DNA of 64,000 nt from an uncultured Chlamydiae bacterium (GCA_937996705.1 CALKUQ010000021.1:64527-128526), one strand, 5' to 3'. Counted from the first letter of the stretch, positions 1 to 64,000 are shown. The notes: a model not told the origin generated them from the letters alone. Numbers and translations are program-made.

Positions 1-2105
1 TTGCTGTTCATCCCAACGATGAGCGCTACGCCGATTTGATTGGAAAAAAAATTCGCCTCCCCCTCACAAACAGACTTATCCCGATCATTGCTGACAGATA
101 TGTCGATCCAAAATTTGGATCTGGAGCTGTAAAAATCACCCCGGCTCACGATTTTAACGACTACGAAATTGGAGTTCGCCACAATTTAGAGATGATCAAT
201 ATTATGGCCCCCGATGCAACAATTAACGGGATGACGGTCGAGGCTGCAAGAATTGATGTGATTCAAAAAATGAAGGCCCTTGGCCTTATCGAAAAAATTG
301 AACCTCACACGTTGCGCATTGGCATTTCCTATAAATCTAAAGCGGTGGTCCAGCCCTACCTCTCAAAGCAGTGGTTTATCAAAATGGAGCCCTTCAAAGA
401 GAATCTTTTGAATGCGGTTCGGAGTGGAAAGGTTAAAATCGTCCCTAAAGATTGGGAAAAGACCTACTTCCATTGGATTGAAAATTTACGCGACTGGTGC
501 ATTTCTAGACAACTTTGGTGGGGACACCAAATTCCTGTCTGGCACAATAAAACTAACCCTGAGTTGATGATTTGTCATATTGAAGAGGGCCTACCAGAAG
601 AGGTACTCAAAAATCCTCACGACTGGGTCCAAGAAGAGGATGTTCTTGACACCTGGTTCTCCTCTGCACTCTGGCCACTCACCACACTTGGCTGGCCCGA
701 TAATACAGATGATTTTAAAACATTTTATCCGACTTCGACCCTTATCACAGGACACGACATCCTCTTTTTTTGGGTAGCAAGAATGATCCTTATGGGAGAG
801 TATGCAACAGGGAAGGTCCCGTTTGAGCAAACTTTTATCCACGGCCTTATTTACGGAAAGTCTTACTGGCGAGTCCAAGACGATGGCAACATTGCCTATA
901 CTCCAGCAAAAGAAAGGCTTGCTTATGAACTGGGAGAGCCCCTCCCCAAAGAGGTCTTATCAAAGTGGGAAAAAATGTCGAAATCTAAAGGGAATGTAAT
1001 CGACCCTCTTGAGATTATTGGAGAGTACGGAACCGACGCCATGCGCTTTGCCCTCACCTCAAGCGTCACCCATGCAAGACAGATTGATCTCGATCGAAGG
1101 CGGTTTGAGGAGTACAAAAACTTTGCCAATAAACTATGGAACGCTACTCGGTTCATTCTCCTCAACCTAGAAGACTTAAGCGAGCTTCAAGAGAGCCTTA
1201 ATCCCTCTCTTTTTACTTTGGATGATCGGTGGATTTTGTCTAGATTGAATCAAACCATCCAAGAGATGAATCATAAGTTCACAAATTACCATTTTAATGA
1301 GGCAGCTAAGCAAATCTACGAATTCTTTTGGGATGAGTTTTGCGCATACTACCTAGAAATGTGTAAACCCTACCTCTTTGCAAAAGTCGGCGCCCCTGAA
1401 ACACGAGTGAATAAGCAGCATATTTTGCTCATTATTTTACTAGCTTCTGTTAGACTTATGCACCCCATCGTCCCCTTTATTACAGAAGAAATTTTTGCCC
1501 TTCTAAAAGAGAGATTCCAGATAAAAGCAAGTAAAGATAGCTATCTAAGTGACGTATTAGCAACCCTCTCCTCTGAAGCGTGCATTGTAGCCCCCTACCC
1601 TGAAGAGCTCGCCCCTTCCGATATATCTAAAGAGGTAGAGAGAGAATTTGAACTCCTAAGAGAGGTCGTTTACGCCCTTCGCAACATCCGCGCTGAGCTT
1701 CAAGTCCCCCTCGGACAATCTATCGATGTCTACCTTATGGGAGATGACAACAAGATACTCAAATTTATTTATGATAACCGCCAAATTCTCCACTCACTTG
1801 TTCGTATCCAAAACATTGAATCTTCCCACCAACACGATCTCCTCTCAGCAGCCGGCGCAACAGCCATTGTCAAAGGGATTAAAATCTTTGTCCCCCTCCC
1901 CACAGAGCTCAAAGCAAAAGAGAAACTCCGTCTGACCAAAGAACTCGACAAACTCACCCTTCAACTCCAAGCTCTCGAGCAAAAGCTCCAGAACCCAGAG
2001 TTCACATCAAAGGCCCCCGAGGCCCTTGTCTCTAAAACAAAGCAATCGCTCGCAGAGACTCTCCAAGCCCACACCGAAATCGGCCTCAAACTTACCCGGC
2101 TTTAA
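1..2105 (+). CDS. valS: Valyl-tRNA synthetase, 5'-truncated by the window edge (C-terminal ~700 aa)
   Basis: The frame is open from base 3 (AVHPNDERYADLIGKK...), so the gene starts upstream of the window. It has the class I aaRS KMSKS motif (KMSKSKGN), a ValRS-like anticodon-binding region and a C-terminal coiled coil. Stop TAA is at 2103-2105. Confidence 0.95.
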   Translation, partial: AVHPNDERYADLIGKKIRLPLTNRLIPIIADRYVDPKFGSGAVKITPAHDFNDYEIGVRHNLEMINIMAPDATINGMTVEAARIDVIQKMKALGLIEKIEPHTLRIGISYKSKAVVQPYLSKQWFIKMEPFKENLLNAVRSGKVKIVPKDWEKTYFHWIENLRDWCISRQLWWGHQIPVWHNKTNPELMICHIEEGLPEEVLKNPHDWVQEEDVLDTWFSSALWPLTTLGWPDNTDDFKTFYPTSTLITGHDILFFWVARMILMGEYATGKVPFEQTFIHGLIYGKSYWRVQDDGNIAYTPAKERLAYELGEPLPKEVLSKWEKMSKSKGNVIDPLEIIGEYGTDAMRFALTSSVTHARQIDLDRRRFEEYKNFANKLWNATRFILLNLEDLSELQESLNPSLFTLDDRWILSRLNQTIQEMNHKFTNYHFNEAAKQIYEFFWDEFCAYYLEMCKPYLFAKVGAPETRVNKQHILLIILLASVRLMHPIVPFITEEIFALLKERFQIKASKDSYLSDVLATLSSEACIVAPYPEELAPSDISKEVEREFELLREVVYALRNIRAELQVPLGQSIDVYLMGDDNKILKFIYDNRQILHSLVRIQNIESSHQHDLLSAAGATAIVKGIKIFVPLPTELKAKEKLRLTKELDKLTLQLQALEQKLQNPEFTSKAPEALVSKTKQSLAETLQAHTEIGLKLTRL

Positions 2106-2144
2106 CCAGAATTATCCTTCGTTGAAACCCACAAGCTCTATCAA

Positions 2145-2309
2145 CTATGATTCGAGTTTTTCATCGTAGGGAGCCACGCATTGTCCAGTATTCTGATTGC
2201 ATCCCCATGCTGGTGGACAGGTTTTACAAGAACAGCCCCCAAAAAAACAGGACGGGCTACAACAAATGACAGGTTGTGGATCATTAACACTTTCTTTCTC
2301 ACTATCCAT
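2145..2309 (-). CDS. Candidate 54-aa cysteine-rich small protein, below the ORF-track cutoff
   Basis: My manual minus-strand translation gives MDSEKESVNDPQPVICCSPSCFFGGCSCKTCPPAWGCNQNTGQCVAPYDEKLES, with 8 Cys in 54 residues. ATG is at 2309-2307, AAGAGG lies 7 nt upstream, and the TAG stop is at 2147-2145. It lies just downstream of the symporter gene and is co-directional with it. Confidence 0.35.
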   Translation of the reverse strand: MDSEKESVNDPQPVICCSPSCFFGGCSCKTCPPAWGCNQNTGQCVAPYDEKLES

Positions 2310-2377
2310 AAATATACCTCTTTTCAGGTAAGGATAACAAAAACGGGCATTTTGACAAGTCTCTTACATTCAAATAT

Positions 2378-3763
2378 CTAGGCTGAAAGGGCTTCAGGTT
2401 TTTTCTCTTCTTTGTCGAGGAGCTTTTCAAAAAGGGAGCTCTCTTTAGCAATCACTCCGGCTAACAGGATAAGGCCAATGAGATTGGGAAAGGCCATAAG
2501 GCCGTTCATGATGTTGGCAAAGCCCCAAACGAGCTTGAGATTTAAGACAGCGCCAAAAAAGACCATAATGGTGTAAACTGCTCTGTACCAGGGGGTTGAT
2601 CTTAATCCAAAGAGGTACTCCATCGATTTTTCGCCGTAGTAAGCCCATCCAAGTATCGTAGAGTAGGCAAACGGGATAATCGCGATTGTAACTAGGAGGC
2701 CTCCATGGGGAAGAACTGTATCAAAGGCTTTAATTGCGAGGGCTGAACCTGTAAGGAGCGTTCCATCAAGGGCAAATGATCCAAGGACACCAGTTGTTGC
2801 AATCACAAGGCCTGTAAGGGTACAAACGATCCCTGTTGTGATAAAGACTGTAGACATTGAGACAAGGGCTTGTCTTCCTGGCGAATCTGTTCTGGCTGCG
2901 GCAGCCGCTATTGATGAGGTGCCAAGACCTGCTTCGCTGGAAAAAATCCCCCGCGAAACTCCATACTGAATCGCCATCATCACGGTAGATCCTAAAAATC
3001 CCCCTGCTGCTGCCTGTCCTGTAAATGCAGACTGGAAAATCATTTGAAACGCTTTTGGGACGGCGTTGATATTAATTCCGACAACGATAAGACATGAGGC
3101 GAGGTAAAAAATAGCCATAGAGGGGACAAGGATACTGACCACTTTACTGATGCTCTTGATTCCGCCTATAAGGGGGAGTCCTGTAACCACCATTAAAATA
3201 ATCCCTATGTATATTGGGTCGATTGAAGGGGCCAGCGCTTTTACAGCTTCTGCAACAGAGTTGGACTGCACCATATTCCCTGTTCCAAAGGCAGTAACTG
3301 CAGCAAAAACCGCAAAAATCCCGGCCAACCATTTGCTTTTGAGGCCTTTATGAAGATAATACATGGGACCACCGCACATCTCTCCCTGCTCATCTATCAC
3401 CCTATACTTAATCGCTAAAATCGCTTCCCCATACTTGGTAGCCATTCCGAGGAGGGCAGCCATCCACATCCAGAAAATGGAACCGAGCCCCCCAATTGCA
3501 ATCGCTGTGGCAACCCCTGTAATGCTCCCTATCCCAATTGTAGCGGCAAGAGCAGTCATAAGAGCCTGAAAATGAGATATATCCCCAGCTCCCTTTGCCT
3601 CATCTTTCATAAACGCAAGCTTATGAGCGTACCAAAGTCTTCGGAACTGTATCCCCCTTAGTCGTACGGTAAGATAGAGTCCTACAAATGTAATTAAAAC
3701 GAGAAGAGGAGTTCCCCAAACCAGATCATTAATCCGGTCTATCCAAAAAATTATGTGATCCAT
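2378..3763 (-). CDS. Alanine/glycine:cation (sodium) symporter, AGCS family
   Basis: 461-aa polytopic membrane protein. It carries the AGCS signature region GDISHFQALMTALAATIGIGSITGVATAIAIGGLGSIFWMW. Confidence 0.9.
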   Translation of the reverse strand: MDHIIFWIDRINDLVWGTPLLVLITFVGLYLTVRLRGIQFRRLWYAHKLAFMKDEAKGAGDISHFQALMTALAATIGIGSITGVATAIAIGGLGSIFWMWMAALLGMATKYGEAILAIKYRVIDEQGEMCGGPMYYLHKGLKSKWLAGIFAVFAAVTAFGTGNMVQSNSVAEAVKALAPSIDPIYIGIILMVVTGLPLIGGIKSISKVVSILVPSMAIFYLASCLIVVGININAVPKAFQMIFQSAFTGQAAAGGFLGSTVMMAIQYGVSRGIFSSEAGLGTSSIAAAAARTDSPGRQALVSMSTVFITTGIVCTLTGLVIATTGVLGSFALDGTLLTGSALAIKAFDTVLPHGGLLVTIAIIPFAYSTILGWAYYGEKSMEYLFGLRSTPWYRAVYTIMVFFGAVLNLKLVWGFANIMNGLMAFPNLIGLILLAGVIAKESSLFEKLLDKEEKKPEALSA

Positions 3764-3781
3764 GGGATAAATTATACAACA

Positions 3782-4876
3782 TCAGATGTATTTTCTCATA
3801 GGATCTCCGTAAGAATGGCAATAAACATCGAGATACTTTCCGATATTTTCCGGTCTTTCGAGCCACCTCTCTTGAATCAGCCCTCGAGCTCTCCTGCTGG
3901 CTGCCAAAAAAGTCTCCTCCGACTCAAGAGTCTCTTTGAGCCTTTTAATCAGATCTTCCCCAGTTTTGAATCTTACCGGCGCAATCGCATAGGTAGACAT
4001 ATCTTGACAGGCAATCGGGAGCCCTAATGCAGTTGCCTCTAAAAATTTCAAATCGCTTTTTGCTCTGTTAAAATCGTTTTCAATAAGAGGGGCGATGCAC
4101 ATGTTGATTTGTAGATTTGCTAAAAATCTGGGGTAATTATCCGTTGTTTGCCAAGGGTGATACTCGACTAATCCCCTTTCGATTTCATAGGATAAGGCAG
4201 AGGGACGCCCCCCCACTAAGACTAACTGAAATTTGTCGATATTAGCCATTAAAGCCTCTTTTACGTGGGTAAAATCGTCTGCGATCTCCTCTCTCCCCTG
4301 CATATTAAAAAAATGATTAGCAGATGCAGAGTATAAAATTCTCGGCTTTTTCTTATGGTTTCTGTAATTCCTTAAAATCAATTCTTCACTAAAATAGTTG
4401 CCCATCCAAATGTGAGGGAGGTAATTAGGGATGACGGTAATGTTTTTTTGACTTGTCTTTTTTAAATAGTAATCTCTTAAAAATGGGGTAGTTACTGTCA
4501 CCTCATCACAAAGCTCCATAATCTCTCTTGCAAAACTTCCATCCTTTTCAAGACTCTCTTTTGCAAAATTATAATCAGGAATATCGTCGTAAAAAACAAT
4601 ATCGTCTGAGTCGTAAATTAATCGAAATTTCAACCGCTTTTTGATGTGGTGCAATTTCTTAAAAAATTCCAAATGGTTCTGCTTTCCCTGCCTTTGAACA
4701 TGGATTGCTGTTGCGTTGTTGTAGTGTAAAAAATCGCGAATAAACATCTGAGAATGATTGACTGTAGCAAGCCTTTGCATATTCATAATCAACTGAGGCC
4801 AAATCATTCGCCAAAAGCCGCACCCTCCAAAATCGGCCGGGTACTGAATCACATAGGGGATTTTTTTCTCACTCAT
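3782..4876 (-). CDS. Putative GT-B fold glycosyltransferase
   Basis: I prefer the start at MSEKKIPYV (ATG 4876). The longer ORF to 4957 would overlap the divergent DAHP synthase gene. The C-terminal motif FNRAKSDLKFLEATALGLPIACQD resembles the E-x7-E/KS-x-K-x-LE-A-x-A-x-G-x-P region of GT1/GT4-like enzymes. There is no closer family match from memory. Confidence 0.5.
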   Translation of the reverse strand: MSEKKIPYVIQYPADFGGCGFWRMIWPQLIMNMQRLATVNHSQMFIRDFLHYNNATAIHVQRQGKQNHLEFFKKLHHIKKRLKFRLIYDSDDIVFYDDIPDYNFAKESLEKDGSFAREIMELCDEVTVTTPFLRDYYLKKTSQKNITVIPNYLPHIWMGNYFSEELILRNYRNHKKKPRILYSASANHFFNMQGREEIADDFTHVKEALMANIDKFQLVLVGGRPSALSYEIERGLVEYHPWQTTDNYPRFLANLQINMCIAPLIENDFNRAKSDLKFLEATALGLPIACQDMSTYAIAPVRFKTGEDLIKRLKETLESEETFLAASRRARGLIQERWLERPENIGKYLDVYCHSYGDPMRKYI

Positions 4877-4932
4877 GACCTCATAATATATTGTTATTGA
4901 GAATAAGTAGATAAAAAAATTAATGTAGTGGG

Positions 4933-5979
4933 ATGTTTTTAGATACCGACCTCTCATCGCCCGTTTCTCTAAAAAGCAAGTTTTTACTTACTCGTGGAGG
5001 CGGCGCATTTTTATCAGATTCCAGAGATGAAGCTAGAAAAATCGTAGTAGGCAAATCCAAAAAACTTGCTTTAGTGATTGGTCCTTGCTCAATTCATAAC
5101 ATAGAGAGCGCACTTAGTTACGCTAAAAAACTGAAAAAATTAAGCGATTACGTCGAAGAGACCCTCTTTGTGGTAATGCGAGTTTATGTCGAAAAACCAA
5201 GAACTACCGTTGGCTGGAAAGGATTCCTCTACGACCCTTACTTAAATGGGACAAACGATCTTAATGAGGGCTTATCCCTCACTCGAGAACTCTTGCTAGA
5301 ACTTGTCCATCTCAAACTCCCCTCTGCAACAGAATTTGTCAATCCTTTGACAGCACAATTCTTTGAAGATCTTGTGACATGGGGCTTTATCGGGGCAAGA
5401 ACGACCAGCAGTCAGATTCATAGAGAGCTTGCATCCTCTCTCCCTTTTCCCGTAGGCTTTAAAAACACTCTGGAAGGAGACCTTACTTCCCCTATCAACA
5501 GCATTATATCAGCCAAAACACCCCACACTTTTTTAGCTAATAATCAAGAGGGGAGACTTGCCATCTGCTGTTCATCTGGCAATCCCCACTCCCACCTGGT
5601 CTTACGCGGATCTGAATTGGAACCAAACTATGACAAAGAACATCTCATTTATGCAAAAAAACTCCAAAAAGCGTCAGGAATCTACCACCCCATCATGATC
5701 GACTGTTCCCACGGCAACTCTAAAAAAAACCCCATTCACCAGCAAGAAGTGTTCAAGAGGGTAATTCAACAATACATGAAATATCAGACCCCCCTTCTCG
5801 GACTTATGGTCGAAAGTTTTCTCGAATCAGGCAACCAATCCCTTGAACTCGGATTCCCCCTCTCCCCCTCCCTCTCCATCACCGACCCTTGCCTTGGCTG
5901 GAATGAAACAGAAAATCTTATTCTTCAATGCCATGAAACACTTTTAGAAACAAAATTATCACAAACAACCCCCAATTAA
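4933..5979 (+). CDS. 3-deoxy-7-phosphoheptulonate (DAHP) synthase, class I alpha (AroG/F/H type)
   Basis: It is collinear with E. coli AroG. Shared motifs include VIGPCSIH, MRVYVEKPRTTVGWKG, GARTTSSQIHRELASSL, PVGFKN, IDCSHGNS and VESFLESGNQS. Confidence 0.93.
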   Translation: MFLDTDLSSPVSLKSKFLLTRGGGAFLSDSRDEARKIVVGKSKKLALVIGPCSIHNIESALSYAKKLKKLSDYVEETLFVVMRVYVEKPRTTVGWKGFLYDPYLNGTNDLNEGLSLTRELLLELVHLKLPSATEFVNPLTAQFFEDLVTWGFIGARTTSSQIHRELASSLPFPVGFKNTLEGDLTSPINSIISAKTPHTFLANNQEGRLAICCSSGNPHSHLVLRGSELEPNYDKEHLIYAKKLQKASGIYHPIMIDCSHGNSKKNPIHQQEVFKRVIQQYMKYQTPLLGLMVESFLESGNQSLELGFPLSPSLSITDPCLGWNETENLILQCHETLLETKLSQTTPN

Positions 5980-5982
5980 AGC

Positions 5983-6456
5983 ATGAAAAAAATCACATCA
6001 TTTCTCTTTTTTCTAGTATTGACACTTTCCATTCAATGGATTGGGAGTCTCTTTACATTTACCTCAGTCAATAACTGGTATCAAACCCTGAAAAAACCGG
6101 CATGGAACCCTCCAGGCTGGGTTTTTGGCTTTGTCTGGCCCCTCCTCTACCTCATGATCGCAATTTCAGGCTGGCTCATTTTCATAAAAATAGAGCCTTC
6201 AAAGAAAAAAACTCTCGCCCTTTTTACCTATGGCGCGGGACTCCTCTTCAATCTAGCCTGGACCTACTCTTTCTTTTTCCTCAAAAGTCCAGTGCTTGCC
6301 CTAGCTGACCTCCTCATCCTCATCACACTCACCTCGATAAACACCCACCTCTTCCTAAAGCTCTACCGCCCTTCAGGCCTCCTCCTCATCCCCTACCTCC
6401 TCTGGTCCCTCTTCGCCCTCTCCCTCAACCTCGCCATCCTCCTCCTGAACCCCTAA
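5983..6456 (+). CDS. tspO: TspO/MBR family tryptophan-rich sensory protein
   Basis: 157 aa with 5 predicted TM helices. Motifs are WYQTLKKPAWNPPGWVFGFVWPLLY and a Trp/Tyr-rich core. It starts 3 nt after the DAHP synthase stop. Confidence 0.88.
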   Translation: MKKITSFLFFLVLTLSIQWIGSLFTFTSVNNWYQTLKKPAWNPPGWVFGFVWPLLYLMIAISGWLIFIKIEPSKKKTLALFTYGAGLLFNLAWTYSFFFLKSPVLALADLLILITLTSINTHLFLKLYRPSGLLLIPYLLWSLFALSLNLAILLLNP

Positions 6457-6551
6457 TAAAAACTCGAAGGGCCACACCCATCGTACTGAAGCGATCATTC
6501 CACCGAGAATTGACCGGTCAACTATTTGAGTTTCGAAAGAACTCTAATAAG

Positions 6552-7040
6552 TTAAGAGTTTAGATGGAGTCCGAGTCTGCTGAGGATGAATCGGGCAAAG
6601 AGGAGGGGATGCTGGATAAGGGTGAGGAAGATTTTTGGGATTGTGATGGAGGTGATTCTCCGCTCAAATGGGGGCAGGTGTTTTCGGGCGTCTTGGATGA
6701 ATTCTTCAAAGGGGGGAGGGATTTGTTTGGGAAGATTTGTAAGGGGGAAATAGCTTGCCTCTTTTGCCTCGATTCCTGGGAAGATCAATCCTGTTACAAC
6801 TTTGCATTCAAAGAGGTAGACAGGTTTAATGAAAAAGCCTCCCGTGTAGGTAGCAACAAGTCTTACCACTTCTACTTGAACTCCTATCTCTTCTTTGCAT
6901 TCACGAATAATTGCATCTTCTCCACTCTCCCCTTCTTCGATTCCCCCTCCAGGGAGAACCCAGACGGGAACATCGCGTCTTTTGATTAAGAGAACACTCT
7001 CTTCAAGAAAAATTATCGCTAGTACACTTTTTATAACCAT
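6552..7040 (-). CDS. NUDIX hydrolase
   Basis: The Nudix box GGGIEEGESGEDAIIRECKEEIGV matches G-x5-E-x7-REUxEExGU. Confidence 0.85.
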   Translation of the reverse strand: MVIKSVLAIIFLEESVLLIKRRDVPVWVLPGGGIEEGESGEDAIIRECKEEIGVQVEVVRLVATYTGGFFIKPVYLFECKVVTGLIFPGIEAKEASYFPLTNLPKQIPPPFEEFIQDARKHLPPFERRITSITIPKIFLTLIQHPLLFARFILSRLGLHLNS

Positions 7041-7070
7041 AAAAATCGGGCCTTGGGTATAGTATAAGGG

Positions 7071-7496
7071 ATGAAATCGTTTTGTTATAGCTTAGTTTTT
7101 TCTCTTCTATGCATCTCATGCGGCCCCCAACACTACCTGGGCGTTTCAAGGGCAGTTGTAGACAAGACAACTCTGGCAAGTACGTTTGCAAGGAGTCCTG
7201 ATCCAGAGCAATCTCGCCCACCAAAAGGGGAAAAATTGTATGTTAGCTGGCTCCTCCCCCCCTCTTTGAAACCTAAAGATCTCCACATCACACTCTCCGT
7301 TATTTATAAGGATTTCACAGAAGAGACCCTCGAATATCCTGTTTCAAATCTGATTGGGGCAGTCTCATTTCCTTTAATCAATGAAAAATTTAACGAAAAA
7401 CAGGGTTTCTTCGCTTATCAAGCACTTCTTTTAGACAAAGACAATCATATTCTTGACAAATGGGAGCATCAGCTCTGGACAGAGATTATTCACTAG
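7071..7496 (+). CDS. Hypothetical lipoprotein
   Basis: It has an N-terminal signal with a lipobox-like LLCISC followed by GPQ. There is no recognisable domain. Confidence 0.55.
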   Translation: MKSFCYSLVFSLLCISCGPQHYLGVSRAVVDKTTLASTFARSPDPEQSRPPKGEKLYVSWLLPPSLKPKDLHITLSVIYKDFTEETLEYPVSNLIGAVSFPLINEKFNEKQGFFAYQALLLDKDNHILDKWEHQLWTEIIH

Positions 7497-7590
7497 TTAT
7501 TAGATATCAAAAATTTTAAATCATCCCCATCTAGATATTTATTCCATATTCCTGTATTATTGATGCTAAATCAGTTAAGGAGTTTAGATT

Positions 7591-8790
7591 ATGGTGACAT
7601 CCCCTACTTTAGCTACAGCTTGTTTTCGCTTGGCTTCACTCTTAACAGACCCTCTATGCAAAGCACACGAGGCTTACGCCCTCACCTCTGTTACTCAATT
7701 CATGCACCCTGACTCCAAGTGGTATCTAAATAAAGGACGTAATACACTATTACTAATAAAAGCGATTTTTCTAACTGCCCTAGCACTTCTAACAACCGTT
7801 CCAGGGGCTCTACTCAGATGCATCGGAAATCAGCTTCAAGAGAAGCCTTTTCTATCATGGAGTGGACCTCATGCTAAAGAACTTCCATGTCAACGGGCCT
7901 TTACCATGTCGTCTTGGAATGTTTGCTGTATGGTGGCAGGCTTCGCGATTGGGGAAAATCTCCCCCCGTGGAAATATAGAATTGACGGAATCGTACGTAA
8001 TATCCTTCTTAAGGATTCAGATGTTGTCTGTCTTTATGAAACGTTTGATACAAAAGCGGCATTTTTAATTTCGGAAAGACTTAAAGAGGCTGGTTATCAT
8101 TTTGGATATTTTAATATTGGTTCTAGAGCTCTCGGTGTCTCCTCTGGACTGATGGTAGCAAGTAAATATAAAATTGTAGACCCAGAATTTACCCCTTTTC
8201 CTAAAGATACCCTCCTTGGGGTCTCCAAATTTTCTTCTAAAGGCTTTTTCACCTTTTCCTTAGCAAGTAGGAAAGCTCCGTTTGCTAGAATCATCACGAC
8301 CCATCTACAACACTCAGAAACCGCTCAACACCCAACCTTAGAAGAATGTGGAGCAAGAAGGCTGGAAATGGATCTTATAAGAGCCAAAGCGCTCGATGCA
8401 CAATCTGAGCATTTGGCTACGGTAGTCACGGGGGATCTTAATCTAAATGATGAAGAGTATGTTTCACTTAATTTAGAGACAAGCTTTAACAAAGGTTATC
8501 AAGATCCGAGAAATCCTTTTACATTTCAAGGAAACCTAAAACAACAGACAGACCCTTCAAATTTAGATCACGTTATGGCTGTAAGAAATAACTCCATCAT
8601 AGACATTCTTACTACCGTTCACCAAGACGACAACTACCAATGTGTTGATTTTCCAGGTCAAAAACTCGTATACTCCGATCACCGAGTTCTTGCAACGGTT
8701 GTAGAACTCCCCCCTTCAAGAGCCGAGCATTCTAGCGGGGTCGACCCAGAGGTCGAATTCGACTTCGGTCAAAAGCCCAAGGGCAAGTGA
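7591..8790 (+). CDS. Endonuclease/exonuclease/phosphatase (EEP) family protein with an N-terminal TM segment (sphingomyelinase/phosphatase-like)
   Basis: SD-like AAGGAG lies upstream of the ATG. The TM helix is [26 protein letters not shown] catalytic motifs are [18 protein letters not shown] and SDHRVLATV. The last 75 nt overlap the convergent fumC 3' end. Confidence 0.7.
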
Positions 8791-10083
8791 AGCACCTTTT
8801 AGGGTAAGATTTTTTTCAAAAGCGTACTTTGCGATTTTTGCTGCATTGTCATAACCAATATGGGGATTCAGTGCGGTGACAAGCATGAGCGAATTTTCTA
8901 AATACCAACGGATTTGCTCATGATTGGGTTTAATATCTATAAGGCATTTATCGACAAAATTGTTTGCAGCATCTGAAAGAAGCCTGATCGATTGGAGAAG
9001 ATTGTAGGCTAAAACTGGACGAAAGACATTGAGTTGAAGGTGACCCGATGCCCCTGCAATACCGATAGCAGCATCATTTCCCATCACTTGAACCGCAACT
9101 TGGGTCATCATTTCACATTGAGTAGGATTCACTTTTCCAGGCATGATCGAGGAGCCAGGTTCATTTTCTGGGAGCGTTATTTCCCCCAACCCGCATCTTG
9201 GTCCTGACCCTAAAAGCCTGATATCATTTGCGATTTTCATATAAGTGACTGCGCATGTTTTGAGAACTCCACTTAGAGTGACTAGCCCATCCATCGTTGC
9301 GAGCGCTTCAAATTTATTGGGTGCAGAGGTGAATGGAAAGCGTGTCAATTTTGCAATTTCCCTTGCAACTTTTTGAGCATATTCAGGGTGGGTATTAAGC
9401 CCTGTTCCAACGGCAGTACCACCCAACGCAATTTCACTTGCTCTGGGAAGAACTGCCTCTAAATCCCTGATTATATTTTGAATTTGGGTAAGATATGCGG
9501 AAAATTCCTGGCCTAATGTGAGTGGAGTTGCATCCATTAAATGGGTTCTACCACACTTAGCTATCCCTTTAAACTCTTCTACTTTTATAGAGAGAACTTT
9601 TGCAAAGTAGGTCAAAGCAGGGATGAGTCTATTTTTTACTTGGGTGCAAGTTGCTATTGTAATTGCTGTGGGAATGGCATCATTAGAGGATTGGCTTTTA
9701 TTAACATCGTCATTGGGATGGATCAGCTTTTTTCCTACCTCACGATTCGCATAATTTGCAATCACTTCGTTGACATTCATATTAGTTTGAGTCCCTGAGC
9801 CTGTCTGCCAGACAACCAGGGGAAAATGGTCATTTAGATGACCTTCAATGATTTGATCAGCAGCTTTCAATATCAAATCTCTCTTCTCTTCAGAAAGCAA
9901 GCCAAGCTCTGTATTGACTACTGCGGATGCTTTTTTCACAAGAGCCAGAGAGTGAATAAGATCTAACGGGATCAATTCCGTTCCGACACAAAAGTTTTCT
10001 CTAGAACGCTGGGTTTGTGCTCCCCAAAGCTTATCTTTAGGGACTTGCACAACACCCATCGTATCGCATTCTTCTCTTGTCAT
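8716..10083 (-). CDS. fumC: Class II fumarate hydratase
   Basis: 455 aa with the fumarate lyase signature [15 protein letters not shown] and [14 protein letters not shown]. Confidence 0.95.
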
Positions 10084-10104
10084 GAGTATATCTATCGCTG
10101 GATT

Positions 10105-10527
10105 TTACATTAATAGCAAGGCAAAAACCATCGCAAAGAGGGCAAATGATTCTACAACACCGATTGCAACTAAGGTTTTTCCAAACACAGAAGGTTGTTT
10201 AGCAGTCGCTTGTATGGCTGTTGAGCAACACATCCCTTGATAGACAGCAGCTACGCCTATAGCTAATCCTGACCCGCCACCGATAAACAGGGCAGATAAT
10301 TGAGTTACCACCCCTGCTTCAATTTTATTCCTTAAAAGCAGCATCAAAATAAACGCATAGATCAATTGCGATGCTGGAATGGCTGAAAGACCGATAAACT
10401 TACCGTGCCCCTCTTCAATTCTACTCATTACCGCGTGCGATGTCATCCCTGCAATCGAACAACCAATCGAAGCTCCGATAGCGCCAAATGCCAGCGACAA
10501 TGCAGGTCCAATCATATCAAAACTCAT
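10105..10527 (-). CDS. atpK: V-type ATP synthase subunit K (proteolipid c subunit)
   Basis: 140-aa Gly/Ala-rich four-helix proteolipid. It is the last gene of the V-ATPase operon, as in Chlamydia. Confidence 0.88.
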   Translation of the reverse strand: MSFDMIGPALSLAFGAIGASIGCSIAGMTSHAVMSRIEEGHGKFIGLSAIPASQLIYAFILMLLLRNKIEAGVVTQLSALFIGGGSGLAIGVAAVYQGMCCSTAIQATAKQPSVFGKTLVAIGVVESFALFAMVFALLLM

Positions 10528-10538
10528 ACCATTTCTCC

Positions 10539-12461
10539 TTATTCTTTAATAAAAACTTTTAATGGGCGAAATTTTCTCCCCCCACCCTCAAATGAGTGGT
10601 GGTACCATTCTAGGAAATTCAAACGAAGTCCGTGTAAAACACCTGCAGAAATCGTTAAAGTGATGTTTACCGCATGTCCAAAAAAGATGACTAAAGCGCC
10701 TAAAACACCTCCACCAACCATCGCTCCCATATCATTGAATGTCGATGCCATAATCATCCCAGCAAGTCCAAGAGCATAGAGACGCAAATAGGACAAAACG
10801 TCTGAAAAGACCTCAATAAGCTTTGAAATTACCATTAGCCCCATCCATTTTTGCTGGATCAATGACAAGGCAACGGTAATGCCAAGACCTCCATATAGGA
10901 GCTGCTTTCCTGCTAAAAGGAGGTTAAATTTAGACATGAAGCCAAAACACTGAACCAAAGAGACGGCATCAACAATTTTAGGAAAATAGAGGTATGCCCC
11001 CCACATGGTGATCACCCAACCCACCCCTGACCAATTTCTTTTTAAATTGCGTAAAAAAGAAAACATCATGTGGATGATCCCAACAAGGATGGCAATTTCC
11101 AGTAGAAGGGAATCGCTCATCTCGCTCAGAAATTTATAATCTTTTGTCCCTTTAACCTCTTTATAACCTAACGCTAAAGCTTCTTGGCCAGTTTTTGCAT
11201 CAGCAATTTTTGGGTACTCTTTTACCCATTCATGAAATGTCTCATCACCTGGCTTCATGTGGTATTGAATTTTGTTGACAGCAAGGTGGTACAAAATCGA
11301 GGTTTTAGCAAGAGGATTTGTCGGCTCAAACCCTATACTAAAGTATGAGGCAATCAAAGTTCCCCAAAGGATACTGGTGCAAGACAAGATGAGAGCTAAA
11401 TTCAAGACCCGCTTCTTAACCCCTTTTGCATTAGGGTGTTTGTATCTAAAGAAAAGAGCTCCGAGCAAAAATAACAGGCCGTAACCTGCATCAGAAACAA
11501 TCATTCCAAAAAATAGGGCAAACGAACAGACGACCCATAAGGAGGGATCCTTATCACTAGTTGAGGGTGTATCATAAATCTCAACAAGATCTTGACCAAT
11601 CCGAGCAAGCCCTGTATTTTCTAAATAGGTAGGAACTACATCGTGACTCTCTTGGGCTACCTGGCTATGATAAATTGGCAAACCCTTAGTCAACACTTTG
11701 ATCTCATTTGTCCGATTCTCGGGAACCCAAGCTTCAATAACAAAGAGCCCCTCTTCGTTATAGTAATCGACATCCCCTTTTGCAAAGGCTAGATTTAGAC
11801 TACTAAGTTCTTCTAGGAAAAACTCTTCTAAATCGTGTTGATAACAAGTTAGCCCTCTAAGTTCGTTTTCTAGCTTGTGAATCGCTTCACCTAAATCTCT
11901 CTTGGTCTCGAGCAATTGGCTAAGGGATTTTCTAACATAGACTTCTGTAAATGCAGGATGGGAAAATTTGTGAGCTCCAATGTAGAGGTAATAATCAAAA
12001 TCAAGCTCTCGTTTAATAAATATGAGGTCTTCCGGGATTTCCCCTCTCTTTAACCTCTCATGTCGAATGAAAACAAACTGAAACCATTTCCCTGTCTCTT
12101 TTTTAAGCGATTCAAACTCGTCTACATCAAACTCGCCTAGGGGGTGGACTTTTATAATCTCAGCGCCTAAGAGTCGCTTTTCCTCTTGTTTTTTCTCAAT
12201 CTCATTTTTGAGCTCAATAATTCTGTCTATTGTAGCTCTTGCTTTCGGCCGCTCGACCTGCATAGGATCTTCTTTTACAGCCTGCTTTTTTAAAATTTTA
12301 ATCGCAAGTTTCAGATCTTCCATCGGCTTAGGAAAAAGATGGGGTTTTGTACCGCTTACTGAGATAAATTCAAACCAGCCAATTTTTTGTGCTCTATCAA
12401 AAAAGGTCTCATGAACTTCCTTTGAGCCGATAAAAAGTATTTTTTTTACAGGAACTCTCAT
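10539..12461 (-). CDS. atpI: V-type ATP synthase subunit I (a subunit)
   Basis: 640 aa with an N-terminal soluble coiled-coil half and a C-terminal polytopic half containing LRLYALG and HGLRLNFLEW motifs. ATGA start/stop overlap with atpD. Confidence 0.9.
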   Translation of the reverse strand: MRVPVKKILFIGSKEVHETFFDRAQKIGWFEFISVSGTKPHLFPKPMEDLKLAIKILKKQAVKEDPMQVERPKARATIDRIIELKNEIEKKQEEKRLLGAEIIKVHPLGEFDVDEFESLKKETGKWFQFVFIRHERLKRGEIPEDLIFIKRELDFDYYLYIGAHKFSHPAFTEVYVRKSLSQLLETKRDLGEAIHKLENELRGLTCYQHDLEEFFLEELSSLNLAFAKGDVDYYNEEGLFVIEAWVPENRTNEIKVLTKGLPIYHSQVAQESHDVVPTYLENTGLARIGQDLVEIYDTPSTSDKDPSLWVVCSFALFFGMIVSDAGYGLLFLLGALFFRYKHPNAKGVKKRVLNLALILSCTSILWGTLIASYFSIGFEPTNPLAKTSILYHLAVNKIQYHMKPGDETFHEWVKEYPKIADAKTGQEALALGYKEVKGTKDYKFLSEMSDSLLLEIAILVGIIHMMFSFLRNLKRNWSGVGWVITMWGAYLYFPKIVDAVSLVQCFGFMSKFNLLLAGKQLLYGGLGITVALSLIQQKWMGLMVISKLIEVFSDVLSYLRLYALGLAGMIMASTFNDMGAMVGGGVLGALVIFFGHAVNITLTISAGVLHGLRLNFLEWYHHSFEGGGRKFRPLKVFIKE

Positions 12462-13081
12462 GCAGTCACCTCTTCTTTCAGGCTGCGCTTAATTGACTTT
12501 TCCTTAGACACTTTTGCTGATGCAACTGCTTGCAATTCTTGATCTCCTAAAAAAATTCGAATCTGGCTGATCTCTTTTTCAAGCTCGGGAATCAAGCGCT
12601 TCTCGAATAAATTCACCCGTATTGAAACCACCCTAAGCTCGCCTTCCAAAATTTCCTTTTTTTCAATTCCGACGATCACTTTTTGGTAATCATGCTTTAA
12701 CCTGCGAATTCTCTGAATCGCTTCATCGACCCAAAGAGGGGTCTTCATAAAACTCATCTCGGGATCTTTAAATGAAAGCCTTTCTAAACTAGGAACTTGT
12801 ATTCCAGCTATATTTTCCATATTGGTAAAGACTTCTTCAATCTCGAATGCCCTTTCAATTTCTTGGATAATCGGATCATTCAAAAGATGGACATGGGAAG
12901 AGAGATTCTCTTTTTCTAACCTGTACTCTGCTTCAAGCCTCTTAACTGCCTCTCTTGCTTTATTCACTTCTGCTTGGAGTAGCATCTTTTTAAGCTGAAG
13001 GGTAGGCAGGTATTTTTTAAAAAGACCAAGCTTCTTCTTTAACCTTACAAGTTCAATTTTTGTGCACTTTACTTGGGCCAT
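12458..13081 (-). CDS. atpD: V-type ATP synthase subunit D
   Basis: 207-aa coiled-coil protein (LPTLQLKK...) located between atpB and atpI. Confidence 0.88.
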   Translation of the reverse strand: MAQVKCTKIELVRLKKKLGLFKKYLPTLQLKKMLLQAEVNKAREAVKRLEAEYRLEKENLSSHVHLLNDPIIQEIERAFEIEEVFTNMENIAGIQVPSLERLSFKDPEMSFMKTPLWVDEAIQRIRRLKHDYQKVIVGIEKKEILEGELRVVSIRVNLFEKRLIPELEKEISQIRIFLGDQELQAVASAKVSKEKSIKRSLKEEVTA

Positions 13082-13085
13082 CTAT

Positions 13086-14387
13086 CTACTTCTTCCAATA
13101 CCTTTCAATCAAATCCTGTTTAATACCAACTTCCTGGGGTTCAAAGCAATCAGAGAGAATTTTCCATCCGAGATCAAGAGCTTCCAAAAGAGGTATGTTC
13201 ACTTCTAAATCCATTAATTTCTCTTCAAAAAGATCTCCATACTTAATCAACTTCTCATCCCACTTGGATAATTTGAATCCCATACTGTAGAGCTCTCTTG
13301 CCTTCAATGCCTCTGCATAAAACCGGACAAGGGCGTTCATGAGTGCGGAATGGTCTTCTCTACTTGAAGGTCCCCCTATGACGTGTTGTTTCAAACGAGA
13401 AAGAGATCCAAACACTTCAATACGACCGTTACGCAAGTAAAATTGCCCCTCTGTAATATAACCCGTATTGTCAGGTACAGGGTGAGTTACATCATCTCCG
13501 GGCATTGTGGTTGCGGCAATGATGGTGATCGAACCAAGACCTTCAATATCAATAGCTTTCTCATACCTCGAAGCCAGATCAGAATAGAGAGATCCCGGGT
13601 AGCCCCGATTTGAGGGCACTTGCTCCAAACTAATCGCAATCTCCTTTAAAGAGTCGGCAAAAGCTGTCATATCGCTTAGTAAAACAAGGACCTTTTTCCC
13701 TTGCTGGGCAAATTGCTCAGCAACTGTTAAGACCATGTCTGGTATCAACAGACACTCAACAGGATAATCTGTCGCTTTGTGGACAAAAATTGCCGTCTTT
13801 TCAAGCGATCCCATTTTTTTTGCGTTTTCAATAAAGGCGTATAAGTCGTCGTAACGGGCGCCCATAATGCCGATTAATACTACATCGGCGTCTGTTTGGT
13901 TGGCAATTCGCATGAGTAATTGGTTGTATGGCTCCCCTGCCACAGAAAAAATCGGAATTTTTTGGGACTGGACAAGGCAGTTAAAAAGATCAATCATAGG
14001 AATATTTGTCTGAATCATTCGGTGAGCTAAAACCCTTTTCACAGGATTTGCCGACGATGTTCCAATAGCTACCTCTACCCCTTCAACAGCAGGCCCTCCA
14101 TCTATCGGCTCTCCCATTGAATTGAGAATTCTACCCAAGACATCATCTCCTACTACGACTGTCATTGCCTTCTTAAGAAAGACAACCCGATCTCCTGTAG
14201 AAAGCCCTTTAGTTGCGCCCATAGCTTGAATAATCACTCTCGTCTTATCAAAACTAATGACAGAACCAAAAAGCTTTGTGCCATCATACTTATCGACACG
14301 AACCATTTCACCTATAGCAACATCCTCAGCATGAACCACAAATGTGCTGTTATCAATCTCTGTGATCTCTTCGTAATATTTCTGCAT
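13086..14387 (-). CDS. atpB: V-type ATP synthase subunit B
   Basis: 433 aa and A/B-subunit-like without a canonical P-loop. Motifs include SQKIPIFS, PGDDVTHPVPD and GYITEGQ. Confidence 0.93.
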   Translation of the reverse strand: MQKYYEEITEIDNSTFVVHAEDVAIGEMVRVDKYDGTKLFGSVISFDKTRVIIQAMGATKGLSTGDRVVFLKKAMTVVVGDDVLGRILNSMGEPIDGGPAVEGVEVAIGTSSANPVKRVLAHRMIQTNIPMIDLFNCLVQSQKIPIFSVAGEPYNQLLMRIANQTDADVVLIGIMGARYDDLYAFIENAKKMGSLEKTAIFVHKATDYPVECLLIPDMVLTVAEQFAQQGKKVLVLLSDMTAFADSLKEIAISLEQVPSNRGYPGSLYSDLASRYEKAIDIEGLGSITIIAATTMPGDDVTHPVPDNTGYITEGQFYLRNGRIEVFGSLSRLKQHVIGGPSSREDHSALMNALVRFYAEALKARELYSMGFKLSKWDEKLIKYGDLFEEKLMDLEVNIPLLEALDLGWKILSDCFEPQEVGIKQDLIERYWKK

Positions 14388-16163
14388 CTATACCCCACCC
14401 ATTACATGCCGTTTATCTAACTCTTCTTGGAGAGTCTGTAACAATTTTTTATAGGCAACTGATTCAAAATTCAAGAAATTCAAGTTTTTTACCTTGGTCT
14501 GAGTTTCAAGGAAATAGGCTCTAGCAGAATCGTGTGAATCAAACTCATACTCCCTTTCAAAAATTTGGTTCATCAATTGAAACTGCACTTTTTGCTGCTC
14601 CAAAGAACAATAAGCATCCTCTTTATCAAAGGCGTTTTGTTGCAAGTAACAAAAGGAAAAGAGTTCAGACTTAAGATAGGTAACCATATCATCAATGCTA
14701 ATCCCTTCTTGGCCGACAACCTCCATCCTTCTGCCGATTTCATCCCCATCTTTTAAAATCGATCTTGCCCTTTCGACCCATTTTTTCCAATGAGTCACTT
14801 CTGCTTTAATCATATTGCTAAAGTCTTCCAAATACTTAGACCAAGAAAATAGAGGATCGATTGCAGGATAAATACGTTTGTCTGAAAACTCCCGAGAGAG
14901 GCATATAAAGGCGCCTACAACATTCATGGTAGCCTGCGTAACAGGCTCGCTAAAGTTCCCCCCTGCGGGTGAGACTGCACCGATAATTGTAACAGAACCC
15001 TCTTTTCCATTTTGGAGTTCTATCACTCCAGCTCTTTCATAAAAGGCAGCAATTCTTGAAGCCAGGTAAGCAGGAAATGCCTCATCGCCAGGAATTTCTT
15101 CCAATCTTCCAGACATTTCACGCATCGCTTGAGCCCATCTTGAGGTCGAATCGGCCAAAAGAAGGACATCAAGTCCCATTTGACGGTAGTATTCAGCTAT
15201 CGTAACGCCTACATATACAGAGGCTTCCCTAGCTGCAACTGGCATCGATGAGGTATTGCAAATAATGCAAGTACGATTCATGAGGGGTTCGCTAGAGTGA
15301 ACATCTGTAAGGGTCGGGAAGGTCTTAAGAGTCTCTACAACCTCACCTGCCCTCTCTCCGCATGCAGCAATAACTACAATATCAACGTTTGAGTATTTCG
15401 AAATGAGCTGCTGAGTTACAGTTTTTCCTGCACCAAAAGGACCTGGAGTTCCACCTGACCCCCCTTTTATCAAGGGAACCATTGTATCGATGATACGAAT
15501 CCCTGTGATTAGAGCCTTTGTTGCCTTTTTTCTCGTACCTTGCATAAGGGGAAATTTGACCGGCCATTTTTGCACCATTGTCAATTCAATCTCTTTCCCT
15601 TTCTCATCCGAGACTTTTGCAATAACCGTATCAACCGGGTAGCTGCCTGGAGACTTCACCCAAGTGAGCTCATATTTTCCATACATTGCAAAAGGGAGCA
15701 TAATGTTGTGGGTAAAATGAGACTCTTGGACTGTCCCAATCGTGTCACCCCGCCTTAAAAACTCACCCAATTTCGCTACAGGTTTAAAATCCCAGCGCTT
15801 CACTCGGTCAAGGGACTCAATTTGGACCCCTCTTGGGAGAAAAAGGCCTGATATATCGGCAAGCTCTTCAAGGGGAGTTTGCAATCCATCGAATATTTGA
15901 GCAAGTAGGCCGGGGCCTAATTCAATTTCTAACTGAAACTTTGTAAAGAGCACTTTTGTTCCAAGCTTTACACCTCTCGTATCTTCAAAAACCTGAACTT
16001 TAGCTACTTTGCCATCAATCTCAATTACTTCACATTTCAATGACTCATTTTCTAACTGGATAAATCCGATTTCACCCTGCAGAATCTCTCCATCAAATTC
16101 GACCTTTAACAAATTTCCTAATGCTGATACTACCTTTCCTGTAGCTTTGATATTACGAGACAT
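14388..16163 (-). CDS. atpA: V-type ATP synthase catalytic subunit A
   Basis: Walker A is GPFGAGKTV and Walker B is LLLADSTSRWA. I prefer the start at MSRNIKATG (ATG 16163), which is preceded by GGAGAGAGG. The ORF-track start at 16178 is a TTG. Confidence 0.94.
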   Translation of the reverse strand: MSRNIKATGKVVSALGNLLKVEFDGEILQGEIGFIQLENESLKCEVIEIDGKVAKVQVFEDTRGVKLGTKVLFTKFQLEIELGPGLLAQIFDGLQTPLEELADISGLFLPRGVQIESLDRVKRWDFKPVAKLGEFLRRGDTIGTVQESHFTHNIMLPFAMYGKYELTWVKSPGSYPVDTVIAKVSDEKGKEIELTMVQKWPVKFPLMQGTRKKATKALITGIRIIDTMVPLIKGGSGGTPGPFGAGKTVTQQLISKYSNVDIVVIAACGERAGEVVETLKTFPTLTDVHSSEPLMNRTCIICNTSSMPVAAREASVYVGVTIAEYYRQMGLDVLLLADSTSRWAQAMREMSGRLEEIPGDEAFPAYLASRIAAFYERAGVIELQNGKEGSVTIIGAVSPAGGNFSEPVTQATMNVVGAFICLSREFSDKRIYPAIDPLFSWSKYLEDFSNMIKAEVTHWKKWVERARSILKDGDEIGRRMEVVGQEGISIDDMVTYLKSELFSFCYLQQNAFDKEDAYCSLEQQKVQFQLMNQIFEREYEFDSHDSARAYFLETQTKVKNLNFLNFESVAYKKLLQTLQEELDKRHVMGGV

Positions 16164-16938
16164 TTCCTCTCTCCACAATGTTACTTAAATAGCTTTCCCC
16201 TTCTTCTTTGTTTAGCGCAAAAAAATCCTCTAAAATCCAGAGAGCTACCATATAGCCCAAAACACCTTCAAGGGAAAACACATGACTGTTAAAATATTTT
16301 ATATAGAACTGAAACCGATAGTTAGCGATTCCTTCGTACTGCTTTAGAGGACTCCCCTCCGCTTCTTCTACCACTTTTTCTAAATCCTCATACTCAGCCG
16401 GAAATTGGAATTTTCCTGAGCTATTCACTTGCATCAAAACGGCAGAGACAATAGGATCGCTCTGATCTGCAAACTGTAACTCTTTTGCTAAATCGACTTT
16501 AGAGTTTTTTGCCCTAAACCCTGCCAGCAAAAGCCTAACATCGTGCTCAAACGATAGAAATTCAGATAGATAACCGCTAGAGCTCGTTTTCTCCTCTTGA
16601 AAATAGCGAGAGATCAGTTTCGGAAAAAACTTTCTTCTTTCCCCATCATTTTCATAATCGCGATAAAATTCAAAAACATAGTCTGGCAAATCTTCTTCAT
16701 TAGCAATCATTGCCTTAATTGTGCTTTTAGAATAATTCCCTCTTTGATCAAATTTGTGATCATTAAAAAGGGCAAATAAATTTGAGATATCTATCCATAA
16801 TTTAAGAACTCGAATTTTTTTCAATTCTAGTGGAGAGAGATTTAACTCCAAAAGCTCATACAATTCTCGACTTGTTATATCGGGCCTTGTACCAAAATCA
16901 AGCGGAGGAAGAATTCCATAAATAAAAAATTTGCTCAT
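16153..16938 (-). CDS. V-ATPase-associated hypothetical protein (DUF2764-like, chlamydial CT309 position)
   Basis: 261-aa protein lying between atpE and atpA, exactly where Chlamydia spp. carry a conserved hypothetical gene. It overlaps the atpA start by 11 nt. The family name is from memory of the synteny, not from a motif. Confidence 0.6.
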   Translation of the reverse strand: MSKFFIYGILPPLDFGTRPDITSRELYELLELNLSPLELKKIRVLKLWIDISNLFALFNDHKFDQRGNYSKSTIKAMIANEEDLPDYVFEFYRDYENDGERRKFFPKLISRYFQEEKTSSSGYLSEFLSFEHDVRLLLAGFRAKNSKVDLAKELQFADQSDPIVSAVLMQVNSSGKFQFPAEYEDLEKVVEEAEGSPLKQYEGIANYRFQFYIKYFNSHVFSLEGVLGYMVALWILEDFFALNKEEGESYLSNIVERGNVS

Positions 16939-17597
16939 TATTTATCACTAAAGATTTTTGCTCGAAGCTCATGCGTTACATAAGAAGCCAAAAGCTCCTC
17001 GACAGCTCTATCTGTTAAATCAATCGACATTTTCTTATCTTTTAAGCGGAGCTCAACGCCCCCTTTAACCTCAGGCACTAACAGGGCAGATTTTTTAAGC
17101 TTCTCTCCTAGATTCCCTCTTAATGTTTCACAGATCGCATTAATATCAACATGTTTAGGAAGAAGGACATCCAAATTGACCCCCAGCCCTTCTTTTTCAA
17201 TTAGCGATAAAATGACGGCTACCGCGCTCGCTACAGCATCTTGTCCACCCATAACCCGTTCAACTTCAGAATTTAATTCATCAGAAAACATCTTTTCGAT
17301 CCCTTGTCTAAGAGACGAAATTCCTTGTCGTATCGCAAGCTGAATCGATCCTTCGTGAACCCTTAATTCCTTAGCGAGTTCCAACTTACCCTCTTCTAAA
17401 ACCTTAGCCGCCTCTTCTTTTGCTTTTAAGACAATTTCGGCAGCCTCCTTAAGAGCTGTTTCTACAATTGTTTTAGCCTCAGTCTGAGCTGGTTCAAGAG
17501 TCTCTTTGCGGAGTATCGCACAAATTTCTTTTACTTTATTATCTGCAGTCTCTAAAGGCATAGCTTTTCCCCTCTTGCTCGGAACATTTTCATTCAT
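16938..17597 (-). CDS. atpE: V-type ATP synthase subunit E
   Basis: Ala/Glu/Lys-rich N-terminal long helix plus a globular C-terminus, as the first gene of the operon. An alternative start at MPLETADNK (ATG 17561) has a GAGGGGA RBS and would give 207 aa. Confidence 0.85.
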   Translation of the reverse strand: MNENVPSKRGKAMPLETADNKVKEICAILRKETLEPAQTEAKTIVETALKEAAEIVLKAKEEAAKVLEEGKLELAKELRVHEGSIQLAIRQGISSLRQGIEKMFSDELNSEVERVMGGQDAVASAVAVILSLIEKEGLGVNLDVLLPKHVDINAICETLRGNLGEKLKKSALLVPEVKGGVELRLKDKKMSIDLTDRAVEELLASYVTHELRAKIFSDK

Positions 17598-17682
17598 TCT
17601 ACCGACCTCATAATAAAAACCGAAGAAAAATTTACTTCTAGCCGAAAAAAAACATTCCCGCTAAAAAGAAAAAAACGGAAGA

Positions 17683-17937
17683 GTGTTTATGAAAAAACAG
17701 ATTACCCTAATTATCACTGTAGTTGCATTCATTTTCCACCCTCTAACACTTTCTGCTTTTGTGGAAGATAGCTCCTATAAAGATGAATACTCTTGGGAAC
17801 TCAGCGACAGCGATCAGAAAAAAGTAGCCACAGGCATGGTGATGTGGGGCATTTTTCTAGCTATTGCCAGCATGCTCATCTCCGGCTTTATCCCCAACTC
17901 CACAACTCCACCCACCACTACTACCCCAACCACATAG
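17683..17937 (+). CDS. Small hypothetical membrane/secreted protein with a Thr/Pro tail
   Basis: 84 aa with an N-terminal signal-like helix, a second TM helix and a C-terminal TTPPTTTTPTT. There is no known domain. Confidence 0.4.
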   Translation: MFMKKQITLIITVVAFIFHPLTLSAFVEDSSYKDEYSWELSDSDQKKVATGMVMWGIFLAIASMLISGFIPNSTTPPTTTTPTT

Positions 17938-18115
17938 AACGTCAAATTTAAAGATCTTTAGAAGCCAAGACTACAAGCTAACCTTTGAGGTTCAAACGTG
18001 CCTCATGCTTAAAACGCGGCCTCTACTTATTCGCCCAAAGTGCCGAGTGAATAAGTAAAAGGCAGGGTTTAAATAGTAAATTTTTAGAGCGCATCCTATT
18101 TAGAAGTGACCGGGT

Positions 18116-19108
18116 TTAAAGGGTCTTGGATGAGCTAGATCCCTTTAAGTTATAGGTTTCCGCTATAAGGGTTTCGAGCTTAACTGTATCTCTTGCAAAG
18201 CCGCGAATTCCGTCATAGAGTTTATCTGAGGCCATTTCATCCATGCATAAAGCAAGCCGAAAAGCCTTTTCATCTATCGAGATTTTCTTAATAGCAAACT
18301 GGTTTGAATCGCTTGCTTTAAGGGCTTGCGAAACTTCTCCTGTCGCTTGTTTGAGCTCATCGAGCAAGTTCGGAGCGATTGTCAGCAGATCGCAGCCAGA
18401 GAGGGCTAGAATTTGATTCATGCTTCTAAAAGATGCTCCCATAATTTGAGTTTTGTAACCAAATTTTTTATAATAGTGAAAAATCGATGTAACTGATTTA
18501 ACCCCCATATCTTCCGAAACAGAGATCTCTTTATTTTCCTTCTGTTTTTGCCAGTCATAAATTCTTCCTACAAAAGGAGATATGAGAGTAGCTCCAGCTT
18601 CTGCAGCACCAATTGCTTGAGCAAGATTAAACATAAGGGTCATATTGCAGTGAATCCCCTCTTTCTCAAGGATTTCAGCAGTTTTTATCCCCTCCCAGGT
18701 GGAGGCTAGCTTAATAAGAACCCTCTCTTTTCCAATCCCCTTTTCTTCATACAAGGCAATGTACTCTCTGGCTCTTTTTAAACTTCCTTCAATATCAAAG
18801 GAGAGTCTAGCATCAACTTCGGTAGAGACCCTTCCAGGGACAATTTTCAAGATCTCTGCGCCAAAATTGACAAAGAGCTTTACAATCACTTTCTCTATAA
18901 GATTTTCTTTATGAGTAGCATGTGATTTTGCCCAGTCAACGGCATCTTTAACCAAATGGGCGTACTCTGGCATACCGGCAGCTTTAAATAGGAGGGAGGG
19001 ATTGGTGGTTGCATCTTGTGGCTTATGCTTTCTAATAGCCTCAATATCGCCTGTATCTGCCACAATTACAGTATATTGACCTAATCCATCATACTTATTT
19101 TTAGACAT
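18116..19108 (-). CDS. tal: Transaldolase
   Basis: Motifs are IVADTGD, ATTNPSL, a Schiff-base lysine context (RVLIKLASTWEG) and SPFVGRI. I prefer ATG 19108 (MSKNKYDG), preceded by GAGGTGG. The ORF-track start at 19126 is a GTG. Confidence 0.93.
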   Translation of the reverse strand: MSKNKYDGLGQYTVIVADTGDIEAIRKHKPQDATTNPSLLFKAAGMPEYAHLVKDAVDWAKSHATHKENLIEKVIVKLFVNFGAEILKIVPGRVSTEVDARLSFDIEGSLKRAREYIALYEEKGIGKERVLIKLASTWEGIKTAEILEKEGIHCNMTLMFNLAQAIGAAEAGATLISPFVGRIYDWQKQKENKEISVSEDMGVKSVTSIFHYYKKFGYKTQIMGASFRSMNQILALSGCDLLTIAPNLLDELKQATGEVSQALKASDSNQFAIKKISIDEKAFRLALCMDEMASDKLYDGIRGFARDTVKLETLIAETYNLKGSSSSKTL

Positions 19109-19255
19109 AGCCACCTCTCTTTTCACTTTATCATGCCAAAACTTGCTATTTATGGTGAGCTAAAAATGAGATCGTAGCAAGGAAATCTTTATAGCCTGAA
19201 TAAGAAACTTAACTTAGCTTCTTTTAGCGTTATAAAAAGCTTGTGAGGCGATCTC

Positions 19256-19564
19256 TTAACTTTCTTTATGTACCTTGGAACCACTATTTGACTTAACAAT
19301 CAAAAGGCCGGCTAAAAACAAGACACCTGAGATAACACAGAATCCCCCTTTTAGAAAGATATCTGTTGCTCTATCAACATCTTTTTTAGAACTTACGGTT
19401 GGAACACTCTCCATCGCCTGAACGACTGTTGGAGGGGTTTGAACCTCCCCAGCCAAAGCTTGGGGAGGTTTAACCTCTTCACTTACAGGAGGCTCACCTG
19501 AAAAAAGAACTCCAGATGAAAAGATGGTTACAATGGAAAATGATTTGAATCGTAACAATCTCAT
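19256..19564 (-). CDS. Small hypothetical secreted/membrane-anchored protein
   Basis: 102 aa. A perfect SD (TAAGGAGGT) lies 5 nt upstream of the ATG, and the gene starts 13 nt after the rpoC stop. It has an N-terminal signal, a Pro/Val-rich linker and a C-terminal TM helix. Confidence 0.6.
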   Translation of the reverse strand: MRLLRFKSFSIVTIFSSGVLFSGEPPVSEEVKPPQALAGEVQTPPTVVQAMESVPTVSSKKDVDRATDIFLKGGFCVISGVLFLAGLLIVKSNSGSKVHKES

Positions 19565-19577
19565 ATACCTCCTTACT

Positions 19578-22500
19578 TTATTTCTTCAAAAGCAACTCTT
19601 CCTCAACCTCATCTTCGAATGAGAACTCAAGGAAATTCTCTTGCTCTTGCTCAATATTCTTCTTCAATCTTCGGAAATATCTCTTATGTCCGGTACCTGA
19701 AGGCATTTGTTGCCCTGTGATAATATTTGATTTGAAATCGAGCAAGTAGTCTACTTTTCCTTCGCAAGCAGCATCTGTCAAGACTCTTGTAGTCTCCTGG
19801 AATGATGCAGCAGAGAAGTAAGACTCAGTTCCAAGCGATGCTTTTGTAATACCAAGCAATACTGGAGCTGCTCCTGCAGGTCTTCCACCCTCTTCAATAA
19901 CTTTTTTGTTTTGTAAGTGGAACGCTTTCTTATCAATATCCTCACCATACAAGAAGACTGTATCTCCTGGATCTGTGATACGAACTTTTTGAAGCATTTG
20001 ACGTACAATAATTTCAATATGCTTATCGTTAATATCAACCCCTTGAAGACGGTAAACTTCTTGAACTTGGTTTACAAGATACTTCTGAAGTTCTCTAACT
20101 CCGCAAATTTCAAGAATTTCTTGAAGTTTTACGAGACCTTCTGTAAGTTGCTGTCCTTTCTCAACATGATCTCCACGCTGCACAATTAAGTGTTTTGTAA
20201 GAGGAATCAAGTGTTCTTCTTCCATTCCAGTCTCTTCATCTCGTACTACAACAATTCTCTTGCTCTTCTGGACGCCTTTAAACTCAATGACACCATCAAT
20301 TTTTGCAATTTCAGCAACGTCTTTTGGTTTTCTAGCTTCGAAAAGCTCAGCAACCCTTGGAAGACCACCGGTGATATCTTTTGTTTTTACAGCGCCTTTT
20401 GGAAGACGTGCAAGCTGCTTACCAGCCTTAACAAACGCGCCATCATCTACTGAAAGGTGAGCGCCAGAAGGAATTGGATAAGAACCAACTACTTCAGCAT
20501 AATCAGAGTCTTTGTACATGATCATTTGTGGGTGAAGTTCAGCACCACGATGTTGTTTTACAACAACTTCTGTTTGTCCTGTCTGCTTATTGACAGTTTT
20601 TTGTGTTGAAATTCCTTCCACCAAGTCTTCATATTTTACATAACCTGATTTTTCGCAAATGATTGGATAGCTATATTGCTCAAGTCTTGCAATCCTATCA
20701 TTTTTTTGAACTTTAGCTCCATCTTCGATGAAAATTTGAGTTCCAAGCTCAACAGCAAAAGACTTCAACGGCTCAATAGACTTCGTTGATAGGAGCCTTT
20801 TGTATTCAGCAAGGCTTCTTCCATCATCTTTTACGATATGGAGAGCTCCGTTCTTATTAAGAACTAGCCAAACTTTTTCTTCATCGTCCCAAACAGTTCT
20901 AACATCTTGATAAATCAAGAGACCTTCGTAGTCAGAATCGATCTCTGGATTGACGTTAGAAGAAGCAATACCTCCCAAGTGGAACGTTCTCATAGTAAGC
21001 TGCGTTCCAGGTTCCCCGATCGATTGGGCTGCTATAATACCTACAGCTTCACCGAGGGCAACTTTTCTACCGTTTGCAAGGTTCGCGCCATAACATTTAG
21101 CGCAAATCCCTCTTGGAGTCTCACAAGTAAGAGCAGAACGAATTCTTATACTTTCAATACCCGCATCATCAATTGCTAACGCTTGTTCAACTGTTAAAAT
21201 ATCTCCAGCTTTTGCAAGCAACTTAGTTCTGTCGCCTGGCATGTAGATATCATCACAAACTGTTCTTGCAATAATACGATCTTTCAAAGCAAAAAGCTCT
21301 TCCTGACCCTGTTTGATTGGGGCAATCTCAATACCATTTAGAGTTCCACAATCTTCCTCGTTAACAAGGACATCTTGGGATACGTCAACAAGTCTTCTAG
21401 TTAAATAACCAGAGTCAGCTGTTTTAAGCGCCGTATCAGCAAGACCCTTCCTAGCTCCGTGAGAAGAGATAAAGTATTCAAGAACACTCAATCCTTCACG
21501 GAAATTGGAGGTAATTGGGTTTTCAATAATCTCGCCAGAAGGCTTAGCCATAAGACCTCTTAAAGCCCCAAGCTGTCTTAGCTGAGACTTATTACCCCGC
21601 GCTCCTGAATCGATCATTAGATAGAGAGGATTTAAATCTTTATTGGCAGAGGGCTTCATAATATTGCTATAAAGCGTATCTGATAGAGTTTCGGTAACTT
21701 CCGTCCAAATTGAAATAATTTTAGACTTACGCTCACCTTCTGTAATAACCCCATCCTCATACTGCTTAACAACAAGACTTGCTTTTTTATCAGCATCTGC
21801 AATCAAAGCCTTCTTAGAATCAGGAATGATAATGTCAGCAACGCCCATGGAAATTCCAGATCTAGTTGCTTGTTCAAACCCGATATCTTTGATGTTATCT
21901 AAGAATTGTACAGTTTTCTCAAGTCCTACAGTTTTGTAGATTCTTAGAATCAACTCTCCTAATGTCTTTTTACGCAAAGAGTAGTTTTGGAACCCAAGCT
22001 CTTTAGGTACAATAGTATTGAAAAGAACTCTACCTGGGGTAGTTTCAATAATTGCGCCGTCAATCACGACCTTGATTTTTTCATGGATACGAATTCCGCG
22101 CCCAAGATCATCTTTTCGCTCGCCCTCTTTTAGAGGAGCATCTCTCCAATTGTAGCTTCCAGAAGCAGACATTGCTAACACAACCTCTTCTGAAGAACCA
22201 AATATCTTAGTATGCCCACCTGTCTCCTCGCGAATAAAGATTGGATCAAACATGAGATAATAGAGACCTAAAATCATGTCCTGGCTAGGAATTGCTACTG
22301 GTTTACCAGATGAGGGCAAGAATATATTATCAGGTGCCATCATAAGAGTTTTAGCTTCAATTTGCGCTTCTATTGAAAGAGGGACGTGAACAGCCATCTG
22401 GTCACCGTCAAAGTCGGCGTTGAACGCTGTACAAACAAGAGGATGAATCCTGATCGCTTTTCCTTCTATCAGAACTGGCTCAAAGGCTTGCAATCCCAAT

Positions 22501-23795
22501 CTATGAAGAGTCGGCGCCCTGTTCAAGAGAACTGGATGACCTTTAATAATTTCTTCAAGAACATCCCAAACTTGGGGGTCAGCTCTTTGAATCATCTTCT
22601 TAGCTGATCGGATTGTATAAACAAATCCCTGATCTTTTAGTCTCTTCACAATAAATGGTTCAAATAACTCAAGCGCCATTTTTTTAGGCAGACCACACTG
22701 ATTAAACTTCAATTCTGGTCCAACAACAATTACAGAACGTCCTGAGTAGTCAACCCTCTTACCGAGAAGATTTTGTCTAAATCGTCCCTGTTTACCTTTT
22801 AACATTTCTGAAAGTGATTTTAGAGGCCTATTGCCGGCTCCCATTACTGGATGACCGTGACGACCGTTATCAAAAAGAGCATCTACTGCCTCTTGCAACA
22901 TCCTTTTTTCGTTTCTAATAATCACATCAGGAGTTTTTAACTTTAAAATCGCTTTTAGACGATTGTTACGGTTAATCACCCTTCTATACAAATCATTCAA
23001 GTCAGAAGTAGCAAATCTACCTCCATCAAGAGGAACAAGTGGTCTTAAATCTGGAGGAATAACCGGCGCAGCATGCATTACCATCCACTCAGGCTTGTTG
23101 TTTGAACCAACGAAACTTTCGATAATTTTCAAACGTTTCGCAAGCTTCATCCTAGCTTGAATTGATTTTGTCTTACGAAGTTTATCCTTTAACTCGACAA
23201 TAGTAGCCTGCATATCTTCTGTTGCCAGAAGAAGTTTTACAGCTTCGCCACCCATCATCGCCTTAAAAGCGTCAGGACCCCATTTTTCTTGAGCTTCTCT
23301 TAGCTCAACATCGTTGAGGAGCTGCTTTTTATCTAACGTGGTTCTACCTGGATCTACTACGACATATTCTTCGTAGTAAATCACCCTCTCTAAATCTCCA
23401 GAGGACATCCCTAAAATATTTCCAATACGAGAAGGTTGGGTCTTAAAAAACCAAATATGTACAACAGGAACCGCTAGATCGATATGGGCCATTCTTTGAC
23501 GTCTTACTTTAGAAAGAGTAACTTCAACGCCACAACGGTCACAAACAATTCCCTTGTGTTTGATTTTTTTATACTTACCGCAAGCACACTCCCAGTCCTT
23601 CATGGGACCGAAAATCTTCTCGCAAAACAAACCGCCCTTTTCAGGCTTAAATGTTCTATAGTTAATAGTTTCGGGTTTTTTTATTTCACCTCTAGACCAA
23701 TTATCTCGAATCACATCGTCGGAAGCGATTCTGATTGCGATGCTTTCAAAATATTTGGTCTGAAACTCTTCTTCATGCTGCTCTATATCTGACAT
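19578..23795 (-). CDS. rpoC: DNA-directed RNA polymerase subunit beta'
   Basis: 1405 aa with the NADFDGDQM catalytic motif, a zinc-binding CxCGKY...CxxCGVEV motif and full-length collinearity with bacterial RpoC. Confidence 0.98.
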
Positions 23796-23822
23796 TAAAA
23801 CTCTCCAAAAGAGGATTAAAAT

Positions 23823-26800
23823 TTAACTTTCTAAAACTGTTTCTGCTGTTATATCAAGGCAAAGCCCTTGCATCTCTTTAATAAGCACATTGAACGATTC
23901 AGGAGTTCCCGCTTTCAGCGTGTTTTCCCCTTTCACGATCGACTCATAGATACGAGTTCTTCCGGCCACATCGTCTGATTTTACAGTCAACATTTCCTGG
24001 AGTAAATTCGCAGCACCGTATGCTTCAAGCGCCCAAACTTCCATCTCCCCGAATCTCTGACCACCCTGCTGAGCTTTACCGCCAAGAGGTTGTTGAGTTA
24101 CAAGTGAATATGGACCAATAGCACGCGCATGTATCTTATCATCAACAAGGTGTGATAGTTTAAGCATGTAAATAATACCCACAACGATAGGATTGTCGAA
24201 CCGTTCTCCAGTTCTACCATCATATAAGTAAGATTTACCGTCTTTACGAAGACCAGCTTTCTCCATCATCTTCCAGATTTCAGATTCAGCAAATCCTTCA
24301 AATACAGGGCTCTTCACATAAACGCCCGTTTTTCTAGCGGCATATCCAAGGTGAGTCTCAAGCATTTGACCCAAGTTCATCCTAGATGGCACCCCAAGCG
24401 GATTTAAAATGATCTCAACTGTTTCTCCATTTTCAAGATACGGCATATCAGCAACAGGAACGAGTTTTGAAACCACCCCTTTATTACCGTGACGTCCAGC
24501 CATCTTATCGCCCACTTGCAACTTTCTCTTTGTTGCAATGTAAACTTTAACCTGACGGATAACGCCAGCATCGAGCTCAACATCGCCTTTTCGAATGAAT
24601 TCAGTCTCTGACTTATACTGAGATTCCAGCATCGCCAAAGCTTTTTTATGTTCAATTAAAATCTCTTTCATTGAGTCATAAGCTTCACATGCAGGAATAA
24701 TCAAATCTTCTAAATTCTCTTGCTCGATAGTCTCTAGAATTTCTTGAGTAACCTCATCCCCGTCTTTTAAAAGAATGTTACCAGTCTTTCTATGGAGAAT
24801 CGATGCTGGGGCTACATCATCAAGGAGAAGCGCTCCTAATTTTTCATGAAGTTCAAGCTGTAATTCATCTTCTTTCTCTTTGAATTCATTTTGAACATCT
24901 TGAACTTTTGAGCGTTCCTCTACCATTTCATCATCTGTTTTCGACAAACGATCTCTACGGCTGAACACCTTAACATCCATTACGAAACCTTCTGTTCCAG
25001 GAGGTGCAACAAGAGAGGCATCCTTAACATCAGCTGCTTTTTCGCCAAAAATAGCTCTCAATAGACGCTCTTCTGGAGAAAGCTCAGTCTCTGATTTCGG
25101 AGTAATTTTTCCAACCAAGATATCTCCTGGTTTCACGTGTGCTCCGATCCGAACGATACCATCCTCACCCAGATTTCTTAATGCCTCTTCTGATACATTA
25201 GGAATATCTTTTGTAATCTCTTCTTTTCCGAGCTTTGTGTCTCGAGCTGTTAACTCAAACTCTTCAAGATAAATAGAGGTGTAATAATCTTCTCGAATCA
25301 ACTTCTCAGAAATGATAATCGCATCTTCATAGTTATACCCGCACCATGGCATAAACGCTACAACGACGTTTTTACCTAGAGCAACTTCCCCACGATCTGT
25401 AGAAGGACCATCTGCGATAATATCTCCTGCCTTAACAACATCACCCACGTTAACAAGCGGTGTCTGGTTAAGACAAGTACCAGCATTGGTTCTCATAAAT
25501 TTCTTCAAGACGTAAGTTTTCTTCATTAGCGGATTCGCTTTGAGCGCTACTATGATTTGGAATCCGTCAACATACTCAACAGTTCCATCTTCTTCGACAA
25601 TAATTACTGCTCCTGAGTCTTTTGCAGCTCTCATCTCAACACCTGTTCCTACGATTGGGGAATCGGTTTTGAGTAGTGGCACCGCTTGACGTTGCATGTT
25701 AGAACCCATAAGAGCCCTGTTAGCATCATCGTGCTCAAGAAACGGAATAAGCCCTGTTACAATAGATACGAGCTGTTTTGGAGAGACGTCCATGTGGGTA
25801 ATCTTGCTGGAATCGATTTTCAAAGATTCTGCATTAAATCTTGCCCATGTAACATCTTCTTTAAACATATTAAATTCGTCCAAAGGAGCAGAAGCCTGAG
25901 CTATGACACATCTCTCTTCTTGATCGGCTGTCATATACTCAATCTCTTCAGTCACAACACCCTCTTTTACAATACGATAAGGTGTTTCGATGAATCCAAA
26001 TTCATTTATCTTCGCAAATGTTGAAAGGGAAACAATCAATCCAATGTTCGGTCCTTCAGGAGTTTCAATAGGACAGACTCTACCGTAGTGGCTAGAGTGA
26101 ACGTCTCGTACTTCAAATCCTGCTCTCTCTCTATTCAAGCCGCCGGGCCCTAAAGAAGAGAGTCTTCTCTTGTGAGTAAGTTCTGCAACTGGATTGGTTT
26201 GATCCATAAACTGTGACAACTGTGATCTTCCAAAGAAATCTTTAATAACAGATTGGAAGCCCTTTGCAGAGATTACCTTTCCTGGAGTTAACGTATCAGA
26301 AGCAAAATCAAAAAGATTTAAGCGCTCCTTGATAATTTTTTCCATTCTTACAAAACCAATTCTGCACTGATTTTGAACAAGCTCACCAACAGATCTAACT
26401 CGTCTGTTTGCCAAATGATCAATGTCATCGATCTGAGCATTCTCATCACCCTGACGAAGACGAATCACATATTTAATAGCTTGAACAATATCTTCTTTAC
26501 GAAGAACCACTTGATTTAATATTTCATCGGAAAGTTCTAAATTTAATTTTTTATTAAGCTTATATCTTCCAACTTTTCCTAAATTATAACGTTTAGGATC
26601 GAAAAATAGCCTCATAATCAAAGATCTAGCATTTGAAAGAGTTGCAGGTTCGCCCGGTCTCATTTTTCTATAAACATCTTTCAATGCAGATTCATAAGAG
26701 TCTGTGGGATCTTTCGCAAGCATTCTGATAATAGGACTAGTCTCATCTGCATCTTCAGCAACGCGGATCATCGGAATATCTGCATCAAGGATACGCTTGA

Positions 26801-27587
26801 GCATTGCAGTTGTTAACTTTTCAGAAGCTTTTCCATAAACTATGCCATTTTCTTCATCAACAACATCTTCTGCGAGAATTTTTCCTACGATTTTAGCAAA
26901 ATCTTTGTCAGATTTTACTTTAATTTTACGTGTGCTAAAAAACTCTTCAATGATATCTGCATCTGTGGAGTATCCCAGAGTTCTAATGAAAGAGGTAGCT
27001 AAAACTTTTCTTCTTCTCTTTTTCTTATCAACATAAACATAAATAAGGTCATTAATATCAAATGCCGCTTCTAACCAACTGCCTCTATAAGGAATGATTC
27101 GGAACGAATAGAGAGTGTTTCCTTTTGGATGTTTCTCTTCTTCGAAGCAAATACCAGGAGATCTATGGAGTTGAGAAACTATAACTCTTTCAGCACCATT
27201 AATAACAAACGTACCTCTCTCAGTCATGAGAGGCAAAGTACCCATGTAAACTTCTTCTTCTTTAATACCCGTTTCATCAGTGAGTTTGAATTTGGCTTTT
27301 AATGCTGCATTATACGTAATACCTCTTCTGATGCACTCTTCAGGAGTATATTTTGGCACACCCAAATTGTAAGAGAGATATTCTAGTATGATTTTTTCAT
27401 CAAAACTTTTAACTGGGAAAACTTCTCGAAATACCTCTTCGACTCCGACGTTTTCTCTCTCATGTGGAAATTTTTCCGCTTGTAAAAAGTCTCTATAAGA
27501 CTTTACCTGAACTTCAATTAAGTTAGGAAGATCAATGATTTCTTCACGCTTCTTGAAACTCACCCGATTAGGTGGTCTTTTCAACAT
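23823..27587 (-). CDS. rpoB: DNA-directed RNA polymerase subunit beta
   Basis: Full-length RpoB with [10 protein letters not shown] and [15 protein letters not shown] motifs. I prefer ATG 27587 ([11 protein letters not shown]), preceded by GAGGGGA. The ORF-track N-terminal extension to 27644 is unlikely. Confidence 0.97.
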
Positions 27588-27691
27588 ACTGTCCCCTCTA
27601 AAGCAAAGATTGTTAACTAAACCAAAAGAACAGAAAGTCCTCACAACAAGGAACTTCCTGCTCTAATTATAAAACCGAAGACAAATATGTC

Positions 27692-28087
27692 TTACATGCC
27701 TTTTACTTCTACTTTAGCACCAGCTTCTTCAAGCTTCTTCTTAAGCTCTTCAGCGTCAGTTTTCTTGATTTTTTCTTTTACTGGCTTAGTAGCATCTCCT
27801 GCTTCAACAAAAGCTTTCGCTTCGCCTAGGCCAAGACCTGTTGCTTCACGAACAGCTTTAATTATGCTGATTTTTTTGTCAGCTGGAATTTCTTTCAAGT
27901 AAACATTAAATTCTGTTGACTCTTCTGCTGCTGGCGCTGCCGCTGCTGCTGCTGCCATTGGCATTGCTACAGCTGCTGCCGCTGCTTGCACGCCCCATTT
28001 TTCTTCTAGTAATTTTTTCAAGTTAGCTAGATCAAGCACGGTAAGTTGGCTTAATGTTTCTACAATCTGATCAAGTTGTTGACTCAC
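27692..28087 (-). CDS. rplL: 50S ribosomal protein L7/L12
   Basis: 131 aa with an Ala-rich hinge ([21 protein letters not shown]) and a C-terminal domain ending [13 protein letters not shown]. Confidence 0.97.
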
Positions 28088-28111
28088 GGTTTTACCTCTT
28101 TAAGTTTAAAT

Positions 28112-28624
28112 TCATTCTTTTTTAGCTTTATTATCCAAGCAATAAATGACGCTACATAGCATAGCTTGGACCACTCCTAGTGTTTGCGTCATTGGTGCTG
28201 CTAGCAATCCTAAGAATTGCGCACGCATTTCGTCTTGTGTTGGAAGCGCAGAAATCTGCTCTACCTCTTCTGCCGAACATTTTTTGCCCTCAAAATGGCC
28301 CCCCAATACATCTAGTGTATTCACGAACTCTTTTTTGAAAGCGTAGAGCTCCTTAGTCATTTTAAGGAAATTGTCTTTCGAAAAAGCAAGACCTACATGA
28401 CCATTTAACTCCTTAACATTATAAACTAAGTTTAAATCCTTAGCCGCCTTCACAAAAACTCTTTTCTTCATTACAAAAAAGTCTCCACCTGTCTCGACTA
28501 ATCTATTTCGAAACCCAGCGAAAGCATTTGCATTAATACCACGATAGCTAGCTAAAATAAATCCAACAGATGGGTCTATTTTGCCCTTAACTTCTTCTAA
28601 AAATATCTCTTTTTCCGCTAACAT
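28112..28624 (-). CDS. rplJ: 50S ribosomal protein L10
   Basis: 170 aa in the conserved position between rplA and rplL, with an L10-like sequence. Confidence 0.93.
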   Translation of the reverse strand: MLAEKEIFLEEVKGKIDPSVGFILASYRGINANAFAGFRNRLVETGGDFFVMKKRVFVKAAKDLNLVYNVKELNGHVGLAFSKDNFLKMTKELYAFKKEFVNTLDVLGGHFEGKKCSAEEVEQISALPTQDEMRAQFLGLLAAPMTQTLGVVQAMLCSVIYCLDNKAKKE

Positions 28625-28627
28625 ACC

Positions 28628-29326
28628 TTATCCTGCTTGCACACCATGATAATCAATTCCAAGACCTGGCCCCATTGTGCTAGACATAGAAACTGACTTA
28701 ATAAAATTACCTTTTACACTTACTGGACGAGCTTTAGCTATCGCTTCTAGAAGAGATGCCAAATTCCCCATTAAATGCTCCAAAGAGAAAGAAATCTTAC
28801 CAAAAACGGTGTTTAAATTACCATTTTTATCTACTTTAAATTCAATCTTTCCCGCTTTGATGTCGCGAATTGCTCCAGCAACATCATTTGTTACTGTTCC
28901 AGCTTTAGGAGTTGGCATTAGCCCTCTTGGACCCAAAACCTTTCCTAGCTTTCCGACAAGTCTCATCATGTCAGGAGTTGCTACAACTTCAGTAAAATCG
29001 ACCCAGCCTTGACTAATTTTATCAGCTAAATCTTCAGCTCCTACGTAGTCAGCTCCAGCTTCTTTTGCCTCTTTTTCCTTATCACCCTTAGCAAACACAA
29101 GAATCACAGACTTTTTACCAGTACCAAATGGCAGACTTACTGTCCCTCTTACTTGCTGATCCGCCTTTTTTGGATCAACGTTAAGAGCTAGGCTGAGTTC
29201 CATTGTTTGATCAAATTTAGGCATAGGAACCGATTTTAAAACCTCAATCGCCTCTTTTGCTGAATAATTCTTAACCAAATCAAGTTTGCTTACAGAATCT
29301 CTCAATCGTTTACTTTTATATCTCAT
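28628..29326 (-). CDS. rplA: 50S ribosomal protein L1
   Basis: 232 aa with L1 motifs ([19 protein letters not shown]). Confidence 0.96.
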
Positions 29327-29754
29327 AGCTCCACCTCTACACCCATAGATCTAGCAGTACCTGCAACAAGTCTTGCCGCAGCTTCTTCGTCGCCTGCTCT
29401 CAATCGAAAATCTGGCTTCTTTCTTTTTACAATATTCATAACCTGTGCCTTAGTAAGTTTTCCAACTTTATCACGGTTAGGAACTTTAGAACCTTTAGTG
29501 ATTCCTGCTTCTTTTTTAATCAACTCTGAAACTGGTGGTTGTTTAGTAATAAAACTAAATGTTTTATCTTGATACACAGTAATTACTGTGGGCAAAATAT
29601 CACTTCCACCCTGGGTTTTAGCATTAAACTCTTTACAAAAAGCCATAATGTTAACGCCAGCTGCTCCAAGTGCAGGCCCAATCGGTGGGGCAGGGTTCGC
29701 CTTTCCTGCTGGAATTTGGAGCTTAATTTCTTTTAAAACTTTCTTCTTAGCCAT
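29323..29754 (-). CDS. rplK: 50S ribosomal protein L11
   Basis: 143 aa with [24 protein letters not shown] overlap with rplA. Confidence 0.97.
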
Positions 29755-29763
29755 CTGATGTCC

Positions 29764-30303
29764 TTATTCAACTGCATTTTTTTCAACTTGCCAAAACTCA
29801 AGATCATCTACTCGTGTATCTCTTCCGAAAATAGAGACAAGCACGCTGAGTCTACCTTTTTCTTGGAAAACTTCGGTCACTGTTCCTGCGAAGTTCACAA
29901 AAACACCATCGATAATTTTAACTGGATCCCCAGCTCTAATATCGTGTTTATGCACAACTTCCTCTTTTTTCTTTCTCAAATCATTGAGTATATCTTCTAC
30001 TTCTTTATCAGACAAAGGCGTTGGCGCGCCTCCACCCAAAAAGTCAACAACACCATTTGTCTCTTTTATAAAGTGCCAACTTTCATCAGTTAAAACCATC
30101 TTTACCAAAAGATATCCAGGCCAAATCAACTTCTCTAAAACCTTTTGATCGCCCTTCTTGATATCGAGAACATTCTCAGTAGGCAAAAGGATTTCTTGAA
30201 TAAAATCTTTCATGCCCATTTTCTCAAGATTTTCTTCAATTGTCTTCTTAGCCTTTTTCTCACGACTTGTTAAGACTTGCAGAATGTACCACTTATAATT
30301 CAT
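29764..30303 (-). CDS. nusG: Transcription termination/antitermination factor NusG
   Basis: 179 aa with an N-terminal NGN domain (WYILQVLTSREKK) and a C-terminal KOW domain (GDPVKIIDGVFVNFAGTV). Confidence 0.95.
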   Translation of the reverse strand: MNYKWYILQVLTSREKKAKKTIEENLEKMGMKDFIQEILLPTENVLDIKKGDQKVLEKLIWPGYLLVKMVLTDESWHFIKETNGVVDFLGGGAPTPLSDKEVEDILNDLRKKKEEVVHKHDIRAGDPVKIIDGVFVNFAGTVTEVFQEKGRLSVLVSIFGRDTRVDDLEFWQVEKNAVE

Positions 30304-30305
30304 TT

Positions 30306-30548
30306 CTAACCTATCACTTTATAAACTAAGGCGTGTAAACCATTTAAACTTCCCTGGACCACTAAATCGACTAAGTAAACTCCAAACCCAAAAACAAAAG
30401 TCGATCCCACAACAATTTTAGTAGAAAGAAAAAGCTCTTCCTTAGCTGGCCAAGAGACTTTTTTTAACTCCTCTTTAAGCCCTCTAATATAACCTCTTGT
30501 CATTTGACTTTTTGTCTCCTGATTTAGGGTAACTACTTCTTCGTTCAA
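30306..30548 (-). CDS. secE: Preprotein translocase subunit SecE
   Basis: 80 aa with EELKKVSWP followed by a single TM helix, immediately upstream of nusG. The start codon is uncertain: either TTG at 30548 or the internal ATG at 30503. Confidence 0.85.
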   Translation of the reverse strand: MNEEVVTLNQETKSQMTRGYIRGLKEELKKVSWPAKEELFLSTKIVVGSTFVFGFGVYLVDLVVQGSLNGLHALVYKVIG

Positions 30549-30569
30549 ATCACCACCTATTCCTATTTG

Positions 30570-30642
30570 CGAGTGCGGAGGGTCTCGAACCCCCGACCTA
30601 CGGCTTTGGAGACCGTCGCTCTACCAATTGAGCTACACACCC
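30570..30642 (-). tRNA. tRNA-Trp (anticodon CCA)
   Basis: I folded the minus-strand sequence GGGTGTGTAGCTCAATTGGTAGAGCGACGGTCTCCAAAGCCGTAGGTCGGGGGTTCGAGACCCTCCGCACTCG manually into a cloverleaf. The anticodon loop is CTCCAAA. No 3' CCA is encoded. Confidence 0.92.
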
Positions 30643-30644
30643 TT

Positions 30645-30680
30645 ATAAAAATTGAGAGGAGAATTTTACTCCTCCTCTCA
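30645..30680 (-). terminator. Rho-independent terminator downstream of tuf
   Basis: On the minus strand, a 9-bp stem TGAGAGGAG/CTCCTCTCA with a 10-nt loop is followed by ATTTTTAT. Confidence 0.6.
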
Positions 30681-30688
30681 GGCTAACT

Positions 30689-31873
30689 TTATACAAGGAT
30701 CTTCGCAACTGTTCCAGCGCCGATTGTACGACCACCTTCACGAATTGCAAAACGCATTCCTTCTTCCATCGCGATTGGTGAAATCAATTCTCCTGTAATT
30801 CGGATATTGTCACCTGGCATTACCATCTCTGTTCCAGCTGGTAAATGGAGAGTTCCTGTAACGTCTGTTGTTCTAAAATAGAACTGTGGACGGTAACCAT
30901 CAAAGAAAGGCTTATGTCTTCCACCCTCTTCTTTAGTTAGGATGTACACTTCACCTTCAAATTTTGTATGAGGCTTACATGTACCAGGAGCAACGAGAAC
31001 CATTCCTCTTTCGATATCATTTTTTTCAATACCGCGTAGAAGAATACCTACGTTCTCTCCCGCTCTACCTTCATCAAGAGTTTTGTTAAACATCTCAACA
31101 CCAGTAACAACAGTCTCTTTTGTCGGTCTTAGACCTACAAGTTCTGCTTTAGCGTTAACGTTGATAATTCCACGTTCGATTCTTCCAGTAGCAACTGTTC
31201 CTCTACCTGAAATGGAGAAAACGTCTTCAATTGGCATTAGGAAAGGCTTGTCAACCTCACGAACTGGAGTTGGAATGCTTTCATCAACTGCATCCATCAA
31301 ATCTTCAACTGTTTTTTCCCATACTGGATCGCCTTCAAGCGCTTTTAGTCCAGAACCTTTAACAATTTTAACGTTTTTATAACCTTGTGCTTCTAAAAGC
31401 TCAGAAATTTCCATCTCTACTAGATCTAGAAGTTCTTCATCACCTTTAGCAATCATATCCACTTTGTTTATGAATACTACGATCGCTGGAACACCCACTT
31501 GTCTTGCAAGGAGAATGTGTTCTTTAGTTTGTGGCATAGCACCATCAGTAGCAGCAACTACAAGAATCGCTCCATCCATCTGAGCCGCACCAGTGATCAT
31601 GTTTTTGACGTAGTCGGCGTGACCTGGGCAGTCAACGTGAGCATAGTGCCTGTTAGCTGTTTCGTATTCAACATGGCTAGCATTGATTGTAATACCACGC
31701 GCTTTCTCTTCTGGCGCATTGTCAATTGTGTCGTATCCTCTAAACTTAGCTCCACCTTTTTTTGATAAAACTTTGGTGATCGCTGCAGTTAAAGTAGTTT
31801 TTCCATGGTCAACGTGACCGATGGTACCAATATTAACGTGGGGTTTATCCCTTTTAAAACTTTCTTTTGCCAT
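30689..31873 (-). CDS. tuf: Elongation factor Tu
   Basis: 394 aa with [18 protein letters not shown] and NKVD, and very high similarity to chlamydial EF-Tu. Confidence 0.98.
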
Positions 31874-31915
31874 TTAGAAATTCCTCCGAAAGACCTTAAA
31901 AATATTTCTCTACCT

Positions 31916-31987
31916 TGCCCAAAACAGGAATCGAACCTGCGACCCCTTGCTTACCATGCAAGTGCTCTACCTCTGAGCTATCTGGGC
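31916..31987 (-). tRNA. tRNA-Thr (anticodon GGT)
   Basis: The minus-strand sequence GCCCAGATAGCTCAGAGGTAGAGCACTTGCATGGTAAGCAAGGGGTCGCAGGTTCGATTCCTGTTTTGGGCA folds as a cloverleaf with anticodon loop ATGGTAA. It sits in the conserved position upstream of tuf. Confidence 0.92.
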
Positions 31988-32107
31988 TGAGCAACTATTT
32001 CGTTCCTGTTTATACTATCAAATTAAAACTTATCTCTTAAAACAAAGAATGCCCAAGAGCATATCCTTATTTCAAAAAAAATGCAAGACCATTCTCTAAA
32101 AAATTCA

Positions 32108-32329
32108 TCATTTTTGTCGATACGTGATCCGGCCCTTAGTTAAATCATAAGAAGACATCTCTACTGTCACCTTATCACCTACTAAAACCCTTATATTTCT
32201 CATTCTCATTTTTCCACAAAGATGCGCATGGATATTCACACCATTTGAAAGCTCAACCACAAAAGTCATATTTGGGAGAAGCTCTTTTACAACCCCTTCC
32301 AACTCCATCATATCTTCTTTATTCGACAT
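32108..32329 (-). CDS. infA: Translation initiation factor IF-1
   Basis: 73-aa S1-like OB fold, with the end of the protein ...[11 protein letters not shown] typical of IF-1. Confidence 0.96.
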
Positions 32330-32405
32330 ATTCGATGTATCCTTGCGTTCTTAACTCAAATCTGTTGAACCATAATAGTAAAACTCCTATTATTCTCAAA
32401 GAAAA

Positions 32406-41562: not shown

Positions 41563-43262
41563 TGGATCACACTCGATGCTGCTATGGTTCTAAGAAGGCT
41601 GAAAGGCTCTTTCATCACCTCTAATAAAAACGGAATAGAATCTCGATTTCCAATAAAGCCGATTGCCTCCAAAATTTGTATTTTTCTCTCCCAATCGACT
41701 TTTTTGTATGCATTCTCTAAAATTTTGGCAGCTTTTGGATCTCCCCCATAAAATGCTAAAGCAAGAGCTGCCTGCATTCTTGTCACCTCATTGTCATCAT
41801 CTAGCAACTTTCGTATCAGATTTAAAGCCTCGCTATCCCCCTCTTCAATTAACAAGACAGAGGCCCCCGTAACAACACCCCACATCTGTTTATCTAAAAA
41901 TTTTTTTACCAGTTCGTTTGCCTCTTCACATCCAGCAATACAAAGAATATTGAGCAAATCGAGTCTTGTTAGATGGTCCATTAAGGCAGGATATCTAGGA
42001 ATTTGAGCGCTGTGGTAGAGAGTACTAGGGGCTAACTGGTTAAACATAGGATAAATACCAGGTCTCCACATAATTTCATCATCGTTTTCGAGAAAAAAGC
42101 TCTTCAAATAGGCAACTGCTTTTTTTAGCTCAATTTTTTGCTTCACCATAGCAAGAGCAATATTCACTTTAATGTAAGGATCCTTTGCCTCATCTAACAC
42201 TTTCGGCAAATGATTGGCTGTATCTCTCCCCCCCACCCCTAAAACAACAGCAGCAAGCCGAGAACTCTGTAGATCTGAAGAACTTACCCAATTCAATAAA
42301 AGAGTTCTCCCTTCATCAGGGCGGATTCTAAGTTTTAACCACGCTGCTAAAATAGCCACCTCTGACTGCACATCCCGAATTAAAAGATCTAAATCATTTT
42401 CGATTTCATAAAGAAGTTTTTCTTCAACGTCCATCGTCCCTAAAACAGAAAGGACTAGACTCCTCACATGAGGCGAGGAGTCTTTTAAAAGGGGGATTAA
42501 AAGGGGGATTTTATCACGTTTATCAAAATGATCAATCACCCTTACCCCAAGTTCCCGCAAGCCTGACCTTTTATTTGTAAGAAGCAACTCTAAATCTTTA
42601 TCTGAAACATTGTCATAGATATTAACAAGTGCATGAATTGCGGAAATTTTCTCCTCTTGGGTCACTGAAAAACTCGCAATTAGCTCTCTTAAAAAAGGGA
42701 CAGCCTCTGTAAGCTTCATAAAACCAACCGACTGCATTGCCTCCATCCGGACAAACCAGTTTTTTTCAGACTTTAAAAGCTCCACCACCCTTTTTTGCAT
42801 TATTTTATCATTATATTGAGGAGCTAAACGCAAAGCAAACGCCCTGAGCAAAATATTGGAGGAATCGAGAGCATCTAAAATCAGATTCATCGTTCTCCCA
42901 TCTTGGGTGAGTGATGCACCAATTAAAGAAGAAATTCTAGCCATCTCTGATTTTTCTTCGTTGTGAACAAGTGTTGCCCAGGCAATCGATTCTAAGAGGG
43001 AAAAATTTTCTTTTAAAGGTTTATGAGAAAACTCTTTCTGAAAAAGATCTAGAGCTGCCCCGCTTTCCCCATTTTCCGCTAGCGATCGAATCAAAAGGGA
43101 TTGGAGCTGTTCTGATTTGGGATAGGCTCCTATGGCAGTTTTACCCAGACCTACTGCAGATGGAAAGTCTTTAATTAAAAGGCATGTTGTGATTCCTTTG
43201 GCAAAATCTTTTTCACTGGAGCAAAGGGATCCACACGCTAAAATTAAAGCTAATCGTATCAT
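41547..43262 (-). CDS. HEAT-repeat lipoprotein
   Basis: The lipobox-like N-terminus is MIRLALILACGS. Multiple HEAT/PBS-lyase-like repeats are present (VRSLVLSVLG, VRMEAMQSVG, TRMQAALALA). It overlaps the start of the downstream M24 peptidase gene by 16 nt. Confidence 0.7.
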   Translation of the reverse strand: MIRLALILACGSLCSSEKDFAKGITTCLLIKDFPSAVGLGKTAIGAYPKSEQLQSLLIRSLAENGESGAALDLFQKEFSHKPLKENFSLLESIAWATLVHNEEKSEMARISSLIGASLTQDGRTMNLILDALDSSNILLRAFALRLAPQYNDKIMQKRVVELLKSEKNWFVRMEAMQSVGFMKLTEAVPFLRELIASFSVTQEEKISAIHALVNIYDNVSDKDLELLLTNKRSGLRELGVRVIDHFDKRDKIPLLIPLLKDSSPHVRSLVLSVLGTMDVEEKLLYEIENDLDLLIRDVQSEVAILAAWLKLRIRPDEGRTLLLNWVSSSDLQSSRLAAVVLGVGGRDTANHLPKVLDEAKDPYIKVNIALAMVKQKIELKKAVAYLKSFFLENDDEIMWRPGIYPMFNQLAPSTLYHSAQIPRYPALMDHLTRLDLLNILCIAGCEEANELVKKFLDKQMWGVVTGASVLLIEEGDSEALNLIRKLLDDDNEVTRMQAALALAFYGGDPKAAKILENAYKKVDWERKIQILEAIGFIGNRDSIPFLLEVMKEPFSLLRTIAASSVIQCLYH

Positions 43263-44143
43263 TTTTTAGACAATACCATTTTTAATGCGCGAATTGCATC
43301 TTCTTTTGTCTTCCAAACAGAAATAAATCTCCCTTTATGACAAAAAATTGCCCCATCGATCCCTGTCTCTTTGCGCAAATCTTCTTGGAGCAATCCTGCC
43401 CATTCTATTGGGAGGGGCCTTCTTACATCCATTTGCTTTTCAAATGAGGGGGGAACTCCCCTTAACTTCCAATGATTTCCACTTGGCATAATGATAAATT
43501 CGGCGGGGTGGTCTTTTCCTCCCAGTTCAAAAAAAGCCTCAAGCCACGGCATCGCTTTTTCAAAAACCAGACACTCTTTCATCTGTTCCATGATACCTCG
43601 GACACTCTCTTTACATTTTTGCATATAAAGAAATTTCTTTTCAATTCTAGCTAAATGACCTCTTGCAAATTCAAGTGCCTCAAAAAACGCATCATCTAGC
43701 CCACTATCCCCCATAACGCCGTGCTCTGCGGGAACAAAAGCCGAAATCACTGAGGAAAATGTACACAACCCAAAAATTGGTTGAAGTCTTCCATTATCAA
43801 TATCATCGACCCCTCGAATCAGTGTGCGATTCAGGTAGTTGTAATAAATATCAGAGATGATTTTTTGATCTCTCAAATACTCCCAAATCATACCAGCACT
43901 ACTTAATTCGCCCTTGTACTCGAGTTGATGATGGTCAAATCTTCTCCTTTTCGGATCATATTCCCCCCCCACATCACAAACAAAATCACAAGACTCTAAA
44001 CGGCCTAGCTCTCTTGTACGTATAATTTTATCAAGATCTATTAAATTAAAATGGAGAAGAAGAGCGCACGCTGTTACTTCATCAGCATGAAACTCGCCAC
44101 TATGGACACCACAACTTCTAGAAAGAACACCAATCGTTTTCAT
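43259..44143 (-). CDS. MYG1/UPF0160 family metal-dependent hydrolase
   Basis: I prefer the start at MKTIGVLS (ATG 44143). The N-terminal motif is GVHSGEFHADEVTACALL, typical of MYG1 family proteins. ATGA-type 4-nt overlap with the HEAT gene. Confidence 0.8.
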   Translation of the reverse strand: MKTIGVLSRSCGVHSGEFHADEVTACALLLHFNLIDLDKIIRTRELGRLESCDFVCDVGGEYDPKRRRFDHHQLEYKGELSSAGMIWEYLRDQKIISDIYYNYLNRTLIRGVDDIDNGRLQPIFGLCTFSSVISAFVPAEHGVMGDSGLDDAFFEALEFARGHLARIEKKFLYMQKCKESVRGIMEQMKECLVFEKAMPWLEAFFELGGKDHPAEFIIMPSGNHWKLRGVPPSFEKQMDVRRPLPIEWAGLLQEDLRKETGIDGAIFCHKGRFISVWKTKEDAIRALKMVLSKK

Positions 44144-44447
44144 AAAAACACCTATAAAACAGGTTATCTTATCAGATTTCGGGGGTTTTTGGAACAAAAA
44201 ATAACACTCTTAACAAAATACAAACATGAATGAACAAATTGTGGAAAGTTTGAACAGAAATTGTGCAAAAACAACCAATAAAGAGAAAGCTAGCTTATTT
44301 TCTCTTGGTAAACTTTTTCGAATTATTCGTCTATAAGTTTTTTATGCGACTGAAAATTAATTGATTAAAAAAATTTTATATTGTGATAAATCTGTAGATA
44401 GCCTCTAAATCATGGACTTATCTTTTAACACAAAAAATGTTCATAAG

Positions 44448-44747
44448 TCATATGATTTTTCTTTGCTTAGCCATTTTAAGCTCATCAATCACAGCCCCCA
44501 TCGCCAACGCGCATGCTAAAACATCAAATGGCTTAGTGACACAACTCACAATTTCGGCAACATCGGTAGTGAGCTCGATTGCTGAATCTATATGGAGAGT
44601 GTTATTAATTTCTAAAAGCTTATTTGCAATTCTCTTGAGCTCTTTTTGCTGCTCTTCCAACGAAGCCTTATGATTAAAATTAATAACATCTCTTTTAAGA
44701 GCTTCAAGATCCTCTACGATTGGATCCTCTTTTTTTTTAGGCTCCAT
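44448..44747 (-). CDS. Hypothetical small protein (99 aa)
   Basis: Charged coiled-coil N-terminal half and hydrophobic C-terminal half. Its start overlaps the stop of the upstream 132-aa gene by 11 nt. Confidence 0.5.
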   Translation of the reverse strand: MEPKKKEDPIVEDLEALKRDVINFNHKASLEEQQKELKRIANKLLEINNTLHIDSAIELTTDVAEIVSCVTKPFDVLACALAMGAVIDELKMAKQRKII

Positions 44748-45135
44748 CGCTCTCTTCCACGTCCCAAGTTTGAATTACTGACATAATTCTATCAATGACA
44801 TTCATGCTAGAGGCGCAAAGAGAGATAATAAGAAAAAGGCTAAAATCTTTCCCCCCCATTGATAACTGCCAGTTATTTCTCATAGCTTCAAGGCCTGTTT
44901 TAATATCTTCAAAATCATCTGGCGCCATTTTTGAAATTTGGCCATACAATGTTGTCTCAAGCAACGTAATACTGTCAAAAAAGACAGCTACTTCGCTCTC
45001 ACTTATGTCATTTTCATCCGCTTTTTCCGCAGCGCCCCAAGTTGCTCCATACAATAATTTTGTTGTATTATTAAATGTATAAGCCCAAAGTCCTACAGCC
45101 TGAGTAACGCAATTTTGGTAGATATCTTCTGACAT
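44737..45135 (-). CDS. Hypothetical small acidic protein (132 aa)
   Basis: GGAGGAAATT lies upstream of the ATG. The protein is acidic and has no recognisable domain. It is the first gene of a two-gene overlapping pair. Confidence 0.55.
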   Translation of the reverse strand: MSEDIYQNCVTQAVGLWAYTFNNTTKLLYGATWGAAEKADENDISESEVAVFFDSITLLETTLYGQISKMAPDDFEDIKTGLEAMRNNWQLSMGGKDFSLFLIISLCASSMNVIDRIMSVIQTWDVEESDGA

Positions 45136-45231
45136 AATTTCCTCCTTAGTTATACAGCGAATTATAACAAACAGAGAAGAAATATATAACTTATTGATAA
45201 TTATAACTGATCACATTTCAAACAAACAGTG

Positions 45232-45259
45232 AAAAAATTCAGGCAAAATGGGATTTGCC
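45232..45259 (-). terminator. Possible weak terminator downstream of the 45363-45701 gene
   Basis: On the minus strand, a GGCAAA / TTTGCC stem is followed by TGAATTTTTT. The stem is short. Confidence 0.35.
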
Positions 45260-45362
45260 TAAGTCAGAATCGGCTTCGGGGGGGCGCAGGGATTCTCCCC
45301 AGCGCATGTTTTCAAAACTTTATTCTTTTTAAATTTAAGTCGGAATTAGCCAACAAAGCCGG

Positions 45363-45701
45363 CTAGATGGGAAGTTTCGATCTTGCTTCATGTAAATCAC
45401 GAATTAAGGGGCCATGATCCTCCCCACTTTTGATTAAATAAATGATAAAGCGCTCTATAACAACATCAATATTTTTGCTTGGGTGCTCTTGAAGACGCTC
45501 ATGCTCCCAAGCCATTGCAATTACTTCTTTGTGGCGCAAATTATTGGATAGATTGCTACGGACTGAAGAGACGGCAACAGCTGCAATACTACTTGTATCT
45601 TGAATTTTTTTCCCCAGCAAAATTTTTTGGGAAGAAATATTCGGAAAGGGGGGAGAAGAACCTACCACACTTGGATTTCCCCCAATTTTTTCAATTCCCA
45701 T
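45363..45701 (-). CDS. Hypothetical protein (112 aa)
   Basis: Clean ORF divergent from the LOG-domain gene, with a Ser-rich N-terminal half. No domain recognised. Confidence 0.45.
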   Translation of the reverse strand: MGIEKIGGNPSVVGSSPPFPNISSQKILLGKKIQDTSSIAAVAVSSVRSNLSNNLRHKEVIAMAWEHERLQEHPSKNIDVVIERFIIYLIKSGEDHGPLIRDLHEARSKLPI

Positions 45702-45775
45702 AGACCACCTTTAAAATCTCTTTTAACTCATTTTCTCCATTTCTTTAAATTGTTTTTTCCATTTATGATCCAGTT

Positions 45776-47926
45776 ATGCCCAGAAATATATTCTCTCACC
45801 CCTACGATCTTATCTCCCCTGATGGAAAAATCAAAAAGATCAACTCATTTAATAACAATGAATTAGAGTCGATTGTCGAAATTGAGAATATCTCCCCCTA
45901 TTTTAAAGGCTTTCAAATAGATCCCAAATTGGTCCAATTTAATATTAAAAGTACTTTTGCTCAACTCGGGATTGATGGGAGAGGATTAGATCTTGAGCTT
46001 TTCCCAAAACTATATAAAGCTCAGTTGCTTGTAAAATTAAAAGCGTTTAATCCTATTGGACAAAAACTCTTAAGTCTCATCACAGAAGGGGTCTTCCTAG
46101 GAAAATTATTCGCAGCAGATGACAGACGAAGAGTGAGACACGCAGATTATTTACATCGCCTTCTAGGCAAATCGGATGAAACCGGAAATCCTTTACTAGT
46201 TGTTAGCGAGGGTTATAAAACAGAAATCATCTTAGAGCAGCCCGAAAAAAACAGGACGATTGTGAAACTACCCTTAATTCCAGGGATTTGGGTTTATGAC
46301 GATGCAGTATACGGATTTTTAGAAACAATTATACGTGGGCTGAAGCAATCGGAGAGCCACTTCAGATCCTCCCTTTTTCTCCATCAAGTTAAAAAAGATT
46401 TTCCTGCAAAAATCCCTGAAGGTCAAATGCTTTTAGTTAAAACTATGAAAATGAGCATGCCTACCCTTTTTGCAAGAGTTGTTCATGAAGAGCTCCCCAA
46501 AGGCTATTTTCATGCTACCGCCGATATCATTGAACCTCAGAAGAAAACAGGGGATATTTTTGAATTTCATGGATCTAGCTCTGAAGAGATCACCCACATC
46601 CCTCTAGAATTTTATACTCTCGAATCGTACCGAGAACATTTTTTCTTTTCCGACAGAGACCTCTTGCACGAGTGCTTAAAAGAGCCCGAAAGTCTCTTTC
46701 GAGCTTTTGAGACAGCTCCCGATACTGAGGCTGCAGCTTTTATCGTTAAAGGAGAACATCTTGTAAAATTATCCACACCTGATTGGCTCTTATCAGATCT
46801 GCCTATTGAGGGGAATTTAGTGATCCCCCCTCTAGATCGAAAAGATCACGCAGTTTTAAATAATTTTATTAAGTCCCAAGCAATTTACACCATTGTTAAA
46901 GCGATGCAAGAGGGGGTTATTACCAGCCAAGGAATCATACTTTCCAAGTACCTACCTGCCCCCATATTAAAAAGTTTTCTACTGAATGAACGGGTAACAA
47001 GATGTTTGAAGGCGATTTACTTCAAAATCCCCTCCCTTCGCCATGGCGATTATTTTTCTCACGATGATCGGGTCTTATTACACGATCTTGCCAAAGCCTC
47101 CGTAGATGTCTTCTGGGTAGATTTTACCTCTCATCTTCTTCTTAAATACGTCCTTCGTTCCGATAAAGATTTTGGAATGTTTGTCCCAGTAGATAAGGTA
47201 AATGATTTTCAAAAAGCAACATTTTTTGGAATTTATGGCTCTAGGCTTGTAGATTCGGATTATCGAGAAGAATTTAAGGAGTGTTTTAAAGGGTTAATTC
47301 AAATGAAGAGCGAGCTAGATCATGAAAAACTCAATCCGGAGACTTCGATAGCTGTTAGTACAGGTGGAGGTCCAGGGGTTATGGCCATGGGAAATCAAAT
47401 TGCAAATGAGCTTGGCCTTCTCTCTTGTGGCCACGCGGTAAACTTTAAAAAACCTCATGAATTTGATGAAAAAGAAGAACCTATCAATCCCTTCATCCAA
47501 GCAAAAATGACCTATAGCCTTGAACAAATTATTGTACGTCAATCTGAGTTTGGTCTCGATTTCCCTATCTTTTGCCAGGGAGGTGTCGGAACAGATTTTG
47601 AACATGCTTTAGAACTTCTGAGAACTCAAGTTGGCAGCAGGCCGGCTGCCCCCATTCTCCTTTTTGGCCCCCCCGATTACTGGCGCTCTAAAATCACCCC
47701 CCTCTACCAGAGTAATCTCTCCATAGGCACGATTAAAGGGACAGAGTGGACTTCAAACACCTTTTTTTGTGTACAAACAAGCAAACAAGCGCTAGCCATC
47801 TACTATAAATATTTTACAAACAGACTTCCTATAGGCCCCAATTACCCACCTGCAAAAGATGGATTTGTTATCTCAGAGGGGGCCGATCTAACTCCTGACA
47901 CCTCCTCTCCCCCCTCCCCAATTTGA
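45776..47926 (+). CDS. 716-aa protein with a C-terminal LOG/PpnN-like (TIGR00730-type) nucleotide-binding Rossmann domain and a ~480-aa unknown N-terminal region
   Basis: LOG-family motifs are STGGGPGVMAMGN (GGGxGxM) and FCQGGVGTDFEHALELL (PGGxGTxxE). The segment between them, EEPINPFIQAKM...EQIIVRQSEF, parallels E. coli PpnN. Confidence 0.7.
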   Translation: MPRNIFSHPYDLISPDGKIKKINSFNNNELESIVEIENISPYFKGFQIDPKLVQFNIKSTFAQLGIDGRGLDLELFPKLYKAQLLVKLKAFNPIGQKLLSLITEGVFLGKLFAADDRRRVRHADYLHRLLGKSDETGNPLLVVSEGYKTEIILEQPEKNRTIVKLPLIPGIWVYDDAVYGFLETIIRGLKQSESHFRSSLFLHQVKKDFPAKIPEGQMLLVKTMKMSMPTLFARVVHEELPKGYFHATADIIEPQKKTGDIFEFHGSSSEEITHIPLEFYTLESYREHFFFSDRDLLHECLKEPESLFRAFETAPDTEAAAFIVKGEHLVKLSTPDWLLSDLPIEGNLVIPPLDRKDHAVLNNFIKSQAIYTIVKAMQEGVITSQGIILSKYLPAPILKSFLLNERVTRCLKAIYFKIPSLRHGDYFSHDDRVLLHDLAKASVDVFWVDFTSHLLLKYVLRSDKDFGMFVPVDKVNDFQKATFFGIYGSRLVDSDYREEFKECFKGLIQMKSELDHEKLNPETSIAVSTGGGPGVMAMGNQIANELGLLSCGHAVNFKKPHEFDEKEEPINPFIQAKMTYSLEQIIVRQSEFGLDFPIFCQGGVGTDFEHALELLRTQVGSRPAAPILLFGPPDYWRSKITPLYQSNLSIGTIKGTEWTSNTFFCVQTSKQALAIYYKYFTNRLPIGPNYPPAKDGFVISEGADLTPDTSSPPSPI

Positions 47927-47983
47927 CATAAATCATGCAATTTCACTATCATAGCTCCACCTAATCAAACAAAAGGTGAATAC

Positions 47984-48607
47984 ATGATAAAAACAATGAC
48001 AACACTACTTCTTCTTGCATCAGCAACTGTTTTTGCGGAAAGTGTAGCTCTTCCAGTTTCTAAAGAACTTATTCAAAATGCAGCACCTATAAATTCAAGA
48101 CAAGCAGAAGGGACCATCTACTTTAGAGCTGTAACAAGCTCAACTGCGCGAAGTGATATCGATGTTTTTCCAGGACTTGGTTTAGGTTACAGAAAATCAT
48201 TTGGCCATTCGGGACTAGATGTTTCTTTTAATTTTATTAAAGGGGCAGGTTGGGGAAATACCCAAAAACTAGAAGCGTGGACCGCTCCAAAAGTTACCTA
48301 CCTCTATTACATAAATGCAAATAGCCCCTCTAGCTTTTACGCTGGGACAGGCCTTGCATGGGGTGGCACCTCTTACAGAAAAACTGTAACAATTCTCGAA
48401 GAAGATGGTATTACACAAACTCTAAGTTATCAAACTTCAGCATTCAGAGGTCTTATTCCTAACATCGTTTTAGGTTATGAGTTCCTCCGCCATGAACTTG
48501 TAACTTCTTTCGTAGAACTCACAGCTAGCCAGCCAGTTATTCCAAGCTACTCAAGCGGATTACTCCCAAGACCTGCTTTGGAACTCTCTCTAGGCGCCGG
48601 CTTCTAA
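47984..48607 (+). CDS. Outer-membrane beta-barrel protein
   Basis: The signal peptide is MIKTMTTLLLLASATVFAES. It has alternating hydrophobic beta-strand patterns, aromatic girdle residues and a C-terminal ...LSLGAGF ending in Phe. Confidence 0.7.
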   Translation: MIKTMTTLLLLASATVFAESVALPVSKELIQNAAPINSRQAEGTIYFRAVTSSTARSDIDVFPGLGLGYRKSFGHSGLDVSFNFIKGAGWGNTQKLEAWTAPKVTYLYYINANSPSSFYAGTGLAWGGTSYRKTVTILEEDGITQTLSYQTSAFRGLIPNIVLGYEFLRHELVTSFVELTASQPVIPSYSSGLLPRPALELSLGAGF

Positions 48608-48634
48608 TCTAGGAATTACAAAAGTTTTCTTGAA

Positions 48635-48671
48635 ACCCTTGTGGATAAAATCGTGCACAAGGGTTTTTTTT
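48635..48671 (+). terminator. Rho-independent terminator
   Basis: A 9-bp stem ACCCTTGTG / CACAAGGGT with a 12-nt loop is followed by T8. Confidence 0.8.
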
Positions 48672-48735
48672 ACACCTAATAATTAGTCACTTGTGCTATA
48701 GTCTCTTCAATTAATTTTAAAGGAATTGAAATCCG

Positions 48736-49743
48736 ATGAAACCAGTAGCCTTACTCTTTACAGAAACTGCAGTCTTGTGGGAGTTATCTGGAGGAAAGCC
48801 AGATCGGAGAGAACCCTTTATTGGACTCCCTGACAAGAGAACCCGTGTAATTCAACAAAGTCAAAAAGGGCCCTTATGCGCCTATTACAGCATGTTACCC
48901 TTAAGAGTTCGAATAGGGCCTACTCACTCAAGCTCGTTTCAGACTTTCCGTTCGGATGAAAAAATAATTTCTATATGGCGTAAAGAATTGATTGCTATTA
49001 GTTCCAGGCGCTATCGACTTTTAATAAATTCTGAAGAGTACGAGGCCTGTATAAACACCTGTCATGAAAATCTATTACTTGCCTTTGGAATAAATTATAT
49101 TTATATGGCACTAGGTGACATTTCTATAAAAGGAATTCCTTCATGGAAAATTTGGCATTCTAGCGGTCCATTAACTAAGGAGAATTTATTAAGAATTGTA
49201 AAAAACTATTTTAACTCCTTACCCCTTAGAGATAGGCAGGCACTGATTCATAATTTTGTTATTCGAGTTTTAATAGAAAAATATCAATTAGAATATTCTA
49301 GTTGGACTCCCGAACAACCGATTGATAGTTTAATGAAGAATCTAAAAGAGCATGGTCCCATGACAGTTAGCGGCTATTTAGGTCCTGTATTTTACTTAGC
49401 TCCTCCCCGCCTCTCTGCGCGTAAAATTTCAGACCACTCCCTTCACTATTTCCCTAAAGGAACTCAGCGAAAGCCTGAATTTGGTGATTGTCACGCAATC
49501 ATCGTCATTGGTGCTGAAAAAATAGGTGATCAAGAATTGGTCTACTATAGCGATCCCCACGACATAAGTGACCCGATTTCAGGTAGAAAAATATATGCAC
49601 AATCTTATAACACGTTTGTATCAGCAATACACCAACCCCTTGCTATAAAGGCATGCTTACTCGATGGAGACTCCCTACGATATTTTTCTGATGTTTATGG
49701 TGTACACGCTCATCGATCCTTACAACCCAACTCCGATAGATAG
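48736..49743 (+). CDS. Hypothetical protein, candidate papain-like (clan CA) cysteine protease / effector
   Basis: The motifs occur in the order QSQKGPLC48AYYS, then GDCH253AIIVIGAE, then LVYYSD273PH. This mimics papain Q-x5-C, then HAVxxVGY, then xxxKNSW. Confidence 0.45.
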   Translation: MKPVALLFTETAVLWELSGGKPDRREPFIGLPDKRTRVIQQSQKGPLCAYYSMLPLRVRIGPTHSSSFQTFRSDEKIISIWRKELIAISSRRYRLLINSEEYEACINTCHENLLLAFGINYIYMALGDISIKGIPSWKIWHSSGPLTKENLLRIVKNYFNSLPLRDRQALIHNFVIRVLIEKYQLEYSSWTPEQPIDSLMKNLKEHGPMTVSGYLGPVFYLAPPRLSARKISDHSLHYFPKGTQRKPEFGDCHAIIVIGAEKIGDQELVYYSDPHDISDPISGRKIYAQSYNTFVSAIHQPLAIKACLLDGDSLRYFSDVYGVHAHRSLQPNSDR

Positions 49744-49825
49744 GGCTAATTTTCGAAACACGCCACCTTTAAATTTGGCGAGTGCTCGCTTGCCTAGCAT
49801 CCAACAGTAGTCGCACCGACGCAGG

Positions 49826-49892
49826 CTTCACCTAATTCAAATCTGGGTAGTACTCTTTGAAAAATTCCAATTTTTGAAACTCTCTTAGTATA
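49826..49892. repeat. Dispersed repeat, copy D (inverted relative to 52107-52175)
   Basis: The reverse complement tatactaagagagtttcaaaaattggaatttttcaaagagtactacccagatttgaattaggtg aligns to tatactgagagtgtttcaaaaattgaaattttccaaagagtagtctccagatttaaattacctg. Confidence 0.75.
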
Positions 49893-49915
49893 ACAGGAAA
49901 ATGTAAGATTCTAAC

Positions 49916-49944
49916 TTTACAAGCAAATCAAAAACCAGTATAAT
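49916..49944 (+). promoter_or_regulatory. Sigma-70/66-type promoter for tRNA-Met
   Basis: -35 TTTACA (49916-49921), a 17-nt spacer and -10 TATAAT (49939-49944), 15 nt upstream of the tRNA 5' end. Confidence 0.55.
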
Positions 49945-49959
49945 TTTAATTTCTTGTGA

Positions 49960-50033
49960 GGGGCAATAGCTCAGTTGGTTAGAGCGTCGGACTCATAATC
50001 CGCAGGTCCCAGGTTCAAGTCCTGGTTGCCCCA
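49960..50033 (+). tRNA. tRNA with CAT anticodon (elongator Met, or Ile2 if lysidine-modified)
   Basis: GGGGCAATAGCTCAGTTGGTTAGAGCGTCGGACTCATAATCCGCAGGTCCCAGGTTCAAGTCCTGGTTGCCCCA folds as a 74-nt cloverleaf. The paired G1-C72 argues against an initiator tRNA. No 3' CCA is encoded. Confidence 0.88.
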
Positions 50034-50407
50034 CTCGTATAATAAATTTCTATTTAGTTTAGACTCTTCTATTTTGCCCCTTTCCTTAAGTGGCTGCATA
50101 ACTTTGTCAGTCACCCGAGCCCGATCTGGTTATAGGAGGAGAATACAATACTACTTTTTGCGACAACAGGTATCGTCTCAATCTCCCCATCGGCTGGGAA
50201 TTAATCACTCTATTCGATGCAAACTTTCTAGGGGCTTTCTATACTACTCTTGGTAATTTTAATATGAGTGGATTAACCACAGGGCTCACCTTTGATTTTT
50301 AGCCCTAAAAAAATTAATAGTTAAATGCCTTGCTTTAATTATTTTATTAAGTCCTTTATAATAAATATTACGCATTGATAAATTTCTTTTTTATCGCTAA
50401 AATAGGT

Positions 50408-51073
50408 ATGAAATCAACACAGGGCTCTATTTTGGCAACACATCCACTAGCAACCTCCGACGAATTTAGGTGGGCTAATATTGCTGACCTTCTTGTCCAA
50501 TCTCTTCAATCTCCAAGTAGCCTCCTTTTTGCTATCTCAGCGGTTTTGGGTCAAAAATTATGTTATACCCCCCTTGCCTCGCCACTATTTTACCCTACCG
50601 CTATTGTTCACCATTTTGCAGGGGATAAGATACTCAAGTTACGCAGAATTGGATGGGTTTCTCCCGCTATCGGGATCTCTCTTGTAACCCTTATTGGTCG
50701 GGCTAGTTTTAATTTCATGCCTAATGCTTTATTAAAAGGAGTTATATACGGAGTCCATTCGTGCGCGATTGGCATGCTCACTAATATTTCGGCTGGCTAT
50801 TATTCTCAAATCATACCTCTTCGCAAAGTGCTACAAAGTTACGTCCCCCTTCCTTTTACTGTTGAAACCCTTTCTGGAAATGGGGTAAATACTATTTCGA
50901 AATGGAGCGAAATTTTCTCCAGCTTGGCATTTATTACAGCAAGCCTTGGGTTAAGTTTTTTTGGAGGGTTTCACGTGATTACAGCAAATGTGATTGGTCA
51001 TACAGCAGGAGCTGCTACTAAAGTAGTTTCTAGTCGTCTGCTTGCGATTTTTGCAGAAAAAAGAGCGGCTTGA
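50408..51073 (+). CDS. Hypothetical polytopic membrane protein
   Basis: I prefer the ATG at 50408 (MKSTQGS). It has several hydrophobic helices and no recognised domain. The 3' end overlaps the convergent YchJ-like gene by 44 nt. Confidence 0.5.
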   Translation: MKSTQGSILATHPLATSDEFRWANIADLLVQSLQSPSSLLFAISAVLGQKLCYTPLASPLFYPTAIVHHFAGDKILKLRRIGWVSPAIGISLVTLIGRASFNFMPNALLKGVIYGVHSCAIGMLTNISAGYYSQIIPLRKVLQSYVPLPFTVETLSGNGVNTISKWSEIFSSLAFITASLGLSFFGGFHVITANVIGHTAGAATKVVSSRLLAIFAEKRAA

Positions 51074-51437
51074 GATAACACCAGAAGCCTTCTGACTTTT
51101 CAAAGAGACTCTTTTCCCGAAAGCTCGTATCTTTACCAAAAGTCTTTAAAATAGCATAAAATGTAACGTGTCTATCGTCAAAAGATTCAATCTCAAGCCC
51201 TTGAAATTCTGTTGTGCTACTAAATTCGTGAATAGATGCAATCCAGGCTTCCAGATTTTTTTCATAGAGGGGGCTGTTTGGGTGGGTAGTTTTTATGATG
51301 TAATCTGGCAAATCTAGAGCGTAGGCGCTATAGCGAGATCGCATAAGCGCAAGGCAAGTTTCGGCGAGCTTCCTATTTTTGTGGTAGGGGCCACAGCAAT
51401 GCTCGTAAGTTTTTCCACTATGACAAGGACATTCCAT
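51030..51437 (-). CDS. YchJ/UPF0225 family protein (SEC-C metal-binding motif + NTF2-like domain)
   Basis: N-terminal CPCHSGKTYEHCCGPYH (SEC-C motif) followed by LMRSRYSAYAL, typical of YchJ. Confidence 0.8.
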   Translation of the reverse strand: MECPCHSGKTYEHCCGPYHKNRKLAETCLALMRSRYSAYALDLPDYIIKTTHPNSPLYEKNLEAWIASIHEFSSTTEFQGLEIESFDDRHVTFYAILKTFGKDTSFREKSLFEKSEGFWCYLKPLFFLQKSQADD

Positions 51438-51857
51438 TACTCTATTTTTAAACTCAGCCTGCTACTAGTTCATTTTTAAGAAGTTTTTGGCCCAGATGAT
51501 ATTCAATACATTGTTTTGAAGCAAGGGTTCTTCTCCTTAGCGAAAAAGGATTAGAGATCTTTTGAAACTCAAATCGAGGACTACCAGCTATAGGAGAATC
51601 CCGCTAATCCATCGAATTGATAAGCTCGATTGCATACGCTACCCTCCCCCTTAAGATGAATTTTCCACTGCTTATTTATACAAGCACTATAGGTGAGCGC
51701 GTAGTAAAAACCATTGGGATTAAGATTTATCCCTTTGATTATAAAATTGTCGCTAAAATTTATAAACTCTTCTCTGCGTGTAGTGGTTTTTGCGGTCCAC
51801 CTTCTATTCCACGAGAGGTCGAGGCTTACGGAGCCAATTTTTCCTGAAGGTCAATCC

Positions 51858-51983
51858 GGGGGTCAGGCCTGAGTTCCTGAATTGAGAGCTTAATCAACAA
51901 GTTTTTATACGGGAGCTATAGCTGAAATGGTGTTTTTTTCAATGGCCTTATTAAAAGAAACTCAGGAACTCAGGCCTGGCACC
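51858..51983. repeat. Second hairpin element, related to 40230-40347
   Basis: Perfect 17-bp arms caggcctgagttcctga (51864-51880) and tcaggaactcaggcctg (51962-51978). The left flank gggggtcag... and the cttaa end match the 40230 element. A 13-bp tandem duplication ggcacctttgcat x2 lies at 51978-52003. Confidence 0.8.
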
Positions 51984-52010
51984 TTTGCATGGCACCTTTG
52001 CATCGGGCCT

Positions 52011-52220
52011 GGTTTCAAACAGAGCCCTCTTCAGCGGACGGCTTTGCCAAATTAAACTAAGACGATTTTGCTGCGAAAAATCTAGGTAACATTCATTTGG
52101 AAGCGGTATATACTGAGAGTGTTTCAAAAATTGAAATTTTCCAAAGAGTAGTCTCCAGATTTAAATTACCTGAAGCCGATGGAGCGTAGCCCATAAAAAA
52201 CCCAATTTTTGAAACTCGAG
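52011..52220. repeat. Dispersed repeat, copy C (composite)
   Basis: 52078-52114 matches 61464-61500 at about 32 of 37 positions. 52107-52175 matches the reverse complement of 49826-49892. An internal near-palindromic motif gtttcaaaaattg / caatttttgaaac lies at about 52119-52136 and 52203-52220. Confidence 0.7.
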
Positions 52221-52396
52221 CAGCATAAGATTTAACAAATAAAAATAATTGCATTAAAAATAAGATTGTGGAACCTTCTTAAACTAGCTCAAACTTGATG
52301 GAGTTTTTATAAATTTCTTAGATACCTATTTCGAGAAACCTGTGACCGATTTACTCTTATTGAAGGTATTAATAATCAAAAAAACTGAGAAAATAG

Positions 52397-52987
52397 ATGT
52401 TTGCATATTTTTTTCATAAATTTATAAGAATATTACCTATTACATTCCTCTATTCTATTTTTGCACAGGAACTCATTGAAAAGGGAATTTGGAGTTATGG
52501 ACATCCAACAGTCTATTCCTGGGGGGAAGGGGCTCACTTAATCATCGGCAGATACTGCTCTATTGCTGATGATGTGCATGTTTTGCTAGGGGGAAATCAC
52601 AGAACAGATTGGGTCACTACCTTCCCCTTTTCTGAATTATGGCATGACCATGCTCGCTATCTAAACGGGCATCCTTCTTCCAATGGCGATGTAATCATCG
52701 GCAATGATGTATGGATTGGAAGAAGCGCAATGATTCTTTCTGGGGTAAAAATTGGAGATGGTGCAGTTATCGGAGCAAGAGCTGTAGTTACAAAAGACGT
52801 TCCTCCTTATGCTATTGTTGGAGGCAACCCTGCCCGTTTGATACGCTATCGATTTGATGAAGAAACGATTAGAAAGTTATTGGAAATCCAATGGTGGTTT
52901 TGGCCGGAAGAAAAAATTGCAAGAGCTCTTCCTCTAATGCTATCCGATAAAATCCAAGATTTTATTAAATTCGGAGAGGCAAATTAA
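52397..52987 (+). CDS. Hexapeptide-repeat xenobiotic acetyltransferase (XAT; Vat/CatB-like)
   Basis: Motifs are GGNHRTDWVTTFPF, VIIGNDVWIGRSAMILSGVKIGDGAVIGARAVVTKDVPPYAIVGGNPARLIRYRF and IQWWFWP, which is the characteristic Vat/CatB C-terminal motif. The N-terminus is hydrophobic. Confidence 0.85.
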   Translation: MFAYFFHKFIRILPITFLYSIFAQELIEKGIWSYGHPTVYSWGEGAHLIIGRYCSIADDVHVLLGGNHRTDWVTTFPFSELWHDHARYLNGHPSSNGDVIIGNDVWIGRSAMILSGVKIGDGAVIGARAVVTKDVPPYAIVGGNPARLIRYRFDEETIRKLLEIQWWFWPEEKIARALPLMLSDKIQDFIKFGEAN

Positions 52988-53797
52988 ATGCATATTTTTT
53001 TATTTTTAGCCCTAATTTATTCTTTTTTAGTTAATGCTTCTCAGCGCGAATCTGAGGATGTAAAAATTCTGGTTTTGGTGATTGCCTCAGATAATCTCCC
53101 TTGTTATATAGAAGAACAAAAAATTTGGAGTTCTTATATGAACTCTTTTCCTGAGAATGTAGAAAGCTATCTGATCAAAGCAGATCCTAGGTTAAAAAAG
53201 CCTGTTTTAATTAAAGGTGATGTCGTATGGTCTAAAACCGATGAGAGTCTAAGACCCGGCATCCTAAAAAAAACGATTCTCTCTTTGGAAGCCTTTTCCG
53301 ATCGTCTAGAACATGAATTTGATTATGTCCTTAGAGCAAACCTCTCTTCTTTTTTCATATTGCCACGTCTGATTGAATTCGCTAAAAATTTACCAAGAAC
53401 TAAATGTTACTCAGGACAAGTTTTCGCTTCAGAAACAGTTTGGCATGACCTCTCTTGGGTAGGTGGGCATGGTATTTTAATGTCTTCTGATCTTGCACTT
53501 GAACTCGTAAAACAAAAAAAATTCTTATTCAAATTTCCATCCGACCATAACGATGATATCGTTATTGCATTGTTTTTTAAAGATTTTTTAAATGTGGTTG
53601 CTCAAGAACATCCTTGTGCTTGGATAAGTTCTGCATCTGATTTTAAATCTAAAAAAGATCTTATTTCCAAACAGGATTTTTTCTTTAGACTGAAGAATCT
53701 CGGTTCAGATTCAATGCGCTCTACTGAAGAAGTTTACGTTCAAAAAGAGATGCGAAATATGTTTTATCCCCAACCAATTGGAGAAGCTCATGATTAA
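52988..53797 (+). CDS. Hypothetical type-II-anchored protein, Fringe/GT31-like putative glycosyltransferase
   Basis: ATG directly abuts the XAT stop. It has an N-terminal signal-anchor. The layout FDYVLRANLSSFFILPRLIEF ... GGHGILMSSDLALEL ... DDIVIALFF parallels GT31/Fringe blocks, but NLS occupies the expected DxD position. Confidence 0.4.
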   Translation: MHIFLFLALIYSFLVNASQRESEDVKILVLVIASDNLPCYIEEQKIWSSYMNSFPENVESYLIKADPRLKKPVLIKGDVVWSKTDESLRPGILKKTILSLEAFSDRLEHEFDYVLRANLSSFFILPRLIEFAKNLPRTKCYSGQVFASETVWHDLSWVGGHGILMSSDLALELVKQKKFLFKFPSDHNDDIVIALFFKDFLNVVAQEHPCAWISSASDFKSKKDLISKQDFFFRLKNLGSDSMRSTEEVYVQKEMRNMFYPQPIGEAHD

Positions 53798-54635
53798 TAA
53801 ATTTAAAAAATTATTATTATTAATCCTTATAATGTTAAGTTCCGCTCAGGGGGCTATCTATGACTGTTTTCCTTTTTTTAATGAATTAGAATTGTTGGAA
53901 ATCCGGCTTAATGAATTGTATGACCACGTAGATAAATTTGTTATTGTAGAAGCAACTACGACATTTAGAGGAGACCGTAAGCCCTTATATTTTAAAAAAA
54001 ACAAACATTTATTCGAAAAATTTAATGATAAAATTATCCATATAGTTGTTTCAGATCGCCCCTATCAAGATTGCTGGCAAGCAGATTTTTATCAGAGAGA
54101 TCAAATTATAAGGGGTTTAATTGACTGTCAACCAGACGATATCATCATTATTTCTGATGCAGATGAGATTGTTCGGCCTAGTACCATTCAAAAGATTGTA
54201 GATGAGCTACAAAATAAAAAGGTGCCTGCTGTGAAATGTCCTCTAGAATACTATTTCTATTTTTTTAACACCTGGTACAACAGACCTGGCAACGAAAATA
54301 ATACTGTAGCTACAACATATCGATACCTACGCACAACAAGTCCCAATCAAATAAGATGGGCGCAAAGGAGAAACGATCTTGGATTTTCTATTATCCCAAA
54401 TGCAGGTTGGCATTTTAGTTATATGGGTGGAATAGAAAGGGTTGCTTACAAAAAATCCTCTTTTGCCCACAGTGAATTTGACTATCCCGAATACAAGTCA
54501 TGGAATTATATCATCAATGACTTGAGAATAAATGGTAAAATTGTCGTGATAGATGAGACTTTCCCGAAATCAATCCTAGCAAATCTTGAACGTTACAAAG
54601 AAGCAGGATTCATCTATTTGGAAAACAGCTTTTAA
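53790..54635 (+). CDS. Glycosyltransferase family 17 (GnT-III / beta-1,4-mannosyl-glycoprotein GlcNAc-transferase-like)
   Basis: The canonical GT17 N-terminal block is YDCFPFFNELELLEIRLNELYDHVDKFVIVEATTTFRGDRKPLYF. ATG 53790 overlaps the upstream stop (ATGATTAA). An N-terminal hydrophobic anchor is present. Confidence 0.85.
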   Translation: MINKFKKLLLLILIMLSSAQGAIYDCFPFFNELELLEIRLNELYDHVDKFVIVEATTTFRGDRKPLYFKKNKHLFEKFNDKIIHIVVSDRPYQDCWQADFYQRDQIIRGLIDCQPDDIIIISDADEIVRPSTIQKIVDELQNKKVPAVKCPLEYYFYFFNTWYNRPGNENNTVATTYRYLRTTSPNQIRWAQRRNDLGFSIIPNAGWHFSYMGGIERVAYKKSSFAHSEFDYPEYKSWNYIINDLRINGKIVVIDETFPKSILANLERYKEAGFIYLENSF

Positions 54636-54688
54636 GAACAAAATACTTAGGCTAAAGCGACTGTCCATTCTATTGGATTACATCATTT

Positions 54689-56170
54689 TTAAGAACCGAG
54701 TCTTTTAGAAACAAGGTAGGACTTGCAGATCTTGATTTTAGATTCAATCGCTTCACTGTTATTCTCGAGATGGGTTAAGAGCATTTTTGTTCTTAAATTA
54801 TTTTTAAAAAGAGATTTATGCTTTTTTAAAAACTTCCAGAAAAGGCCATCCCAAATATCTGACCACTCCCCTTTTTTGTAATCGCTCATCTTTATGATAT
54901 AATTGGAACCGGAAATGTAGGGTTTTGTTGTCATAGAGCCGCCATTTGCATATTGACTCATCCCATAAATATTCGGAACCATCACCCAATCATAGGCGTC
55001 AACGAAAAAGGTCATAAACCACTGGTAGACTTCATTTGGATCAATTTCCAGAAGGAGCATAAAATTCCCAAGGACCATCAATCTTTCAATATGATGGCAA
55101 TACCCTGTGTTCCGTATTTTTTGAATTGTTTGATCGATTGGATCGATTCCAGTAGTCCCATCCCAAAATGATTTTGGCAGCTTATTTGTATGATTAAAAA
55201 AGTTTGAAGTTCTATCGCTATTTCCCCTAACAAAGTACATAGCCCTCATAAACTCTCTCCAACCAATAATTTGCCTAATAAAGCCCTCCGTAGAATTTAA
55301 AGGAATATTTGCTTTGGAAAACATTTCCACTGTTTTTTGGACCACTTCAGAGACCGATAAAATCCCAATATTGATGAGGGGGGATAAGACACTATGAAAG
55401 AGAAACGACTCATTTTTCACAATTGCATCTTCATAGGGGCCAAACAAGTCTAATTTGTTCTGTAAAAAATCCGATAATGCGATGCGCGCTTCCTTAAAAT
55501 TGGTCGGATAGTAAAATTGCTTATCACAGCCTACACTTGATGGGAAATGTTTAGCGATGTACCCTTTTGCCTCTTTTATAAACCCGTTTTCTTTTGGGAT
55601 GTAGAGGTTAGGCAAAGGCTGGTTCTTTGGAATCTTTTTCCGATTCTCTGTATCGAAGCTGAATTTATCTCCCAGCGGTTTCCCCCCCTCCATCAAGATA
55701 TCCATCTTTTTTCTTTGGTACATATAAAAGGAGGCCATAGAAAAGTGGGTTTTTTTTGAAAATTGGAGTTCGATTTCTTCCCGAGTGCAAAAAAAAGCTG
55801 GTGAATCGTACCGTTTAATTGAAAATCCCAACTGCTTCGAAGCGTGAAGAAGATCCTCTTCTAGCCACTGATCTTCGAAACTTGCTAGATGAATTTCTGT
55901 GACTTGTTCTTTTGCTAATTTCTTAAATACCTCTCCCCTGTGATTTAAAACGTGACTTTCCAGATAGATGACATGGTGTCCTTTCTCTGTTAAGTAGAGC
56001 TCATACTGCTTCATGGAGGCTCGAAGAAGAATAAGTCTTTGTTTATGAAATGTCTGCACTTTAAAATAGAGAAATTCTTCCGCTAAATAAATGATCCGAT
56101 TTTTCTCTAGAGCAGGATGATTTTCAAAGAGTTGATCGGGAAAAATTAGGGTAGCTTTAGTCATATTCAA
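54689..56170 (-). CDS. Cryptochrome/photolyase-related protein (COG3046, prokaryotic (6-4) photolyase/CryB-PhrB class)
   Basis: The N-terminus is LIFPDQLF and the C-terminal block is GYCHHIERLMVLGNFMLL...FVDAYDWVMVPNIYGMSQYANGG...KPYISGSNYIIKMSDY, typical of this class. Confidence 0.8.
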   Translation of the reverse strand: MNMTKATLIFPDQLFENHPALEKNRIIYLAEEFLYFKVQTFHKQRLILLRASMKQYELYLTEKGHHVIYLESHVLNHRGEVFKKLAKEQVTEIHLASFEDQWLEEDLLHASKQLGFSIKRYDSPAFFCTREEIELQFSKKTHFSMASFYMYQRKKMDILMEGGKPLGDKFSFDTENRKKIPKNQPLPNLYIPKENGFIKEAKGYIAKHFPSSVGCDKQFYYPTNFKEARIALSDFLQNKLDLFGPYEDAIVKNESFLFHSVLSPLINIGILSVSEVVQKTVEMFSKANIPLNSTEGFIRQIIGWREFMRAMYFVRGNSDRTSNFFNHTNKLPKSFWDGTTGIDPIDQTIQKIRNTGYCHHIERLMVLGNFMLLLEIDPNEVYQWFMTFFVDAYDWVMVPNIYGMSQYANGGSMTTKPYISGSNYIIKMSDYKKGEWSDIWDGLFWKFLKKHKSLFKNNLRTKMLLTHLENNSEAIESKIKICKSYLVSKRLGS

Positions 56171-56173
56171 AGA

Positions 56174-56917
56174 TTATAAGGGATTTGTTTTTAAATGAGC
56201 AAGCCCGCCATCCACTGAGAGAATTTCTCCAGAGATCCAAGAACTCTCTTCTGACAAAAGCCATGCAATAGAAAAAGCAATATCTTGAGGTGTGCCAATT
56301 CTTCCGAGTGGATGAAACTTAAGGGAGTGTTTAAGCGCCTCCGGATTTTGAGTGATTGACGAGGAGAGAGGGGTCTTAGTAAGTCCGGGAGCAATCCCGT
56401 TGATTCGAATCCCGCTTCCCGCATAAGATGCGGCTGCAGAGCGAATTAAACCCTCGATTCCACTCTTTGCAGCTGAGATTGCCTCGTGATGAGCAAGTCC
56501 AACTTTTGCAGCTCCTGATGAGATTAAAACAATCGACCCCTCTTTTTGAGCCTCCATCACTTTCAACGCCTGTTTTAAAATATAAAATGAGCTTCCTAGA
56601 TTCACCCTCATCACCTCTTCCCAGACTTTGGCGCTTGTCGCTTGAATGGGTTTTATGCAAAAAGAGCCAATGCAATTGACAACTCCGTCAATTTTTTGAC
56701 CTTGAGCTGAAAGTTGGGAAAAAAACGATTCCACATCCTCCTCTTTTGCTCCATCAACAACGTAATATTTTTGAGAGAGTTTTAAAGAGAGCTCTTTTAA
56801 AACTTCCTCATTTCGAGAACATAATAGGACGCTACAACCTCGGTTAGTTAAAATATTGGCAAGCTCTGATCCAATTCCTCCAGTCGCTCCAAAAATAACA
56901 ATTGTTTTTCCTTTCAT
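56174..56917 (-). CDS. Short-chain dehydrogenase/reductase family protein (atypical active site)
   Basis: It has the Rossmann GATGGIGSELA and IRINGIAPG. The expected YxxxK reads AISAAK, so Ile replaces Tyr. Confidence 0.8.
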   Translation of the reverse strand: MKGKTIVIFGATGGIGSELANILTNRGCSVLLCSRNEEVLKELSLKLSQKYYVVDGAKEEDVESFFSQLSAQGQKIDGVVNCIGSFCIKPIQATSAKVWEEVMRVNLGSSFYILKQALKVMEAQKEGSIVLISSGAAKVGLAHHEAISAAKSGIEGLIRSAAASYAGSGIRINGIAPGLTKTPLSSSITQNPEALKHSLKFHPLGRIGTPQDIAFSIAWLLSEESSWISGEILSVDGGLAHLKTNPL

Positions 56918-56935
56918 CTGTAATAGACCCCACGT

Positions 56936-58534
56936 TTAAAATATGAATCGGATTTTTGCCCAGACCCAATATGCCATACGAAATAATGGAGAAAAAAGGG
57001 GGGCTTGTAAAAAAATTGCAAGGAGGGGAAGATCTGTTCTTGCATAAACTTCAGAGAGGGTGTCGATCCCTTTAAGAATTTTTCCCCTATGGGTTAAACC
57101 GTGTATCGATTTCATCGCCTCCTCAAAAGTAAAGGCCGTTGTGATTTTCTCCAATTCTCTCTGCGATGTGAGACTTGCATACTCTAGTCTCCCTGTTTGA
57201 TTCCGCTTTTTTAAACTCCTCATCTCTTTTGCACACACAGGACAGGCACTATCAAAAAATACTGTAACAGATTCTTTCAACCTTTCACGATTTGTATAAA
57301 ACTCCTCTATAACGACCATTTTTCTATTAAATTGTAAAAGAAGAGATAAAAGGATCCCCCATGAAAAAAAAATTGTTACATAAGAACCTAATGAGGGGAC
57401 AATAACTCCCCCCAGTTTTTCTCCTGCTAAATAGGATAGACAAGCCCCCAATCCGCCAAATAAGAAGGAAATGAAGAGATTTTTATTGAGAAAGAGCATT
57501 GAGGAATTGAGGGTAAGTGAAAAAACAGGATAAAGAGTTAGAAGCCATAAAGGGGGGAAATAGACTTGATTGAGATATATAACCGTTTTAGTCTGAATAA
57601 AAATCGATTCTTGAATAAGGCCTAAAAAAAGGGCAATTCCAGAAAGAGGGATAGCGATAAGAAAACTTCTTCTGTCATATTTGGAAAAAAGAAAAAGTTG
57701 AGAGAGGTAAAAAAGCCCTGCTCCTAGAAGAGGAATTACGGTAGAGTTTTTCGCTCCAAAACTCACAATTACATACCAAGCAATTGTATATACAGTTCCA
57801 TTGATTAAAGATAGCGGCGCAAGTGAAGGGGTTTTTTCCGAGTATTTTTTGAAATCTGGGTGGTTTTTCATTCTATCTTCTAGTGGCTTTACTCCGGAGA
57901 CAAAAATAATTAGAAACGTAATCAAGATCGGACTGATGATAAAGAAGAATCCCCCAGGGAGAGCTGCGCAAATCAACCAAATCCCCCACCATTGAACAAT
58001 CTCTCCTAGATAATTGGGATGCCTTACATAGCCCCAAAGACCTTTCATAAGAAGTTGTTTGCCGTTTGCCCCATTTTTTTTAAACTGAGCTAGTTGATAA
58101 TCGCTTACCCCTTCTATCAAAAATCCGATCGTCCAAATAACAATAGGAATGAACGAAATTTCTGTTGCGGGGTGCGTTTGAATCCAAAGAATCGGAAGGG
58201 CTACGATATACAGAATCACTCCCTGCAAAAGGAAGACCTGAAAAAATATTTGAGTGGGAGTCTTCCATTGTTCGTAGCGAAAGTCTTCCCTACGTCCTCT
58301 ATTTCTCCTATAAATATGAACACTCAAGCGAATCGCCCAAGCTGAGACTAACAAACTTACAATCATGCTATTACAAGAAACTTCATTGAGGAGAAATGAG
58401 GTCCATGTAACAATAAGAAATCCAATTCCCCAAAATGTGTCTGCTAGATCTTTTCGCTTTTTTGCAAGCGAGAATCCAAACGCAAGAAGAGTGAATACAA
58501 AAAGAGAACCAAGGGGGGCTAAAAAATTTTCCAA
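56936..58534 (-). CDS. Fusion membrane protein: DUF1295 (steroid-5-alpha-reductase/ICMT-like) + extra TM region + C-terminal DCC-family thiol-disulfide oxidoreductase (DUF393)
   Basis: The DUF1295 motif is GLWGYVRHPNYLGEIVQWWGIW. The DCC motif is VFFDSACPVCAKEMRSLKK with a conserved C-terminal tail. Confidence 0.75.
   Translation of the reverse strand: MENFLAPLGSLFVFTLLAFGFSLAKKRKDLADTFWGIGFLIVTWTSFLLNEVSCNSMIVSLLVSAWAIRLSVHIYRRNRGRREDFRYEQWKTPTQIFFQVFLLQGVILYIVALPILWIQTHPATEISFIPIVIWTIGFLIEGVSDYQLAQFKKNGANGKQLLMKGLWGYVRHPNYLGEIVQWWGIWLICAALPGGFFFIISPILITFLIIFVSGVKPLEDRMKNHPDFKKYSEKTPSLAPLSLINGTVYTIAWYVIVSFGAKNSTVIPLLGAGLFYLSQLFLFSKYDRRSFLIAIPLSGIALFLGLIQESIFIQTKTVIYLNQVYFPPLWLLTLYPVFSLTLNSSMLFLNKNLFISFLFGGLGACLSYLAGEKLGGVIVPSLGSYVTIFFSWGILLSLLLQFNRKMVVIEEFYTNRERLKESVTVFFDSACPVCAKEMRSLKKRNQTGRLEYASLTSQRELEKITTAFTFEEAMKSIHGLTHRGKILKGIDTLSEVYARTDLPLLAIFLQAPLFSPLFRMAYWVWAKIRFIF

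Positions 58535-64000: not shown

Follow-up and report, generated by a model that had tools for sequence, protein, structure and literature searches.

A candidate operon for putatively exported glycan-modifying enzymes in the chromosome of an uncultured Chlamydiota bacterium

Layout and genomic setting of the three genes

The window, meaning the whole stretch of 64,000 nucleotides that was analysed (GCA_937996705.1 CALKUQ010000021.1:64527-128526), originates from an uncultured Chlamydiae bacterium. The chlamydial origin is supported by RpoC, whose cluster at 90% identity includes a MAG protein labelled 'Chlamydiae bacterium'. At 52397-54635 it contains three genes, two of which are preceded by a Shine-Dalgarno-like site located within the upstream gene.

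52397-52987, plus strand: gene 1, an ORF of 196 aa, CatB-related (XAT-class) hexapeptide O-acetyltransferase
52973-52979, plus strand: GGAGAGG, Shine-Dalgarno-like site of gene 2 by sequence reading, within the end of gene 1 and 8 nt 5' of ATG 52988
52988-53797, plus strand: gene 2, an ORF of 269 aa, DxD-less GT31/Fringe-like GT-A glycosyltransferase
53780-53783, plus strand: GGAG, Shine-Dalgarno-like site of gene 3 by sequence reading, within the end of gene 2 and 6 nt 5' of ATG 53790
53790-54635, plus strand: gene 3, an ORF of 281 aa from the ATG, GT17-family GT-A glycosyltransferase

The TAA of gene 1 (52985-52987) is read directly into the ATG of gene 2 at 52988, leaving a spacer of 0 nt, and the octamer ATGATTAA (53790-53797) holds both the ATG of gene 3 and the TAA of gene 2, giving an 8-nt overlap if gene 3 begins at ATG 53790. 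Public assemblies are divided over this start, predicting either 281 aa (ATG 53790) or 267 aa (ATG 53832), the shorter call having neither the overlap nor a hydrophobic N-terminus. No comparable Shine-Dalgarno-like site could be read upstream of ATG 53832, and the long form is favoured because of the site at 53780-53783 and the hydrophobic N-termini of the homologues. Inside 52397-54635 no terminator-like site was found on the plus strand. The shared strand, the spacers of 0 and -8 nt and the uninterrupted plus strand suggest that the three genes constitute one operon and are probably co-transcribed, and the coupled arrangement proposed in the first-pass annotation is borne out by the ORFs, the abutting stop and start and, given ATG 53790, the overlap. 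Both the HMM matches (E-values between 1e-30 and 1e-49) and the confident AlphaFold models of the products (pLDDT 92-93) indicate that the genes are real.

The same annotation had placed the operon directly downstream of a tRNA and read this position as consistent with horizontal acquisition. In fact, 2.4 kb and two ORFs separate the operon from the tRNA-Met gene (49960-50034) upstream. The repeats upstream belong to two short inverted-repeat families, among which no att-like direct repeat flanking the operon was found. Compatible with acquisition are the low GC content of genes 2 and 3 (z -2.2 and -2.5) and the end of the operon, which coincides exactly with a synteny breakpoint relative to the closest relatives; in these relatives the operon is absent beside the conserved flank. 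Against it, GC3 and codon-usage distance are ordinary, and the nearby genes have no Pfam match on record and hence no integrase domain. Evidence of recent horizontal acquisition is therefore weak, and a tRNA-linked island was rejected as unsupported on account of the codon usage, the lack of an integrase domain and the distance of the tRNA.

The combination of the three genes was not encountered elsewhere. Among 34 other loci with gene-2 homologues, an XAT gene is adjacent in none and a GT17 gene in one (L033), while a further locus (L011) has a GT17 gene 5.7 kb away. Apart from other glycosyltransferases, no recurrent and functionally informative partner of gene-2 homologues was found in these loci, where they appear as scattered singletons without a conserved biosynthetic cluster. 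The closest homologue of gene 1 (77% identity) has no glycosyltransferase neighbours, and on another chlamydial contig a GT17 homologue is clustered with two GT2 genes. A literature search retrieved no chlamydial GT17 or GT31 protein and no described chlamydial pathway of this composition, in agreement with what had been noted earlier.

Family assignment and catalytic motifs

Four motifs are central to the assignment of the three products.

52598-52600, plus strand: codon of His68 in the GGNHRTDW motif of gene 1 (XAT catalytic histidine position), aligned to HRYDW/HQHDW of CatB structures
53333-53350, plus strand: R116-A-N118-L-S120-S121 of gene 2, at the position of the GT31 K-A-D-D-D-S DxD motif in the family profile alignment
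53552-53557, plus strand: D189-D190 of gene 2, equivalent of the GT31 (E/D)D catalytic-base motif, aligned to DD/ED of B3GLCT, B3GalT5 and B3GalT6
54156-54167, plus strand: D123-A-D125-E126, DxD motif of gene 3, with D123, D125 and E126 invariant in 30 aligned GT17 homologues

In XAT enzymes the histidine of the first motif is the catalytic residue. GGNHRTDW of gene 1 aligns with AGNqgHRYDW of a CatB-type PDB structure, and all of the 14 homologues compared keep H68, D71 and W72. Pfam matches to Hexapep (PF00132, 1.8e-11) and PF14602 (1.9e-6) reveal the hexapeptide-repeat left-handed beta-helix, and PDB matches that include the C-terminal domain were obtained with CatB (6mfk, 5.5e-46 over residues 47-192), 1xat (3.8e-40) and VatD (4.5e-38). 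In NCBIfam the CatB and Vat models score 166.8 and 160.4 bits, both below their equivalog cut-offs of 350 and 300. Thus, the earlier assignment to the Vat/CatB class holds at the level of the class, with about 60% identity to 'CatB-related O-acetyltransferase' proteins from many phyla and weaker matches to WbbJ, WcaF and NeuD-type sugar acetyltransferases.

The gene 2 protein gave no match in Pfam (E<=0.1), NCBIfam or PDB by direct sequence search, so that its assignment was made through homologues, a family profile and a structure model. The AF2 model (pLDDT 92.8) has a helix at residues 2-20 and its first domain strand at residue 27. In a Foldseek search of the PDB, the top 19 matches were all GT31 enzymes or GT31-type domains (E 1.3e-9 to 5.5e-6, TM 0.52-0.61), headed by B3GNT2 (1.3e-9) and followed by B3GalT5, B3GalT6, CHSY, Manic Fringe and C1GalT1; BoGT6a was among the weaker matches. 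PF01762 was detected at E<=0.1 in 16 of 24 homologues (best 2.5e-8) and Fringe (PF02434) in 4, and the family profile reached B3GLCT, B3GalT5 and B3GalT6 in the PDB at E 0.03-0.06. The family comprises 503 representatives (50%-identity clusters) at E<=1e-30. Its profile FDYVLRtNLSSfY aligns with FEFVLKADDDSF of B3GalT6, placing N118-L-S120 opposite DDD. Of the 151 rows occupied at these columns, 150 have R, 138 have N and 149 have S, and D occupies position 118 in just 3. The remainder of the site is conserved: D189 in 139 and D190 in all of 143 aligned representatives, G160 of the glycine loop (G-loop) in 147/147, and the basic residues K26, K95, R116 and R234 invariantly.

Because DDD is replaced by N-L-S while the DD base is retained, gene 2 is, on the profile alignment and the model, a DxD-less GT31-like protein and not a canonical GT31 member. 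It is read as an inverting GT-A enzyme that, having lost DxD, is probably metal-independent, with conserved Lys/Arg in the place of the metal. The label 'Fringe/GT31-like' given before is thus right as to the nearest fold and the homologues, but not as to the DxD motif that marks GT31. With approximately 500 representatives, the R-T-N-L-S-S family is sizeable and uncharacterised, and it may be an independent case of GT-A enzymes giving up their need for metal.

Gene 3 matches PF04724 far above the gathering cut-off (E 3.9e-30, 105.5 bits against 26, residues 22-229), and with its DxD motif intact in the alignment it is confirmed as GT17. Its AF2 model (pLDDT 92.3) has a GT-A fold, for which the best Foldseek matches were GT-A enzymes of other families (PcManGT, K4CP and GalNAc-T2, TM ~0.45); a PDB sequence search for a GT17 relative returned only chance matches to Cry4Ba. 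Short-type GT17 proteins are numerous in bacteria and viruses, with 3481 homologues of gene 3, the bacterial ones running into the thousands, and at least 579 viral loci. Gene 3 shares about 40% identity with abundant viral proteins, and GT17 genes are multi-copy in chlamydial genomes. Given this abundance in bacteria and viruses, the description of gene 3 as eukaryote-type overstates its rarity. To our knowledge, the sole characterised GT17 activity is the addition of beta-1,4-GlcNAc onto the core beta-mannose of N-glycans. Bacterial GT17 proteins have been described as uncharacterised, with no bacterial MGAT equivalent known (PMC4202792). An animal N-glycan is unlikely to be the acceptor of gene 3, which offers a tractable small representative of bacterial GT17.

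Signal-like N-termini

All three products begin with a short hydrophobic segment.

52397-52465, plus strand: signal-like segment of gene 1, MFAYFFHKFIR-ILPITFLYSIFA / QE, with a 12-aa hydrophobic core after 2 basic residues
52988-53038, plus strand: signal-like segment of gene 2, MH-IFLFLALIYSFLV-NA / SQ, with a 13-aa hydrophobic core
53790-53855, plus strand: signal-like segment of gene 3, MINKFKK-LLLLILIMLSS-AQG / A, with a hydrophobic core after three basic residues

The cores are 9-13 aa long, small residues stand at -3/-1, and basic residues precede the core in genes 1 and 3. Gene 1 has no further in-frame ATG, GTG or TTG 5' of its conserved domain, and the next in-frame Met of gene 2 is residue 51, which lies within the conserved domain and indicates that the N-terminal segment is translated. 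These calls were made with a crude hydrophobic-core heuristic, which across the window flagged 15 out of 50 ORFs, with RpoB/C, ribosomal proteins and EF-Tu not among them. The hydrophobic N-terminus of gene 1 had been overlooked in the first-pass annotation.

The segment of gene 3 has a counterpart in 103 of 115 close, largely chlamydial, homologues, where it ends near residue 19 and is followed after 3-8 aa by the conserved KIYDCF; viral GT17 homologues start with MKIYD, and 1 of 59 has such a segment. Likewise, named chlamydial XAT homologues carry the segment, and those of Desulfobacteraceae, Herpetosiphon and Planctomycetes have basic, non-hydrophobic N-termini. It is also found in 17 of 23 close homologues of gene 2. 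Since most homologues bear no taxonomy label, the contrast between chlamydial and non-chlamydial proteins is one of a few named sequences and the viral set. Hydrophobic starts are also seen in other glycosyltransferases that adjoin gene-2 homologues, or are fused to them, in chlamydial loci (GT47/RXYLT1-like, GT2, GT2+TPR and GT4).

Both glycosyltransferases had been described as bearing a basic stretch plus one hydrophobic helix in the manner of Golgi type II enzymes. Gene 3 has both elements, but gene 2, starting with MH-IFLFLALIYSFLV, has the helix and no basic stretch. The likeness to Golgi enzymes does not hold, since a core of just 9-13 aa with the conserved domain beginning 3-8 residues later leaves no stem, and gene 2 lacks the basic tail. 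These N-termini resemble short Sec signal peptides more than the stem-bearing type II anchors of Golgi enzymes. What is new here is that stemless, signal-like N-termini occur on all three proteins and are absent as a feature from viral GT17 and named non-chlamydial XAT relatives.

Possible functions and comparison with known systems

Bacterial nucleotide-sugar glycosyltransferases and acetyl-CoA acetyltransferases are normally cytoplasmic. The signal-like starts of all three products suggest that the sugar modification takes place outside the bacterial cytoplasm. The reading that we prefer builds on the observed gene structure, family assignments, motif states, N-terminal segments with their taxonomic pattern and non-conservation of the triad, and regards the locus as a lineage-specific, translationally coupled chromosomal operon of three exported glycan-modifying enzymes. 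Each product has a short Sec-type signal-like sequence running straight into the catalytic domain, which is the reason why export is predicted for all three. They would leave the cytoplasm for the periplasm and probably pass on to the inclusion lumen or host membranes, where they could act in sequence on one acceptor glycan with two sugar additions and one O-acetylation, using host-derived nucleotide sugars and acetyl-CoA as donors. We put forward this reading tentatively, at somewhat short of an even chance for the whole, in which export, co-transcription, donors, acceptor and order are all conjectural. If true, three unrelated families would have gained export signals within one operon, pointing to glycan synthesis or remodelling in the periplasm, in the inclusion lumen or on host membranes with host donors, and adding to luminal glycogen synthesis in C. 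trachomatis, so far the only precedent.

A possible though somewhat doubtful alternative is that the N-terminal helices are uncleaved anchors and the catalytic domains face the cytoplasm, where a lipid-linked oligosaccharide (LOS outer core, O-antigen-like or glycoprotein glycan) would be extended, O-acetylated and later flipped out. One acetyltransferase with two glycosyltransferases is a typical make-up for a polysaccharide locus, the WbbJ, WcaF and NeuD-type matches of gene 1 and the GT17 homologue clustered with two GT2 genes agree with it, and both nucleotide sugars and acetyl-CoA are cytoplasmic. However, genes 1 and 3 are basic before the core and acidic after it, which by the positive-inside rule puts the domain outside, and a core of 9-13 aa is shorter than a typical membrane span. 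The surroundings of the operon contain neither a flippase, polymerase or ligase gene nor one for an initiating transferase or sugar nucleotides; the three-gene set is not conserved, and homologues of gene 2 lack a recurrent biosynthetic partner. The N-terminal segment is also absent from named non-chlamydial bacterial and viral relatives. Should the segments be mere membrane anchors, the operon would be an ordinary lineage-specific surface-glycan module.

The export reading could also be widened, although in its wider form it is unlikely. Environmental chlamydiae, and perhaps other amoeba-associated bacteria (Babeliales), might export a variable Golgi-type GT-A toolkit together with a CatB-related acetyltransferase via Sec-type signals, the present operon being one cassette, and might draw on nucleotide sugars and acetyl-CoA supplied by the host, in the periplasm or the inclusion lumen, for extracytoplasmic Golgi-like glycan building or the remodelling of host glycans. 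Toolkit members under this extension are GT17, DxD-less GT31-like, GT47/RXYLT1-like, GT10, GT62 and GT2 proteins.

It is rather improbable that the genes are functionally unrelated and that gene 1, as an acetyltransferase of xenobiotics or antibiotics (chloramphenicol/streptogramin-type), merely shares a transcript with two glycosyltransferases. CatB and Vat are indeed its best named matches, its closest homologue lies away from glycosyltransferases, and no XAT gene neighbours a gene-2 homologue in any of the 34 other loci. Nevertheless, gene 1 falls far under the equivalog cut-offs (167 vs 350 and 160 vs 300 bits), the NCBI family name says merely 'CatB-related', and cytoplasmic drug inactivation is ill-suited to a signal-like N-terminus, while the abutting stop and start with the Shine-Dalgarno-like site inside gene 1 argue for coupled expression. 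A resistance role was accordingly judged unlikely, because of the sub-threshold scores and the signal-like N-terminus.

Very improbable is a gene 2 product that is a catalytically dead, Cosmc-like GT31 pseudoenzyme serving as chaperone or scaffold for the GT17 protein translated directly after it: the lost DxD, the 8-nt overlap of genes 2 and 3 and the precedent of COSMC, a GT31 member whose motifs were lost as it became a chaperone (PMC7185993), speak for it, but COSMC lost both DxD and xED whereas the gene 2 family keeps DD (143/143), the G-loop, K26, K95, R116 and R234, a GT17 gene accompanies gene-2 homologues in only two of the 34 loci (adjacent in one), and fusion of such homologues to other catalytic glycosyltransferase domains suggests an enzyme, so that the role was judged unlikely on the retained catalytic-base motif.

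The export reading can be compared with several known systems. Gene 1 shares with PaXAT, CatB and VatA/D the left-handed beta-helix, the C-terminal domain and the HRxDW histidine motif. It differs from the CatB and Vat resistance enzymes in scoring under their cut-offs, as a member of the broad 'CatB-related' family, and from named non-chlamydial XAT members in its hydrophobic N-terminal extension. For GnT-III (MGAT3), a DxD motif and a proline-rich stem have been reported (PMC7014118). Gene 3 likewise matches the GT17 model, has an invariant DxD(E) and carries a hydrophobic segment at its N-terminus ahead of a GT-A domain, but it is bacterial, half as large (281 aa) and without the proline-rich stem. 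Gene 2 has the G-loop and the (E/D)D motif in common with the GT31 enzymes B3GNT2, B3GalT5/6, C1GalT1 and Fringe; at approximately 14% sequence identity, it is distinguished from them by the lack of a stem and of DDD and by the invariant Arg before N-L-S. Precedents for a GT-A enzyme without DxD are GT14 and prokaryotic GT6, in which the motif was lost and activity retained; these enzymes bind the donor without metal, in GT14 through basic side chains (PMC7185993). The GT14 enzyme C2GnT and the GT6 enzyme BoGT6a are DxD-less like gene 2 but belong to other families and clades.

As for the location, the inclusion lumen of C. trachomatis receives secreted glycogen-synthesis enzymes and host UDP-glucose, the latter imported by SLC35D2 (PMC4829429). 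These luminal enzymes (GlgA and others) are a known case of chlamydial glycosyltransferases that act on a host UDP-sugar outside the bacterial cell (PMC4829429). They are GT-B/GH proteins delivered by type 3 secretion with glycogen as the product, whereas the proteins of the present operon carry signals that look Sec-type.

Operon structure and genomic setting

The operon at 52397-54635 consists of three genes on the same strand:

52397-52987, + strand: gene 1, XAT acetyltransferase, 196 aa
52988-53797, + strand: gene 2, GT31/Fringe-like protein, 269 aa
53778/53790-54635, + strand: gene 3, GT17 protein, 285 aa from TTG or 281 aa from ATG

ORFs and sequence both agree with the tight coupling described in the first-pass annotation: the TAA of gene 1 (52985-52987) directly abuts the ATG of gene 2 (52988), and the ATG of gene 3 and the TAA of gene 2 both lie within ATGATTAA (53790-53797). 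GGAG-type ribosome-binding sites are located inside gene 1 (52973-52979) and gene 2 (53780-53783), and a consensus scan of the + strand revealed no terminator-like site inside the operon. The start of gene 3 differs between public assemblies of the same genome, giving 281 aa (ATG 53790) or 267 aa (ATG 53832); the shorter call removes both the 8-nt overlap and the hydrophobic N-terminus. The long form (281 aa) is preferred as the probable product, because GGAG lies 6 nt upstream of ATG 53790 and is absent before ATG 53832, and because homologues carry an equivalent N-terminal segment.

The window also encodes rpoB/rpoC, tuf, the L11-L1-L10-L7/L12 cluster and nusG, and its RpoC shares a 90%-identity cluster with the 'Chlamydiae bacterium' MAG protein MBM3193330.1. 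It is therefore chromosomal DNA of an uncultured Chlamydiota member, as had been assumed. A convergent block (photolyase-related gene, SDR, DUF1295, DUF2177) lies 3' of the operon. The closest relatives available have this DPRP-SDR-DUF1295-DUF2177 block in common, at 74-87% amino-acid identity (82% for the photolyase-related protein), and the similarity ends exactly at the operon 3' end (~54707; their loci L122 and L124). In place of the operon these relatives have unrelated ORFs matching no part of the window, and genes 1, 2 and 3 were not found within 10 kb of the shared block. The GC of genes 2 and 3 (0.343 and 0.336) is the lowest among window ORFs, whereas their GC3 and codon usage are ordinary. 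The operon is thus a lineage-specific, accessory arrangement located where synteny breaks off. A recent tRNA-linked island is not demonstrable: codon usage and GC3 are ordinary, no integrase domain was found near the operon, where genes have no Pfam match on record, and tRNA-Met (49960-50034), first placed directly upstream, is separated from the operon by two ORFs and 2.4 kb.

A 69-nt inverted repeat (86% complementary; arms 49824-49892 and 52109-52177) encloses tRNA-Met, an ORF (50375-51073) and a YchJ-like gene (51030-51437), its right arm stopping about 220 nt short of the operon, and may delimit a segment that can invert or was once mobile. An unrelated short intergenic repeat family (40159-40348 and 61320-61497) looks MITE-like, with a 72-nt inverted pair (90% complementary, arms 21 kb apart) and a near-perfect 41-nt hairpin (40229-40348). 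Five direct-repeat copies with a 90-nt period (38966-39463, 61-73% identical) fall within ORF 36794-40075 (- strand, 1093 aa), which would therefore encode a protein with 30-residue repeats. Upstream of the tRNA, three consecutive + strand ORFs at 45776-49743 (716, 207 and 335 aa), one with a signal-like N-terminus (47984-48607), have no Pfam match on record and are possibly accessory or effector-like content. ORF 5983-6456 (157 aa), whose N-terminus is strongly hydrophobic, stands out in composition (GC3 0.61, z 4.2; codon-usage distance z 3.6) and deviates far more than the operon.

N-terminal leaders and proposed site of action

All three operon proteins start with a hydrophobic segment:

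Gene 1: MFAYFFHKFIR-ILPITFLYSIFA-QE
Gene 2: MH-IFLFLALIYSFLV-NASQ
Gene 3: MINKFKK-LLLLILIMLSS-AQGA

The cores comprise 9-13 residues, the -3/-1 positions, read by eye, hold small residues, and the conserved catalytic domains begin a few residues further on. Judged from the sequences, this geometry is that of Sec signal peptides. The first-pass annotation had recognized such helices in both glycosyltransferases, missing that of gene 1, and likened them to Golgi type II enzymes; the helices are present, and the likeness fails for want of a stem. In Golgi type II anchors a stem comes after the anchor, whereas the operon leaders are followed by the catalytic domain within a few residues. The proline-rich stem of GnT-III, for instance, spans residues 35-86 (PMC7014118). 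As a control, this hydrophobic-core heuristic, which is crude, was run on the window ORFs; it flagged 15 of 50, with RpoB/C, EF-Tu and ribosomal proteins never among them. More telling is the distribution among relatives.

Leaders were present in 103 of 115 close GT17 homologues, the named ones being Chlamydiae or PVC-group MAGs, and absent from 58 of the 59 viral GT17 homologues with readable starts. Most viral homologues start with MKIYD, and some have a GT2 domain fused in front of them; at viral loci L041-L120 several GT17 domains are such C-terminal fusions, preceded by 400-1200 codons of the ORF. The nearest XAT homologues, including those of named Rhabdochlamydiaceae and Chlamydiales, also carry a leader, and those of named Desulfobacteraceae, Herpetosiphon and Planctomycetes have basic, non-hydrophobic N-termini. 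One gene 1 homologue (77% identical) is annotated short, and an in-frame upstream Met adds a hydrophobic leader. Thus three unrelated enzyme families share one kind of leader in this lineage.

We tentatively propose that the operon genes are co-expressed and that their products, exported through the Sec pathway, would be active beyond the cytoplasm: in the periplasm, and perhaps further out in the inclusion lumen or on host membranes, they would make two inverting sugar transfers and one O-acetylation on one acceptor glycan. The main rival, only somewhat less likely, is that the helices instead tether the enzymes to the inner membrane on its cytoplasmic side, for the synthesis of an acetylated surface glycan. 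Charge distribution and short cores speak against it, as do the leaderless N-termini of named non-chlamydial and viral relatives; in addition, no flippase, polymerase or sugar-nucleotide gene lies close by.

The three enzyme families

Gene 1 matches Pfam Hexapep, and residues 47-192 align with the solved structures of CatB (6mfk, 5.5e-46), PaXAT (1xat) and VatD, including the HRxDW motif, which in XAT enzymes carries the catalytic histidine. With its best NCBIfam models the protein falls far short of the curated equivalog cut-offs: 166.8 bits where CatB demands 350, and 160.4 where Vat demands 300. These results place gene 1 in the XAT class, in line with its original Vat/CatB assignment, and a role as a resistance enzyme is not demonstrable from them; an unrelated xenobiotic acetyltransferase is a less likely, minor reading. 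The family is very large (NCBI name 'CatB-related O-acetyltransferase'), with about 60% identity across many phyla.

The gene 2 protein has no match by sequence in Pfam, NCBIfam or PDB. A word-indexed search gave 24 homologues. In an exhaustive profile search 2441 representatives of 50%-identity clusters passed E<=1e-10, and 503 passed E<=1e-30. The best PDB matches of its alignment-based model (pLDDT 92.8) are all GT31, namely B3GNT2 (1.3e-9), B3GalT5, B3GalT6, Manic Fringe, C1GalT1 and the GT31-type domains of chondroitin synthase. Among its best structural matches in viruses is a Pithovirus protein with 24% identity. At E<=0.1, PF01762 is matched by 16 of the 24 homologues and Fringe by 4. 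The label 'Fringe/GT31-like' therefore holds, with an important exception at the metal-binding motif: the family profile FDYVLR-T-N-L-S-S-F aligns to FEFVLK-A-D-D-D-S-F of B3GalT6, so that N-L-S stands in place of the GT31 DDD. Of the 151 alignment rows having a residue at these columns, 150 have R116, 138 have N118 and 149 have S120. DxD and metal dependence were lost independently in GT14 and prokaryotic GT6, and the GT31 member COSMC, a chaperone, has lost both DxD and xED (PMC7185993). The gene 2 family, in contrast, retains both the glycine loop and the catalytic-base (E/D)D at D189-D190, and a Cosmc-like dead protein is less likely. From the retained xED and the conserved K26, K95, R116 and R234, we infer that gene 2 encodes an active inverting enzyme, probably independent of metal, which would work like a GT31 enzyme yet fails one defining feature of that family.

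Gene 3 matches PF04724 (GT17) at 3.9e-30 and 105.5 bits, far above the gathering score of 26, and the DxDE residues D123, D125 and E126 are invariant in an alignment of 30 homologues; the GT17 catalytic residues are therefore in place and the original assignment stands. A sequence comparison with the PDB gave no match, and searching by fold with the confident AlphaFold model (pLDDT 92.3) brought up nothing but generic GT-A enzymes from other families. GT17 is not rare: 3481 homologues reach E<=0.001, single chlamydial contigs hold several copies, and proteins ~40% identical are encoded on at least 579 viral contigs, giant-virus MAGs among them. GT17 includes uncharacterised bacterial proteins, and a bacterial MGAT equivalent is unreported (PMC4202792). 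On the contig of protein P0030 (JGI 3300059473) a GT17 gene 48% identical to gene 3 directly follows a cdsU-cdsV-copN-scc type 3 secretion cluster and malQ, and two GT2 genes come next.

Distribution and comparison with known systems

The genome-collection scan found gene 2 homologues at 34 loci, the named ones mainly from Chlamydiota MAGs, with several 'Verrucomicrobia' and one Babeliales; a number are labelled only 'uncultured bacterium'. XAT adjoins the homologue at none of the 34 and GT17 at one (L033), another GT17 being 5.7 kb off (L011). No partner is shared by more than six loci. Recurrent or fusion partners are other glycosyltransferases, including GT47/RXYLT1-like, GT2+TPR, GT2, GT4, Anp1/GT62 and GT10 fucosyltransferase, and also a methyltransferase; the partners with examined sequences have hydrophobic N-terminal segments too. 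Fusions elsewhere (locus L012, 4927-6750; proteins P0278, P0345, P0289 and P0014) involve GT4, Anp1 (GT62), GT10 fucosyltransferase, TPR and methyltransferase. At L008 (Candidatus Babeliales MAG, CAVUQO010000003.1) a homologue 41% identical adjoins a GT47/RXYLT1-like protein, which hints at gene exchange between amoeba-associated bacteria.

Overall, the first-pass observation is confirmed and its interpretation supported in part. No chlamydial system of this composition was found in the searchable literature, as the annotation had supposed. The operon enzymes belong to known kinds; what appears new is a DxD-less GT31-like family, a small bacterial GT17 protein with a putative export-type leader, and the coupling of both glycosyltransferases to a leader-bearing XAT enzyme. 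Extracytoplasmic glycosylation, which is read from N-terminal sequence features, would be surprising if true. Nucleotide sugars and acetyl-CoA are cytoplasmic metabolites, so host-derived donors would be required. [quoted passage not shown]
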